Shown here: positions 1 through 64,000 of the stretch, piece after piece | Numbering within the stretch: the first letter of the stretch is position 1 | How the letters are laid out: the number at the start of each line of letters is the position of its first letter | Assembly (NCBI GenBank): GCA_035465695.1 | Contig: DATIVR010000057.1 | Location: 803-64,802, forward strand | DNA: 64,000 nt | Origin: Gammaproteobacteria bacterium | Lineage (GTDB): Bacteria; Pseudomonadota; Gammaproteobacteria; Natronospirales; REEB76 | Direction: 5' to 3' | The notes under the pieces: generated by a model | The model's database searches: none | The model's input: the letters and a program-made list of their open reading frames with translations, nothing else | What the model was told of the DNA's origin: nothing | Program-made: the position numbers and the translations under genes

Positions 1-2999
1 GCGATGCCGCATTGGGGTGCGTGAAGGATCCGCGGATCTGCCGGCTGCTGCCTTTGTGGCAGGAACTCCTGCGGGAACTGGGCTGGGAACCCTGCTATCT
101 CCTGGCGACGCGCGAGCCCGCCGAGATCATCGCCTCTCTCAAGACCCGCAACGGCTTCCCGCCGGAGAAGTCGGCACTTCTGACCCTACGCTACTTCCTG
201 GACGCAGAAACGGCGAGTCGCGGCGGGGCGCGCGCGGTGGTGGATTACGCGGCCATCCTGAAGGATTGGCGTGCTGCACTGAAACCCGCCTGGCAGAAGA
301 TCGGCCTCGCGTGGCCCGCGGACGAGCGCGCGCTGGAGCAAGGTATGGCAGGGTTCGTGCACCAGGAGCTGCGCCACCACAAGCAACCTGAGTTGCTGCC
401 GGCCGGCCTGCTCGGCAAGCTCACCCAACAGGTGTACGAGAACCTGAAGTCCGGAGCGGAGCCAGGCACGATGCAGCGCCTGCGCCAGGAATTGGATGGA
501 CTCACCTCCGGGTTCGATCACATACTGGCCTCGCTCTACGCCGAACGGCACGCCCGCGATACGGCGCTTGCGGACAAGCAGCGGGAACTGGACGACAAGC
601 AACGTCTGGTGGAAGCGCGCGATCAGGAGATCAAACACATCGCGGAGGAACGCGGCTACCACGCGGGCCTGGCGGTGGCTAGGGCACAGGAACTGGAGTG
701 GCAACGCGGAGAACTCCAGGAATACACGAAGCTGCAGCAGGCCTATGGGGCGCTACGCGGCGAGATGCAGGCTCTCTACCATTCCACTTCCTGGCGCATA
801 ACCAAACCGCTGCGAGGGACGATGGTGCTGCTGCGGGCGATTCTGAAACTGCGTTTTGTGAATGCTGGGATGTTGCGGCTGGTGGCGCGGGACATCTACT
901 ACCGCATCCCTATGCCGTTGCGGGTGCGGACCGCGTTGCGCCGCATGACGGGCCGCGCTCCCAGCGGTAGCGCCGACTACAAGGTGCGTGCCGTGCACGG
1001 CGCCAAGGTGGACCCCGAGGGTCCTGCCGCGGCACTGGCGCTGCCGGCCGGTACGCCTGTGCTCGAGATCGCCTCCTCCGAAGCGCCGCAAGTGTCGGTG
1101 ATCATCCCGGTCTATAACAACGTCGCCCATACCTTGCATTGTCTGAAGTCCATCGCCGACGTCGGTGCCAAGACCGCCTTCGAGGTGGTCGTGGTGGACG
1201 ACTGCTCCAAGGATGAGACCCAGGCGGTGCTGGCCCGCTGCCGGGGCGTACGCGTCGTCAAGAACGCGCAGAACTTGGGTTTCATCGGCGCCTGCAACGC
1301 CGGCGCCGCAGCGGCGAACGGCGATTACGTCTATTTCCTCAACAACGACGTGCAGGTATTGCCGGGCTGGTTGGACGAGCTGCGCGCGACCTTCGATGCG
1401 GTGCCCGCGGCGGGTCTGGTAGGTTCCAAGCTGGTGTACCCGGACGGACGCTTGCAGGAGGCCGGCGGCATCGTCTGGCGCGACGGCTCCGCCTGGAATT
1501 ATGGCCGCTTCGACGATCCGGACAAGCCCGAATACAACTACCTGCGCGACGTGGATTACTGCTCAGGCGCCAGCATCATGTTGCCGCGCGCGCTGTTCGA
1601 CGAACTCGGACGCTTCGACACCCACTACGCGCCCGCCTATTGTGAGGATACGGACCTGGCGTTCCAGGTGAAGAAGCACGGTCGCCGGGTATTGTTCCAG
1701 CCGCTCTCGGCCATCGTGCACTACGAAGGCATCACTTCCGGAACCGATCTGGGTTCAGGGGTGAAGAAGTACCAGGTGGTGAACCAGAAGAAATTCTACG
1801 AGCGCTGGAAGGAGGCGCTGGCCTCGCACCGGCCCAACGGCATGATGCCGCTGCTGGAGAAGGACCGTGGCGTCGGCAAGCGTCTGCTGGTGATCGATGC
1901 CAATACGCCGCGCCCCGACCACGACGCCGGCTCGTTGCTGAAGTTCTACCACCTGAAGCTGCTGCAATCCCTCGGCTACAAGGTCACCTTCGTGCCGGAC
2001 AACCTGCTGCACGACGGCGAATACACCCGCGACCTGCAGCGGCTCGGAGTCGAATGCATCTACGAGCCGCATTGGACCTCGGTGGACACTTTCATCGCGG
2101 CCCGTGGCCGCGAGTTCCAGGTCGCCATGCTGTGCCGGCCTTACGTGGCCATCCGCCACCTGGACCACCTGAAGCGGGCGGCACCGGAAGCGCGCATCGT
2201 CTATGACACCGTCGACCTGCATTATCTGCGTGAGCGGCGCCAGGCCGCGGTGGAGAAGAACCCGCTCATCGCCGAGCGCGCCGAGCGCACGCGTGCCGAC
2301 GAGCTCAAGCTCATACGCGAATCGGATGCCACCATCGTGGTCAGTCCGGTGGAGAAGGAGTTGTTGGCCCAGGATGCACCGCGCGCCAACGTGCATGTGG
2401 TGCAACTCGTCATCCCCGAAGAGCCACAGGGACCCGGGTTCGATGCGCGCCGCGATATCCTCTTCATCGGCGGCTACCAGCACAACCCCAACGTCGAGGC
2501 GGTGCTGTACTTTTGCCGTGAGGTGTTGCCGCTGGTGCGTCAACGAATCCCTGACATCAAGTTCATGGTCATGGGATCGCGGCCGCCGGCGGAGATCGAA
2601 GCCCTGGCCTGCGACCACATCCAGGTGTTGGGTTTCCAGAAGGATCTCGCTCCCCACTTCAATGCCTGCCGCCTGATGGTGGCGCCGCTCCGGTTCGGCG
2701 CCGGCATCAAGGGCAAGCTCGGTACCAGTTTCAGCTTCGGCCTGCCGGTGGTGGCCACCTCCATCGCCGCCGAGGGCATGTACCTCACCGACGGTCGCGA
2801 CGTGCTCATCGGCGACGACCCCCAGGCTTTCGCCGATGCTGTGGTGCGCGCCTATACGGACCCCGAACTGTGGCAGCGCCTGTCCGAGGGGGGCAGACGC
2901 ATAGTCCAGGAACGTTTCTCGCCGGACGTGATCCGCCAGGGCCTGGCGCAGGTGATCGCATCGATGGATGAGCGCGCGCTGGCGAAGGCGGCAGGCTGA
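1..2999 (+). CDS. Multidomain polysaccharide (O-antigen-type) glycosyltransferase, 5' partial: N-terminal module + coiled coil + GT2 domain + GT1/GT4-like domain
   Basis: ORF 12..2999 stays open in frame back to the window edge (no stop from nt 3). There is a long charged heptad-like stretch ([22 protein letters not shown]...[17 protein letters not shown]) ending in [13 protein letters not shown]2 signature: [10 protein letters not shown]...[12 protein letters not shown]...YCSGASIML...CEDTDLAF. C-terminal GT1-type Rossmann region: [12 protein letters not shown]...[22 protein letters not shown]. Confidence 0.8.
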
Positions 3000-3004
3000 G
3001 CATC

Positions 3005-4870
3005 ATGGATACACCCAAACCACCCAATAAACCGACCCCGAACCTGCATACTCGTTGGTCAGCCGCGGGGATCCACCTCAAGGATTCGAACGGCCCCTAT
3101 GCGGCGCAACGACTGCGTCAGCCGCGGTTCTTCGCTGCGGTGCAGCCGGAGTTCCGTATCGCCCGCGGCGATAAGCTGTTCGCCATCGGCTCATGTTTCG
3201 CTCGCGGGATCGAGAGTGCACTGAAGAACCGCGGGTTCCAGGTGGAAAGCGCCGCCAAGGATTTCGACCGCTTCAACACGGTGGCGGGACAGAAAGTCAC
3301 TGCGCTCGGGTTCACCAACAAGTACACCACTTACTCGATCTTCAATGAGCTAAGTTGGGCGCTGGATCCTGACGCCAAGTTCCCTGAAGCCAGTCTGGTG
3401 GACCTGGACGAGAAGCGCACTATCGACCCGCATATCAACCCGACGCTGCAAGTGGTGGATCGAGCGGGCACCTTGGAGCGCCGCCGCATCATCCAGGACG
3501 TGAACTCGCGCCTGAAGGGCTGTCGGGTGTTGTTCATGACGCTCGGCCTCGTCGAAGTGTGGTACGACCGGCATGCCGAGGTGCATCTCAACACGACGCC
3601 GATCCGTGAGATGCGCGAACTGGATCCGAAACGCTACGAGTTCATGGTCTCCAACTACATCCAGAACATGGAGAACCTGGAGAATCTGTACGCGCTGCTC
3701 AAGCGCTTCGGGCACCCCGAGTTGCAGATAGTGGTGACCACCTCGCCGGTGCCGCTTAACGCCACCTTCACCGGCCAGGATATCGTGGTGGCGAACACCT
3801 ATTCCAAGTCCACGCTGCGGGCAGTCGCCCAGGACTTCGCTTCTGCGCATGCCAACGTGCAGTATTTCCCCAGCTATGAGATCGTCATGAACTCGCAGCG
3901 CGAGCTGGCTTGGGAAGATGACTTGCGCCATGTGCGGGGCGCAATGACCCAGCACGTGATGGACCAGTTCATGCGCGGCTTCGTCGATGGCAAGGAGACC
4001 AAGGAATCCGTCACCGCGGTGACGGTCAATTACAACGGCGGTCCGGTGCTGAGAGGTCTGATCGACTCCCTGGAAGGCCAGCCGGAGTTGGCGCGAGTGG
4101 TGGTGGTCGATAACGCCTCACGTGACGACAGCCTGTCCGGTATCGATCAGGACAAGGACGGCCGACTGGCGCTGATCCGCAACGAGTCCAATCGCGGCTT
4201 CGCCGCCGCCTGTAACCAGGGCGCGGCTCATGCCGAAGGCCGGTATCTGCTGTTCGTGAACCCGGATTGCCGTGTCCCCCAAGGCGCATTGCGCCGCATG
4301 GTGGACCTGCTGGATGAGCGCCAAGACGTGGGGATGGTGGGCCCCCTGGTGCTCAACAGCGATGGCAGCGAGCAGCGCGGGTGTCGACGCCACCTGCCGG
4401 ATCCGAAGAGCGCATTCATGCGCGTGTTGGGGCGCGACAAGCCGGATAAGGAGGGGAAGGTGGCTGGCTTCGATCTCACCGGCACCCCGCTGCCGGACCG
4501 GCCAGCGGTGGTGGAGGCCGTGTCGGGCGCCTGCCTGCTGATACGGCGTGAGTTGTTTGACGGTCTACGCGGCTGGGACGAGGGTTACTTCCTGCACTGC
4601 GAGGACCTGGACCTGTGCATGCGCGTGAAGCGCGCCGGCTACAAGGTGCTGTTCGTGCCGGACATCGCCGTGACCCATGCTCAGGGCGCCTCCAGCAAGC
4701 GGCGGCCGGCGTTCGTGCATTGGCACAAGCACCTGGGGATGCTGCGTTACTATCTGAAGTTCCACGCGCGTACATCGCCCCTCTGGCTGTCGGCGCTCGT
4801 CATACCGGCGATCGCCGGGCGCTTTCTGCTGCTCTTGCCTGGAGCGTGGCTCTCGCGCTGGCGCGGCTGA
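3005..4870 (+). CDS. GSCFA-domain / family-2 glycosyltransferase fusion protein with C-terminal TM segment
   Basis: The N-terminal half carries the eponymous motif (FAIGSCFARGIESAL). The C-terminal half is rhamnosyltransferase-like GT2 (VTVNYNGGPVL...VVVVDNASRDDS...NRGFAAACNQG...FLHCEDLDLCMR). Hydrophobic tail LWLSALVIPAIAGRFLLLLPGAWL. Confidence 0.8.
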   Translation: MDTPKPPNKPTPNLHTRWSAAGIHLKDSNGPYAAQRLRQPRFFAAVQPEFRIARGDKLFAIGSCFARGIESALKNRGFQVESAAKDFDRFNTVAGQKVTALGFTNKYTTYSIFNELSWALDPDAKFPEASLVDLDEKRTIDPHINPTLQVVDRAGTLERRRIIQDVNSRLKGCRVLFMTLGLVEVWYDRHAEVHLNTTPIREMRELDPKRYEFMVSNYIQNMENLENLYALLKRFGHPELQIVVTTSPVPLNATFTGQDIVVANTYSKSTLRAVAQDFASAHANVQYFPSYEIVMNSQRELAWEDDLRHVRGAMTQHVMDQFMRGFVDGKETKESVTAVTVNYNGGPVLRGLIDSLEGQPELARVVVVDNASRDDSLSGIDQDKDGRLALIRNESNRGFAAACNQGAAHAEGRYLLFVNPDCRVPQGALRRMVDLLDERQDVGMVGPLVLNSDGSEQRGCRRHLPDPKSAFMRVLGRDKPDKEGKVAGFDLTGTPLPDRPAVVEAVSGACLLIRRELFDGLRGWDEGYFLHCEDLDLCMRVKRAGYKVLFVPDIAVTHAQGASSKRRPAFVHWHKHLGMLRYYLKFHARTSPLWLSALVIPAIAGRFLLLLPGAWLSRWRG

Positions 4871-4874
4871 GCCC

Positions 4875-5705
4875 GTGATGCATGTCCTGATCACCGGCGG
4901 TAGCAGCGTGGTCGGGGATCATCTGCTGCCACGCTTGTCGGCGGCCGGTCATGAGGTGACGGTGCTAAGCCGACGGCCTGCTGCGAGTCCGCAGTGGCGG
5001 CGATTGGACGTGGCGCGCGAACCGGTGTGGCCGGTCGTTCCCGAGGGGATATCGCACCTTGTCCATCTGGCGCCGTTGCCCTTGCTGGCCAGCGTATTGC
5101 GCGGCGCGCCGCGCTCGCTGCGCCGGGTGGTGGCGATAGGCACCACCAGCGTATTCACCAAGTCCGAGTCGCCTTCCGCCAAGGATCGCCGCCTGGTGCA
5201 GGATCAGCGCCGCGCGGAAGAAGGTCTCATCGCCTTCTGCGCAGAGCGGGGCATCGGCTATGCGCTGTTCCGCCCCACGCTGGTCTATGACGGCCGCCGG
5301 GACAAGAACGTGGCGCGCATCGCTGCGCTCATCCGCCGGCTGCATTTCTTTCCGGTTGCGGCGCCGGCGGCAGGCCTGCGTCAGCCCCTGCATGCCGACG
5401 ATCTGGCCGCGGCCTGCGTGGCTGCATTGGTTCTTCGCACCTCCGGCAGCTACGAGCTGGCCGGCGGGGAACGGCTCACTTACCGCGCCATGGTGGAGCG
5501 CATCTTCGTGGCCCAGGGACAGAAGCCCCATGTGCTTCCTCTGCCGGTAGCGCTGTACCGCTCCGCGATACGACTGGCGAAGGTGTTGCCTCGCTTCCGG
5601 GAAGTCACCCCGGAAGTAGCCGACCGCATGAATCAGGACATGGTCTTCGACTACTCCGCTGCGACACGGGACCTGGGCTTTCGGCCTCGCGAGTTCGCGC
5701 CATGA
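4875..5705 (+). CDS. NAD(P)-dependent epimerase/dehydratase-family (SDR) protein
   Basis: N-terminal Rossmann motif HVLITGGSSVVGDHLLPRL. Position just upstream of the wbpL-like and wbpM-like genes mirrors the Pseudomonas wbpK/V-wbpL-wbpM order. Confidence 0.7.
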   Translation: MMHVLITGGSSVVGDHLLPRLSAAGHEVTVLSRRPAASPQWRRLDVAREPVWPVVPEGISHLVHLAPLPLLASVLRGAPRSLRRVVAIGTTSVFTKSESPSAKDRRLVQDQRRAEEGLIAFCAERGIGYALFRPTLVYDGRRDKNVARIAALIRRLHFFPVAAPAAGLRQPLHADDLAAACVAALVLRTSGSYELAGGERLTYRAMVERIFVAQGQKPHVLPLPVALYRSAIRLAKVLPRFREVTPEVADRMNQDMVFDYSAATRDLGFRPREFAP

Positions 5706-6736
5706 CCATACTGGCGATGATCATGGCATTCCTGGTGAGTACGACCTTGAGCGGTGCCTTGAGCCGTTATCGGGGACGGTTCGCGCTTCTGGACAAACCC
5801 AACGAACGTTCGTTGCATAGCAAGGTCACGCCGCGGGCCGGAGGTCTGGCCATCATGGCGGGGCTCACCGCAGGAATGTGCCTGACCTGGCAGCTGTGGT
5901 GGTTTGAGGACATGGGTCTGGCAGCGGCCGGTCTCGGGTTGGTGGCTGCCGTGTCTTTTGCCGACGACGTGCGCGCACTGCCGGTGTGGACACGTCTCCC
6001 GGTGCATTTCGCTGCGGCCATCATGCTGGTGTGTTTCGCCGGTTTCGACCCGCCGCTGCGCCTACTGCCGGGACTGGAGTGGAGCGGGCCGCTGTGGCTG
6101 CTGCAGGCGTTCTGCATATTGCTCGCCGTATGGTCGGTGAATCTCTACAACTTCATGGATGGCATGGACGGTTTCGCCGGCGGCATGGCCGTTTTCGGTT
6201 TCGGCACGCTGGCCCTGCTGGGCTACCTGGCCGGGTCCCCGGCATATGCCGCGATGGCCGTCGTGGTGGCCGCGGCGGCCGCGGGATTCCTGCCATTCAA
6301 TTTTCCACCGGCCAGCCTGTTCATGGGCGATGTGGGAGCCAGTTCGCTGGGTTTCCTGGCAGCCTTCTTCATACTCCTGGGGGAGCGGCTGCGGTTGTTT
6401 CCGCTATGGATCGGACTATTGGTCTTCTCACCTTTCATAGTAGATGCCACTTGGACCCTGGTACGCCGGGCCCTGAAAGGCCGCATACCCTGGAAGGCGC
6501 ACCGCGAGCATTTCTACCAGCGGTTGGTTCAGTCGGGGTGGGGGCACAGACGCACGACGCTTTCTTCGTATTTAGTTATGTTAAACTGTAGCCTGTGTGC
6601 GGTGCTGGCAGCCAGCACCGACACGCGAGGAGTTCAGGGACTCCTTTTGGGGTGGATCACAGCGGTGTATCTGGCGATCGTCGCGTACGTCAACGCGCGC
6701 GAGCGCCGTCCGCTATCGAAAGTAGAGGAAAGCTGA
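5702..6736 (+). CDS. wbpL: Undecaprenyl-phosphate N-acetylhexosamine-1-phosphate transferase (GT4, MraY/WecA family), initiating glycosyltransferase
   Basis: Polytopic membrane protein with DKPNERSLHSKVTPRAGG and NLYNFMDGMDG motifs. Start overlaps the upstream stop (ATGA). Confidence 0.85.
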   Translation: MTILAMIMAFLVSTTLSGALSRYRGRFALLDKPNERSLHSKVTPRAGGLAIMAGLTAGMCLTWQLWWFEDMGLAAAGLGLVAAVSFADDVRALPVWTRLPVHFAAAIMLVCFAGFDPPLRLLPGLEWSGPLWLLQAFCILLAVWSVNLYNFMDGMDGFAGGMAVFGFGTLALLGYLAGSPAYAAMAVVVAAAAAGFLPFNFPPASLFMGDVGASSLGFLAAFFILLGERLRLFPLWIGLLVFSPFIVDATWTLVRRALKGRIPWKAHREHFYQRLVQSGWGHRRTTLSSYLVMLNCSLCAVLAASTDTRGVQGLLLGWITAVYLAIVAYVNARERRPLSKVEES

Positions 6737-6740
6737 AGAC

Positions 6741-8618
6741 ATGGATGCAAAGCGCGACGGATGGCTGGTGATACGCAGCCGGTGGACCGTGTTCCTCCAC
6801 GATCTGCTGTGGATCCCCTTGGCGGTGCTACTCGCCTACTGGATCCGCTTCAACCTCACGCCCATCCCACACTTGTATTTTTCCGGCATGTTGCTGGTGA
6901 TGGCGCTGGCATTGCCGGCCCATGCGGTGACCCTGTGGCTGTTCGGCTGCTATCGCGGTATCTGGCGCTACGCATCCATCCCCGACCTGATGCGCATCGT
7001 GAAGTCGGTGGCGCTCGGCGCACTCGCCACCTTCCTCAGTGCATTCCTGTTCGAGCGCCTGCAGGGCGTACCGCGCTCGGTGCTCATGCTGTATCCGATC
7101 CTTCTGGCGCTGGGCCTGGGCTCGAGCCGCATGCTCTATCGCGTCTTCAAGGACCGCGTGATGGGCTTCGGCCGCGAGACTTCAGCGCGCGCCTTGATCG
7201 TGGGCGCCGGCCGCGCCGGTGAGCTGCTGATCCGTGACCTCCGCCACCACGGCCCATTCCTGCCGGTCGGCCTGGTCGACGACGCGAACGACAAGCAAGG
7301 CCATGAAGTGCAGGGTGTGCGCGTGCGTGGCCGCCTCGATGACGTAGCCCGGCTGGTGCGAGCCTACGATGTAGACATCGTGCTCATCGCGATGCCCTCT
7401 GCGTCCCGCGAGACCATGGACCGGGTATTGAAGGTGTGCAATGAGGCGCAGGTGCCTTGCCGTACTCTGCCGTCGCTCACCGAACTGGCCGACGGGCGTG
7501 TGGAAGTCTCGCGCTTGCGGCCCGTGACGGTGGAAGACCTCTTGGGCCGTGATCCGGTCGTGCTGGACAGCAAGATCATCTCCGAATTCCTGCGTGGCAA
7601 GCGCGTGGTGGTCACCGGCGGCGGCGGATCCATCGGCGCCGAACTGTGTCGCCAGATCGCGCAGCAAGATCCGGCCATGCTGGTGATCGTGGACAACAGC
7701 GAATACAACCTCTATCGCATCGACCAGGAGCTGGCGGCCACTTCGCCCAGCCTCATGTTCACCAGTGCGCTCGGTAACGTGCAGGACGAAGATGCCATCG
7801 AAGCGCTTTTTGCACAGGTGAAACCCGAGATCATCTTCCACGCTGCAGCCTATAAGCATGTACCGATCGTCGAGGAGAACGTGGCCGAGGGCGTGCGCAA
7901 CAACATCTTTGGCACCCGCGTGGTGGCCGACGCCGCGCTGCGTCATGGCGCCCACAAGTTCGTGTTGATCTCCACCGACAAGACCGTGAATCCCACCAAC
8001 GTGATGGGCACCACCAAGCGTGTGGCGGAGTTGTATTGCCAGGCCTTGAACCGTGAGGAGAGCACTCACTTCGTCACCACCCGCTTCGGCAACGTGCTGG
8101 CCTCCAACGGCTCGGTGGTGCCGCTGTTCGAGCGGCAGATAGCCGCCGGCGGTCCGGTGACGGTTACCGACCCGGACATCACCCGTTATTTCATGACCAT
8201 CCATGAGGCAGCGAGCCTGATCATGCAGGCCGGCGCCATCGGCCGGGGCGGCGAGATCTTTGTGCTCGACATGGGCGAGCCGGTGCGCATCCGCGACCTG
8301 GCGGAGAAGATGATCCAACTCTCGGGCCTGAAGCCCCATCAGGACATCCAGATCGTCTACACCGGCCTCAGGCCCGGCGAGAAGATGCATGAAGAGCTCT
8401 TCTACACCAAGGAAGAGTTGCAGGGCACCACCCACCCGAAGCTGCTCCTGGCCAACGCGGTGCCGGCCTCGCTGGGATCCCTGAAGACCGAGATCGACCG
8501 GTTGCGGAACGTGGTGGCGGACCCGGAACAGGCCAAGGCCCAGCTTCGCGCCTTGGTGCCGGAGTTCACCCCACAGGAACAGATCCCTGGCCGCGTGGCC
8601 CTGCGCCTGGTCAAGTGA
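6741..8618 (+). CDS. wbpM: Membrane-anchored nucleotide-sugar 4,6-dehydratase/epimerase (CapD/WbpM/PglF family)
   Basis: Four N-terminal TM helices followed by two Rossmann regions (ALIVGAGRAGELL; VVVTGGGGSIGAEL) and AAAYKHVP. About 625 aa, typical of the family. Confidence 0.9.
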   Translation: MDAKRDGWLVIRSRWTVFLHDLLWIPLAVLLAYWIRFNLTPIPHLYFSGMLLVMALALPAHAVTLWLFGCYRGIWRYASIPDLMRIVKSVALGALATFLSAFLFERLQGVPRSVLMLYPILLALGLGSSRMLYRVFKDRVMGFGRETSARALIVGAGRAGELLIRDLRHHGPFLPVGLVDDANDKQGHEVQGVRVRGRLDDVARLVRAYDVDIVLIAMPSASRETMDRVLKVCNEAQVPCRTLPSLTELADGRVEVSRLRPVTVEDLLGRDPVVLDSKIISEFLRGKRVVVTGGGGSIGAELCRQIAQQDPAMLVIVDNSEYNLYRIDQELAATSPSLMFTSALGNVQDEDAIEALFAQVKPEIIFHAAAYKHVPIVEENVAEGVRNNIFGTRVVADAALRHGAHKFVLISTDKTVNPTNVMGTTKRVAELYCQALNREESTHFVTTRFGNVLASNGSVVPLFERQIAAGGPVTVTDPDITRYFMTIHEAASLIMQAGAIGRGGEIFVLDMGEPVRIRDLAEKMIQLSGLKPHQDIQIVYTGLRPGEKMHEELFYTKEELQGTTHPKLLLANAVPASLGSLKTEIDRLRNVVADPEQAKAQLRALVPEFTPQEQIPGRVALRLVK

Positions 8619-8640
8619 GGGGCTGGCCAGGTGCCCGGTT

Positions 8641-8646
8641 TATAAT
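8641..8646 (+). promoter_or_regulatory. Possible -10 hexamer (TATAAT) upstream of manB
   Basis: Perfect TATAAT in the 85-nt wbpM-manB spacer. No convincing -35 at 17 nt (AGGGGC). Confidence 0.25.
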
Positions 8647-8703
8647 CCTCGTCTCCTGACACCCCAACCGCGGCGCAGCGCCCTGCTGCCGCTTCCTGCA
8701 CAT

Positions 8704-10107
8704 ATGATCGGTACCGACCTTCAGACGCGTTTAGCCTCCGCCTTCAAGGCCTACGACATCCGCGGCCGTGTGCCCCAGGACCTGGACGCGGATATCGCCT
8801 ACGCGGTCGGACGTGCCTTCGTGGAACTCACCCGGCCTCGCCAGGTGGCGGTCGGGCAGGACGTGCGCCTCTCCAGCCCGGAGCTCGCCGCGGCCGTGGC
8901 ACGCGGCATCCTCGATGCAGGTGCCGACGTGCTGGACATCGGGCTGTGCGGCACCGAGCAGGTCTATCACGCCACGTTCAGCCGCAACCTCGGCGGCGGC
9001 ATCATGGTCACCGCCAGCCACAATCCTATGGGTTATAACGGGATGAAGCTGGTCCGCGAGGACGCCAAGCCCGTGAGCGGCGACAGCGGCCTGGATGAGA
9101 TCCGTGCACGGGTGGCTTCGCAGCCCAAATGGCGCGCTCCGGCCCGACGCGGCAAGCTCGTGCAGATGGACTTGAAACGTGAATACGTGCGGCATCTGCT
9201 GACTTATATAAAAGTCTCTTCCCTCAAGCCGCTTACCATCGTCACCAACGCCGGCAATGGTTGTGCGGGGCCGATAGTGGATGCCCTGGAATCCGAGTTA
9301 CCCTTCAAGTTCATCAAACTGCAACAGGAGCCGGATGGCCGTTTCCCCAACGGCATACCCAATCCGCTGCTGCCCGAGAATCGCGCCGTCACGGCGGAAG
9401 CGGTGCGCCGGCACCAGGCGGACCTGGGGATAGCCTGGGATGGGGATTTCGACCGTTGCTTCTTCTTCGACGGTGATGGCGGTTTCGTGGAGGGTTATTA
9501 CCTGGTGGGCCTCCTGGCGCGCACCTTGCTGGCGGACAATCCCGGCGCGAAGATCGTGCATGACCCGCGCCTCACCTGGAGCACCATCCAGACCGTGAAG
9601 GCCGCCGGTGGCCGGCCGATCCTCAGCAAGACCGGTCACGCCTTCATCAAGGAGCGGATGCGCCGCGAGGACGCGCTCTACGGCGGCGAGATGAGCGCAC
9701 ATCATTACTTCCGCGAGTTCCGCTATTGCGACAGCGGCATGATCCCGTGGCTGCTGGTGGCGCAGCTCATCAGCGTCACAGGCCAGAGCCTGAAGCAACT
9801 GGTGGCGGCGCAGCAGGCCGCCTACCCGGTGAGCGGAGAGATCAACCGGGTGGTGGCGGATCCCGACAAGGTCATCTCGGCCGTGGAAGCCAAATACCTG
9901 CCGGCCGCCACCCACATGGATCAGGTGGACGGCTTGAGCCTGGAATACCCGGACTGGCGCTTCAACCTGCGCAAGTCCAACACCGAGCCGATCCTCCGGC
10001 TCAACGTGGAGGCGCGCGGTGATGCCGGATTGATGCAGTCGCGCACCGACGAATTGCTGCGGCTGATCGACGAGGTCGGCGTTCCGGCCCGGGCGGCCCA
10101 CGCATGA
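8704..10107 (+). CDS. manB: Phosphomannomutase
   Basis: Near-colinear with E. coli ManB/CpsG as I recall it: FKAYDIRG, TASHNPMGYNGMKLVRE, GIAWDGDFDRCFFFD, GGEMSAHHYFREF, RFNLRKSNTEPILRLNVE. Confidence 0.93.
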   Translation: MIGTDLQTRLASAFKAYDIRGRVPQDLDADIAYAVGRAFVELTRPRQVAVGQDVRLSSPELAAAVARGILDAGADVLDIGLCGTEQVYHATFSRNLGGGIMVTASHNPMGYNGMKLVREDAKPVSGDSGLDEIRARVASQPKWRAPARRGKLVQMDLKREYVRHLLTYIKVSSLKPLTIVTNAGNGCAGPIVDALESELPFKFIKLQQEPDGRFPNGIPNPLLPENRAVTAEAVRRHQADLGIAWDGDFDRCFFFDGDGGFVEGYYLVGLLARTLLADNPGAKIVHDPRLTWSTIQTVKAAGGRPILSKTGHAFIKERMRREDALYGGEMSAHHYFREFRYCDSGMIPWLLVAQLISVTGQSLKQLVAAQQAAYPVSGEINRVVADPDKVISAVEAKYLPAATHMDQVDGLSLEYPDWRFNLRKSNTEPILRLNVEARGDAGLMQSRTDELLRLIDEVGVPARAAHA

Positions 10108-11546
10108 AGTTGCTGCCTGTCATCATCTCCGGAGGTTCCGGCACGCGCCTGTGGCCGGTGTCGCGGGAGGCTCGTCCCAAGCCCTTCATGCAGATGCAGG
10201 ACGGCCTCTCATTGCTGCAGAGCACCCTGGCCCGTTCCGCGGCGCTACCCGCAGTCAATGATCTTCTGGTGGTCACCAATCGCGACCACCATTTCCAGAG
10301 CCGCGAGGAACTGGAGACCATGGACGGCGCTCTGAACGGCGCCCAGGTCTCGTTCCTGCTGGAGCCTGTCGGGCGCAATACCACCGCCGCCGTCGCCATG
10401 GCCGCCTTCCTCGCTGCCGAGCGATATGGTGAGGACACCATCTTGCTGGTCCAACCCGCGGACCACCTGATCTCGGATGGCAACGCTTTCAGCGCGGCGG
10501 TGCAGGCGGCCCTGCCGGCGGCGGCATCCGGCGACTTCGTGACCTTCGGCATCGTCCCCACCGGCCCCGAGACCGGTTACGGCTATATCCAATGTACGGC
10601 GACGCCCAAGGCAGGTGCCGCCAATGCCGTGAAGCGCTTCGTGGAGAAGCCGGATCTGGAGAAGGCCAAGGCCTTCGTGGCCTCGGGCGACTACCTCTGG
10701 AACTCCGGCATGTTCTGCTTCCGCGCCGACGCCATCCTCGGCGCGGTGGAGCGCTTCGCCCCGGAGATCCACGCCAAGACCCGGGAGTCCTGGCAGCTCA
10801 GCGCCGCTGCAGCCAAGGATCCGGCGGCGCTCAACATCGAGAGCGAGGTGTTCCCTCGTGTGCCATCCATCTCCATCGACTATGCAGTGATGGAGAAGGC
10901 TGAGAACGTCAAGGTGGTCCCGGGACGCTTCGGCTGGAGCGACATCGGCTCGTGGCGCTCCATCAGCGAACTCGTGCGGCCTGACGCCCAGGGTAACCGG
11001 GTGATGGGCGAGGCGGTGCTGGTGAATTCGTCGGACAACTACATCCAGGGCGAGGGGCGTGTCATCGCCGCCGTCGGCGTGAAGGACTTGGTCATCGTGG
11101 ATACCCCGGACGCGCTCCTGGTAGGCCATCGGGATCAGACGCAATCCGTGAAGGAAGTGGTGGACCAGCTGCGCAAAGCCGGTCATGAGGCCGCCAAGCT
11201 GCATCGCACCGTATACCGTCCATGGGGCACCTATACCGTGGTGGAAGAAGGGCCTCACTACAAGATGAAACGCATCGTCGTGAAGCCACACGCATCCCTG
11301 TCGCTGCAGATGCACAGGCATCGCAGCGAGCATTGGGTGGTGATCGCAGGTGTCGCCGAGATCGTGAACGGCGAGCAGACCCTGCGTCTGGAGCATGACC
11401 AGTCCACTTACATCCCGGCGGGTAACAAGCATCGCCTGAGTAATCCCGGCGAGGAAGACCTGGTGATCATCGAGGTGCAGACCGGTTCCTACCTCGGTGA
11501 GGACGACATCCAGCGCTTCGACGACATCTATGGGCGCACGCAATGA
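10104..11546 (+). CDS. manC: Mannose-1-phosphate guanylyltransferase / mannose-6-phosphate isomerase (bifunctional)
   Basis: N-terminal [16 protein letters not shown] nucleotidyltransferase motif. C-terminal cupin ([12 protein letters not shown]...[13 protein letters not shown]). ATGA overlap with manB. Confidence 0.93.
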
Positions 11547-12883
11547 CCAAGCGTGTCCATATCAAGACCTTCGGCTGCCAGATGAATGAGTACGACTCCG
11601 GCAAGATGCTGGACGTGCTGGCGGCGGCCGATGGGTACACCTTGACCGAGGATCCGGCGGCGGCAGACTTGCTGTTGCTCAACACCTGCTCGGTGCGGGA
11701 GAAGGCCCAGGAGAAGGTATTCACCCAGATCGGCCTGTGGAAGCCGCTGAAGCAGGCCAAGCCCGGAGTGTTGATAGGCGTAGGCGGCTGCGTGGCCAGC
11801 CAGGAAGGCGCGGGATTAGTGAAGCGCGCCCCGGCGGTGGACCTGGTATTCGGTCCCCAGACCCTGCACCGCCTGCCGGAGATGCTGGCGGAGACCCGCC
11901 GCACCGGCCGTCCGGTCGTGGACGTATCGTTCCCCGAGATCGAGAAGTTCGACAGATTGCCGCCGCCGCGCGCGGAGGGGGCCACGGCATTCGTCTCCAT
12001 CATGGAAGGCTGCAGCAAGTACTGCACCTTCTGCGTGGTGCCCTACACCCGTGGAGAAGAGGTGAGCCGGCCCTTCGACGACGTGCTCGCCGAGGTGGCG
12101 GAGCTCGCCGCGCAAGGCGTGACGGAGATCACGCTGCTGGGCCAGAACGTGAACGGTTACCGCGGCCCTATGCATGGCGGCGGTATCGCCGACCTGGCGT
12201 TGCTCATCGAATACATCGCTGCGTTGGACGAGGTGGAACGCATCCGTTTCACCACTTCTCATCCGCTGGAGTTCTCGGATCGGTTGATCGAGACCTTCGC
12301 GGAGCAGCCGAAACTCGCCAATTACCTGCACCTGCCGGTTCAGAGCGGCTCGGACCGCATCCTGGCGGCCATGAAGCGCGGCCACACCGCCATCGAATAC
12401 AAGGCCAAGATCCGCAGACTGCGAGAAGTCCGTCCCGACATCAGCCTGTCGTCGGACTTCATCGTGGGGTTCCCGGGAGAGACGGAGAAGGACTTCCAGG
12501 ACACCCTGAAGCTCATCGACGACGTGCGTTTCGACCAGGCTTTCAGCTTCATCTACAGCCGCCGCCCGGGCACGCCCGCTGCGGGTTACGACGATGATGT
12601 GAGCCATGAAGAGAAAGTGCGTCGCCTGGAGATCCTCCAGGCAAGCATCCATGCCTTCGGCCAGGACTACATGCAGAGGAAGGTCGGCACCCGTCAGCGG
12701 GTATTGGTGGAGAGGGCCTCGGAGAGGAACCCCCGCGAACTGGCCGGCAAGAGCGAATGCAACCGCTGGGTGAACTTTCCGGGTGAGGCGCATCTGATCG
12801 GCCGTTTCGTGGAGGTGGACATCACCCAGGCCATGCAGAACTCCTACCGCGGCCGCGTGGCCACCGGTCTGGCCGCGGGTTGA
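11543..12883 (+). CDS. miaB: tRNA-2-methylthio-N6-dimethylallyladenosine synthase
   Basis: [16 protein letters not shown]-terminus, radical-SAM [17 protein letters not shown] and a C-terminal TRAM region. Confidence 0.95.
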
Positions 12884-13863
12884 GCGTGAGCACCGAGGAA
12901 CAGCCTGCCAGCCTGGACTTCATACTGGAGCCCGCCGACAACGCGCGGCTTGCCAACCTCTGCGGCCAGTTCGACGAGCATCTGCGCCAATTGGAGCAGC
13001 GACTCGGCATCGAGATCAACAATCGCGGCAGTCAGTTCCGGGTGATAGGGCCGGACGAACCGGCGCGCGCGGCCGTGCGGATATTGAAGGACCTGTATGC
13101 GCTGACGGCGACGGAACGCGTGAGCCGCGAGACGGTGCATGTGAGTCTCTCGCAGTCCGCCATCGCGGATCGGGCGCAACCCACGATCGAACGGGAAGAT
13201 GCAGAGCCGGCGCTGGACACCAAGCAGGGCCGCATCCGTGGCCGCGGTGCCAACCAGCGCCGTTACTTGCACAACATCGCCAGCCACGATCTCAACTTCG
13301 GCATCGGTCCCGCCGGAACCGGCAAGACCTATCTTGCCGTGGCGAGTGCGGTAGCCGCCCTCAACCGCGATGAGGTGCGCAGGCTGGTGTTGGTTCGCCC
13401 TGCCGTCGAGGCGGGGGAAAGATTGGGTTTCCTCCCCGGCGACCTCACCCAGAAAGTCGATCCTTATCTGCGGCCCATCTACGACGCTCTCTATGAGATG
13501 CTGGGGTTCGAACGGGTGACACGCCTCATGGAACGCAGCGTCATTGAAGTGGCGCCGCTGGCTTTCATGCGTGGCCGCACCCTGAATGAGGCCTTCATCA
13601 TCCTCGACGAGGCCCAGAACACCACCATCGAGCAGATGCGCATGTTCCTGACCCGTATCGGCTTCGGCTCCCGCACCGTGGTGACCGGCGACATCACCCA
13701 GGTGGATCTGCCGCGGGTGCAGCGATCGGGACTGCGTGACGCGGTGGAGCTGCTGCGTGACATGCCAGGCGTGAGCTTCACGTTCTTTACGGCCGCCGAT
13801 GTGGTGCGGCATCCGTTGGTGCAACGCATCGTTACCGCCTATGAGCAGCGCGACCGGGACTGA
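12880..13863 (+). CDS. phoH: PhoH-like ATPase (YbeZ)
   Basis: Walker [13 protein letters not shown]. Conserved miaB-phoH-ybeY-corC-lnt synteny. Confidence 0.9.
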
Positions 13864-14327
13864 TGACGGCCCCCGGTGTCAGCATCGACTTGGAAGACGT
13901 GAGCCACACGGCGGGCGTGCCCTCGGTGGCTGAGTTCCAGCGCTGGGTGGAGGCCGCCTTGGCTGGCCGCCGCGAGGCTGCGGAGTTGTCCATCCGCGTG
14001 GTGGATGAACGGGAAGGTGCCGAGCTCAACCGGCGTTATCGTGGCAAGGACTATGCCACTAACGTGCTCTCGTTTCCGGCGGAATTGCCGCCAGGCGTGC
14101 CATTGCCGGTGGTCGGCGATCTGGTGATCTGCGCGCCGGTGGTGACCCGTGAGGCCGCCGAACAGGGCAAGGCGCCGGAAGCGCATTGGGCGCACCTCAC
14201 GGTGCACGGCTGCCTGCACCTCATAGGCTATGACCACGAGGATGAGGCACAGGCGGCTGTCATGGAGTCCCTGGAGACGGCCATCCTGGCGGGACTGGGC
14301 TTTCCTGACCCCTATCAGACGGGCTGA
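13863..14327 (+). CDS. ybeY: rRNA maturation endoribonuclease YbeY
   Basis: Metal-binding motif [11 protein letters not shown]. Confidence 0.93.
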
Positions 14328-14389
14328 TCCGGCCCGAAGCCCCTGTCTTTACTGGTAAAATCCGCTTCCGACCCCTTTCTGACGGTCCA

Positions 14390-15259
14390 TTGATGTCCGA
14401 CGAAGATCCCCGGCGCGATGCCGCCCCCGGCCTGCGTGCCTGGTTCCAACGCTTGGGACAAGCCCTGTCCGGCGAACCCCGCGACCGCGAAGAGCTGCTG
14501 GAACTCCTCAACGACGCCCGCGAGCGCAACCTGTTCGACGCCGACGCGCAGACCATGCTGGAAGGCGTGCTGCAGGTGGCGGACATGCAGGTGCGCGACG
14601 TGATGATCCCGCGCGCTCAGATGGTGGCACTCGAGAAGGACATGGACCTGGATGACGCGCTGGCAGTGGTCAGCGAGTCGGGTCACTCCCGATTCCCGGT
14701 GGTCGGAGAGGATCGGGACAGGGTCATCGGCATCGTGCTGGCCAAGGACCTGCTCAACCATTTCGTCGAGGGCACCGAGGGTTTCAACCTCCGCGAGTAT
14801 CTGCGGCCTGCGCCGTTCGTGCCCGAGAGCATGCGGCTCAACGTGCTGCTCAAGAAGTTCCGCGCCAGTCGCAACCATATGGCCATCGTCGCCGATGAAT
14901 ACGGCGGAGTGGCCGGGGTCGTCACCATCGAGGACGTGCTGGAGCAGATCGTAGGCGACATCGACGACGAGTACGATGTTGACGAAGAGGCTCGCATCCT
15001 CAAGCACACCGATACTCGCTTCACGGTCAAGGCGGTGACCCCGGTGGAGGACTTCAACGAGTACTTCGGCACGACGCTCAGCGACGAGGAGTTCGAGACC
15101 GTCGGCGGCCTCGTTACCCACGCCTTCGGCCATCTGCCCAAGCGCGGCGAGAAGATCGAGCTCGCCGGATTCCGTTTCAAGGTGTTGCGCGCCGATAGCC
15201 GGCGCGTGCATCTCCTTGAGGCGTTGCGCAAGCCCGCACCCGCCGAATCCGGCGCATGA
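14390..15259 (+). CDS. corC: CorC/HlyC-family Mg/Co efflux-associated protein (CBS pair + CorC_HlyC domain)
   Basis: CBS-pair region (VRDVMIPRAQM...HSRFPV) and C-terminal transporter-associated domain. Conserved synteny. An ATG at 14393 is an alternative to the TTG at 14390. Confidence 0.88.
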   Translation: MMSDEDPRRDAAPGLRAWFQRLGQALSGEPRDREELLELLNDARERNLFDADAQTMLEGVLQVADMQVRDVMIPRAQMVALEKDMDLDDALAVVSESGHSRFPVVGEDRDRVIGIVLAKDLLNHFVEGTEGFNLREYLRPAPFVPESMRLNVLLKKFRASRNHMAIVADEYGGVAGVVTIEDVLEQIVGDIDDEYDVDEEARILKHTDTRFTVKAVTPVEDFNEYFGTTLSDEEFETVGGLVTHAFGHLPKRGEKIELAGFRFKVLRADSRRVHLLEALRKPAPAESGA

Positions 15260-16793
15260 GCGCCATGCCCGGCAGGTTCCGCCGCATGGTGACGCTGGCG
15301 GCGGGCTGGCGTGACGGTTGGCGGGGCGAGCTGCTTGCCGCGGTGCTGGGCGTGCTGCTGGTGCTGGCCTTCGCACCTTTCGGTGTGTATCCCCTGGCGG
15401 TGCTCTCCCTGGCTGGATTGCTCTGGTCCATCGAAGGACTGACGCCCCGGCGTGCCGCTTGGCGTGGTTTCGCCTTCGGTGCCGCCGAGTTCCTGGTGGG
15501 AGTGTGTTGGATCTACGTGAGCGTGCACGACATGGGCGGCGTATCGCCGGTGATGTCGGTGCTGATGCTCGTGTTCCTGGTGGCGGCGATGGCCGTGTAC
15601 TGTGCTGCCACCTGCGCGATCACCGCGGCCTGGGGTGGCAGCGGCTGGCGGCGTTCGGCCGTGTTCGCTGCCGCCTGGGTCTTGTTGGAGTGGCTGCGCG
15701 GTTGGTTGCTCACGGGTTTCCCCTGGCTGACCCTCGGCTACAGCCAAGTCGATTCAGCTCTCGGTGGTTACGCACCTTACCTCGGCGGTTTCGGCGTGAG
15801 CTTCGCCGCGGCGACGAGCGCGGGGTTGGTGTTGATCGCGTGTGAAGCGGGTGCGCCGCGGCGTGTCCTGGCTCCATTGGTATCGCTGGTGGCGTTCTGG
15901 TGCACCGGCTGGGGACTGGGTGCCGTGACCTGGACCCATGCGGCCGGACCGGCCTTGAGCGTAAGCCTGATCCAGGGCGATGTGCCTCAGGAACAGAAGT
16001 GGGAACCGGAGGCCTTCATCCCGACGCTCGATCTATATCGCAAGCTCACAGATGAGAGCTGGTCCAGCAAAGTCATCATCTGGCCCGAGGCCGCGGTACC
16101 CGCCTACCAGGATGAGGTGCAGATAAGCTACCTGGACCCACTGGAAGCGGACGCCCGCAAGCATGGCACCGATATCATGCTCGGCATCCCCACCTACGAT
16201 CCGGTGCGCGATGACTACTTCAACAGCGTGATCACGCTGGGGCACGACGACGGCACCTACAACAAGCGCCACTTGGTCCCGTTCGGCGAGAACTTCGAGT
16301 TCCTGCCGCAGTGGGTAAAGTCGATGCTCAGGGACATGGACCTGCCATACTCCAGCTTCAGCCGCGGTGCCGAGCGGCAGGAGTTGCTGCAGGTCGCCGG
16401 CTATCCGGTAGGCACATCCATCTGTTACGAAGATGCCTATGGCGCGGATATCCTGCGCGACCTGCCGCGCGCGGCGTTCTTGGTGAACGTCAGCAACGAT
16501 GGGTGGTTTGGTGATTCCATCGCACTGCCTCAGCATCTGGAGATCGCACGCATGCGAGCGCTGGAGGCTGGACGCTGGCTCTTGCGCGACACCAATACCG
16601 GCATCACCGCCATCGTGGATGACAAGGGCCGGGTGCGGGCCCGGGCGCCCACCGACAAGGAATACGCGTTGCGGGGCGAGATTCAACCCTTGGCCGGCGC
16701 TACGCCGGTGACGCGCTGGGGTAACGCACCCATCGTATGCCTGTCGTTACTGTTGTTGTTCGCAGCCGCTTGGTCCCGGCGCAGGATCCGGCC

Positions 16794-16797
<4 letters not shown>
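15256..16797 (+). CDS. lnt: Apolipoprotein N-acyltransferase
   Basis: N-terminal polytopic membrane region plus a C-N hydrolase domain with the catalytic ICYEDAYG context and WPEAA. Confidence 0.92.
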
Positions 16798-21752
<4,955 letters not shown>

Positions 21753-21758
21753 TATCTT

Positions 21759-22076
21759 GTGATGCCGAACCTGGGCCACCACACCTTCCATATCGCTCGA
21801 CTACGCGGTCTGTGGCTGGCGCTGGCATTCGCGTTCCTCACGGTGCAGATGGGCTTGCCGGCCCATGAGGCGAGCCATCCCATCGGCCAGGCCGATACCG
21901 CCTGTCACTTCTGCATGCTCGGTGGTCATGCGCCAGCCATGTCCAACGTGGTGTTGCCACTCAAGCTCGTCCAGTTCACGGCCGAGGCACCCCGCCTCCC
22001 GGTCGCACGCCCCGTCCTTCAAACCTCAGTCCGCACCCGCTACAGCCGTGGACCACCCCTGACTCCCGTCGTCTGA
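21759..22076 (+). CDS. Small His/Cys-motif protein with one hydrophobic segment (CzcI-like / DUF2946-like candidate)
   Basis: Hydrophobic LRGLWLALAFAFLTVQMGL followed by HEASHPIGQADTACHFCMLGGH. Sits immediately upstream of the czcCBA-like genes. Family assignment is from memory only. Confidence 0.5.
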   Translation: MMPNLGHHTFHIARLRGLWLALAFAFLTVQMGLPAHEASHPIGQADTACHFCMLGGHAPAMSNVVLPLKLVQFTAEAPRLPVARPVLQTSVRTRYSRGPPLTPVV

Positions 22077-22137
22077 TTTGCCGCGCTCTCGGCTTCCAGC
22101 CGAGGTGCGCCATTCGGTATCCAACGGGATCAGACCC

Positions 22138-23643
22138 ATGTGTTTTGCATCGTCGAGTGCGCGTCCACGCGTGGCGCGGACGCAGTTGCTGATAGCCGGC
22201 TTGGTGGCGGCGCTGGCAGGTTGCGCGGTCGGACCTGACTTTCAGCCGCCGGCCCCACCGAAGGTGAAGGATTACACGGCTCAGCCGTCCGCGGCCATCG
22301 TGGCTACGCCGGATGTACCGGGCGGGGCTGCGCAGCAATTGGATGCGGCTACGGACATCCCCGGCGATTGGTGGACGTTGTTCCATTGCACGGCGTTGGA
22401 TGCGCTCATCCAACAATCTCTGAAGAACAATCCTGACCTCAAGGCCGCACAGGCAGCCCTGACTGCGGCCCACGAGAGCGTACTGGCGCAACAGGGCTCG
22501 TTCTATCCAAGCGCGACGCTCGGCTTCTCTGCGAGCCGTCAGCGCCAGCCGGCGCTTCTGGCACCAGTGCCGAACTCCAATGAGGACTTGTACAGCTTGT
22601 TCACGCCGCAGTTCACCATCTCCTATTCCCCCGACCTCTTCGGGCTCAACCGCCGCACAGTCGAGTCGTTGCAGGCGCAGGAGCAGGGGGTGCGGTTCCA
22701 GATGATCGCGGCGTGGACGTCGCTCACCACCAACGTGGTGGCGGCGGCGGTACAGGAAGCCGCCTTGAGCGCACAAGTCGATTCCACGCGGCAGCTCGTC
22801 GATGCGAACACGCAGATGCTGCAGGTATTGCGTTACCGGTATGAGAAGGGCTACGCCAGTGAGATCGATGTGGCCACCCAGGAAGCGCAGCTCGCGCAGG
22901 TCAATGCCACCTTGCCGCCTCTCGTGCGGCAACTGGAGCAGCAACGCCATCTGCTGGCAGTTTTGGTAGGAGCGTTCCCATCCGAGGCGTCCGATGGGTC
23001 GATCCAGCTCGCCGACCTGCAATTGCCGGAAGACTTGCCGCTTAGTCTGCCGTCGGCGCTTGTCGAGCAGCGCCCCGATGTACGGCAGGCACGCGCCAAC
23101 CTGCATGTCGCCAGTGCCCAGATAGGTGTGGCCGAGGCCAACCGGTTCCCCAACATCGAATTGACTGGTAACACGGGCAGTACCGCGCTGGCGTTCTCGC
23201 AGATATTCAAGTCCGGCACGGGCTTCTGGGGGCTGGCGGCGACCATCACGCAGCCGCTGTTCGAAGGCGGAACCCTGACGCACGAGGAGCGCGCTGCGCG
23301 AGCGGCCTATACCGAAGCCGCCGAACAATACCGCAGCACGGTGCTGACAGCCTTCCAGAACGTCGCGGATACCTTGACCGCCCTGGATCAGGATGCCAAG
23401 GAGCTCCAGGCCGCCGCTGCGGCGGATCAGGCCGCCAAGCGCAGCTTGGACTTGACGACGCTCCAGGCGAAAGACGGATACACCGACTCCTTACAACTTG
23501 CCACCGCCGAACAAGCGTACCAGCAAGCCCATCTGAGCTTGATACAGGCTGAGGCCGCACGTTTCATCGACACCGCCGCGTTGTACCAAGCACTGGGCGG
23601 CGGTTGGTGGCGGCATAGTGACCTCGCAGGGGAACCAAGATGA
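22138..23643 (+). CDS. czcC: RND efflux outer-membrane lipoprotein (NodT/CzcC family)
   Basis: Lipobox LVAALAGCAVGPDFQPP and two OEP repeats. An ATG at 22138 is preferred over the TTG at 22078. Confidence 0.88.
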   Translation: MCFASSSARPRVARTQLLIAGLVAALAGCAVGPDFQPPAPPKVKDYTAQPSAAIVATPDVPGGAAQQLDAATDIPGDWWTLFHCTALDALIQQSLKNNPDLKAAQAALTAAHESVLAQQGSFYPSATLGFSASRQRQPALLAPVPNSNEDLYSLFTPQFTISYSPDLFGLNRRTVESLQAQEQGVRFQMIAAWTSLTTNVVAAAVQEAALSAQVDSTRQLVDANTQMLQVLRYRYEKGYASEIDVATQEAQLAQVNATLPPLVRQLEQQRHLLAVLVGAFPSEASDGSIQLADLQLPEDLPLSLPSALVEQRPDVRQARANLHVASAQIGVAEANRFPNIELTGNTGSTALAFSQIFKSGTGFWGLAATITQPLFEGGTLTHEERAARAAYTEAAEQYRSTVLTAFQNVADTLTALDQDAKELQAAAAADQAAKRSLDLTTLQAKDGYTDSLQLATAEQAYQQAHLSLIQAEAARFIDTAALYQALGGGWWRHSDLAGEPR

Positions 23644-24821
23644 GAAATCGATCGCACCCCGTACCGTCACGGGCCGAATCCCAATCCCCGGGTGGCCGCG
23701 AGCCGGCCCTCGTATTGGGGGTGGTGCTGGCACTGGCGCTTGCCGCGTGTTCCCCGAAGGGCCCCGAGACGGAAGCCGAGACTCCTCACGATGTGACGTT
23801 GACCGCAGCGCAACAGCAGCGGATTCAGCTCTATACCGTCACTCCATCGCAGTACCGCAGCGGGTTTGACGCTTCAGGAAGCGTGGACTTCGATCATGAC
23901 CGGTCCACCGTCGTGCTGGCCCCGTTCTCCGGTCCGGTGGTGAAGCTTCTGGTGACGCTGGGTGAAAAGGTGAGAAAGGGTCAGGCCCTCGCCACTGTGG
24001 CCTCCGCCGACTTCGCAGCGGCGGCGGGCGCCTATCGCAAGGCCGTGGCCGCCGCCAAAGCGGCCGACCAGCTCGCGGCTACCGACCGGGACCTATTCGC
24101 GCATCATGCACTGTCGCAGCGTGAGAACGACCAAGCCCAGTCTGACGCGGTCGGAGCCGACGCCGACCGGGACACGGCGTTGCAGGCCCTGGCCGGCTTA
24201 GGCGTAGACGCCCGGACCATCGCAGACATCCGTGACGGGAAGTCCGTCGCGTATGACACGGGGGTGATCCGCTCGCCCGTCGCAGGCACCGTGATCGAAA
24301 GGTCGATCACCCCCGGCCAATTGCTGAGCGCCGGCGATACCCAGTGTTTCACGGTGGCGGATCTCTCGCGGGTATGGGTGATGGCTCAGGTCTTCGGTCC
24401 GGACCTGAACTCGGTGCATGTCGGCGATTCCGCGGAAGTGGATGTCGGCTCCGGGGGCAAGACACTTCCCGGCACGGTCACCAGCGTCTCGCCGGAAGTC
24501 GATCCGGCCACGCAGTCGGTGTTGGCGCGCGTGGTGGTCGAGAATCCCGGCGATCTCCTCAGGCGGCAGATGTACGTGGGCGTGCATATACGTTCGGCTG
24601 ATTCGAAGACCGCGCTGCTGGTGCCCGTCTCCGCCATCCTGCGCGACGACGAGAACCTGCCGTTCGTCTATGTGCTGGCCCAGGACGGCGGCTATGCGCG
24701 CCGGTCGGTGGATCTCGGCTACCGGGACGGCGACCGCCAAGTCATCGAAAGCGGCGTCAGCGCCGGCGACAAGGTCGTCGTCGATGGCGGTATCTTCCTG
24801 CGCTTCATAGAAACCCAATGA
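23640..24821 (+). CDS. czcB: RND efflux periplasmic adaptor (CzcB/CusB-type MFP)
   Basis: Lipobox-like LALAACSPK, HlyD-type hairpin and beta-barrel regions. ATGA overlaps with both neighbours. Confidence 0.88.
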   Translation: MRNRSHPVPSRAESQSPGGREPALVLGVVLALALAACSPKGPETEAETPHDVTLTAAQQQRIQLYTVTPSQYRSGFDASGSVDFDHDRSTVVLAPFSGPVVKLLVTLGEKVRKGQALATVASADFAAAAGAYRKAVAAAKAADQLAATDRDLFAHHALSQRENDQAQSDAVGADADRDTALQALAGLGVDARTIADIRDGKSVAYDTGVIRSPVAGTVIERSITPGQLLSAGDTQCFTVADLSRVWVMAQVFGPDLNSVHVGDSAEVDVGSGGKTLPGTVTSVSPEVDPATQSVLARVVVENPGDLLRRQMYVGVHIRSADSKTALLVPVSAILRDDENLPFVYVLAQDGGYARRSVDLGYRDGDRQVIESGVSAGDKVVVDGGIFLRFIETQ

Positions 24822-27800
24822 ACGAATCAATCAAGCCAGAGGGCGTGCCGGCGGGATCGGCCTCGATCATCAATCGGATCGTTGCGTTCGCCCTGGAACA
24901 GCGGGCGCTGGTGCTGCTGCTTTCATTGCTGCTGGCAGGCGTCGGCATCTGGGCCTTGCGGCATCTGCCGATGGATGCCTATCCGGATCTTTCGCCACCG
25001 ATGGTGGAGGTCATCACCCAATGGCCAGGGCATTCCGCCGAGGAGGTGGAGCGGCTGATCACGGTGCCGATCGAACTCGGCATGAACGGCATACCGAAGC
25101 TCGTCACGAAGCGATCCATCTCATTGTATGGCCTGTCCGATGTGACACTGACCTATGGCGACGGTACTGACAACTACTTCGCGCGCCAGCGCGTGTTCAA
25201 CCGTCTGAGCTCGATCACCTTGCCGGACGGAGTAGCTCCGTCCGTCTCACCGTTATCCTCGCCCTCGGGCCTCATCTACCGTTACGTGTTGCAGAGCACC
25301 GACCGTTCGCCGATGGAGCTCAAGACCTGGGAAGACTGGGTGATCTCGCCCCAATATCGTTCCATCCCAGGCGTCGCCGACGACTCGGCTTTTGGCGGCG
25401 GGGATATGCAATACCAGCTGCTGCTGGACCCCGTGAAGATAGCCGCGCTCGGCATCTCCGTGCCGCAGGTGGAGGCGGCGTTGGCCGCCAATAACGGCAA
25501 TGCGGGTGGCGGGTTCTACTCCCAAGGTGGGCAATTCTTCTATGTACGTGGCCTGGGAAGGCTCACGACCATGGACGACATCGGAAACGTAGTGCTAGCG
25601 GTGCACGACGGCACCCCGGTCCTGGTCAAGGACGTCGGTCAGGTGAAGATAGGCATCGCACCGCGGCTGGGCGAATTCGGATATATGGACCAGAACGACG
25701 CCGTCGAAGGCGTGGTCCTGATGCAGACGGGGGAAAAGACCCAGGACGTGCTGAGACGGATCGAGGCAAAGACCGCCGAACTGAACGGAGGCCTTCTTCC
25801 CAAGGATATCCGCATCCACCCGTTCTACGACCTGAGTGACCTCATCGCCCGGACCACCCAAGTGGTGGAGCACAACCTGCTGATGGGGATGCTGCTGGTC
25901 ATCGCGGTGTTAATCTTCTTCTTGTATGACATCCGCGCGGGCTTGATCGTCGCCATCACCATCCCGCTGGCGTTGCTGTTCGCATTCTATTGCCTGGACC
26001 TGAAGGACGCCTCGGCGAACCTGCTGTCCATAGGCGCGGTGGACTTCGGCATCCTGGTGGATGGCGCGATCTTCATGGTGGAGAACATCTTCCGGGAGGT
26101 GGCCGCGCGGCACGGCGAGGACTTCGATATCAAGGCGGTCATCAGGGATGCGGCGTCGGAAGTGGATCGTCCGCTGGTCTACGCGGTGGCGGTGATCGTC
26201 GCAAGCTTCTTGCCGATCTATGTCCTGACCGGACCATCCGGTACCTTGTTCCGGCCGATGGCCGATACCATGATCTTCGCGTTGATAGGCTCCTTGGTCG
26301 TCGCGCTGACGCTGTTACCGGTGTTGTGCGCGCTTCTCATGCGCAAGGGAGTGCGGGAGCGTCGCAATGCCGTGTACGAAAAGATCAAGGCCGCTTATGG
26401 CCGCTGGCTCGATCGGTCGTTGGATCATGCCTGGCAGACCACGCTGATCTCAGCGGGATTGCTGGTCCTGTCGCTGCTGCTGATCCCGCGCATCGGCGCC
26501 GAGTTCATGCCACACCTGGACGAGGGCACGTTGTGGGTACGCGCCACCATGCCCTATACCGTGTCGTTCGATGAGGCGGCCAAGATCACGCCCGAGATCC
26601 GCAATATCCTGCGCTCGTTCCCGGTGGTCACCACCGTGACTTCGGAGCTAGGCCGGCCGGATGACGGCACTGATTCCACGGGCTTCTTCAACGTGGAGTT
26701 CTTCGTCGGGCTGAAACCTTATTCCGAGTGGGATGGCAGCTACCGCGACAAACAGGCGCTCATCGATGCCATCGACCGCAAGCTGCAAGTCCTGCCCGGC
26801 ATCGACTTCAATTACACCCAGCCTGCCGAAGACGCGGTGGATGAGGCGGAGACGGGCCTCAAGAGTTCCCTGGCGGTCAAGATATACGGCCCGGACCTCG
26901 CTACCTTGCAACGGAAGGGCAAGCAGATCGAGCAGATAATGCGGCATGTGTCCGGCATCACCGACGTGACACTGGTGCACGAGTTGGGGCAGCCCAATCT
27001 GGCGATAACCATCAAGCGCGCTGTCATCGCGCGTTATGGACTGAACGTGTCCGACGTCAATGGCATAATCGGGGCGGCGGTCGGCGGTGATGTGGCCACG
27101 CAAGTGGTACAGGGCGAGAAGCAGTTCGACCTGGTCGTGCGGCTGCAGCCGAGATTCCGCGATAATCCGCAGGTCATCGGTGATATCCCGGTGGCGACAC
27201 CCACAGGACAGGAGATTCCTCTCAAGGTCCTGGCTGACATCCAGGAGGCGAATGGCGCCTCGTTCATCTATCGCGAGGACAATTCACGCTACATTGGCGT
27301 GCAGTTCTCGGTGGCGGGGCGCGATCTCGCCGGTACGGTCGACGATGCGATCGGGCAGGTGGCGAAGCAGGTCAGTCTGCCCCACGGATATCGCCTGGAC
27401 TGGGGTGGTGAATACAAGGAATACACCGCTTCCCGGGCGCAGATGGACCTGGTATTGCCGTTCACCATACTGCTGATATTCGGCCTCCTGTTCGTGCTCT
27501 ACGGCAACTTCAAGTTCCCGTTCATCACCGTGCTGGGGGTGCTGTTTTCCGCGCCGGTCGGCGGAATCGTCGCCCTGTGGGCGACAGGCATCCCATTCTC
27601 GGTGTCATCCGGCATCGGTTTCATCGTGCTGTTCGGCGTCTCGGTCCTGACCGGCGTCGTGTACATCTCCTGCGTGAACGAGCTCAGGCGCGATGGCCGG
27701 CCGCTCGACGCAGCCATCCGCGAGGCCGCGATCCTGCGGCTGCGACCGATCATGATGACCGCCCTGGTGGCGGCACTTGGACTGCTGCCTGCAGCAATGG

Positions 27801-27943
27801 CTACCGGGGTGGGTACCGACTCTCAGCGTCCCTTTGCGCTGGTCATCGTCAGCGGCATGATCACGCGCCTCATCATCGGCGCATTCGTCATGCCGGCGCT
27901 CTATGCACTGGCGGCCCGGCCAGGCGACCGCCTGCAGGTGTGA
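24818..27943 (+). CDS. czcA: Heavy-metal efflux RND pump (CzcA/CusA family, CzcA-like TM4)
   Basis: 1041 aa with 12-TM RND architecture. The TM4 motif GAVDFGILVDGAIFMVENIF matches the divalent-cation HME type rather than the CusA type. Confidence 0.9.
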   Translation: MNESIKPEGVPAGSASIINRIVAFALEQRALVLLLSLLLAGVGIWALRHLPMDAYPDLSPPMVEVITQWPGHSAEEVERLITVPIELGMNGIPKLVTKRSISLYGLSDVTLTYGDGTDNYFARQRVFNRLSSITLPDGVAPSVSPLSSPSGLIYRYVLQSTDRSPMELKTWEDWVISPQYRSIPGVADDSAFGGGDMQYQLLLDPVKIAALGISVPQVEAALAANNGNAGGGFYSQGGQFFYVRGLGRLTTMDDIGNVVLAVHDGTPVLVKDVGQVKIGIAPRLGEFGYMDQNDAVEGVVLMQTGEKTQDVLRRIEAKTAELNGGLLPKDIRIHPFYDLSDLIARTTQVVEHNLLMGMLLVIAVLIFFLYDIRAGLIVAITIPLALLFAFYCLDLKDASANLLSIGAVDFGILVDGAIFMVENIFREVAARHGEDFDIKAVIRDAASEVDRPLVYAVAVIVASFLPIYVLTGPSGTLFRPMADTMIFALIGSLVVALTLLPVLCALLMRKGVRERRNAVYEKIKAAYGRWLDRSLDHAWQTTLISAGLLVLSLLLIPRIGAEFMPHLDEGTLWVRATMPYTVSFDEAAKITPEIRNILRSFPVVTTVTSELGRPDDGTDSTGFFNVEFFVGLKPYSEWDGSYRDKQALIDAIDRKLQVLPGIDFNYTQPAEDAVDEAETGLKSSLAVKIYGPDLATLQRKGKQIEQIMRHVSGITDVTLVHELGQPNLAITIKRAVIARYGLNVSDVNGIIGAAVGGDVATQVVQGEKQFDLVVRLQPRFRDNPQVIGDIPVATPTGQEIPLKVLADIQEANGASFIYREDNSRYIGVQFSVAGRDLAGTVDDAIGQVAKQVSLPHGYRLDWGGEYKEYTASRAQMDLVLPFTILLIFGLLFVLYGNFKFPFITVLGVLFSAPVGGIVALWATGIPFSVSSGIGFIVLFGVSVLTGVVYISCVNELRRDGRPLDAAIREAAILRLRPIMMTALVAALGLLPAAMATGVGTDSQRPFALVIVSGMITRLIIGAFVMPALYALAARPGDRLQV

Positions 27944-28002
27944 GATGCCACGAGCCGGTTTTCCGGCGGCTTGCTATGATGGCGCCATCACAGGTGTGAG
28001 AT
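27935..28002. repeat. 12-nt direct repeat (CAGGTGTGAGAT at 27935-27946 and 27991-28002) flanking a small hairpin and a perfect 14-bp palindrome (TGATGGCGCCATCA, 27977-27990)
   Basis: Read directly from the sequence. The first copy spans the czcA stop codon. The second abuts the palindrome 13 nt upstream of the holA GTG start. Confidence 0.7.
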
Positions 28003-28014
28003 CGGGCGGCACGC

Positions 28015-29007
28015 GTGAAAGTAGGGCCTGACAGACTCGGCCAACAACTGAAGTTCCCGTTGCCGCCGGTGATACTCATCGCCGGCGACGAGCCTCTGCA
28101 ACGGGAGGAGAGCGCGGATGCCATCCGCGCCGCCGCCCGTGGCCAGGGGTATACCGACCGCGAGGTGTTCGTGGCGGAACGCGGCTTCGAATGGGGCGCC
28201 ATGTTGAGCGCCGGCGCCAGTCTCTCGCTGTTCGCCTCGCGCCGCATCCTGGAGTTGCGCATCCCCAGCGCCAAACCCGGCCCGAAGGGCGCCGAGATAT
28301 TGGGCGAATATGCCAAGGATCCCGCGCCGGATACGCTGTTACTGGTGATCGCCGAAGACAAGCTGGAGGGGAACCCGGTCTGGGCGCAGGCCTTGGAGCG
28401 CGCCGGACTGTTCGTACAGGTCTGGCCCGTGGCGCCTGCCGAAGTGCCGGCCTGGGTACGCCAGCGCTTGAAAGGCAAGGGTTTCGAGGCTACGCCGGAT
28501 GCGGTGACGCTCATCGCCGGACGTGTGGAGGGCAACCTGCTGGCGGCCGCCCAAGAGGTGGAAAAGCTTGCGCTTCTGCGCGAACCCGGGATGTTGGACG
28601 CAGAGGCGGTCGCCGAAGCGGTGGCGGACAGCGCCCGCTACGACGCGTTCAAGCTGGTGGATGCGGCGCTGGCCGGCGATCTGCCGCGCACGGTGCGGGT
28701 ATTGGAAGGGCTCAAAGCGGAGGGCGAGGAGCCGGTGCTGATCCTGGGAGCGCTGCTCCGGCAGGTCAAGGAACTGGCCTCCCTGGCCTCGGAGATCGAG
28801 GCCGGTGCGCCGCCACAGCGAGCCTTGGCTGGCATCTGGGAACGGCGCCGACCCTTGGTGCAGGCTGCCCTCAAGCGGCGCAAGGCCGCGGGCTGGCAGC
28901 ATGTACTTAAACGGGCGCAACGGGTCGACCGGGTGCTCAAAGGCCGCGCCTGGGGTCGCCCCTGGGATGAACTGTTACACTTGTCTACAGAGATGGCGCT
29001 CAAGTAG
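28015..29007 (+). CDS. holA: DNA polymerase III subunit delta
   Basis: GTG start. N-terminus parallels E. coli HolA (PDRLGQQL...VILIAGDEPLQREE). Conserved lptE...holA-nadD context. Confidence 0.9.
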   Translation: MKVGPDRLGQQLKFPLPPVILIAGDEPLQREESADAIRAAARGQGYTDREVFVAERGFEWGAMLSAGASLSLFASRRILELRIPSAKPGPKGAEILGEYAKDPAPDTLLLVIAEDKLEGNPVWAQALERAGLFVQVWPVAPAEVPAWVRQRLKGKGFEATPDAVTLIAGRVEGNLLAAAQEVEKLALLREPGMLDAEAVAEAVADSARYDAFKLVDAALAGDLPRTVRVLEGLKAEGEEPVLILGALLRQVKELASLASEIEAGAPPQRALAGIWERRRPLVQAALKRRKAAGWQHVLKRAQRVDRVLKGRAWGRPWDELLHLSTEMALK

Positions 29008-29051
29008 CGCGATCACGTCTATATAAAGGTTCAGGAGAGCGCCAGGCGCGG

Positions 29052-29693
29052 ATGAGAAAGATCGGCATCTTCGGGGGCAGTTTCGACCCCGTTCACTACG
29101 GCCATCTCCGGCCCGCACTCGAGGTCCTCGAGGCGCTCTCACTGGACAGCATGCGATTCATCCCCAGCAGCCGGCCGCCACACCGTGAGGCGCCGCAGGC
29201 TTCCCCGGCCATGCGTCTTGCCATGCTGAAGGCGGGGATCGCGGACGAACCGCGTTTCCAGGTGGACGACCGCGAGCTCAAGCGTGCCACGCCGTCATAT
29301 ACGTTCGATACCCTGGCGGAACTAAAGACGGAGTATCCCCGGGACCGGTTAGTGCTGATGGTGGGGTTGGACGCCTTCCTGGGTTTCACGACCTGGCATC
29401 GCTGGAAGGAGATACTGGAGCTCGCCCATCTCGTGGTGGCGCACCGTCCAGGTTCGGCGTTGGATGCGCGTGGCGATATCGCCATGCTGGTGCAGGAGCG
29501 GGAGGCCGACGATGCGCAGGTGCTGCTCGACCGGGAAGCCGGCCACATCATGCTGTTGCCGGTGACGCAGTTGGAGATCTCTTCCAGCCGGCTACGTGAG
29601 ATGGTGGCGCACGGCGCGGACATACGGTACCTGGTGCCTGAGGCGGTGCGCCGCGTGATACAGGATTCGCATTGTTATGCAGAGGTGACCTGA
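29052..29693 (+). CDS. nadD: Nicotinate-nucleotide adenylyltransferase
   Basis: [16 protein letters not shown] (HxGH nucleotidyltransferase motif) and the ISSSRLRE motif. Confidence 0.93.
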
Positions 29694-30034
29694 TGAAACC
29701 CGAGAAGCTCAAGGACCTGGTGGTGGAAGCGTTGGAGGACATGAAGGGTGTGGACATCCGCGTGCTGGATGTGCGCGGCATGACTGCCATCACCGACTTC
29801 ATGGTGATCGTGAGCGGCACCTCGGACCGTCACGTGAAATCGCTGGCGCGCAACGCGCTCGACAAGGTCCGCGAGCACAAGGTGAAACCCATCGGCGTCG
29901 AAGGTGAGCAGGGGGGGGAGTGGGTGCTGGTGGACCTGGGGGATCTGGTGCTGCACGTGATGCGCCCGCAGGTGCGCGACTTCTACAACCTGGAGAAGCT
30001 CTGGGTGCCGGAGATGAACAAGGCCGCCTCCTGA
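29693..30034 (+). CDS. rsfS: Ribosomal silencing factor RsfS
   Basis: [32 protein letters not shown]. The ATG at 29693 overlaps the nadD stop (TGATG). The ORF-track start at 29672 is less likely. Confidence 0.9.
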
Positions 30035-30041
30035 GGCTGCC

Positions 30042-30512
30042 GTGCGCATCCACCTCATCGCCGCCGGTACGCGCATGCCGTCCTGGGTCACGGAGGGCTT
30101 CGCGGACTATGCCGGACGCCTGCCGCCGGAATGCCGGCTGCTCCTGAAGGAGATCCCCCTGGGCGCGGCGCGCGGCGGCGGCGACACGCGCAAGGCCATG
30201 CAGGAGGAAGCGACGAAGATGCTGGCGGCGCTGCCGGAGGGCGCAGGCATCACCGCCCTTGAAGTGCGTGGCAAGGCTCTCGATACCGAAGCCCTGGCGA
30301 GACTCCTGAACGGCTGGCTGCAGGAAGGCCGCGACCAGGCCTTGCTGGTCGGCGGTCCCGATGGGCTTGCGCCTGAATGCACCGCCAAGGCGAATCTGAG
30401 ATGGTCCCTGTCACCTCTCACGTTGCCCCACGGCCTGGTGCGGGTGGTGGTGGCGGAACAACTCTATCGGGCCTGGTCCATCCTCAAGAATCATCCCTAT
30501 CACCGCGCATGA
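30042..30512 (+). CDS. rlmH: 23S rRNA (pseudouridine1915-N3)-methyltransferase
   Basis: MRIHLIAAGTRMPSWVTEGFADY parallels E. coli RlmH. SPOUT C-terminus (LSLSPLTLPHGLVRVVVAEQLYRAW). Confidence 0.93.
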   Translation: MRIHLIAAGTRMPSWVTEGFADYAGRLPPECRLLLKEIPLGAARGGGDTRKAMQEEATKMLAALPEGAGITALEVRGKALDTEALARLLNGWLQEGRDQALLVGGPDGLAPECTAKANLRWSLSPLTLPHGLVRVVVAEQLYRAWSILKNHPYHRA

Positions 30513-31090
30513 AGACCCCGCAGTTCTACCTGGCCTCCACCTCGCCGCGCCGCAAGCAGCTGCTGGAACAGCTGGGCTTGCGCTTCGAATTGCTGGCAGT
30601 GGAGGTAGACGAGGCCGCCAGGCCCGCGGAGCCACCCCGGGATTATGTCCTTCGGGTGGCGCTCCTCAAGGCCGAAGCGGTTGCAGCCAAGCTGGATAAG
30701 CCCGCCGTGCCCATATTGGCGGCCGACACCACGGTGGCGCTGGACGGGGACATCCTGGGCAAGCCGAGGGACCGGCAGGACGCCATCGAGATGCTGGTCC
30801 GCCTCGGGGGGCGGCGGCATCAAGTATTATCGGCAGTAGCCCTATGGCACGAGGGCGTCCTGGAGACGGCCCTGAGTGAGAGCCAGGTCCGCTTCCGCGG
30901 GATCAGCCCCGCCGAGGCGGGGGCCTATTGGGACAGCGGCGAACCCAGGGACAAAGCCGGCGCCTACGGCATCCAGGGCTTGGGCGCCATATTCGTCGCA
31001 AGCCTGGAAGGCAGTTACAGCGGCGTCATGGGTCTGCCGCTCTTCGAGACCGCGGCCTTGCTCGGCACGGCGAAGGTGCGGGTGCTCTGA
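30509..31090 (+). CDS. maf: Maf-family nucleoside triphosphate pyrophosphatase
   Basis: LASTSPRRKQLLEQLG and KAGAYGIQG motifs. The ATG at 30509 overlaps the rlmH stop. The upstream ORF extension to 30377 is rejected. Confidence 0.9.
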   Translation: MKTPQFYLASTSPRRKQLLEQLGLRFELLAVEVDEAARPAEPPRDYVLRVALLKAEAVAAKLDKPAVPILAADTTVALDGDILGKPRDRQDAIEMLVRLGGRRHQVLSAVALWHEGVLETALSESQVRFRGISPAEAGAYWDSGEPRDKAGAYGIQGLGAIFVASLEGSYSGVMGLPLFETAALLGTAKVRVL

Positions 31091-31094
31091 AACG

Positions 31095-31140
31095 AGGGTT
31101 CAGGAGTGGAGAGTTCCGTGACTCTCCACTCCTCAACCCT
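31095..31140 (+). other. Long GC-rich stem-loop in the maf-rng spacer
   Basis: Perfect 12-bp arms GGAGTGGAGAGT (31103-31114) and ACTCTCCACTCC (31121-31132) with a 6-nt loop. After one mismatch the stem extends through GGGTT/AACCC. No U-tract follows. Confidence 0.6.
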
Positions 31141-31158
31141 TAACTTCCGAGTGCACCC

Positions 31159-32631
31159 ATGAGCGAAGAGATCCTGATCAATGTCACTCCGCGGGAGACC
31201 CGGGTGGCGCTGTTGGACCACGGCGTGTTGCAGGAGATCTATATCGAGCGCACCCGCCGGCGGGGGCTGGTGGGCAACATCTATAAGGGCACCGTCACAC
31301 GGGTGCTGCCCGGCATGCAGGCGGCATTCGTCGAACTGGGTCTTGCACGCACCGCCTTCCTGCATGCATCCGACGTCGGACATGCCCGAGCTCTCACTGA
31401 CCCTGACGCCTCGCATCCCCCGGCACCGGACGTGCGCGAGTTGCTGCACGAGGGCCAAGAAGTGCTGGTGCAGGTGCTCAAGGATCCGCTTGGCACCAAG
31501 GGTGCTCGGCTCACCACTCGCATCAGCATCCCGTCCCGTTACCTCGTCTACATGCCGGAGGGCAGCGGTGTCGGCCTGTCCACCCGCATCGAGGACGAGG
31601 CGGAACGGGAACGCCTGAAACAGCACATCGAGAGCCTCCTGCCCGAACATTCCCCGGGCGGCTACATCGCGCGCACTGCCGCTGAAGGCGCCGAGCCGGA
31701 GGCTTTGCGCGCAGATATGTTGTTCCTGAACAAGCTGTGGGAGAGCCTACGTGCGGGAGCATCGGCGGCGAAACCCGGCCAGCTGGTGCACGAGGATCTG
31801 CCGCTGGCGGTGCGGATCCTGCGTGATCTGTCCGGCGAACCGGTGCAGCGCGTGCGAGTGGATTCGGCCGATACTGCGACACGCATGCGCCAGTTCACGG
31901 CGAGTTTCATCCCGGCCATGGGGGAACGCATCGCCCTGCATGAAGGTCCCCGGCCCATCTTCGAGCAGCATGGCATCGAGGAAGAGATCCAGCGGGCCTT
32001 GGAGCGCAAGGTGGCACTCAAGTCCGGTGGCCACCTCATCATCGACCAGACCGAGGCCATGACCACCATCGACGTCAACACCGGCGCCTACGTGGGCAAG
32101 AGCAATCTGGAAGACACCATCCTTCGCACCAACCTGGAGGCGGCGCAGGCCATCGCCCGCCAGCTCAAGCTGCGCAACCTCGGAGGCATCATCATCGTCG
32201 ACTTCATCGACATGGATGAGGAGAGCCACAAGCAGGCGGTGCTGGAGTCCTTGGAGTTGGCGTTGGCATCCGACCATGCCAAGACCCAGGTGACCGCGGT
32301 GTCTGCCTTGGGCCTGGTGGAGATGACGCGCAAGCGTACCCGCGAGAGCCTGGAGCACGTGCTGTGCGAGCCTTGTCCCACCTGTCAGGGGCGTGGTTCG
32401 GTCAAGAGCGCCGAGACGGTCTGCTACGAAGTGTTCCGGCAGGTGCTGCGTACCACCCGGCAGCAGGACGTGGCGGAACTCCGGGTGCTGGCGGCACAAG
32501 AGGTGGTGGACCTGCTGCTGGACCAGGAGGCGCCGGCGCTGGCGGAGGTGTCGGCCCAGGCCGGCAAGCCGATCCGGTTGCAGGTCGAATCCCTCTACAG
32601 CCCCGAACAGTTCGATGTGGTGCCCATCTGA
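31159..32631 (+). CDS. rng: Ribonuclease G
   Basis: S1 domain (GNIYKGTVTRVLPGMQAAFVELG), RNase E/G catalytic core (IIDQTEAMTTIDVNTG) and a CPxCxGxG zinc link. Confidence 0.95.
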   Translation: MSEEILINVTPRETRVALLDHGVLQEIYIERTRRRGLVGNIYKGTVTRVLPGMQAAFVELGLARTAFLHASDVGHARALTDPDASHPPAPDVRELLHEGQEVLVQVLKDPLGTKGARLTTRISIPSRYLVYMPEGSGVGLSTRIEDEAERERLKQHIESLLPEHSPGGYIARTAAEGAEPEALRADMLFLNKLWESLRAGASAAKPGQLVHEDLPLAVRILRDLSGEPVQRVRVDSADTATRMRQFTASFIPAMGERIALHEGPRPIFEQHGIEEEIQRALERKVALKSGGHLIIDQTEAMTTIDVNTGAYVGKSNLEDTILRTNLEAAQAIARQLKLRNLGGIIIVDFIDMDEESHKQAVLESLELALASDHAKTQVTAVSALGLVEMTRKRTRESLEHVLCEPCPTCQGRGSVKSAETVCYEVFRQVLRTTRQQDVAELRVLAAQEVVDLLLDQEAPALAEVSAQAGKPIRLQVESLYSPEQFDVVPI

Positions 32632-35600
32632 TGGGTAACTGGCAGCGGCGCCTGTGGAAGTGGAGTGCCGGGGCGTTTGCGGTCCTGGTGATCCTGCTCG
32701 CCACCGTGGCCGGCCTGTTCCGCCTCGTGACGCCGCTGGTACCGTCCTATCGCCTGCAGATCGAACAGTGGGCAAGCACCCAGCTGCAGCATCCCGTGCA
32801 GATACATTCCATGGGCGCGGGTTGGAGCTGGACCGGCCCGGAGGTGACGTTGCAGGACGCCAGCATCCTGAGCCATGACCGGAGCCGGCAAGTGGTGGCG
32901 GCGCGGGAGGTACGGCTCAGCCTGGATTGGCGAGCCGTGATCCACGGCCGCCTGCCTCAACCCAGTCGCGTGGTACTGGTCGATCCACGCCTGGAAGTGG
33001 AACGGGACCCGCAAGGTGATTACAGCATCCGCGGCCTTGGCAAGCCGGCCCAGGGCGAGACCACCGACTGGCGCCGTACCTTGCAGGAGCTCCTGGCTGA
33101 GTCTGCAGAGATCGTGGTCAGAGATGGCCAAGTCACGCTATTCGATGCGCGTCGCCCCGTACCGCTGACCTTCAAGGGCATCGGTGTGCGCATCGACAAC
33201 GCTCCCGACGATCATCGTCTGCACGGCGAGGCCATACTCCCCGCTGAACTCGGCAAGACGCTCAGTTTCGACCTGGCCATCCAGGGCGAAGGCGTCGATT
33301 TCAGCAAGTGGGATTGGCAGCTGCATTCCGAAGGCAGGGCGTTGGAACTCGCGCGGCTGCTTACCTATGCCCCTCTGCAACAGATCTATCTGGCCGCCGG
33401 CAAGGCCGATCTCAGTGTCGATGTGCAAACCACCCAGGACAAGCTGCAGCACCTCGCCTTGAGTGTCGATGCCCATGACCTGGTCTCGGCGCCGCCCCTG
33501 CGCGAAAGCGCCTTGCCGGTGTTACGCGGCGACATGCAGATCGACCGCACCGGTTCAGGCTGGCGATTCCAGGCGCGCCACCTGATGATACAGCGGCTGG
33601 GCCTTCCGGCCTGGCCCAAGGACAACCTGGACCTGGAATATGAACATGCCAGCGACGGCGACAGCTGGTCCGGAGACGCCGATTTCCTGCGCCTGCAGGA
33701 TATGGAGGCGCTCACCGCCTGGGCACCGTCCCTCACCGCTGATCAGATGAAGCGACTGCAGGCTTTTGCGCCAACCGGCGATGTCACCCGGCTCGCTTTC
33801 AAGCTGCTCTGGGACGGCAAGAGCGCCCAAGACTGGTCGGTGAAGGCCGGCTTCAAGGAATTGGGAGTACGCGCCGCTGAAGGCTTACCCGGTTTCGCCG
33901 ACATGGATGGCGACATCGATATGGCCGACAGCGGTGGCCAAGCACATATCGACACCCCGGACGCACAGCTGGATTTCCGCCCGTTGTTCCGCGGTGTGTT
34001 CCGCGGCACCGCGAGGCTCAACGTGCGGACAGATCATGACGTACAGGGCTGGCGTGTCGCCACCGACAGCTTCGAGGTGGCGAATCCGGATGGCGCTGCT
34101 CACGGCCGTGCGGCACTGCAGTTCCCTGCGGACGGCACCGCGCCGGTGCTGGACCTCGACGCGACGGTGGATCGCGCCGATGCGCGCAACAAGTCCCTGT
34201 ACTTGCCGGTGGGCATCATGCCGCTGCAAGTGGTGTCCTGGCTCGACCGTTCCATCAAGTCCGGCGAGGTGACTTCCGGTACCGTGGCCATCCATGGCAA
34301 GACCTCAGACTTCCCGTTTTGGGATGACAAGAAGGGCACGTTCGACATCCGGTTCCATGTGCAGCATGCGGAGCTCGATTATTTTCCCGGCTGGCCCGCC
34401 TTGAAGGATATGGATGCGGACGTGCGCTTCCTGGACCAAGGACTCTCGGCCAAGGCCCATGGCGGCACCATCGATGGGCTCACCATCAGAGACGGCAGCA
34501 CGGCGGCCTTCGCCGACCTCGCCAAGGGCGTCCTCAAGGTGGATGGCGCGGCCAAGGGGCCGGCGACCGGCGGGTTGGATTTCCTGCGTACCGGCCCGCT
34601 GAAGGCGGACCTGGACGGTCTCCTGGACGACTTCACGGCCGCGGGGAACGTGGGCGTGGACGTACATTTCACGCTGCCGGTGGCAGATGCGAAGGATTTC
34701 ACCTTGCAGGGCAGTGCGACCTTGCACGATGCGAGCACCGGACCGCAGTCGGTACCCGAGTTGACCGCTTCTCACCTCAACGGCAAGGTGGACTTCGGCA
34801 ACTACGGTTTCTCCACCACCGGTGTCCAGGGCCAGTTCCTGGGCGGGCCGCTCTCAGTTACGGTGCAGCACTCCCGGGGCGAGCAGAAGGTGGCGCTGGT
34901 GGATGCCCACGGCGATGCCGCGGGCGCCGCGATCGGCGCAGCCTTGGGCTATGGAAGCGAACGTTGGCTGGCAGGCCGCACCGCCTGGCAGTTGCAGGGG
35001 CGCGTGCCCTTGGCGGCGGGCGCCCAGGCCCTGGACCTGGAATTGCACTCGAACTTGGCCGGCCTCGCCATCAAGGTACCCGATCCGTTCGGCAAGGCGG
35101 CCGACGAGGAGCGCACATTGCAGGTGGCGCTGAGACAGGAGGCCCCTGAGTCCCTCTCGGTGAGTGGTAGTTACGGCGGGAGCCTGGGTTTGCGGCTCGA
35201 CTTCACCACCCGCAAAGGGGCGGGCGGGTTTGACCGGGGGGAACTCAGGATCGGCGAGGGCTCGGCGCCCGAGATCACTGGTCAGGGGCTGGTCGTGAAG
35301 GGCGACCTGGATACCTTCGATTGGGACGAGTGGAAGCCCTTGTTACCACCGGACGTGGCGAACGCCAGCGCCGCTGCGGCGGAAACCGAACCGGGTGGAC
35401 GCAGTAGTGTGATCCCCGGCTTCCTGCGCAATGTGGACCTCAACATCGCCCATGCCGCGGGGTTCGAGCAGAGCATCGACGATCTGCATCTCACCTTGGC
35501 GCGCAACGCGGCCGGATGGCTCGGGCACGTGGATAGCGGACCGATCGCCGGCAGCATGGCCGTACCCATCAAGGTGGACGCCGAACATCCCGTCGTGCTG

Positions 35601-36554
35601 AACATGGACAGGGTGTTGCTGGCAGACAAGTCAGGCGGATTGAAGCAGTTTGCGAAGCAGGCAGTGGCTCCGGACCGCCCCAAGGCAGCCGCAAAACTGG
35701 ACCCGCGCAGCATCCCGGCCCTGCGCTTCAGCATCAAACAGTTCCAGTTCGGCGCAATGGCGTTGAGCAACGTCAGCCTGTCGTTGGTGCCGCGTGCCGA
35801 CGGCATCGCATTGGAGGACGTCAAGGTGACGGATCCCAGCTTCGCCATCACCGGCGATGGCAGCTGGACGGTCACGCCGGCAGGCCAGCAGCACACCACT
35901 TTGAATGCCGACGTCGAGAGCAAGGACGTGGGAAGATCGCTGCAGTCCCTGGGTTTTGACCCAGGCATCACCGGCGACAAAGGCAGCATCGTCGCTTCCC
36001 TCGACTGGCGGGACAGCCCCATGGGCGAGGTGGTGCCGACCCTCGGTGGCACCATCCACATAGACCTGCGCGATGGCCAGATCACCGAAGTGAAACCCGG
36101 CGCCGGCCGGCTGTTCGGCCTGCTCAGCATCACCGCGCTGCCGCGCCGGGTACTGCTCAACTTCAGTGACGTGTTCGGCAAGGGATTCGGCTACGACAGC
36201 ATCACCGGGGACTTCACCCTCCAGGAGGGCGACGCCTATACCCAGAACATGCTGATCAAAGGTCCCGCGGCCAGTATCCATCTCCTGGGCCGCACCGGCC
36301 TCGCCAAACAGGACTTCGATGAAGCGTTGATCGTGGATCCCAACGTGGGCTCCACACTGCCGGTGGTAGCCGGTCTCGCGGCTGGCCTGGTGCCTGGCGC
36401 GGTGGTGTTCCTGCTGACCGAGATATTCCAGAAGCCCATCAGCAAGGCCGGCGAGAGCCGCTACCACCTGACTGGCACTTGGGAGGCGCCGACGCTCACC
36501 AAGATGAATGGCTCAACCCCCGCGCCGGCAGCCGCCACCGCTCCTAAACCGTAG
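32631..36554 (+). CDS. yhdP: YhdP-family (AsmA-like, TIGR02099-type) envelope protein
   Basis: About 1300 aa with a single N-terminal TM (WKWSAGAFAVLVILLATVAGLF). Conserved C-terminal region (LLSITALPRRVLLNFSDVFGKGFGYD). maf-rng-yhdP synteny. The ATG at 32631 overlaps the rng stop. Confidence 0.9.
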   Translation: MGNWQRRLWKWSAGAFAVLVILLATVAGLFRLVTPLVPSYRLQIEQWASTQLQHPVQIHSMGAGWSWTGPEVTLQDASILSHDRSRQVVAAREVRLSLDWRAVIHGRLPQPSRVVLVDPRLEVERDPQGDYSIRGLGKPAQGETTDWRRTLQELLAESAEIVVRDGQVTLFDARRPVPLTFKGIGVRIDNAPDDHRLHGEAILPAELGKTLSFDLAIQGEGVDFSKWDWQLHSEGRALELARLLTYAPLQQIYLAAGKADLSVDVQTTQDKLQHLALSVDAHDLVSAPPLRESALPVLRGDMQIDRTGSGWRFQARHLMIQRLGLPAWPKDNLDLEYEHASDGDSWSGDADFLRLQDMEALTAWAPSLTADQMKRLQAFAPTGDVTRLAFKLLWDGKSAQDWSVKAGFKELGVRAAEGLPGFADMDGDIDMADSGGQAHIDTPDAQLDFRPLFRGVFRGTARLNVRTDHDVQGWRVATDSFEVANPDGAAHGRAALQFPADGTAPVLDLDATVDRADARNKSLYLPVGIMPLQVVSWLDRSIKSGEVTSGTVAIHGKTSDFPFWDDKKGTFDIRFHVQHAELDYFPGWPALKDMDADVRFLDQGLSAKAHGGTIDGLTIRDGSTAAFADLAKGVLKVDGAAKGPATGGLDFLRTGPLKADLDGLLDDFTAAGNVGVDVHFTLPVADAKDFTLQGSATLHDASTGPQSVPELTASHLNGKVDFGNYGFSTTGVQGQFLGGPLSVTVQHSRGEQKVALVDAHGDAAGAAIGAALGYGSERWLAGRTAWQLQGRVPLAAGAQALDLELHSNLAGLAIKVPDPFGKAADEERTLQVALRQEAPESLSVSGSYGGSLGLRLDFTTRKGAGGFDRGELRIGEGSAPEITGQGLVVKGDLDTFDWDEWKPLLPPDVANASAAAAETEPGGRSSVIPGFLRNVDLNIAHAAGFEQSIDDLHLTLARNAAGWLGHVDSGPIAGSMAVPIKVDAEHPVVLNMDRVLLADKSGGLKQFAKQAVAPDRPKAAAKLDPRSIPALRFSIKQFQFGAMALSNVSLSLVPRADGIALEDVKVTDPSFAITGDGSWTVTPAGQQHTTLNADVESKDVGRSLQSLGFDPGITGDKGSIVASLDWRDSPMGEVVPTLGGTIHIDLRDGQITEVKPGAGRLFGLLSITALPRRVLLNFSDVFGKGFGYDSITGDFTLQEGDAYTQNMLIKGPAASIHLLGRTGLAKQDFDEALIVDPNVGSTLPVVAGLAAGLVPGAVVFLLTEIFQKPISKAGESRYHLTGTWEAPTLTKMNGSTPAPAAATAPKP

Positions 36555-36568
36555 TACCCTTGCGAGCC

Positions 36569-36910
36569 ATGAAGTTCTTCGTACTCGCATTGCTGTTGGC
36601 GGGGCCGGCTGCCCACGCCGGGGGCCCAGCCGGATCCGATACGTTCAGCCTCAGCGCCGACCAGTGGTCGGCGCCCCGCAGCGGCGCGGCGCTCGTCAAG
36701 CTCGCGCCGATCCATGAAGCGGTGGCAGACTGGCTGGGAGATACCGCTGCACGCATTGTCATCGTGCATGCAGGTACCGACACCGGGAACCTGTGGGCAG
36801 GTGAAGTGCAGGACTGGCTGGTGGCGTTGGGGATACCGGCCGACCATATCCAGAAGCAGGCGAGTGCCGACCAGTCCGATGGCGCGCTCACCCTCGAGGT
36901 CCGACACTGA
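36569..36910 (+). CDS. Small exported protein of unknown function
   Basis: Sec signal peptide MKFFVLALLLAGPAAHA|GG with no lipobox. The stop overlaps the start of the next gene (TGATG). The ORF track starts at TTG 36560. Confidence 0.6.
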   Translation: MKFFVLALLLAGPAAHAGGPAGSDTFSLSADQWSAPRSGAALVKLAPIHEAVADWLGDTAARIVIVHAGTDTGNLWAGEVQDWLVALGIPADHIQKQASADQSDGALTLEVRH

Positions 36911-37716
36911 TGCACAAGCTCGCGGCCATCCAGATGTGCTCTGGCATGGAGGTGACGGTAAACCTTCGGGAGGCCGGCAAGCTCATGGCCAAGGCCGCCG
37001 CCCAGGGCGCTGAGCTCATCGTGCTACCGGAGAACTTCGCGCTCATGGCGCGGGATGATGCGGAGCGGGTGGCGGCCGGCGAGATGGACGGCAGCGGTCA
37101 GATCCAGGATTTCCTGGCGGAGAAGGCCCAGACCCTCAAGACCTGGATCGTGGGCGGGACCGTCCCGGTGTTCGCTTCCCGCGACCGGGTGTACGCGCGT
37201 TGCCCGGTGTACAACCCGCAAGGGCGCAGGGTAGCCTTCTACGACAAGATCCATCTGTTCGACGTGCAAGTCGGTGCCGCCGAAAGCTACAAGGAGTCGG
37301 CACGCACCGAGGCGGGCACCGAGCCCGTGGTCGTGGTGACACCGTTCGGCAAACTGGGTCTCGCGGTCTGCTACGACCTGCGCTTCCCCGAGCTCTTCCG
37401 GGCCCTCTCCGCCCAAGGCGCGGCGCTGTTCGCGGTGCCCTCGGCCTTCACCCATACCACCGGCCAGCGCCACTGGGAATTGTTGGTACGCGCCCGCGCG
37501 GTGGAGAACCTTTGCTTCATGGTCGCAGCAGCGCAAGGTGGCCGCCATGCCAACGGGCGTGACACCTGGGGCCGCAGCATGGTGGTGGACCCCTGGGGCG
37601 AGGTGCTGGCGGAGCGGCGTGACGCGGAACCGGCTGTGGTGACGGCGGTCATGGACCCGGTCCAGCAGACGCGCCTGCGACAGAAGTTCCCGGCCTTGAG
37701 TCACCGCAGGCTGTAG
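36910..37716 (+). CDS. Carbon-nitrogen hydrolase (nitrilase superfamily, Nit/YafV-like)
   Basis: Glu-Lys-Cys triad contexts: LIVLPENF, YDKIHLFD, LAVCYDLRFPELF. Confidence 0.88.
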   Translation: MHKLAAIQMCSGMEVTVNLREAGKLMAKAAAQGAELIVLPENFALMARDDAERVAAGEMDGSGQIQDFLAEKAQTLKTWIVGGTVPVFASRDRVYARCPVYNPQGRRVAFYDKIHLFDVQVGAAESYKESARTEAGTEPVVVVTPFGKLGLAVCYDLRFPELFRALSAQGAALFAVPSAFTHTTGQRHWELLVRARAVENLCFMVAAAQGGRHANGRDTWGRSMVVDPWGEVLAERRDAEPAVVTAVMDPVQQTRLRQKFPALSHRRL

Positions 37717-37740
37717 AATCCTGCAGATACGGCCCCATAT

Positions 37741-39222
37741 ATGGATAGCGAGCCCGACCTTCCCCCGGATAAACACACTCCCATGCAGAACGCCCTCAAG
37801 ATTGCCGAACAAAGCCTGCTTGCCCCCACCGGCCTCGATGAACAGATGGTGGCTGGCCTCCTGGACCGCCTGCTGGCCCACAAGCTGGACAGCGCCGACC
37901 TCTACTTCCAGCTCTCGCGGCACGAGTCCTGGTCCTTGGAGGACGGCATCGTCAAGGAGGGCGCCCACAGCATCGAGCAGGGCGTGGGCGTCCGCGCCAT
38001 CTCCGGCGAGAAGACCGGCTTCGCCTATTCCGACGAGATACTGCTGCCGGCACTCACGCGTGCCTCGGACATGGCCCGCGCCATCGCGCGCCAGGGCGGC
38101 CAGAACGGCCTCAAGGCCTGGAGTCCCAATGCGCCGCAGCGCCTGTATCAGGCCTTGGACCCGTTGCCCACCCTGGCCGACGCGGACAAGGTGAAGCTCC
38201 TGGAGCGCATCGATGCGGAGGCGCGCCGCGCCGACCCGCGCGTGAAACAGGTGATGGTGAGCATCAACGGCGTGCATGACACGGTGCTGGTGGCAGGGAG
38301 CGACGGCACCCTGGCCGCCGACGTGCGGCCCTTGGTGCGCTTCAACGTGAGCGTGATCGTGGAGCAGGATGGTCGCCGCGAGCAGGGTTATGCGGGCGGC
38401 GGTGGCCGCTTTGGCTACCAATATTTTATCGAGTCAGGCGTCGCCTCGAAGCTTGCCCGGGAAGCAGTGCGTCAGGCTTTGGTTAATCTGGAAGCGACGC
38501 CGGCCCCGGCCGGCACCATGACCGTGGTATTGGGACCGGGTTGGCCCGGCATCCTGTTACACGAGGCCATCGGTCATGGTCTGGAAGGCGACTTCAACCG
38601 CAAGGGTACTTCGGCTTTCTCGGGCCGCGTAGGCCAGAAAGTCGCGAGCGAGTTATGCACGGTGGTGGATGACGGCACCCTCAAGGACCGGCGCGGTTCC
38701 CTGAACGTGGACGACGAGGGTACGCCCAGCCAGTGCACCACGCTCATCGAGAACGGCATCCTCAAGGGCTACATGCAGGACAAGCTCAACGCCCGGCTCA
38801 TGGGGGTGAAGCCCACGGGCAACGGCCGGCGTGAGTCTTTCGCACACCTGCCCATGCCGCGCATGACGAATACCTACATGCTGCCTGGCCAGCACGATCC
38901 CCAGGAGATCATCAAGTCCGTGAAGAAGGGCCTCTACGCCGTGAACTTCGGCGGCGGCCAGGTGGACATCACCAGCGGCAAGTTCGTGTTCTCCATGAGC
39001 GAGGCCTATCTCATCGAAGACGGCAAGGTCGGCCGCCCGGTGCGTGGCGCCTCGTTGATCGGCAATGGCCCCGACGCGCTGACGCGCGTGAGCATGGTTG
39101 GCAACGACCTAAAGCTCGATGAAGGTGTCGGTACCTGCGGCAAGGAAGGGCAAAGCGTGCCGGTGGGCGTGGGTCAGCCTACGCTGCGGATTGACGGGAT
39201 CACCGTCGGCGGGACGGGTTAA
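37741..39222 (+). CDS. tldD: Metalloprotease TldD
   Basis: Colinear with E. coli TldD: [56 protein letters not shown]. An alternative start at ATG 37783 gives a length closer to E. coli. Confidence 0.93.
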
Positions 39223-40313
39223 GCGTCCAGTCCCGGGAAGTTCTTCAGCCGCTTCATCAGTTCCTTCCGGGTCTTGCACACCAAGGTGGCGTGGCCCAGC
39301 TTGCGGCCGGGGCGCGCTTCCTTGCCATAGTCATGGTAATGGGCGCCGGGGATTGCCAGCACATCCTCACGTGTCGGCATGGTGCCGATGAAGTTGATCA
39401 TCGCGGAGTAACCGACGGCCCAGGTCTCCCCCAGGGGCAGGCCCAGGATGGCGCGCATGTGGTTCTCGAACTGTCCGGTGACGGCGCCCTCGATGGTCCA
39501 GTGGCCGGAGTTGTGCACCCGCGGCGCGGTCTCGTTGGCGACGAGCTTGCCCTTGCGCACGAAGAACTCGATGGTGAGCACCCCGGCGTAGTCGAACTTG
39601 TCCAGGAGCCGCTTCAGGTACTTCTGGGCCTGGACCTGCAGTCTCTTGTCCGGGTAAGGCGCTACCGAGAGCCGCAGGATGCCGTCACGGTGATGATTCT
39701 CCGCCAACGGATAGAAGGCGGTCTCACCCTTGAGATTGCGCACACCGATGATGGAGACTTCCCGTTCGAACGGGATGAACTCTTCCAGGATCAGCGGCAC
39801 GCCGCATAGTGCGTTGAAGGAGGAGCCGAGCTCCGCCGGACTGCGGATCACCCGCTGGCCACGGCCGTCGTACCCCAGGCGCCGGGTCTTCAGCACCGCC
39901 GGATAGCCGATGGCATGGATGGCTTCTTCCAGTTGCTCCATCGTCTCGACGGCGCGGAACTTGGTGGTGGGGATCTTGAGCTCGTTGAAGAGCGTCTTCT
40001 CGGTGAGCCGGTCCTGGCCTGCGGCCAAGGCCGTCACCGGCGGCAGGAAGGGTTTGTCCTTGGGGATCCCGGCCAGGGCCACGACGGGGACGTTCTCCAC
40101 GTCATAGGTCAGCATGTCGACCCTGGAAGCCAGTTCAGTCACCTTGGCCGGATCGCTGAACTCGCCCAGCACGATGTCACCGATCTGGCCGCCGGGCGCG
40201 TCCTTGCTCTTGTCCAGGAATACCATCTTGAGGCCCAGCCGATAACCGGCCAGCGCCAGCATACGGCCCAACTGGCCGGCCCCGATGCAGCCGACTGTCT
40301 TCACCTCGGACAT
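39219..40313 (-). CDS. purK: N5-carboxyaminoimidazole ribonucleotide synthase
   Basis: ATP-grasp protein with [14 protein letters not shown]-terminus. Start at 40313, just after the purE stop. The longer ORF to 40553 overlaps purE and is rejected. Confidence 0.92.
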
Positions 40314-40314
40314 A

Positions 40315-40827
40315 TCAGCTGCGGGCCGGATCGGGGTGCTTGAGCACCTTGCGGGTCTGCTCACGGCGGTATTTCTCGAGCCGCTTGCGGATGGGCGCGG
40401 AGTGGTTGGCGAGGATGGCGGCGGCCAGCAGCGCCGAATTGGCAGCGCCGGCCTTGCCGATGGCCAAGGTCCCCACCGGGATGCCGGCAGGCATCTGCGC
40501 GATGGAGAGCAGTGAATCGATGCCCGCCAGGGTCTTGGTCTCCACCGGCACACCCAGCACCGGCAGCGAGGTCTTGGAAGCGGTCATGCCCGGCAGGTGC
40601 GCGGCACCACCGGCGCCGGCGATGATCACCTGGATGCCGCGCCGTTGCGCCGAGGCGGCATACTTGAACAGCAGGTCGGGTGTGCGGTGCGCTGAGACCA
40701 CCCGGGTCTCGAACGGGATGTCCAGCAGTTCCAGGCAGTTGGCCGCATGCTCCATGGTCTCCCAGTCGGACTTGGAGCCCATGATGATGCCGACCAGCGG
40801 CTTCGGCGATTTTTTGGATGTCCCCAT
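40315..40827 (-). CDS. purE: N5-carboxyaminoimidazole ribonucleotide mutase
   Basis: [15 protein letters not shown] and [10 protein letters not shown] motifs. An in-frame TAG directly precedes the ATG. Confidence 0.95.
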
Positions 40828-40865
40828 CTACGTATTTTACCCGCGCCGTAAGGCTCTGTCTTCGC

Positions 40866-41375
40866 TCATGACAGGCTCTGCAGATAGCGGAAAAGTTCCC
40901 GGTAATGTCGCGGTGGGCGACCACCCGCAGCTTCCGCGGCGGCGTCCCGGATCAGCCGGCGCAGATGCTGGCGATCCGCCTCCGGGTGGCGCTCCAGGAA
41001 TTCAGCCAGGGCCGCGTCGCCCTCGTTGATGAGCCGCTCCCGCCAGCGTTCGTTCTCCTGGAAGCGGGCCTTGGAGACCCGGTCGGCGCCGCGGATCCGC
41101 TCCAGATAGTCGCGGATAGCCTGCACATCCTCAAGTCTGGAGAGGAGTCCGCCTATATATTGACGCTGACGCTTCTGTGCGCCGTGGCTGCTGATGCGGC
41201 GCGCCAGCGCGATGGCGTCGGCGAGCTTCTCCGGCAGCGCGAGTTCGGCCAGCTTGTCCGGGGGCAATTTGACCAATTCCTCGCCCAAGTCCTGCAACTC
41301 CTGCATCTCGCGCTTGAGCTGGGACTTGTTGGGGCGTTCGGCCAGGCGATCTTCGCTGTCGTCAGGGTCTTGCAT
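40866..41375 (-). CDS. yjgA: Ribosome-associated protein YjgA/DarP (DUF615)
   Basis: PNKSQLKREMQELQDLGEELVKL. Divergent from pmbA as in E. coli and Pseudomonas. The ATG at 41375 is preferred over the 41468 extension. Confidence 0.85.
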   Translation of the reverse strand: MQDPDDSEDRLAERPNKSQLKREMQELQDLGEELVKLPPDKLAELALPEKLADAIALARRISSHGAQKRQRQYIGGLLSRLEDVQAIRDYLERIRGADRVSKARFQENERWRERLINEGDAALAEFLERHPEADRQHLRRLIRDAAAEAAGGRPPRHYRELFRYLQSLS

Positions 41376-41413
41376 AGTAGAATGGCCGTCCGACGCACGA
41401 CGAGAGAGAAGCA

Positions 41414-42763
41414 GTGGCGGCAGCGGTCCATGATACACCGGGCGTGACACAGGCGGACCTGCAGGCACTCGCTGAGGAAGCGATCCGCGAGGCGAAGAAA
41501 CTGGGTGCCAGCCAGGCGGAAGCAGGCGCGAGCGTGGATGCCGGCTTGAGCCTCACAGTACGCCTGGGCGAGGTGGAGACGCTGGAACACCAGCGTGACC
41601 GCGGCTTGGGCCTGACCGTCTACTTCGGGACTCGCAAGGGTTCCGCCAGCACCGCCGACTTCTCCCTCGCTGCGATCCACGAGAGCGTGCGCGCCGCCTG
41701 CAGCATCGCCCGTTACACCGCCGAAGACCCTTGCGCCGGCCTGGCGGATGCGGCCTTGATGGCCAAACATATCCCTGACCTGGACCTGGATCATCCATGG
41801 GATCCGGACCCGGAGCTGGTGACAGACATGGCGCGGCGCTGCGAGGACGCGGCGCGTGCCTTCGATCCCCGTATCGAGAACTCCGAGGGCGCCAGTGTCA
41901 CGACCCACCGCGGCACCAGGGTGTATGCCAACAGTCACGGATTCGCCGGCGGCTACCCCAGCACCAGCTACAGCATCACCTGCTCGGTGGTGGGCAAGTC
42001 CGGTGACAGCATGCAGCGTGACTACTGGTACTCGGTGGCGCGCGATGTGAAGGATCTCGAAGCCGTGGACGCTGTGGGCCGCAAGGCGGCGCAGCGCACC
42101 GTGGCGCGCCTCGGCGCACGGCGTATCTCCACCCGCAAGGCGCCGGTGCTGTACGTGCCGGAGTTGGCGCGCGGCCTGGTGGGCCACTATCTCGCGGCCA
42201 TGCGCGGCGGCGCCCAATACCGGCGCGCCACGTTCCTGCTGGATGCGGAAGGCCAGCGGGTGTTCCCGGAGTTCGTCCAGATGTCAGAGCGCCCACTCAT
42301 CAAAGGTGGGCTGGCCAGCGCAGCCTTCGATGGCGAAGGGGTCGCCACCACGGACAAGGAGCTGGTGGACAAAGGAGTCGCCGCCACCTATCTGCTGGAC
42401 AGTTATTCGGCGCGCAGGCTCAAGCGCCAGACCAACGGCCATGCCGGCGGCGTGCGTAACCTGATCGTGCGGCCGGGCGAACTGGGGTTCGATGCACTGT
42501 TGAAGCAGATGGGCACCGGCCTCGTGGTGACCGAGCTCCTGGGCCAAGGTGTCAACGGGGTCACCGGCGACTATTCCCGCGGCGCATCCGGTTTCTGGGT
42601 GGAGAACGGCGCCCTGGCGTACCCGGTGGAGGAAGTCACCATCGCCGGCAATCTCAAGGACATCTTCAAGGGCGTCGCCGCGATCGGGAATGACGTCGAT
42701 ATACGCGGTGGCATCCAGACAGGCTCTATCCTCATCGAAGAGATGACCATCGCCGGTGAATAG
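41414..42763 (+). CDS. pmbA: Metalloprotease PmbA (TldE)
   Basis: Colinear with E. coli PmbA: RKGSASTADFS, ARYTAEDPCAGLAD, GTGLVVTELLGQGVN, ITGDYSRGASGFWVENG, ITIAGNLKD. Confidence 0.93.
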   Translation: MAAAVHDTPGVTQADLQALAEEAIREAKKLGASQAEAGASVDAGLSLTVRLGEVETLEHQRDRGLGLTVYFGTRKGSASTADFSLAAIHESVRAACSIARYTAEDPCAGLADAALMAKHIPDLDLDHPWDPDPELVTDMARRCEDAARAFDPRIENSEGASVTTHRGTRVYANSHGFAGGYPSTSYSITCSVVGKSGDSMQRDYWYSVARDVKDLEAVDAVGRKAAQRTVARLGARRISTRKAPVLYVPELARGLVGHYLAAMRGGAQYRRATFLLDAEGQRVFPEFVQMSERPLIKGGLASAAFDGEGVATTDKELVDKGVAATYLLDSYSARRLKRQTNGHAGGVRNLIVRPGELGFDALLKQMGTGLVVTELLGQGVNGVTGDYSRGASGFWVENGALAYPVEEVTIAGNLKDIFKGVAAIGNDVDIRGGIQTGSILIEEMTIAGE

Positions 42764-42775
42764 AAGGAGACGGAC

Positions 42776-43813
42776 ATGCGTTCCTTGCTATGTGGTATCG
42801 CGCTGCTATTGCCCGTATTGAGCATGGCTGCCCCCACTCCCATCCATGCGGCCGATCATCCTGTCGCCATCGTCATCCATGGCGGTGCCGGCACCATCAG
42901 CCGCAAGGACATGACGCCTCAGCAAGACAAGGCTTATCGCGCCGCGCTCAAGCAGGCGCTGGAAGCGGGCTACGCGGTGCTAAAGCAGGGCGGCAGGAGC
43001 CTGGATGCCGTGCAGGCGGCGATCCGCGTGATGGAGGACGATCCGCTGTTCAATGCCGGCAAGGGCGCGGTCTTTGATCATGAAGGCAAGAACGAGTTGG
43101 ACGCCGCCATCATGGACGGCACCACGCTCAAGGCGGGCGCCGTGGCAGGGGTCCAGCACATCAAGAATCCGATCGACCTGGCGCGGCTGGTGATGGAGAA
43201 GACGCCCCATGTGCTCCTGATCGGCGCGGGCGCCGAGGAGTTCGCGAAGTCCGAGGGTATGGCCTTGGTTCCACAGAGCTATTTCTTCACCCAGCACCGC
43301 TGGGACGAACTGCAGAAAGCCCTGAAGGAAGAGCAGGCGGGCAAGGGTGGCAGCGGCAAGGACGACTATCCCGGAACCAGCGGGCATGGATATGGCACCG
43401 TGGGTGCGGTAGCGCTCGATCGGTACGGCGACCTGGCCGCGGGGACTTCGACCGGCGGCCTCACCAACAAGTACTACGGCCGCGTCGGAGACTCGCCCGT
43501 CATCGGTGCCGGCACCTATGCCAACAGCCGGACCTGCGGTGTGTCCGGCACCGGCACGGGGGAGTTCTTCATGCGTCTGGATTTGGCCAAGACCATCTCC
43601 GACCTGATGTTGTACAAGGGAATGACCGTGCAGCAGGCGGCGGACCAACTGGTGCTGCACGACTTGGTGGATTTGGGCGGCATGGACACCGGTGGCGCCA
43701 TCGTCATGGATCACGACGGCAACATCCGTATGCCATTCAACACCGAAGGCATGTATCGCGGTTACATCGATACCTCGGGCAAGGAAGTTGTGGCAATCTA
43801 TAACGATGAGTGA
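42776..43813 (+). CDS. Isoaspartyl peptidase / L-asparaginase (Ntn hydrolase), exported
   Basis: Signal peptide. HGGAG and the GTVGAVALD autoprocessing/nucleophile Thr context. Confidence 0.88.
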   Translation: MRSLLCGIALLLPVLSMAAPTPIHAADHPVAIVIHGGAGTISRKDMTPQQDKAYRAALKQALEAGYAVLKQGGRSLDAVQAAIRVMEDDPLFNAGKGAVFDHEGKNELDAAIMDGTTLKAGAVAGVQHIKNPIDLARLVMEKTPHVLLIGAGAEEFAKSEGMALVPQSYFFTQHRWDELQKALKEEQAGKGGSGKDDYPGTSGHGYGTVGAVALDRYGDLAAGTSTGGLTNKYYGRVGDSPVIGAGTYANSRTCGVSGTGTGEFFMRLDLAKTISDLMLYKGMTVQQAADQLVLHDLVDLGGMDTGGAIVMDHDGNIRMPFNTEGMYRGYIDTSGKEVVAIYNDE

Positions 43814-43847
43814 GCGCTAAGGCTCATCAACTTCAGGGGAGTTGGTA

Positions 43848-44264
43848 ATGGGATATTTTCACATCAACATCTTCGCGGTGGTGGTCGCGGCCATAGTGGC
43901 TTTCGGCATCGGCGCCCTGTGGTACTCGCCGTTCCTGTTCGCCAAGCAGTGGCTGGAGTTCAACGGCTACGGACCGGAGAAGTTACAGGCCATGCGCAAG
44001 GATGCCGCGCGTGCTTACGGTATCTCCTTCGTCTGTTATCTGGTGATGGCAGCCGCCTTCGACGTGCTGGTCCGGATTACCCATATCCAGGCAGTGCTGG
44101 GGGGCGCCAAACTGGGTTTCCTGCTCTGGGTCGGGTTCGTGGCTGCCACCGGGCTGGTGGCCAAGGTGTATTCCGGCAAGCCCTTCAGGGCTTTCGCCCT
44201 GGATGCGGGTTACCAGCTGGTCTATCTCGTCGCCATGGGACTCATCCTGGTGGCTTGGCACTAG
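43848..44264 (+). CDS. DUF1761 membrane protein
   Basis: Four hydrophobic segments and ALWYSPFLFAKQW. SD GGGGAG lies 7 nt upstream of ATG 43848. The ORF track starts at 43842. Confidence 0.75.
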   Translation: MGYFHINIFAVVVAAIVAFGIGALWYSPFLFAKQWLEFNGYGPEKLQAMRKDAARAYGISFVCYLVMAAAFDVLVRITHIQAVLGGAKLGFLLWVGFVAATGLVAKVYSGKPFRAFALDAGYQLVYLVAMGLILVAWH

Positions 44265-44286
44265 TTCGACCATCCCGGGCATGCTG

Positions 44287-44318
44287 AAAACGGCGCCGGA
44301 AGGCGCCGTTTCGCTTTC
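44287..44318 (+). terminator. Rho-independent terminator after the DUF1761 gene
   Basis: AAAACGGCGCC-GGAA-GGCGCCGTTT stem-loop followed by the T-rich CGCTTTCT. Confidence 0.6.
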
Positions 44319-44331
44319 TACATAACCCCGT

Positions 44332-44360
44332 TTGACGTTTTGAGACCTGCGTCATGTAAC
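44332..44360 (+). promoter_or_regulatory. Candidate sigma70 promoter for the NERD gene
   Basis: TTGACG (44332-44337), a 17-nt spacer, then TGTAAC (44355-44360). Confidence 0.35.
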
Positions 44361-44401
44361 CAGAGTGACAGACAGGGATAATCAGCGCCCTGGGATAAGG
44401 G

Positions 44402-45280
44402 GTGCTTTCCATGTTGCCATTCTGGATCAACTTGCTCACGGCCTCCGTGTTCACGGGCGCCATCGTCTGGGGACTCGCCTGGCTCTTATCGCGTGCTGCC
44501 CCCTGGCTGCGCTTCAAGGGCGCTTTCGCCGACCTGGTACAGAACACTGCGGGGGCGTCGGCGCGCCGGGTATTGCGTGACAAGGAACGGGACTTGCTGC
44601 TGCTTGGCTGCGCCGCCCTGAGCGCCATCACGGCCTGCCTGGTGCTCTGCATCTATCTGGTGCCGCGCCTGACAGGAGTCTGGATGTGGGTGCTGTTCGC
44701 GCCGGCCTGCCTGCTCTTCATCGCCTGGTGGGTGTTCCTGGTGCGGGATCTGCGCCGCTGGCTGGAACGGCGCTTCGCGGCGCGCGCCCAGGCAGCGTTC
44801 GCTGGAGCCTTGGCACGTCTCAACTTGCAGGGTCACCGGGTATTCCATGACGTCAGGCTGGGTGACATCACCCTCGACCACGTAGTGATGGGCCCCAAGG
44901 GCTTGTTCGCCATCCGGTTGGTGGCGCGGCCGCCCAAGCGCGGCGCCGAGACGGTGGTGCGCATCAACGGCCGTTCCATCGAGTTCCAGGACGGCTTCGC
45001 CCTGTTGGACGCCATCGCCATGGCAGAGCGGGGCGCGCGGGCCTTGAGCGACATGCAGGTCAAGGGCCTGAGTCACCGCCTGCACGTGCTGCCGGTGGTG
45101 GCGGTGCCGGGCTGGGAGATCGCGCCCGCCCAAGGCCAGGCGGGAGAGACTTTCCTGGCCAACGAGAAGACCGCCATGCTGCTATTGCGGGCCAGCAAGC
45201 CCGCTGACTATCTCATGGACACGGACCTCGGCCCGCTGCAGGAATACCTGACGCGCGTGACGGTGGACCCCGGTCTCTGA
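44402..45280 (+). CDS. Membrane-anchored NERD (nuclease-related) domain protein
   Basis: N-terminal hydrophobic helices followed by a NERD-like core (FHDVRLGDITLDHVVMGPKGLFAIRLVARP). ATG 44411, preceded by AAGGGG, is an alternative start. Confidence 0.65.
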   Translation: MLSMLPFWINLLTASVFTGAIVWGLAWLLSRAAPWLRFKGAFADLVQNTAGASARRVLRDKERDLLLLGCAALSAITACLVLCIYLVPRLTGVWMWVLFAPACLLFIAWWVFLVRDLRRWLERRFAARAQAAFAGALARLNLQGHRVFHDVRLGDITLDHVVMGPKGLFAIRLVARPPKRGAETVVRINGRSIEFQDGFALLDAIAMAERGARALSDMQVKGLSHRLHVLPVVAVPGWEIAPAQGQAGETFLANEKTAMLLLRASKPADYLMDTDLGPLQEYLTRVTVDPGL

Positions 45281-45281
45281 A

Positions 45282-46022
45282 TCAGCCCAAGTTGGCCTTG
45301 AGGAAGGCGATGGCATCCTGCCAGGCGATGGGTTCCACCTTCGGCGCGTAAGCAGGCCGCTCCTCGCATAGGAAGGCATGGCCGGCGCCGGGATACACCG
45401 ACAGCATGTAGCGTTTCTTGAGGTCCGTCAGCGTCTTGGCGATGCGTGCATGTTCATCGCCCGGGATGCCCTGGTCGTCTGCACCGTAGCCCAGGAAGAT
45501 CGGGGCCTGCATGTCCTGCGCCTCACCGATGGGCGGGGTCCGGCCGAGGCGGTCGGGATGCGTGCCGGGGGCGATGCCGCCGCCGTAGAAGGCCACCGCG
45601 GCTTTCAGTCGCGTCGCATGGCGGCAATTCGACAGGAACGCCAAGCGGCCACCCATACAGAAGCCGATGATGCCATGGGATCCTTCTTTGACGTCGGGCT
45701 GTCCGTCGAGCCAGTCCAGGGACTGGCCCACTTCCTCCACCAGTTGCGCATCCTTCAGGTTCGAGATCCGCTCGAGGATCTTCTGCATCTCGGAGTTGTA
45801 GGGGACCACTTCGCCATGGAAGTGGTCCGGCGCCAGCGCCACGAAGCCCGCCCTGGCCAGCCGTTTGCAGGCATTTTGGATGTGGCCGGTGACTCCGAAA
45901 GCCTCCATGATCACCACCACGCCGGGCCAGGGACCGTGGCCCTGGGGCCGCTCTACGTAGCCTTCCAGGTCCGCGGCGATCTGCAAGTTGTTCTGTTTGT
46001 GCACGGTGGACTCCTGGCTCAT
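45282..46022 (-). CDS. Dienelactone hydrolase-family protein
   Basis: Alpha/beta hydrolase with a Cys nucleophile elbow (IIGFCMGGRLA) and the terminal AGHAF His context. Start overlaps the RND gene stop. Confidence 0.85.
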   Translation of the reverse strand: MSQESTVHKQNNLQIAADLEGYVERPQGHGPWPGVVVIMEAFGVTGHIQNACKRLARAGFVALAPDHFHGEVVPYNSEMQKILERISNLKDAQLVEEVGQSLDWLDGQPDVKEGSHGIIGFCMGGRLAFLSNCRHATRLKAAVAFYGGGIAPGTHPDRLGRTPPIGEAQDMQAPIFLGYGADDQGIPGDEHARIAKTLTDLKKRYMLSVYPGAGHAFLCEERPAYAPKVEPIAWQDAIAFLKANLG

Positions 46023-49000
46023 TGATGTCCGGGCTGATGGGCGGCGTCGCCCGGTTCCGCGTTCACATCCAATTCACCGGCTTTGCCCAGCTTGGCCGAG
46101 AGATGCTCCATGGCCACGTAGAACGCGGGCGTCAGGAACAGGGTGAGCATCTGGGAGAAGATCAGGCCGCCTACGGTGGCGATGCCGAGGCCGCGCCGCG
46201 CCTCCGCACCCATGCCGAGGCCCAGGGCGATGGGCAAGGTGCCGAGGATCGCCGCCATGGTGGTCATCATGATGGGGCGGAAGCGCACCAGGCATGCCTC
46301 GATGATCGCGTCACGGGCTGAGAGCCCCTTCTCACGGCGGACCTGCAGCGCGAAGTCCACCATGATGATGCCGTTCTTCTTCACCAGGCCCACCAGCATG
46401 ATGAGGCCCACGAAGCTGAAGATATTGAGTTCCTCGCCGAACAGCAGCAACGAGAGCAGCGCGCCCACCATGGCCAGCGGCAGCGCCGTGAGGATGGTGA
46501 TGGGGTGGATGAAGTGTTCGTAGAGGATCGCCAGCACCATGTAGATCACCAGGATGGTGACCAAGAGCAGGATCGGCAGGTCCACCATGGATTGTTTGAA
46601 GGTCTGGGCATTGCCGGCGAAGTTGCCGGTTACATCAGAGGGCAGGCTGCGTGAGGCGAGGGCTTCGATCTTCGAGGTCACATCCCCCAGCGACAGCCCG
46701 GGCCGCAGGTTGAAGGACATCGTCACCGCCGGCAGCTGCGCGTAGTGACTCACCTGCAGCGGACCCACGCCCTGAGTGATGTCCGCCACTGCGCGTAACG
46801 GCACCAGGTTGTTGTTGCTGCCACGCACGTAGAGTGCATTGAGTGCGCCCACGTCGGTCTGGTACTGCGGGGCGAGTTGCAGCATCACCCAATATTCGTT
46901 GGTCGGTCCATAGATGGTGGAGACCTGCTGGCCGCCGTAGGCGGCGTTGAGCACGGATTGCACCTCTTCGGCGCTCACCCCCAGGCTGGACGCGGCTTCG
47001 CGGTTGATGTGCACGTTGATCTGGGGATTGTCCAGCTGCAGGTCGGAGCTCACATCCTGCACGCCTGGCACCTTGGCAAGGTCGCGCTCGAACCTGGACG
47101 CGGCCGGGTAAAGGGTGTCCGTGTCAGGGCCCTGCAACACGAACTGGTATTGGGCGTTGCTGCCGATGGACCCGACGTTGATGGCCAGCGGATTCTGGAA
47201 GAACACCTGCATGTCATGCACGGGCTGCACCGCCTTGCGCAGCTCCTCCAGGATGTCGTCGGCTTTCTTGCGCTCATGCATCGGCTTGAGTCCGATGAAC
47301 ATGCGGCCGACATTGTTCCCGCTGGTGCCACCGAAGCCCTGGCCGGCGCTGGACATGAGCGCCTGCACCCCGGGGTTCTGCTGCACGATCTTGGCGACCC
47401 TCTGCTCCATGCCGTTGAGTTGGTCGAAGGTGATGCCCTCAGGGGCCTGGGTGTTGGCCAGCACCTGCCCGGTGTCCTCGCTGGGGATGAACCCTTTCGG
47501 CACCAGGGCGAACAGGATGAAGGTGAGCACCAGGATCAGACCGCCGACGCCCAGCATGGTGCGCCAGTGATCCACCGCCCAGGTGAGCGATACCCGGTAC
47601 AGCTCCCGCAAGTCGTCGAACCCCTTCTCCAGCACGTTGTAGAGCTTGCCGTGGCGCCCGCTCTCCTTGATGAAACGCGAGCACAGCATCGGGGTGAGAG
47701 TCAGAGATACGAAACCGGATATGAGGATGGCGATGCCCACCGTCATGGCGAACTCGCTGAACAGCCGGCCGATGATGCCACCCATGAACAGGATCGGGAT
47801 GAACACCGCCACCAGCGACAGTGTCATGGAGACCACGGTGAAGCCGATCTCCTGGCTGCCGAGGAGCGCGGCACGCATGCTGGGCTCACCGTGCTCCCGG
47901 AAGCGCACGATGTTCTCCAGCACTACGATGGCGTCGTCCACCACGAAACCGACCGCCAAGGTGAGCGCCATGAGGGACAGGTTGTCGAGGCTGAAGCCAG
48001 CCAGCTGCATGATGGCGAAGGTCCCGATCACGGAGGTCGGCAATGCCAGCGCGCTGATCAAGGTGGCGCGCAGGTTGCGTAGGAACATGAAGATCACGGC
48101 CACCACCAGCACGATGGCCAGGAGCAGGGTGGTGCGCACGTCGCCTATGGAACCCTTGATGAAATCGGCACGGTTGTACAGCACGTGGATGACGGCATCG
48201 CCGGGCGCGGCGCGGGTCAAGGCCGGCAGCAGTGCCTTCACCCGATCCGACACCGCCACCGTGTTGGCACCGGGCTGGCGTTTCACCGCCAGCACCACTG
48301 CCGGGCGCATGCGGCCATGGTCGTCAGCGGCGTCGGAGAACGTGGTCAGCTGCTTGTTCTGCTGCACCCCGTCCACGGCGGTGGCCACGTCCGACAGATG
48401 CACCGGTGCGCCATTCTGGTAGGCGACGATCATCTGGTTGTAGGCCGCGGCGTCCTTGAGCTGACCATCGCTTTGGACGGTGTAGGTATGGTTGCTGCCG
48501 TAGAGGGTGCCGGAGGGCAGGTTGGTGTTGTTGGTCTGGATCGCCTGGATGAGTTGGTCCATCGACAGGCCGCGCGCCGACAGTGCGTAGGGATTGACGT
48601 TGATCCGCGCCGCATATTGATAGGAGCCGAACACCAGCACCTGGGCGACGCCGTTGATCTGGGACAGCTGTTCGGCGACGCGGGTCTCCGCGAACTCGTC
48701 CAGCTGTGTGAGCGGTACACTGTCGCCGGTGATGGCGAGATAGATGATGCCGTAATCCGCCGGATTCACCTTGCGCAAGGTGGGCGGCGAAGGCATGTTC
48801 ACCGGCAACTGGCGGATGCTCTGGGAGATGGCGGTCTGCACGTCCTGGGCTGCGGCATCGATGTTGCGCGACAGGTCGAACTGCAGGGTGATGTTGGTGT
48901 TGCCGGTGGAGTTGGTGGAGTTCATGGAGGTCACACCGGCGATGGTGCTGAACTGCCGCTCCAAAGGCGTTGCCACCGAGGCCGCCATGGTCTCCGGGTT

Positions 49001-49162
49001 GGCCCCCGGCAGGTTGGCGCTCACGTTGATGGTCGGGAAATCCACGCTCGGCAGCTCGCTGACCGGAAGCCTGAAATAGGCGAACAAGCCGAATACCAGC
49101 AAGCCGGCCATGACCACGGTGGTCATGACGGGACGATGGATGAACGGCGCGGACAGGTTCAT
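46019..49162 (-). CDS. Multidrug-type RND efflux permease (HAE1, MdtB/MdtC/AcrB-like)
   Basis: 1047 aa. N-terminus MNLSAPFIHRPVMTTVVMAGLLVFG...LPSVDFPTI and 12-TM RND architecture. Confidence 0.92.
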   Translation of the reverse strand: MNLSAPFIHRPVMTTVVMAGLLVFGLFAYFRLPVSELPSVDFPTINVSANLPGANPETMAASVATPLERQFSTIAGVTSMNSTNSTGNTNITLQFDLSRNIDAAAQDVQTAISQSIRQLPVNMPSPPTLRKVNPADYGIIYLAITGDSVPLTQLDEFAETRVAEQLSQINGVAQVLVFGSYQYAARINVNPYALSARGLSMDQLIQAIQTNNTNLPSGTLYGSNHTYTVQSDGQLKDAAAYNQMIVAYQNGAPVHLSDVATAVDGVQQNKQLTTFSDAADDHGRMRPAVVLAVKRQPGANTVAVSDRVKALLPALTRAAPGDAVIHVLYNRADFIKGSIGDVRTTLLLAIVLVVAVIFMFLRNLRATLISALALPTSVIGTFAIMQLAGFSLDNLSLMALTLAVGFVVDDAIVVLENIVRFREHGEPSMRAALLGSQEIGFTVVSMTLSLVAVFIPILFMGGIIGRLFSEFAMTVGIAILISGFVSLTLTPMLCSRFIKESGRHGKLYNVLEKGFDDLRELYRVSLTWAVDHWRTMLGVGGLILVLTFILFALVPKGFIPSEDTGQVLANTQAPEGITFDQLNGMEQRVAKIVQQNPGVQALMSSAGQGFGGTSGNNVGRMFIGLKPMHERKKADDILEELRKAVQPVHDMQVFFQNPLAINVGSIGSNAQYQFVLQGPDTDTLYPAASRFERDLAKVPGVQDVSSDLQLDNPQINVHINREAASSLGVSAEEVQSVLNAAYGGQQVSTIYGPTNEYWVMLQLAPQYQTDVGALNALYVRGSNNNLVPLRAVADITQGVGPLQVSHYAQLPAVTMSFNLRPGLSLGDVTSKIEALASRSLPSDVTGNFAGNAQTFKQSMVDLPILLLVTILVIYMVLAILYEHFIHPITILTALPLAMVGALLSLLLFGEELNIFSFVGLIMLVGLVKKNGIIMVDFALQVRREKGLSARDAIIEACLVRFRPIMMTTMAAILGTLPIALGLGMGAEARRGLGIATVGGLIFSQMLTLFLTPAFYVAMEHLSAKLGKAGELDVNAEPGDAAHQPGHQ

Positions 49163-50286
49163 GGGCGGGAGCCGGGGACGTCGATCTCGGGCTTGGGCTC
49201 GCTGCCCACCGGCGCGGCGCTCACATGGATGCCGGGCCGCAGGTTGCGCGGCACCGCGGTCACCAGGAGGTCGCCGCCTTCCAGGCCCGACGCCACCACT
49301 GCTACATCGCCCACGGTCCGGTCAACCTTGATGGGTTGCTGCTCGGCGACACCGTTCTTCACCAGGTAGACGTAGTTGCCGGACTGCCCGGTGAGGACCG
49401 CGCTTTGCGGTATCACCACGGCGTCCTGCTGCAGGGCCAGCTGCAGGGTCACGCCCACGTACTGGCCGGGCCAGAGCTGTTCCTGCCTGTTGGGCAGGCT
49501 GGCCTTGAACATCACGGTACCGGTGGCCGCATTGACCGTGTTGTCGATGAAGACCAGCTTGCCATCATCGAGATTGCCGGTGCCGTCCTCGCGGGTGATG
49601 GTGACCTTGAGGGTGTGCTTGGCGTCGTATCCACGCACCTGGGGCAGGAACTGCTGGGCCAGCTGGAACTGCACCTGGATCGGCTGCATCTGGTTGACCG
49701 CAACCAGCGGCGTGGCATCGGTGGGCGCCACGATGTTGCCAGACTTCACCGACAGACTGCCGGTGCGGCCGGCGATGGGGGCGCGGATCTCCGTATAGGA
49801 AAGGTTGATCTGGGCCTGCTGGTAGGCAGCCTGGGCCTGATCGGCCGTCGCGCGTGCGTTCTCGTATTCCTGCGGTGTGGCGAAGTCCTGCTTGGCCAGC
49901 GGTTCCAGGCGGTCGGCGTTGGCTTTGGCGTTCTCCCACGCAGCCTTGGCCGAGGCGAGCGCTGCCTGGAACGGCGCCGGATCGATGAGGAACAGCTTCT
50001 GACCCGCCGCGACGTTCTGGCCTTCGGTGAAGTAGACCTGCTTCAGCATGCCCGAGACCTGGGGATGGATCAGCACCGAGTGCGCGGATACCACCTGTCC
50101 CACCGCGGTGAGCGTCACGGGCATGGGCTGTACTTTGGCCTGGCCCATCGACACCACCAGGTTGTCGACCTGCACGTGGCGGCGGCTGTTGCGCACGTTG
50201 CTCCATACCCGCAGCACCACCAGCACCACGAGGATGGCGGCGATCCCACCGATGATCCAGAAGGCTTTGCGCTTTGCCGTACTCAC
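49159..50286 (-). CDS. RND efflux periplasmic adaptor (MdtA/AcrA-type MFP)
   Basis: N-terminal TM anchor, HlyD-family lipoyl/hairpin region (YTEIRAPIAGRTG). Overlapping start and stop codons with both neighbours. Confidence 0.9.
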   Translation of the reverse strand: MSTAKRKAFWIIGGIAAILVVLVVLRVWSNVRNSRRHVQVDNLVVSMGQAKVQPMPVTLTAVGQVVSAHSVLIHPQVSGMLKQVYFTEGQNVAAGQKLFLIDPAPFQAALASAKAAWENAKANADRLEPLAKQDFATPQEYENARATADQAQAAYQQAQINLSYTEIRAPIAGRTGSLSVKSGNIVAPTDATPLVAVNQMQPIQVQFQLAQQFLPQVRGYDAKHTLKVTITREDGTGNLDDGKLVFIDNTVNAATGTVMFKASLPNRQEQLWPGQYVGVTLQLALQQDAVVIPQSAVLTGQSGNYVYLVKNGVAEQQPIKVDRTVGDVAVVASGLEGGDLLVTAVPRNLRPGIHVSAAPVGSEPKPEIDVPGSRP

Positions 50287-51635
50287 GGTAATTGCACCTT
50301 GTCTTTGCGTACATCGAGCCCGCCCAGGGCGTGCCCCATGGCGGCCAGCGCCGCGAACCAGTTGAGACGTGCCTGGACCTGCTGCACGCGGGCGTTGGCG
50401 AGGGTGGCCTGGGCCGAGAGCACGTCCAGGATGCTGTCCAGACCGTTCTTGTAGCGGGCCTGGGTCACATCTGCCGCCTGCTGGGAACTCTTGAGCTGCA
50501 AGTCGGCGGTATCGAGGTTGGAGACCGCGGTGCGCATGTTCTGGTAGGCCTGCCAGACCTCCAGTTGCACCGCCTGGATCAGCTGCTCGTTGGTGGCTTC
50601 CGCCACGTCCACCGCAGCCTCGGCCTGCCGCACTGCGGCATGGTTGGCGAAACCTGCGAATAACGGGAAGCTCAGCGAGAGGTCCGCGTTATAGGCATTC
50701 ACCGTGTTCTTGTCGCCGCCGATATCCGTGGTGGTGCGTCCGGCGCTGCCGTTCAGGCTGAGGCTGGGCCAGCCCCGGCCACGCGCAGCCTCCAGGCTCG
50801 CAACGGCCGCTTGTTGTTGAGCCTTCGACGCCAGCAACTCCGGGCGGGCCTGGGCGGCTTCAGCCAAGAGGTCGTGGATGTTCTGCTCGGGCATCCTGGC
50901 GTTGATCTGTGTGTCCCAGGGCGCGAGCGGCACGTCGGTGTCGGCGGGATACCCCAGCGCGATGGCGAGGATGCCTCGGGCGCCGGCCAGTTGGCCTTGC
51001 GTCGTCTGCAGCGCCAACTTGGCGCCCGCCAGGGCTGCCTCCGCCTGATAGACGTCGCCGATGGTGGCGAGGCCTGAGGTCTTGCGCTGGTTGGCATTGT
51101 CCAGGTTGGCGCTGGCGTCCTGCACGCTCTGTACGTCGGCATCCTGCACCGCCTGCAGGCCCAGTACCTGGTAGTAGTCCTGCTCCACCTGCAGGATGAG
51201 GTCCTGCAGCGTCTGGTTGGCATCCAGTTCCGCCGCGGTGCGTGAGTACTTGGCCGCATCCACGGTTCCGGAGCGGGTGCCGAAGTCGAACAATAGCCAG
51301 CTCAGATTTACGCTGGGCCCGTACAAGGTCTTGGGGGCAGTGGTGGTGGAGGTACCGCTGGCGCTGCGTTGCCGCTGGTAGTCATAGGCCACGCTGATCT
51401 GCGGCCAATAACCGGCCCTGGCCAGTTCCACGCCGGCATCGCTGTTCCGCACCTCGGCCCAGGCGATCTTGGTGGACGGATTGTTGGATAGCGCGAGGTC
51501 AGTGAGCTGCATCAACGTGAGCGGCTGCTCGAAATGCGGTGCCATGCCGGGTGCCGCACCTGCCGGCGCCGCAGCCACGCTCAAGACCGTTGCCAGCGTG
51601 ACGGTGAACAATCGCATGGTCGGAGATCTGGGCAT
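50283..51635 (-). CDS. TolC-family outer-membrane efflux protein
   Basis: Signal peptide and two OEP repeats. First gene of the OMF-MFP-RND-hydrolase operon. Alternative ATG at 51617. Confidence 0.88.
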   Translation of the reverse strand: MPRSPTMRLFTVTLATVLSVAAAPAGAAPGMAPHFEQPLTLMQLTDLALSNNPSTKIAWAEVRNSDAGVELARAGYWPQISVAYDYQRQRSASGTSTTTAPKTLYGPSVNLSWLLFDFGTRSGTVDAAKYSRTAAELDANQTLQDLILQVEQDYYQVLGLQAVQDADVQSVQDASANLDNANQRKTSGLATIGDVYQAEAALAGAKLALQTTQGQLAGARGILAIALGYPADTDVPLAPWDTQINARMPEQNIHDLLAEAAQARPELLASKAQQQAAVASLEAARGRGWPSLSLNGSAGRTTTDIGGDKNTVNAYNADLSLSFPLFAGFANHAAVRQAEAAVDVAEATNEQLIQAVQLEVWQAYQNMRTAVSNLDTADLQLKSSQQAADVTQARYKNGLDSILDVLSAQATLANARVQQVQARLNWFAALAAMGHALGGLDVRKDKVQLP

Positions 51636-51734
51636 AGGTTCGGACTGGCAGGTGAGACGCGTGCGGCCGCGGCAGATCAGCGGCGCCAGCGATGGGCCGT
51701 TATTGTCCCATCCCGCCGTTACTGGGCCGCGAGG

Positions 51735-51750
51735 GATACATTTTGATACA
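51735..51750. promoter_or_regulatory. Direct repeat GATACA-N4-GATACA (10-bp phasing) in the divergent efflux / two-component promoter region
   Basis: Read directly: GGGATACATTTTGATACAAATAG. It is the only AT-rich patch in the 191-nt spacer. A TAGAAT -10 candidate lies at 51792-51797. Confidence 0.35.
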
Positions 51751-51826
51751 AATAGCTCGCTGCGGCATGCGCGCTGCCGAGAGTGCGCGGCTAGAATCTC
51801 CGCCAGCGAACTTTCTTCCCTGATCC

Positions 51827-52552
51827 ATGACCAAACAAGACCACATCCTGTTGGTGGACGACGACGCGGAGATCCGGGCGCTCCTGTCCGAGTATCTGTC
51901 CCGCGAAGGCTTCCGTGTCACCGCCGTGGCTGACGGCCGCAGCATGGACGAAGCCATGGAAGACAACCGTTTCGACCTCGCGGTTTTGGATCTGATGTTG
52001 CCCGGCGAAGACGGGGTGAGTCTGTGCAAGCGGCTGCGTGCCAAGTCCGTGTTGCCGGTCATCATGCTCACCGCCCGGGGCGAGGAGGCCGACCGTATCA
52101 CCGGTCTTGAGGCGGGCGCCGACGATTACCTGGCCAAACCCTTCAACCCGCGCGAGCTCCTGGCGCGTATCCACAGCGTGCTGCGCCGCGCGCGCACCCT
52201 CCCCGAGGAGGTGACGCCGGAACAGGGTCGGCAGTTCAGCTTCTCCGGATGGAAGCTCGATACGCTCACCCGGCAGCTGGTCTCGGGCGCCGGTGTGACC
52301 ACGCCGCTGTCCGGCGCCGAATACCGGTTGTTGTGCGTATTCCTGCATCACGCCGGTCAGGTCCTGAGCCGCGACCAGCTGACCGAGATGATCCGCGGCC
52401 GGGGCAGTCACATGCCTTTCGACCGCAGCATCGACGTGCAGGTCAGCCGTCTGCGCCAACGCTTGGGTGACGATGGCCGGGTACCGGCCTTGATCCGCAC
52501 AGTGCGCGGCGAAGGTTACGTGTTATCGGTACCCGTGGAAGTGCAGGCCTGA
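51827..52552 (+). CDS. OmpR-family response regulator
   Basis: Receiver domain (ILLVDDD...DLAVLDLMLPGEDG...KPF) plus a winged-helix output domain (VRGEGYVL). Confidence 0.93.
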   Translation: MTKQDHILLVDDDAEIRALLSEYLSREGFRVTAVADGRSMDEAMEDNRFDLAVLDLMLPGEDGVSLCKRLRAKSVLPVIMLTARGEEADRITGLEAGADDYLAKPFNPRELLARIHSVLRRARTLPEEVTPEQGRQFSFSGWKLDTLTRQLVSGAGVTTPLSGAEYRLLCVFLHHAGQVLSRDQLTEMIRGRGSHMPFDRSIDVQVSRLRQRLGDDGRVPALIRTVRGEGYVLSVPVEVQA

Positions 52553-53910
52553 TGCGTTTCTGGCCACGGTCCCTCTATGGCCAGCTGGCGCTGGTGCTGT
52601 TGGCAGGCCTTCTGGTGGCCCAGATCGTGAGCGCGGCTATCAGCCTGGCTGAACGTGACCGGGCGTTATTCCGCTTCAGCGATGCCCAGTGGGCGCTGCG
52701 CGTGGCGCAGGCAGTCCGGCTCATGGACTCCCTTGACGCAAGTGAACGCCAACGCATCGCCGGCATCATCACCACGCCACGCCTGCTGGTGAGCCTGAGC
52801 CCGCAACCGCCCGTGAGCGGCCACTCAGATCCCGCCTCGGCGGACTATGAGGCCGCCCTCAAGGAGACTTTGGGCAGCGAACGTCAGGTGCGGGTGGTGG
52901 TGGCAGAACGCACGCCCGCGGAATCCATGGAAGGCGTACCGGCGACCGTGCACGCTCCCGGCATCAAACGCAGCCAACACGTCATCACCGAAGTACAGCT
53001 GAAGGACGGCAGTTGGGTGAACTTCGACCACCCTCGGCCTTGGGCGCTTACCGACAGCCCCCTCCGGTTGGTGCTGAGTCTGGGGGTGCTGCTGCTGTCG
53101 GTGCTGTTGCTCTCATTCCTGGCGGTGCGTTGGGTGACTCAGCCGCTCTCCACCCTGGCCCGCGCCGCGGATGAACTGGGCCGAGACCTCCACCGGCCGC
53201 CCTTGGCCGAGCAGGGTCCCCTGGAGGTGCGTGCTGCCTCGGCGGCTTTCAACACCATGCAGGCCCGCCTGCGCGACTATATATATGAGCGCACCCGCAT
53301 ACTCACGGCGGTCTCCCACGACCTGCGCACGCCCATCACCCGCATGCGCCTGCGCGCCGAGCTCCTGAGCGACGAGTCGCTCAAGGCCAAGCTGGTGCGC
53401 GACCTCCAGGAGATGGAGGAGATGACCAACGCCACGCTCTCGTTCTTGCGTGGATTCGAGGATCGTGAGCCGCTGCAGAGCGTGGACCTCATGGCGTTGC
53501 TGGAGAGCCTGGAGACGGACTCCGTCGATACGGGCTATGACGTGAAGCTCAATGGCCATATCGACCGGCCGGTGATGTTGCGGCCGCGCGCCCTGCGCCG
53601 CCTGCTCGACAACCTGGTCACCAACGCGGTGCGTTACGGCAAGAAGGCGATGGTCACGGTGCAGGACCTAGGAGAAGAGGTAGTGATCCGTGTCCGTGAC
53701 GCCGGCGTCGGCATCCCTCCGGAGGAACTGGAGAAGGTGTTCGAACCGTATTATCGGCTGGAGAAGGCGCGCAGCCAGGAGGGCGGTGGCACCGGCCTGG
53801 GTTTGAGCATCGCTCGTAACATCGCGGAGCTGCATGGGGGAAGGTTGATCCTGCAGAACCATCCGGCGGGCGGGCTGGAAGCGATCTTGACCTTACCCGC
53901 CCGCGACTAG
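52552..53910 (+). CDS. EnvZ-type sensor histidine kinase
   Basis: Two TM segments with a periplasmic loop, HAMP, H-box SHDLRTPIT, N box NLVTNAVRYG and G box GTGLGLSIA. TGATG coupling to the regulator gene. Confidence 0.92.
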   Translation: MRFWPRSLYGQLALVLLAGLLVAQIVSAAISLAERDRALFRFSDAQWALRVAQAVRLMDSLDASERQRIAGIITTPRLLVSLSPQPPVSGHSDPASADYEAALKETLGSERQVRVVVAERTPAESMEGVPATVHAPGIKRSQHVITEVQLKDGSWVNFDHPRPWALTDSPLRLVLSLGVLLLSVLLLSFLAVRWVTQPLSTLARAADELGRDLHRPPLAEQGPLEVRAASAAFNTMQARLRDYIYERTRILTAVSHDLRTPITRMRLRAELLSDESLKAKLVRDLQEMEEMTNATLSFLRGFEDREPLQSVDLMALLESLETDSVDTGYDVKLNGHIDRPVMLRPRALRRLLDNLVTNAVRYGKKAMVTVQDLGEEVVIRVRDAGVGIPPEELEKVFEPYYRLEKARSQEGGGTGLGLSIARNIAELHGGRLILQNHPAGGLEAILTLPARD

Positions 53911-54972
53911 CCGCTCGCCGCGAGCCTTCGCGGCCATGAGCTCGTCCAGCTTGCCGGTCACGTCTTCCACCCTGATGCAGTCCATGGCCTTCGGATCGCG
54001 CACCCGGGTTCCCCAGGGAGCCGTCTCAGGGGTGAGGTTGTCGAACTGCTTCAAGGCGTCGGGGTAGCGATCGACGCGCCAGCGCTGGCTGAGATAAGGG
54101 CCGGCGCGGTCTGGGTTGGTGGTGGCATAGATGCCGATCACCGGTATCCCTGCGGCGGTGCCCATGTGCACCGGTCCCGAATCCGGGGAGAGCAGCACGG
54201 TGGCTCGTTTCAGCAGCGCCAGCAATTCCTTCAGGCTGGTCTTGCCTACCAGGTTCACGACCGTGGTCTTCGACAGGGCGCTTATGCGTTCGCCATAGGC
54301 TGTCTCGATCTCGCTGCGGCCACCTGTCACCAGCACCTGCATGCCGTGCTTCCGCGCTGCGTGATCCGCCACTGCGGCGTAGTATTCCGGCTGCCAACTG
54401 CGCCAGTTGCGGAAGCGTGGATTGGCGCAGGGACTGATGATCAATGTGGGTTGGCTGCCGGGGATCCGCTCCGCAGCGAAGGCGTCGGCCGCCCTAGGCA
54501 CCGGGATATCCCAGCGCAGCACGTGCTCCTGGACACCCAGCGCTTCGCTGAAACCGAAGAGGCTGTCCATCACGTGTTGGCGATCCCGGTGCGGGATGCG
54601 GCGGTTGGTGAACAACCACTGGAAGTCGTGGGCACGCTCGCGGTCGAAACCCAGGCGCACCGGCGCCTTCACCGCGAGGCTGCCGATGCTCGCGCGCAGC
54701 GACATCTGCATGTGCAACAGGATATCGAAGCGCCGGCCTTTCAACGCGCGCTTCACCTGCCCGTACGGCCTTTGCGACTTGTCGAAGGTGATAAACTCGA
54801 TGCCAGGGATGTCGCCCACCAGACTCGCTTCGAGTTTGCCGATGATCCAGGTGATGCGCGTGGCTGGCCAAGCTTGCTGCAAGGTGCGCACCACCGGAAG
54901 CGTGTGGCACACGTCGCCTACCGCTGAAAGGCGCATCACGCACAGCGATTCGGGAGCGGGCGGTTTGGCCAT
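53893..54972 (-). CDS. Glycosyltransferase family 9 (LPS heptosyltransferase)
   Basis: N-terminus MRLSAVGDVCHTLPVV parallels the WaaC/WaaF SMGDV-HTLP motif. ATG 54972 is preferred over TTG 55005. The 3' end overlaps the kinase gene by 18 nt. Confidence 0.85.
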   Translation of the reverse strand: MAKPPAPESLCVMRLSAVGDVCHTLPVVRTLQQAWPATRITWIIGKLEASLVGDIPGIEFITFDKSQRPYGQVKRALKGRRFDILLHMQMSLRASIGSLAVKAPVRLGFDRERAHDFQWLFTNRRIPHRDRQHVMDSLFGFSEALGVQEHVLRWDIPVPRAADAFAAERIPGSQPTLIISPCANPRFRNWRSWQPEYYAAVADHAARKHGMQVLVTGGRSEIETAYGERISALSKTTVVNLVGKTSLKELLALLKRATVLLSPDSGPVHMGTAAGIPVIGIYATTNPDRAGPYLSQRWRVDRYPDALKQFDNLTPETAPWGTRVRDPKAMDCIRVEDVTGKLDELMAAKARGERLVAGG

Positions 54973-54990
54973 GTCGGGAGACCGTTTGGG

Positions 54991-55677
54991 ATGACGGCGA
55001 TGCAACTGGAATCCGGGCGCGCGGTCATCCTATACGATGACGCACTGGTTGACCACGCGGACCCGGCATTGTTCGTGCCACCGGTGGAGGCCGCCGCGGC
55101 CGTGGGTGGGCGCGGCAGCGCCTGGCTGGTCCAGCATGGCGCGGATCAGTGGGTGTTGCGGCATTATCGGCGCGGCGGGCTGCCTGGTCGTTTCATCCAC
55201 GACGCCTATCTATGGACCGGACTGGAAGTCACCCGCGCCTGGCGCGAGTGGCGCCTGCTGTACTCGCTGTATCAGGAAGGACTGCCGGTGCCGCAGCCGG
55301 TGGCGGCCCAGGTGGTCCGGACCGGATTCATCTACCGAGCCGACCTCATCACCCGGCGCATCCTGGCCGCCAGCAGCATCGCGACGCTGATGGAGGGGGG
55401 CGGCGAGAGCCGCATTCCCTGGTCTGAAGCCGGCCGCACGGTGCGCAGGCTTCACGACGCCGGTGTCTTCCACGCGGACCTGAACGCCCATAACTTGCTG
55501 GTGGACGCCGCCGCCAAGGTGCACGTCATCGATCTTGACCGCGGAGAGCGGCGCGGTCCAGGCGCCTGGCGGCAGGCGAACCTGGCGCGGCTCGAGCGTT
55601 CATTGTGCAAGCTGACCGGATCCAAAGCTGTCATCGCACCGGCATGGGCGGCGTTCTTGGACGGGTACAGAGCCTGA
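54991..55677 (+). CDS. kdkA: 3-deoxy-D-manno-octulosonic acid (Kdo) kinase
   Basis: Small kinase fold with WVLRHYRRGG and the catalytic loop FHADLNAHNLLVD. LPS core gene context. Confidence 0.85.
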   Translation: MTAMQLESGRAVILYDDALVDHADPALFVPPVEAAAAVGGRGSAWLVQHGADQWVLRHYRRGGLPGRFIHDAYLWTGLEVTRAWREWRLLYSLYQEGLPVPQPVAAQVVRTGFIYRADLITRRILAASSIATLMEGGGESRIPWSEAGRTVRRLHDAGVFHADLNAHNLLVDAAAKVHVIDLDRGERRGPGAWRQANLARLERSLCKLTGSKAVIAPAWAAFLDGYRA

Positions 55678-55693
55678 GGCCTAGCCCGAACCC

Positions 55694-57034
55694 ATGAACA
55701 TGACGTCACGTCACCTCGCGGTCTTATCGTTGGCGATGCTGTTGTCAGCCTGTGACAAGAGTCCGCAGAACTCTACACCCGCTTCAGCGCCGGCCGGCGC
55801 CACGCATGCCCCTGCGGCAGCCGTGACTGCGCCTGCACCGGTCAGCGCGCCCGCCGCCACCACCGCGCCGGCTGCTGCCAGTGACAATGGCCCCGAGGTC
55901 GCCGGTTCGGTGGCGGTGGCCCAAGGCAGCGTCGCTGATACGGCGAAAGACGGCACGGTACGGCAACTCAAGGACGGGGATGACGTCTATCCGGGCGATC
56001 TTTTCTTGGTGGGCCCCGACAGTTATCTGGACCTGGACTTGGAGGACTCCGGACGCATCCTGCTGCATCCCAATACCAGGTTCCAGATCGAGAGCTATCA
56101 TTTCGACCCGGCGGCCCACGATCCTAACGCTCCGACCGATGCGAATGGCCAGCCGCTCATCAAGCCCGAGCAACCGGAGAACGCGTTCTTCCGCCTGATC
56201 AAGGGTGGCCTGCGCGCGGTCGATGGATTGATCGGCCACAGCTCCCCCCAGAACTATGCGGTGGAGACCCCGGTGGCCACCATCGGTGTGCGCGGCACCG
56301 CCTTCGATGTGCGGTATTGCGGCGACGACTGTGGTGACGAGGCGGATGCCGCGGGCAAGCCGGAGAACGGGCTCTATACCTCGGTGACCGAGGGCACGGT
56401 GGATGTGAAGAACGATGACGGCGACGTCGTCACCCCCGCTGGCCATTCGGGGTTCGTACGGAGCCGCAAGCAGCGCATGCAGGCCCTGGCTACGCCGCCC
56501 AGGGTGCTACGCCATATGGGTCTGCCGGAGGCCCTGAAAGCGCGAGCCACGAGGAACCGCAGCCAGATCCAGGTGCGCCGCCAGCAACGCCTACAACGGA
56601 TGATCGAACGCCGTCGTCAGGCCTTGCAGAAGGCCCATGCCGCCGGCAGGCCCGCGGCGGCTACACCGCCAGGAAGGCGAGGCCAGCGCCGGGAAGAGAA
56701 GCGCGGCACCGCCCAACGCCCGGCCCACAAGGCCGCCCGCATGCAGCAGCGCGAGGAACGCCGACAGGAACGGAAGCAGAAGCGGCAGGCATTACCCGGC
56801 AAAGGAAAGGTCGGGCCGGCCGGGCAGGCGTCTACGCCGCCCGAACGACGGCAGCAGCGCCTTGAGGTACGTCAGCGCGCGCTGATGCAAGAGAATAAGG
56901 CCGCGCATTCGAAACCGGACACTGTGCCCCGCGCCGCGAAGGGGACGCAGAAACAAGGCGACGCCCGTTGCAAGGGCAGACTCCGCCGCGGCAAGAAGCA
57001 GGAAAGAGATAAGGACAAATGCGGAGGCGGCTGA
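55694..57034 (+). CDS. FecR-domain lipoprotein with long Arg/Lys/Gln-rich C-terminal tail
   Basis: Lipobox LAMLLSAC, an Ala/Pro linker and a FecR-like region (DGDDVYPGDLFLVGPDSYLDLDLEDSGRILLHPNTRFQI). By my count, about 50 of the last ~163 residues are Arg or Lys. Confidence 0.7.
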   Translation: MNMTSRHLAVLSLAMLLSACDKSPQNSTPASAPAGATHAPAAAVTAPAPVSAPAATTAPAAASDNGPEVAGSVAVAQGSVADTAKDGTVRQLKDGDDVYPGDLFLVGPDSYLDLDLEDSGRILLHPNTRFQIESYHFDPAAHDPNAPTDANGQPLIKPEQPENAFFRLIKGGLRAVDGLIGHSSPQNYAVETPVATIGVRGTAFDVRYCGDDCGDEADAAGKPENGLYTSVTEGTVDVKNDDGDVVTPAGHSGFVRSRKQRMQALATPPRVLRHMGLPEALKARATRNRSQIQVRRQQRLQRMIERRRQALQKAHAAGRPAAATPPGRRGQRREEKRGTAQRPAHKAARMQQREERRQERKQKRQALPGKGKVGPAGQASTPPERRQQRLEVRQRALMQENKAAHSKPDTVPRAAKGTQKQGDARCKGRLRRGKKQERDKDKCGGG

Positions 57035-57107
57035 CCGCCAGGCCCATCCGTATCGCTATCTGCGAAACCCCTTGGCCACGAGATCATTCACGAGCCGATG
57101 GCGGAAT

Positions 57108-57992
57108 TTAGTCGCGAGGCACTACCTTGAAACGGTCATGGCTCCAGAGGTACTGCTCCGGCACTTTTCGGATATGGTCTTCCAATAGCCTGTTCACCCG
57201 CACCAGATCCGCCACCGGGTCATCGCTGGGAAAGTCTTCCAGGGCTGGTAGCACCGTGACCTTGTAGCCCTGCATCCCAGGCAGGCGCTCACCGAAGAAT
57301 GGAACCACCGCCGCACCGCTCGTCTTCGCGAGCTTCGGCAGGCCCGGGTTCGTAGGAGCAGGGATGCCGAAGAACGGCACCTGGACGCTGTTCTTGCCCC
57401 GGTAACCCTGGTCGGTGGCGTACCAGATGGGCTTGCCGTCCTTGAGGCTGCGCAGCAGCATGCGCACGTCGTTGCGTTGGATGGCGTGCTCGAAGAGCTT
57501 CTCCCGGGCACGGCGCATCACATACTCGATCACAGGATTGCGGATCGGGCGATACAGCATGAAGAGATCGGTATGCAACCCGAGCATACGGCCGCAGATC
57601 TCGAGCGTCGTGAAATGCCCTGCCAGCAGGATCACGCCCTTGCCACGCGCCCGGGCGGCCTTCAGGTTCTCCAGCCCTTCGACGGGGCCCAGGCGATCCA
57701 TGCGTTCACGGCTCGCCCACCAGCACATGCCGAACTCGATGATGGCGGTGCCCATGGAGGTGAAATGTCTGCGTGCCAGTGTGTAACGGGCCCGCTCATC
57801 GAGCTCCGGGAAGCACAGCGCGAGGTTCTTGAGTGTGATGCGGCGACGGCGCGGCGCCACCTGCCAGAACAGCCAGCCCGTGGCGCGGCCCAACATGAGT
57901 TGCACCGGATAGGGCAGCAGGACACCGAGCCGGATGTAACCGATCAGCAGCCAGGCGGGCCAGTTACGCGGGTGGAAAAGCTCGGCCTTCAT
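57108..57992 (-). CDS. lpxL: Lipid A biosynthesis late acyltransferase (LpxL/LpxM/HtrB family)
   Basis: N-terminal TM. HX4D/E-type acyltransferase motif context (LLAGHFTTLE). About 294 aa, typical size. Confidence 0.88.
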   Translation of the reverse strand: MKAELFHPRNWPAWLLIGYIRLGVLLPYPVQLMLGRATGWLFWQVAPRRRRITLKNLALCFPELDERARYTLARRHFTSMGTAIIEFGMCWWASRERMDRLGPVEGLENLKAARARGKGVILLAGHFTTLEICGRMLGLHTDLFMLYRPIRNPVIEYVMRRAREKLFEHAIQRNDVRMLLRSLKDGKPIWYATDQGYRGKNSVQVPFFGIPAPTNPGLPKLAKTSGAAVVPFFGERLPGMQGYKVTVLPALEDFPSDDPVADLVRVNRLLEDHIRKVPEQYLWSHDRFKVVPRD

Positions 57993-58071
57993 GCAGGGCG
58001 CAGTATAAGATGCCGGACCACTCGCATGCTATGATGCCGGGCGGTTTTTCGAAGCGATTTCAGGGGCTTGC

Positions 58072-59490
58072 ATGCACGTGAGCGTTCCGCAATTCGACCG
58101 GGTCCGGGTCTTGGTAGCGGGTGACGTGATGCTGGACCGTTATTGGTTCGGTCCCACCCAGCGCATCTCCCCCGAGGCCCCGGTGCCGGTGGTGCATGTC
58201 CGTGATACCGAGGAGCGACCCGGCGGTGCGGGCAACGTCGCCGTCAACCTGGCCAGCCTCGGGGTGCATTGCACGGTGCTCGGCATCACCGGTGATGACG
58301 CCATTGCGGACAGCCTTGCCGCCGCCATGCAGAAGCGCGGCGTGCAGTGCAGGTTCAACCGCGTGCCTGCCGCCGCGACCATCACCAAGCTGCGGGTGCT
58401 GTCCCGACACCAGCAGCTCATCCGCCTGGATTTCGAGGAGAACTTCGGCAGTTTTCAGGGTGCGCCGCTCCTGCCGTTGTTCAAGCCGGAGCTCAAGGAC
58501 ACGGACGTGGTGATCCTCTCCGACTACGGCAAGGGCAGCCTGGCCTCGGTGCAGGAACTCATCACTGCGGCCCGTGCCGCCGGCAAGCGCGTGCTGGTGG
58601 ATCCCAAGGGGCGCGACTTCAGCAAATACAAGGGCGCGAGCCTCATCACACCGAATTTGGGCGAGCTGGAAGCCGTGGTGGGCGAATGCCCGGACGAGAA
58701 GACCATAGTCACCAAGGGCGAGAGACTCCGGGACGAACTGGGCCTCGAAGCCCTGCTGGTGACCCGCAGCGAACATGGCATGACCCTGCTCGAGCGCGGG
58801 CGAGCGCCCGTGCACCTGCCTACCCAGGCCTTGGAAGTCTCGGACGTGACCGGCGCCGGCGACACCGTGATCGCTACGCTGGCGGCAGGGCTCGGCGCCG
58901 GACTGGATTTCGCCTCGGCTGCAGCGCTCTCCAACCTGGCGGCGGGCCTGGTGGTGGCCAAGCTGGGTGCCGCCACTGTGACGCCGGCGGAACTGCGCTT
59001 GGCGGCCCATAGCCGTAGCGGCAGCGGTGCCATGGACGAGGCGGCGGTGTTGGACGCCGTGGCGCATGCCCGCAGCCAGGGCGAGCGGATCATCATGACC
59101 AACGGCGTGTTCGACATCCTGCATGCCGGCCACGTGAGTTATCTCGAGCAAGCCAAGCGGCTCGGGGATCGGCTCATCGTGGCGGTGAACGACGATGCCT
59201 CCGTGAAGCGCCTGAAAGGCGCGGCGCGGCCTGTGAACAACCTGGTCAACCGCATGACGGTGCTGGCCGCCCTCTCTTGCGTGGATTGGGTGGTGCCTTT
59301 TTCCGAAGACACCCCCGAGCGCCTCATCTGCAGGGTATTGCCGGACGTGCTGGTCAAGGGGGGCGACTACAAGGCCCAAGACGTGGCGGGGTACAAGTGC
59401 GTCACGGCCAACGGCGGGGAGGTTAGGATCCTGCCGTTCGTGGATGGCCTCTCGACGACCAAGACCATCGAAGCGCTGAAGAAGGCCTGA
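58072..59490 (+). CDS. hldE: Bifunctional D-beta-D-heptose 7-phosphate kinase / D-beta-D-heptose 1-phosphate adenylyltransferase
   Basis: Ribokinase-like N-terminal domain (DVTGAGDTV) plus a cytidylyltransferase C-terminal domain ([19 protein letters not shown]). Confidence 0.95.
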
Positions 59491-59497
59491 ACGCGCC

Positions 59498-60772
59498 GTG
59501 CGTTTCCTTTACACGCTGCTCCTGTTGTTGCTGCTGCCCTTCGCCTTCATCTGGTTCGCCTGGCGGGCTTACCGGCAGACCGGAAGTGCCGACAAGCTCG
59601 GGGAGCGTCTGGGCAGTTCGCCGTTCCTGCCGCAAGGCGTCGCCATCTGGGTACACGGTGCCTCGGTCGGGGAGATCCGCGCCGCGGCTCCGCTGGTGCA
59701 GACGCTGCACCGCAAGTATCCGGAACGGCCTATCTTGGTCACCACGTTCAGTGCCACCGGCCGCCGCCATGCGCGCCAGCTCTTCGGTGACAAGGTGGTG
59801 GTCCAACTCCTCCCTTACGACCTGCCGTTCTTCGTGAGCCGTTTCCTCGACACCACCAAGCCCGCGGTGGGGGTGATCATGGAGACCGAGATCTGGCCAA
59901 ACCTGTATGCCGGCTGCCAGAAGCGCAGCGTTCCTATCCTCCTCGTGAGCGCGCGCATGTCGGAGCGGGCTTTCGGCCGGTACTCGGACTGGAAGTTCCG
60001 CAGCCTGATCCGCGGCGCATTGCGACGCGTGCAGCACGTGGCGGCCCAGAGCGAGGCGGACGCGGCGCGCTTCCAGTCCCTGGGTGCCGACACGGCGCGG
60101 CTCTCGGTGATGGGTAATCTCAAGTTCGACGTGCAGGCGGGCGATGAGCTTCTGGCAGCCGGCCAGGCCCTGCGTCAGAAGCTGTTCGGGAACGCGGGCG
60201 TCCTGGTGGCGGGCAGCACCCGCGAAGGCGAAGAGTCGATACTCCTGGAGGCTTTCCGCAAGCTGCTGCAGTCGCGGCCGGATACGGTGCTGGTGCTGGC
60301 ACCGCGCCATCCCGAACGTGCCAATGCGGTGGCGGCGGCCATCAGCACCGCCGGTTTCAGCTTCAGGCGCCTCAGCGCCGGCGAGGCGTCTTGCAGGCCA
60401 GGCGAAATCCTGCTGGTGGATGTGCTGGGCCAGCTGATGAGGTTCTACGCCGCGGGCGACCTGGCGTTCGTAGGGGGCACCTTGGTGCCGCTGGGCGGTC
60501 ACAATCTCCTGGAGCCCGCGGCCGTAGCGCTACCGGTGCTGGCGGGGCCGCACCTGGAGAACGTGAAGGATGTGGCCGAGATGCTCAAGGATGCCGGCGT
60601 GCTCACCCCGGTGACGGATGCCGAATCATTGGCTGCGGCGGCGGCCTGGCTGCTGGGCAACGCCTCCACCCGCCGCAGTATCGGCGAGATGGCTCGCGGC
60701 AAAGTCATGCAGAACCGCGGCGCGTTGGAGAAGGCTGCGGAACTGGTGAGGACTCAACTGGTCCGACGCTGA
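59498..60772 (+). CDS. waaA: 3-deoxy-D-manno-octulosonic acid transferase
   Basis: GTG start, N-terminal anchor, WVHGASVGE motif and GT30 architecture. Confidence 0.93.
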   Translation: MRFLYTLLLLLLLPFAFIWFAWRAYRQTGSADKLGERLGSSPFLPQGVAIWVHGASVGEIRAAAPLVQTLHRKYPERPILVTTFSATGRRHARQLFGDKVVVQLLPYDLPFFVSRFLDTTKPAVGVIMETEIWPNLYAGCQKRSVPILLVSARMSERAFGRYSDWKFRSLIRGALRRVQHVAAQSEADAARFQSLGADTARLSVMGNLKFDVQAGDELLAAGQALRQKLFGNAGVLVAGSTREGEESILLEAFRKLLQSRPDTVLVLAPRHPERANAVAAAISTAGFSFRRLSAGEASCRPGEILLVDVLGQLMRFYAAGDLAFVGGTLVPLGGHNLLEPAAVALPVLAGPHLENVKDVAEMLKDAGVLTPVTDAESLAAAAAWLLGNASTRRSIGEMARGKVMQNRGALEKAAELVRTQLVRR

Positions 60773-60796
60773 GTCACCTGAGCATATGTACAAATG

Positions 60797-60822
60797 AAAA
60801 CCCCGGCTCGTGCCGGGGTTTT
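60797..60822. terminator. Bidirectional rho-independent terminator between waaA and tolC
   Basis: AAAACCCCGGC-TCGT-GCCGGGGTTTT. The perfect stem is flanked by an A-run and a T-run, so it can serve both convergent genes. Confidence 0.85.
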
Positions 60823-60838
60823 CATTTCACGTTGCCTG

Positions 60839-62395
60839 TTAGCGCTTGGGTGGAGTGTTGGCGGGCGCCGTGCCGGTGGCAGCCGCCGGGGGCATCGCTG
60901 TGCCTGCCGAGGGCATGCTGGTGGGGTTGGTGACCCCAGCAGGCGCAGCCACCGTGCTGGCGCCGGGCGCGCCCATGTCGACACTGCTGGCAGGCACGCT
61001 CATGTCAGCGGGAGCCGCGGGTACCTGCAACAGCGCGTTGACCTGCTTCACGTCGTCTTCGGTCAGGATACCGGCGGACTGTTTCAGGGTCAGCAGGTTC
61101 TCCAGATAGGTGTAACGGGCGTTGGAGAAGCTGGTCTCCGCCGTGAGCAGGTTCTGGCGGGCGGTGAGCACGTCGACGATGGTGCGGGTGCCCACTTCCA
61201 TGCCGGTCTGAGTGGCGTCCATCGAGGTCTGGTTGGACTTCACGGACTGACGCAGCGAGGTGACCTGGGAGATGCCGGTGAGCACCCCGAGGTACGCGGT
61301 ACGGGCCTGCTGCTCGGTCTGGCGGCTGACCAAGCTCAGGTTGGCTATAGCCGCACGGTATTGGGCCTGCGCCTGGGATACCTGCGCATTGACGCCGCCG
61401 CCGGAGAAGATCGGGAAGCTCGCGGTCAGCATCCACTGGCGCTGGCGGATGTCATAGGTGCTGAACGGATTGCCGGAGGAGTTGTCGCGACCGTAGGTGT
61501 AGCTGCCAGTGAGGGTCGGCAGTTCCTGGGCACGCTTGATGCCGATGCCGGCATCGGCCGCATCCGCTCCGGACTGTGCCGCCAGCACGTTGGGATTCTG
61601 CTTCAGGGCCTGGGTCACCCACTGCTGGGCGCTGTCCGGGTTCGGCGTACGCAGCGGCATGTCCACGCTGGGCTCCATGAGCTGGCCGACGGGCTGGCCG
61701 ATGATGGTGCGCAGCTGCTCCTCGGTGGTGATGACCTGCTGCTGGGCGGCGATCAGATTGGCCACGGACTGGTCATAGGCGGCCTGGGCGTTCTCCACGT
61801 CGGTGATGGCGCTCATGCCCACTTGGTACTTCTCGCGGGCCTGCTCCAGCTGCTTGCTGTTGGCGTCCGTGGCGGCCCGGTCCGCCTTGAGGGTGTCGCG
61901 GGCATTTAGCACGTTGAAGTAAGCAGTGGCGGTGCGCTGTATCAGGTCTTCCTGGGCGGCCGTGAACTGGGCGTCGGCCTGGGCGGCCTGGGCGTCCGCC
62001 TGGTCCATGGCTTTCCAGGAGGCCCAGTTGAAGATCGCCTGGGTCAGTTTCACTCCATACTGCGTGTCATGGCCGGGGATGGTCGCGTATTGGTTGACGA
62101 AGACCGGCGGGGAGGTGGGCGTCGCGCCGGGCTCCGCGGTCAGCTGGGTGCCATAGGCGGTGCTGCCGCTGCGTTGGCCGTTCAGGCTGATGTTGGGCAG
62201 GTAGCCCGCACGGGCGATGGCCTTGTTTTCGGTGGTGGCCTCGTAGTTGGCCTGGGCCTGCTGGAAGGTGGGGTCGTTCTTGACCGCCAGCTGGTAGATG
62301 TCCCACAGGTCCGCCGCTTGGGCGGCTGGGGTCGCGGCGGCGGCCAGGAAGGCGCCGATGGTCAGGGCGAGGGTCGTCTTACGCATAGCTCCCAT
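60839..62395 (-). CDS. tolC: Outer membrane channel protein TolC (with Pro/Ala-rich C-terminal extension)
   Basis: Signal peptide ...AAATPAAQA|ADL, N-terminus DLWDIYQLAVKNDPTFQ, two OEP repeats and tolC-rhodanese-pcm synteny. The second ATG at 62386 has the better SD (GGGAG). Confidence 0.93.
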   Translation of the reverse strand: MGAMRKTTLALTIGAFLAAAATPAAQAADLWDIYQLAVKNDPTFQQAQANYEATTENKAIARAGYLPNISLNGQRSGSTAYGTQLTAEPGATPTSPPVFVNQYATIPGHDTQYGVKLTQAIFNWASWKAMDQADAQAAQADAQFTAAQEDLIQRTATAYFNVLNARDTLKADRAATDANSKQLEQAREKYQVGMSAITDVENAQAAYDQSVANLIAAQQQVITTEEQLRTIIGQPVGQLMEPSVDMPLRTPNPDSAQQWVTQALKQNPNVLAAQSGADAADAGIGIKRAQELPTLTGSYTYGRDNSSGNPFSTYDIRQRQWMLTASFPIFSGGGVNAQVSQAQAQYRAAIANLSLVSRQTEQQARTAYLGVLTGISQVTSLRQSVKSNQTSMDATQTGMEVGTRTIVDVLTARQNLLTAETSFSNARYTYLENLLTLKQSAGILTEDDVKQVNALLQVPAAPADMSVPASSVDMGAPGASTVAAPAGVTNPTSMPSAGTAMPPAAATGTAPANTPPKR

Positions 62396-62470
62396 CCGTC
62401 CGTAAGGTAACTGTTGTAGTCAAATATAACACTATATCTCTTGGCTGGCAAGGCACTTCCCGCCTTACCA

Positions 62471-62500
62471 AGCTCCCCGGCCGCTGGGCGCCGGGGAGCT
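62471..62500 (-). terminator. GC-rich hairpin downstream of the rhodanese gene (possible terminator or stabiliser)
   Basis: AGCTCCCCGGC / GCCGGGGAGCT 11-bp arms with an 8-nt loop. No clear U-tract on the minus-strand transcript. Confidence 0.35.
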
Positions 62501-62513
62501 GTCCTTAGATGGA

Positions 62514-62837
62514 TTAGTACCGCGCCAGGTTGGGCTCCAACTGGAGGGACCAGGCATCGATGCCACCCGCCAGATTCGCCACCTGGGTATAACCCCTGGA
62601 GGACAGGAACTGGGCCACCTGTTGGCTTCGGCCGCCGTGATGGCACATGACCACGTAGCGGGCGGCGGGATCCAGTTCTCCCAGGCGGCCCGGTACCTGC
62701 CCCATGGGGATGTGCCGGCTGCCTTCTACATGGACCTGCGCATACTCCCAGGGTTCCCGCACATCCAGCAGGATCGCGCCCTGTTCCGTGACGAGCGCAT
62801 GGGCGGCCGCGGGGTCGAGTTGGGGGATGCCAGTCAC
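62514..62837 (-). CDS. Single-domain rhodanese (sulfurtransferase)
   Basis: Active-site loop CHHGGRS. 107 aa. Confidence 0.9.
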   Translation of the reverse strand: MTGIPQLDPAAAHALVTEQGAILLDVREPWEYAQVHVEGSRHIPMGQVPGRLGELDPAARYVVMCHHGGRSQQVAQFLSSRGYTQVANLAGGIDAWSLQLEPNLARY

Positions 62838-62839
62838 GG

Positions 62840-63493
62840 TCAGAACTTGAAGCGGTTGGGTTCGGCAGCGTTCTTCAGGGCCGGCACATCGGTCTCGAAC
62901 AGGCTCACGCGGCTCCAGGCATCCTCGGCAGTGCGGGTGACCACCATGCCTTCCATCACCGGAGAGCGGCCGACGATCACGAACAGCCGGCCGCCCACGT
63001 TGAGGCGTTCCGCGTAGGCCTCCTGGAACACGGGCAGCGATCCGGTGACGACGATCACGTCATAACGCTGCTCCAGCCAGTCCAGGCGCGTACCGTCACG
63101 GGTCTCGAGCTTCACGTTCTTGAAGCCCAGTGCTTTCAAGGTCTTGCCGGCATCTTCGACGAAGTCGGGATGGATATCGACCGAGTGCACCTCACGGGCG
63201 CGCTTGGCCAGGCAGGCCGCGAAGTAGCCGGTGCCGGTGCCGATCTCCAGCACCGTATCCGTCAGCTTCACATCCAGCGCCTGCAACACGCGGCCTTCGA
63301 CGGTGGGGATCCACATGAATTCGCCGTGGGGCAGCGGGATCGGTGTGTCGGCATAAGCCACGCCGCGGTAAGCCTCCGGCACGAACTTGTCGCGGGGCAG
63401 GGCTTCGAAGACCGAGAGCACGTTGAGATCGAGCACGTGCCAGGCGCGGATCTGCTGCTGGACCATCTGGGTGCGGGCGTCTTGCGTATCCAT
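62840..63493 (-). CDS. Protein-L-isoaspartate O-methyltransferase-family protein
   Basis: SAM-binding VLEIGTGTGYFAA and the PCMT-like C-terminus. ATG 63493 is preferred over the 63559 extension. Confidence 0.85.
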   Translation of the reverse strand: MDTQDARTQMVQQQIRAWHVLDLNVLSVFEALPRDKFVPEAYRGVAYADTPIPLPHGEFMWIPTVEGRVLQALDVKLTDTVLEIGTGTGYFAACLAKRAREVHSVDIHPDFVEDAGKTLKALGFKNVKLETRDGTRLDWLEQRYDVIVVTGSLPVFQEAYAERLNVGGRLFVIVGRSPVMEGMVVTRTAEDAWSRVSLFETDVPALKNAAEPNRFKF

Positions 63494-63627
63494 CGGATTT
63501 TCCGGGGAAAATGGCAGGTTGTGGCCGCAAAGGTTAAGGGCTTGGGGTCGCCTTGGCAAGGAAAACTGTCATCTCCGGGCGTGACAGTTGTCAGTAACCC
63601 GGCGGGAAGCGGCCGTCCGGCGGGCGC

Positions 63628-63633
63628 TATAAT
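63628..63633 (+). promoter_or_regulatory. Candidate -10 hexamer (TATAAT) for the thiC leader
   Basis: Perfect TATAAT about 30 nt upstream of the riboswitch P1. The -35 is weak. Confidence 0.3.
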
Positions 63634-63659
63634 GTCCGCCGCATCGTCCAGAGAGATGC

Positions 63660-63783
63660 GAGGAAGCTGGGGGTGCCCTTTCGGGGGCTGAGAACACACC
63701 CTTGGAACCTGGCCGAGAACCGCCGGTCACCGGACAGTCATCCGGACACCTGGCGGACAGCACCGGCGAGGGAATGCTTCGGG
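63660..63783 (+). ncRNA. TPP (THI-box) riboswitch
   Basis: Conserved cores GGGGTGCC...GGGGCTGAGA...ACCCTTGGAACCTG...CGAGGGAA. P1 pairing GAAGC (63663-63667) with GCTTC (63776-63780). Sits directly upstream of thiC. Confidence 0.88.
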
Positions 63784-63836
63784 CACGTGCGTTGCGCCTA
63801 AGTGTTCCCCCGTCGCCACGACGAGGAGTCGAAGCA

Positions 63837-64000
63837 TGAGCGCCGTTCCCGAAGAGTTCGTCCGCCGCACCGAAGCCCTGGCCGAAGCGGCCACGCGTCC
63901 CTTCGCCAATTCCCGCAAGATATACGTGAGCGGCAGCCGTGCTGACCTGCGCGTGCCCATGCGCGAGATCGCGCTCAGCGATACCCCGGCGATGTTCGGC
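63837..64000 (+). CDS. thiC: Phosphomethylpyrimidine synthase, 5' fragment (runs off the window)
   Basis: ATG at 63837 preceded by SD GAGGAG. The translation [49 protein letters not shown] matches the ThiC N-terminus, and the gene is preceded by a TPP riboswitch. Confidence 0.88.

Follow-up and report, generated by a model that had tools for sequence, protein, structure and literature searches.

The gene analysed here lies in a 64,000-nt stretch of DNA, which we refer to as the window, as an open reading frame at 55694–57034 on the forward strand. It encodes a FecR-fold lipoprotein of 446 aa with a polycationic tail; an alternative start is present at 55700, and the public annotation (P0001) begins two codons downstream to give 444 aa. 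Profile matches placed the gene between kdkA and lpxL, as described in the initial annotation. Directly upstream on the same strand is kdkA (54991–55677), encoding the Kdo kinase (Pfam Kdo, E=1e-46; NCBIfam NF002475, E=6e-74, 248 bits against a 142-bit cut-off), to which the closest named KdkA is that of Thiohalomonadaceae (52%). Convergent with the lipoprotein gene on its downstream side is lpxL (57108–57992, reverse strand), encoding the lipid A secondary acyltransferase (Pfam Lip_A_acyltrans, E=7e-67; TIGR02207, 318.8 bits against a 297.8-bit cut-off), and a GT9 heptosyltransferase gene (53893–55005, reverse strand; Pfam Glyco_transf_9, E=2e-44) is divergent from kdkA. The other flanking genes are hldE, waaA, an OmpR/EnvZ-like pair and two OEP/TolC-like genes. 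Neither Rfam families nor tRNAs were detected within the window, which also held no paralogue or second cationic-tail gene, and no DNA tandem repeats were found within the gene itself. Homologues numbered 101, of which 77 had the full architecture with a long tail.

The protein starts with a signal peptide (55694–55753, forward strand) carrying the lipobox LLSAC, a predicted lipidated Cys20 and then D-K-S. The signal sequence, MNMTSRHLAVLSLAMLLSAC, has the n-region, h-region and lipobox of signal peptidase II substrates, the lipobox pattern being [LVI][ASTVIG][GAS]C after a basic n-region and a hydrophobic h-region. Cys20 was invariant in alignment A1, and a lipobox was detected in 61 of the 77 long-tail members, the others mostly lacking a regex match or a complete N-terminus. 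No hydrophobic segment besides the signal peptide, and no transmembrane helix, was found in the protein. Judged by its sequence, the precursor thus has a predicted type-II signal peptide, and maturation should leave a protein anchored by lipid at Cys20 and entirely extracytoplasmic, in agreement with the exported lipoprotein proposed earlier. The residues at positions +2 to +4 are mostly G-K/R/Q-S across the family. Because sorting rules vary outside Enterobacteria, these positions are no reliable guide to whether the protein resides in the inner membrane, in the outer membrane or at the surface. This counts against the LPS reading, since a protein can reach LPS head groups solely from the cell surface or along the periplasmic face of the inner membrane. 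Following Cys20 is an Ala/Pro/Thr-rich flexible linker (aa 21–66; 55754–55891, forward strand), predicted to be disordered (AF2 pLDDT ~34). Both the lipobox and this Ala/Pro linker had been read correctly from the sequence at the outset. The linker is ~46 aa long in the window protein, differs in length among family members, and has a dN/dS of 0.14–0.42.

Residues 67–268 (55892–56497, forward strand) form an acidic beta-domain with a FecR/PupR fold. Pfam FecR (PF04773), the sole Pfam domain in the protein, matched aa 106–212 with E=5e-7 and 30.5 bits, above the 24-bit cut-off, and the AF2 model of the domain core had a pLDDT of 80–93. A Foldseek search with the beta-domain returned PupR (6ovk_R, E=9.5e-6), BDI_1681 (4m0h, E=3.9e-5) and the anchoring domain of MpIBP (5ix9). 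The FecR-like beta-rich region noted previously is therefore borne out by both profile and fold, and the domain folds like the periplasmic sensor part of the FecR/PupR anti-sigma regulators. Its dN/dS is 0.06–0.18, and its net charge ranges from −9 to −21 over the family, with a median of −13. FecR (G181|T182) and FoxR (G191|T192) are known to self-cleave at a Gly-Thr bond by an N-O acyl shift, after which the two halves remain associated (PMC12036975, PMC9249621, PMC11637429). In the window protein, Gly201-Thr202 (56294–56299, forward strand) aligned with the FecR self-cleavage site Gly181|Thr182; hhalign placed YAVETPVATIGVRGTAFDVRYC opposite the FecR residues around Gly-Thr in a match that was short and statistically weak. 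Both G201 and T202 were invariant in the alignment, and with the Gly-Thr motif of FecR retained, this domain may also self-cleave. Shortly downstream, an acidic patch (DDCxDEAD) contains the cysteine pair C209-G-D-D-C213 (56318–56332, forward strand), in which C209 and C213 were likewise invariant; a C-x2-3-[DE]-C motif is shared with some distant FecR-like relatives.

After the beta-domain comes a basic and very hydrophilic tail of ~175 aa. Recounting from nt 56543 (aa 284–446) gave 34 Arg and 16 Lys, i.e. 50 of 163 residues and the same figure as first estimated, together with 14 Asp/Glu and 22 Gln; the net charge of the tail is +37. The RRQQRL-type motifs and the terminal KKQERDKDKCGGG reported from the first reading were all present. 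The tail begins with a conserved junction and a first cationic helix (aa 269–316, ALRHMxLPxxLKAR...RRQQRxQ; 56498–56641, forward strand), in which L272, R273, M275, L277, P278 and R284 were invariant and a helix was predicted at 279–316 (AF2 pLDDT 81–91). This segment, with a dN/dS of 0–0.49, is also found in short-tail relatives. It is followed by a variable polycationic region (56642–56965, forward strand), modelled by AF2 as short helices (aa 327–338, 344–365 and 384–403) separated by Pro/Gly linkers and containing TPxERRQ capping-box-like repeats. P0035 and P0037 are set apart by a single repeat unit of 40 aa, and dN/dS was 0.27–0.45 for the variable region and tail. Overall, AF2 predicted four tail helices, which may be over-predicted, and a disordered end, consistent with the helical or disordered tail suggested before.

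The protein ends with a Lys/Arg-rich loop between Cys426 and Cys443, both invariant in the alignment, and then Gly-Gly-Gly (56969–57031, forward strand). Among the 77 long-tail members, the spacer between these cysteine residues was 9–23 residues long (median 14) with a median of nine Lys/Arg, and the C-terminus was GG[DG]. Exactly four cysteine residues beyond the lipid-modified one were present in 61/61 sequences, arranged as two closely spaced pairs, which fits the expectation for periplasmic disulfides. Disulfide loops of this general kind in anti-LPS factor, lactoferricin and thanatin, and the basic linker of PbgA/YejM, carry Lys/Arg clusters that contact lipid A or core phosphates, and Skp offers a precedent, being basic, periplasmic and encoded within the lipid A cluster. 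The likeness to these cationic elements is one of analogy only, as the window loop is purely charged (Lys/Arg/Asp) and has no sequence or structural homology to them. Peptide loops that bind lipid A typically carry hydrophobic or aromatic residues as well; this one has none, which counts against LPS binding.

Two structural readings of the tail were rejected on its composition. An amphipathic membrane-inserting helix does not agree with the mean hydrophobicity of −0.7 to −1.25, only 11% of tail residues being hydrophobic, and an ER/K single alpha-helix does not agree with the presence of just two i/i+4 opposite-charge pairs in 125 residues, or with a net charge of +37 against the near-neutral value expected of such helices. 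Being too hydrophilic for membrane insertion and not of the ER/K type, the tail looks like a polyanion binder rather than a membrane helix or a rigid spacer. Its charge contrasts with that of the beta-domain throughout the family: the 77 long-tail homologues have tails of 153–230 aa with a net charge of +19 to +40 (median +30, against −13 for the beta-domain), and all keep the first tail helix and the terminal Lys-rich Cys...Cys-Gly-Gly loop. No Pfam (E up to 1), NCBIfam or PDB sequence match covered the tail or the C-terminal 177 aa, and when the tail was searched exhaustively with phmmer against 1.8 billion representatives, nothing beyond the lipoprotein's own family matched. A literature search found no paper describing a FecR-domain lipoprotein with a polycationic tail, so that the architecture, flagged initially as uncharacterised, still appears to be so.

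All of the family members came from soil metagenomes of uncultured organisms, and the sequences define a genuine protein family confined to one clade of uncultured soil Gammaproteobacteria. Within this clade the lipoprotein gene follows kdkA closely, with a gap of 16 nt in the window and 1–47 nt over 11 syntenic loci, and the adjacency persists even in loci with an extra gene inserted downstream. This spacing makes it probable that the lipoprotein gene is co-transcribed with kdkA. A promoter and terminator scan gave nothing exceeding shuffled expectation, and no terminator was found between the two genes. The GT9-kdkA-lpxL-hldE-waaA cluster itself is older: at four sister-lineage loci it was present without the lipoprotein gene, which was thus inserted, in this clade specifically, where kdkA and lpxL converge in an LPS inner-core/lipid A cluster. 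Deep conservation of the LPS neighbourhood was rejected for the same reason. The gene's place in this neighbourhood, which the initial annotation had singled out for a conservation check, is kept within the clade, but not at the four sister-lineage loci, which lack the gene, or in the short-tail relatives. The latter have the same domain and a cationic tail, but are not lipoproteins and lie outside LPS clusters in unrelated contexts, so that the cationic tail is either older than its LPS setting or unconnected with it. Convergent gene junctions readily tolerate insertions, and the kdkA/lpxL junction has also received a glycosyltransferase-like gene; the adjacency to kdkA may therefore be a historical accident followed by vertical inheritance. 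Thus, with a clade-specific insertion and with short-tail relatives outside LPS clusters, the LPS neighbourhood tells less than it first seemed to, and it is the likely co-transcription with kdkA that links the protein to LPS. Whatever its function, the family clearly illustrates how a gene can be inserted, in a single lineage, into an LPS core cluster that is otherwise rigid.

The reading that we favour, tentatively and at somewhat under even odds, is that the protein serves in the envelope as an electrostatic tether or sensor, LPS being the leading candidate for its ligand. The tail would bind some polyanionic component of the envelope electrostatically and multivalently, probably turning helical as it does so, and at the opposite end the lipid anchor and spacer would fix the protein in a membrane. 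Held in this way at both ends, the protein as a whole would serve to tether or sense the polyanion. The evidence that we count for this role includes the invariant lipobox Cys and the paired cysteine residues, the FecR fold, the conservation of the tail in 77 homologues, its low hydrophobicity, the charge segregation, the spacing behind kdkA, the change of tail length by repeat units and the Gly-Thr motif. If the ligand is LPS, binding would be via the phosphates and carboxylates of lipid A and Kdo; such an LPS-binding role is plausible, as a candidate. The FecR-fold domain would serve as a docking surface, and possible self-cleavage into two non-covalently held halves may make the tether releasable. 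For the fusion of a FecR domain to a module binding an envelope polymer there is a precedent in the secreted LysM-FecR proteins (COG4254/PA4035 type), whose architectural logic is the closest to that of the window protein. In these, however, the binding module is an N-terminal LysM and there is no lipid anchor, whereas the window protein uses a C-terminal cationic tail; it gave no LysM match, and no CHASE2 kinase adjoins its gene.

A more elaborate version of the tether, which we regard as improbable, is that the tail and its Lys-rich disulfide loop cross-bridge phosphorylated Kdo/lipid A, with the self-cleaved FecR-fold acting as a force- or charge-sensitive latch. Cross-bridging would then replace or supplement bridging by divalent cations in cation-poor acidic soils, and the halves of the latch would part when the envelope is perturbed. 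If true, this would represent a sigma-factor-independent re-use of FecR cleavage for surveillance of LPS or the outer membrane. More generally, if the tail binds LPS, the family would amount to a new type of envelope protein, in which the self-cleaving sensor fold of FecR is joined to a polycation made of protein and which one lineage of soil bacteria has taken into its Kdo/lipid A operon. It would bear on how the outer membrane is stabilized or monitored under divalent-cation scarcity, and on the re-use of the FecR module outside iron signalling. The conserved cationic Cys-loop motif defined by the family is itself a candidate LPS- or polyanion-binding peptide.

The position among LPS genes may instead be incidental, and the protein may be a surface-exposed or released adhesin or matrix protein whose tail binds extracellular DNA, acidic exopolysaccharide, or clay and humic surfaces. 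We consider this unlikely, roughly a one-in-several prospect. It draws on the FecR-domain lipoproteins LipL45 (P31) and Lsa33 of Leptospira, which are surface or peripheral membrane proteins and likewise combine a lipoprotein signal with a FecR-type domain without a sigma-factor context. A peripheral-membrane form of LipL45, of 31 kDa, is known too and arises through lipoprotein processing. These proteins, however, belong to an unrelated phylum and lack the polycationic tail and terminal Cys loop, and the window protein scored 24 bits against the 420-bit cut-off of the Lsa33/LipL45 family (NF047849) and so is not a member. The beta-domain also partly resembles the RTX-adhesin anchoring domain 5ix9 of the LapA/MpIBP retention module, its first ~65 residues superposing with a TM score of 0.80 and an rmsd of 0.9 Å. 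This overlap is limited to 64 residues and the NF033682 score of 28.1 bits falls far below the 50-bit cut-off, which excludes membership; moreover, the window protein lacks RTX or adhesin repeats and is no substrate of type I secretion. Some distant FecR-like relatives adjoin outer-membrane translocators, of the Slam type (TPR plus SlipAM) at loci L011, L052 and L046 and of the TpsB type at L015, but neither the window nor the syntenic loci contained a gene for Slam (SlipAM), TpsB or any other translocator within about 6 kb of the lipoprotein gene. In addition, the C-terminus is helical or disordered and lacks the beta-barrel found in Slam substrates. The insertion of the gene into the cluster and the soil origin of every member would suit an adhesin or matrix protein; the conserved tight spacing behind kdkA argues against it.

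Rather more doubtful is a signalling module, in which a self-cleaved FecR-fold would act as a proteolysis-gated relay, with the tail sensing envelope charge or cations and an OmpR/EnvZ-like system or a periplasmic protease as partner. The mechanism is established for FecR and FoxR, and the invariant Gly-Thr of the window protein aligns with the FecR cleavage site, albeit in a short and weak alignment. FecR, FoxR and PupR (PF04773; PDB 6ovk) share with it the periplasmic beta-domain fold, and by this alignment its Gly-Thr lies where FecR and FoxR self-cleave. However, the window protein is lipid-anchored, has neither their cytoplasmic anti-sigma domain nor their transmembrane helix, and carries the polycationic tail in place of their STN-like C-terminal domain. 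The context differs too, the neighbours being LPS genes, a two-component system and efflux components instead of an ECF sigma factor and TonB-dependent transducer. Neither a gene for an ECF sigma factor nor one for a TonB-dependent receptor was found within about 6 kb, here or in the syntenic loci, in line with their absence as remarked on at the first reading. Secreted LysM-FecR proteins share operons with sensor kinases, one distant relative adjoins a CHASE2 cyclase gene, and the OmpR/EnvZ-like pair is conserved two genes upstream of the lipoprotein gene. Its kinase, however, is of the HAMP/EnvZ type and not CHASE2, and sister lineages without the lipoprotein gene have the two-component system as well, showing that the system is independent of the lipoprotein.

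A periplasm-spanning spacer or peptidoglycan-associated strut, comparable with TolA domain II, LpoB or Lpp and docking its terminal Cys loop on to a protein or peptidoglycan, has in our view only a slim chance of being correct. By the model, the ~46-aa disordered linker and ~92 helical residues (~14 nm) could span the periplasm, and the terminal loop and first helix are the best-conserved parts of the tail. A tail whose length lies anywhere between 153 and 230 aa and shifts in steps of repeat units is ill-suited to a precise ruler, though, and it has no ER/K pattern to stiffen its helices and no known peptidoglycan-binding domain.

Finally, although the window has a GC content of 64.5% and its spurious frames commonly contain Arg-rich stretches (net charge +17 to +22 per 60 aa), the reading of the tail as an annotation or assembly artefact, or as non-functional read-through of GC-rich DNA, is effectively refuted by comparison of the sequences, since those frames carry 0–2 Lys against 16 in the real tail, the tail dN/dS is below 1, and the tail, which the initial annotation had allowed might be missing or frameshifted in relatives, keeps its reading frame and last 20 residues in 77 independent metagenomic homologues.

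The open reading frame at 55694–57034 on the forward strand encodes a 446-residue protein, and an identical protein in a public MAG (P0001, annotated start two codons later) is named only 'FecR family protein'. The observation made in the initial annotation is real and its description accurate: the signal peptide MNMTSRHLAVLSLAMLLSAC ends in a lipobox with Cys20, the predicted lipid-anchor residue, which was invariant in an alignment of 30 sequences of the family, and the reported Ala/Pro linker is an Ala/Pro/Thr-rich stretch to residue ~66, variable in length and disordered (AlphaFold2 pLDDT about 34). The FecR-like region was likewise borne out, as Pfam FecR (PF04773) matched residues 106–212 at 30.5 bits compared with a cut-off of 24 bits, in a beta-domain (residues 67–268) with a core pLDDT of 80–93. 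In structure this domain best matched two others, the cell-surface-signalling domain that PupR exposes in the periplasm (6ovk_R, E=9.5e-6) and a Bacteroides anti-sigma periplasmic domain (4m0h/4m0n); its first ~65 residues also matched the anchoring domain of the RTX adhesin MpIBP (5ix9), with weak sequence echoes too. The segment TPVATIGVRGTAFDVRYCGDDCxDE was near-invariant in the alignment.

The C-terminal 163 residues, from nucleotide 56543, contain 34 Arg and 16 Lys, the same total of 50 as in the first approximate count, with 14 Asp/Glu and 22 Gln; the quoted recurring motifs and the ...KKQERDKDKCGGG end were both found. AlphaFold2 predicted a conserved first tail helix (residues 279–316, pLDDT 81–91), three shorter helices (327–338, 344–365 and 384–403) separated by Pro/Gly-rich linkers and often starting with a capping-box-like T-P-x-E-R-R, and a disordered end bearing Cys426 and Cys443, both invariant in the alignment. 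Across the family the spacer between these two cysteine residues is 9–23 residues long (median 14), and its median Lys/Arg count is 9. All 61 of 61 sequences had exactly four cysteine residues beyond the lipid-anchored one, in two local pairs (C209/C213 and C426/C443), the arrangement to be expected where an exported protein forms disulfides. Segregation of charge is conserved family-wide, with a net charge of −9 to −21 (median −13) for the beta-domain and +19 to +40 (median +30) for the tail.

Of 101 homologues found, 77 had the same architecture, with a tail extending 153–230 residues beyond a conserved 'ALRHM' junction and carrying 46–63 Lys/Arg (net +19 to +40); all members of the family came from uncultured soil bacteria. 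Absence or frameshifting of the tail in relatives, a concern of the initial annotation, was not seen, as the frame was intact in all 77 to the terminal motif C-K-x-K-K-K-R-K...K-D-K-C-G-G-[DG]. When the window was compared codon by codon with ten related loci, dN/dS was 0.06–0.18 for the beta-domain, 0–0.49 for the first tail helix and 0.27–0.45 for the remaining tail, indicating that the tail is under purifying selection, relaxed as expected for a composition-constrained region. Tail length varies by whole repeat units: the homologues P0035 and P0037, otherwise near-identical by eye, differ by one 40-residue unit, GGAAPAADQGRPGAAEKGTKSETPMERRQQRREQLQEQRK, which indicates a recent repeat expansion or contraction.

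No tail homologues were found in Pfam, NCBIfam or PDB sequences, and when 1.8 billion representative proteins were searched exhaustively with HMMER, the only two tail matches were family members. An ER/K single alpha-helix was rejected (two i/i+4 opposite-charge pairs in 125 tail residues), as was a membrane-inserting amphipathic helix (mean hydrophobicity −0.7 to −1.25, hydrophobic residues 11%). Isolated helices so cationic would be self-repelling; the simplest physical reading is that the tail would be a disordered polycation that folds when bound to a polyanion.

The gene lies, as first noted, between kdkA upstream (NF002475, E=6e-74) and a convergent lpxL downstream (TIGR02207, above cut-off), with a GT9 heptosyltransferase gene divergent from kdkA and with hldE, waaA, an OmpR/EnvZ-like pair and RND/OEP efflux genes flanking; neither an ECF sigma factor nor a TonB-dependent receptor gene lies within about 6 kb, again in agreement with the initial annotation. 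The order RND-OEP-OmpR-HK-GT9(−)-kdkA-lipoprotein gene-lpxL(−)-hldE-waaA-OEP was complete in all ten GTDB representative loci of the clade, and equally so in the long-tail member that diverges most from the others. Because of this synteny, the gaps of 1–47 nt between the kdkA stop and the lipoprotein start in 11 syntenic loci and the lack of a terminator-like site between the two genes in the window, co-transcription with kdkA is likely.

In five of 12 clade loci a gene for a 399-residue glycosyltransferase-like protein (L085:9441–10640, minus strand; weak GT-B matches to EryCIII-like_C and Glyco_trans_4_4) separates the lipoprotein gene from lpxL, with equivalent gaps of 1.2–1.4 kb in L001, L002, L007 and L086; the window has no such gene, its gap being 73 nt. 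Insertions seem to favour the convergent kdkA/lpxL junction as a hot spot. L007 (JBLNDO010000103.1), labelled a 'Bacillota bacterium' MAG, is probably mis-binned, since it has the full gammaproteobacterial OmpR-EnvZ-GT9-kdkA-lipoprotein-lpxL synteny at 58–83% identity. The GT9 frame as mechanically listed shares 18 nt with the stop end of the convergent histidine-kinase gene (53893–53910) and 15 nt with the start of the divergent kdkA (54991–55005); the latter overlap is absent in L085, so the GT9 start is probably an internal ATG (MAKPP...). The OmpR/EnvZ-like pair (51827–53910) scored below NCBIfam equivalog cut-offs and is conserved beside the LPS core cluster.

The lipoprotein gene keeps this neighbourhood within the clade and not beyond it. 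Four independent loci chosen by KdkA orthologues just outside the clade (50–55% identity; L090, L091, L093 and L094) have no lipoprotein gene, and kdkA abuts the convergent downstream gene with a gap of 1–28 nt; that gene is lpxL in L090, L091 and L093 and a contig-end fragment without a Pfam call in L094, whose contig ends just past kdkA. The cluster is near-full in L090 and L093, and in L091 comprises the GT9–kdkA–lpxL–hldE–waaA–OEP core only; the OmpR/EnvZ-like pair occurs in L090, L093 and L094 and is absent upstream in L091. A Thiohalomonadaceae locus also lacks the gene. From all these loci, the gene is most parsimoniously a lineage-specific insertion at the convergent junction, and the context evidence for LPS binding is therefore weaker than it seemed.

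The nearest relatives beyond the clade (~50% identity in the domain) have ordinary signal peptides without lipobox or linker and lie in unrelated genomic contexts; they keep CxxDC and ALRHM, and have a very Arg-rich tail of 40–100 residues without the Cys loop. Farther FecR-like proteins (27–41% identity) had no cationic tails and no LPS neighbours. By these comparisons the unit of beta-domain and cationic C-terminal helix predates the LPS association, which is one of operon membership, not deep conservation, and the lipid anchor, spacer, tail extension and Cys loop are additions of the clade.

By sequence and predicted structure, the protein is exported and probably lipid-anchored, and its gene stands immediately behind kdkA. 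It has an acidic FecR-fold head, and its tail, hydrophilic, polycationic and under selection, closes with a conserved Lys loop between two Cys residues. The tail may bind a polyanionic envelope component multivalently, and the head could act as a docking surface, possibly with a self-cleaved releasable joint. E. coli FecR self-cleaves at Gly181/Thr182 and FoxR at Gly191/Thr192 by a non-enzymatic N-O acyl shift, the halves staying associated until signalling separates them (PMC12036975, PMC9249621, PMC11637429). By profile alignment the FecR Gly-Thr corresponds to Gly201-Thr202 (...ATIGVRG|TAFDVRYC), a feature absent from the initial annotation and invariant at both positions among the 30 sequences. 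As this alignment is short and statistically weak, we put forward self-cleavage at this site only as a hypothesis; the lipid anchor would then stay with an N-fragment and the cationic tail with a C-fragment. LPS, a reasonable proposal of the initial annotation, leads among the candidate ligands, with lipid A phosphates, Kdo phosphates and Kdo carboxylates as the putative contacts, solely because of the likely expression with kdkA, whose product phosphorylates Kdo. We favour this combined reading tentatively, at somewhat less than even chances, and LPS as the specific ligand is more doubtful. Cationic LPS-binding loops (anti-LPS factors, lactoferricin and thanatin), the PbgA basic linker and Skp offer resemblances by analogy. 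What is new is a conserved, previously undescribed polycationic tail and Cys loop on a FecR-fold envelope protein, in lipoprotein format.

Among the alternatives, a surface or matrix adhesin is unlikely; next to the partial match to the MpIBP anchoring domain, scores for the LapA retention module and the Leptospira Lsa33 family were far under cut-off. A FecR-style proteolytic signalling relay is somewhat less likely again. The protein has the fold of FecR/PupR regulators and possibly their cleavage motif, but of the five features that define them four are missing. It has no cytoplasmic anti-sigma domain followed by a transmembrane helix and no STN-like domain at the C-terminus, and its gene has neither a sigma factor nor a transducer gene beside it.

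A periplasm-spanning or peptidoglycan-associated strut is improbable. Secreted LysM-FecR proteins have the closest architectural logic, an envelope-binding module plus a FecR domain, but theirs is another binding module in another position, with another kinase partner. The +2 sorting residue is Asp in the window protein, the inner-membrane retention rule of E. coli, and most homologues have Gly-Lys/Arg/Gln-Ser; sorting signals vary outside Enterobacteria, so the membrane is not predictable from them. An artefact is barely credible: Arg-rich spurious frames are frequent in this window of 64.5% GC (net +17 to +22 per 60 residues), but they contain 0–2 Lys compared with 16 in the tail, which, with the 77 homologues keeping the frame and the dN/dS values, marks the tail as genuine coding sequence. 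Such Lys-poor out-of-frame ORFs (e.g. ~24611 and ~32405 on the plus strand and ~41738 on the minus strand) are a useful negative control for by-eye 'polycationic' calls.

Among distant FecR-like genes, four lie just downstream of a TPR and SlipAM (Slam-type) or similar beta-barrel outer-membrane gene (L011:8554–9912, L052:8561–9883, L046:5663–7006 and L067:8581–9942). The FecR-like proteins encoded there are 590–610 residues long with an acidic C-terminal half ending ...GGGF.F...H.EG.LLV[EQ], which suggests that Slam-dependent surface proteins include an undescribed class in which a FecR-like domain is N-terminal. Others adjoin a ShlB/FhaC-type TpsB transporter gene (L015:8209–9861) or a CHASE2-guanylate cyclase gene (L034:7666–9906), showing the partner range of standalone FecR-like domains. 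Many Coxiellaceae MAG loci (L025–L077; e.g. L028, L036, L037, L043 and L058) encode secreted FecR-like proteins of 240–300 residues with a conserved C-terminal ...G-F-C-I-[QNS], often behind a Gly/Ser-rich stretch.
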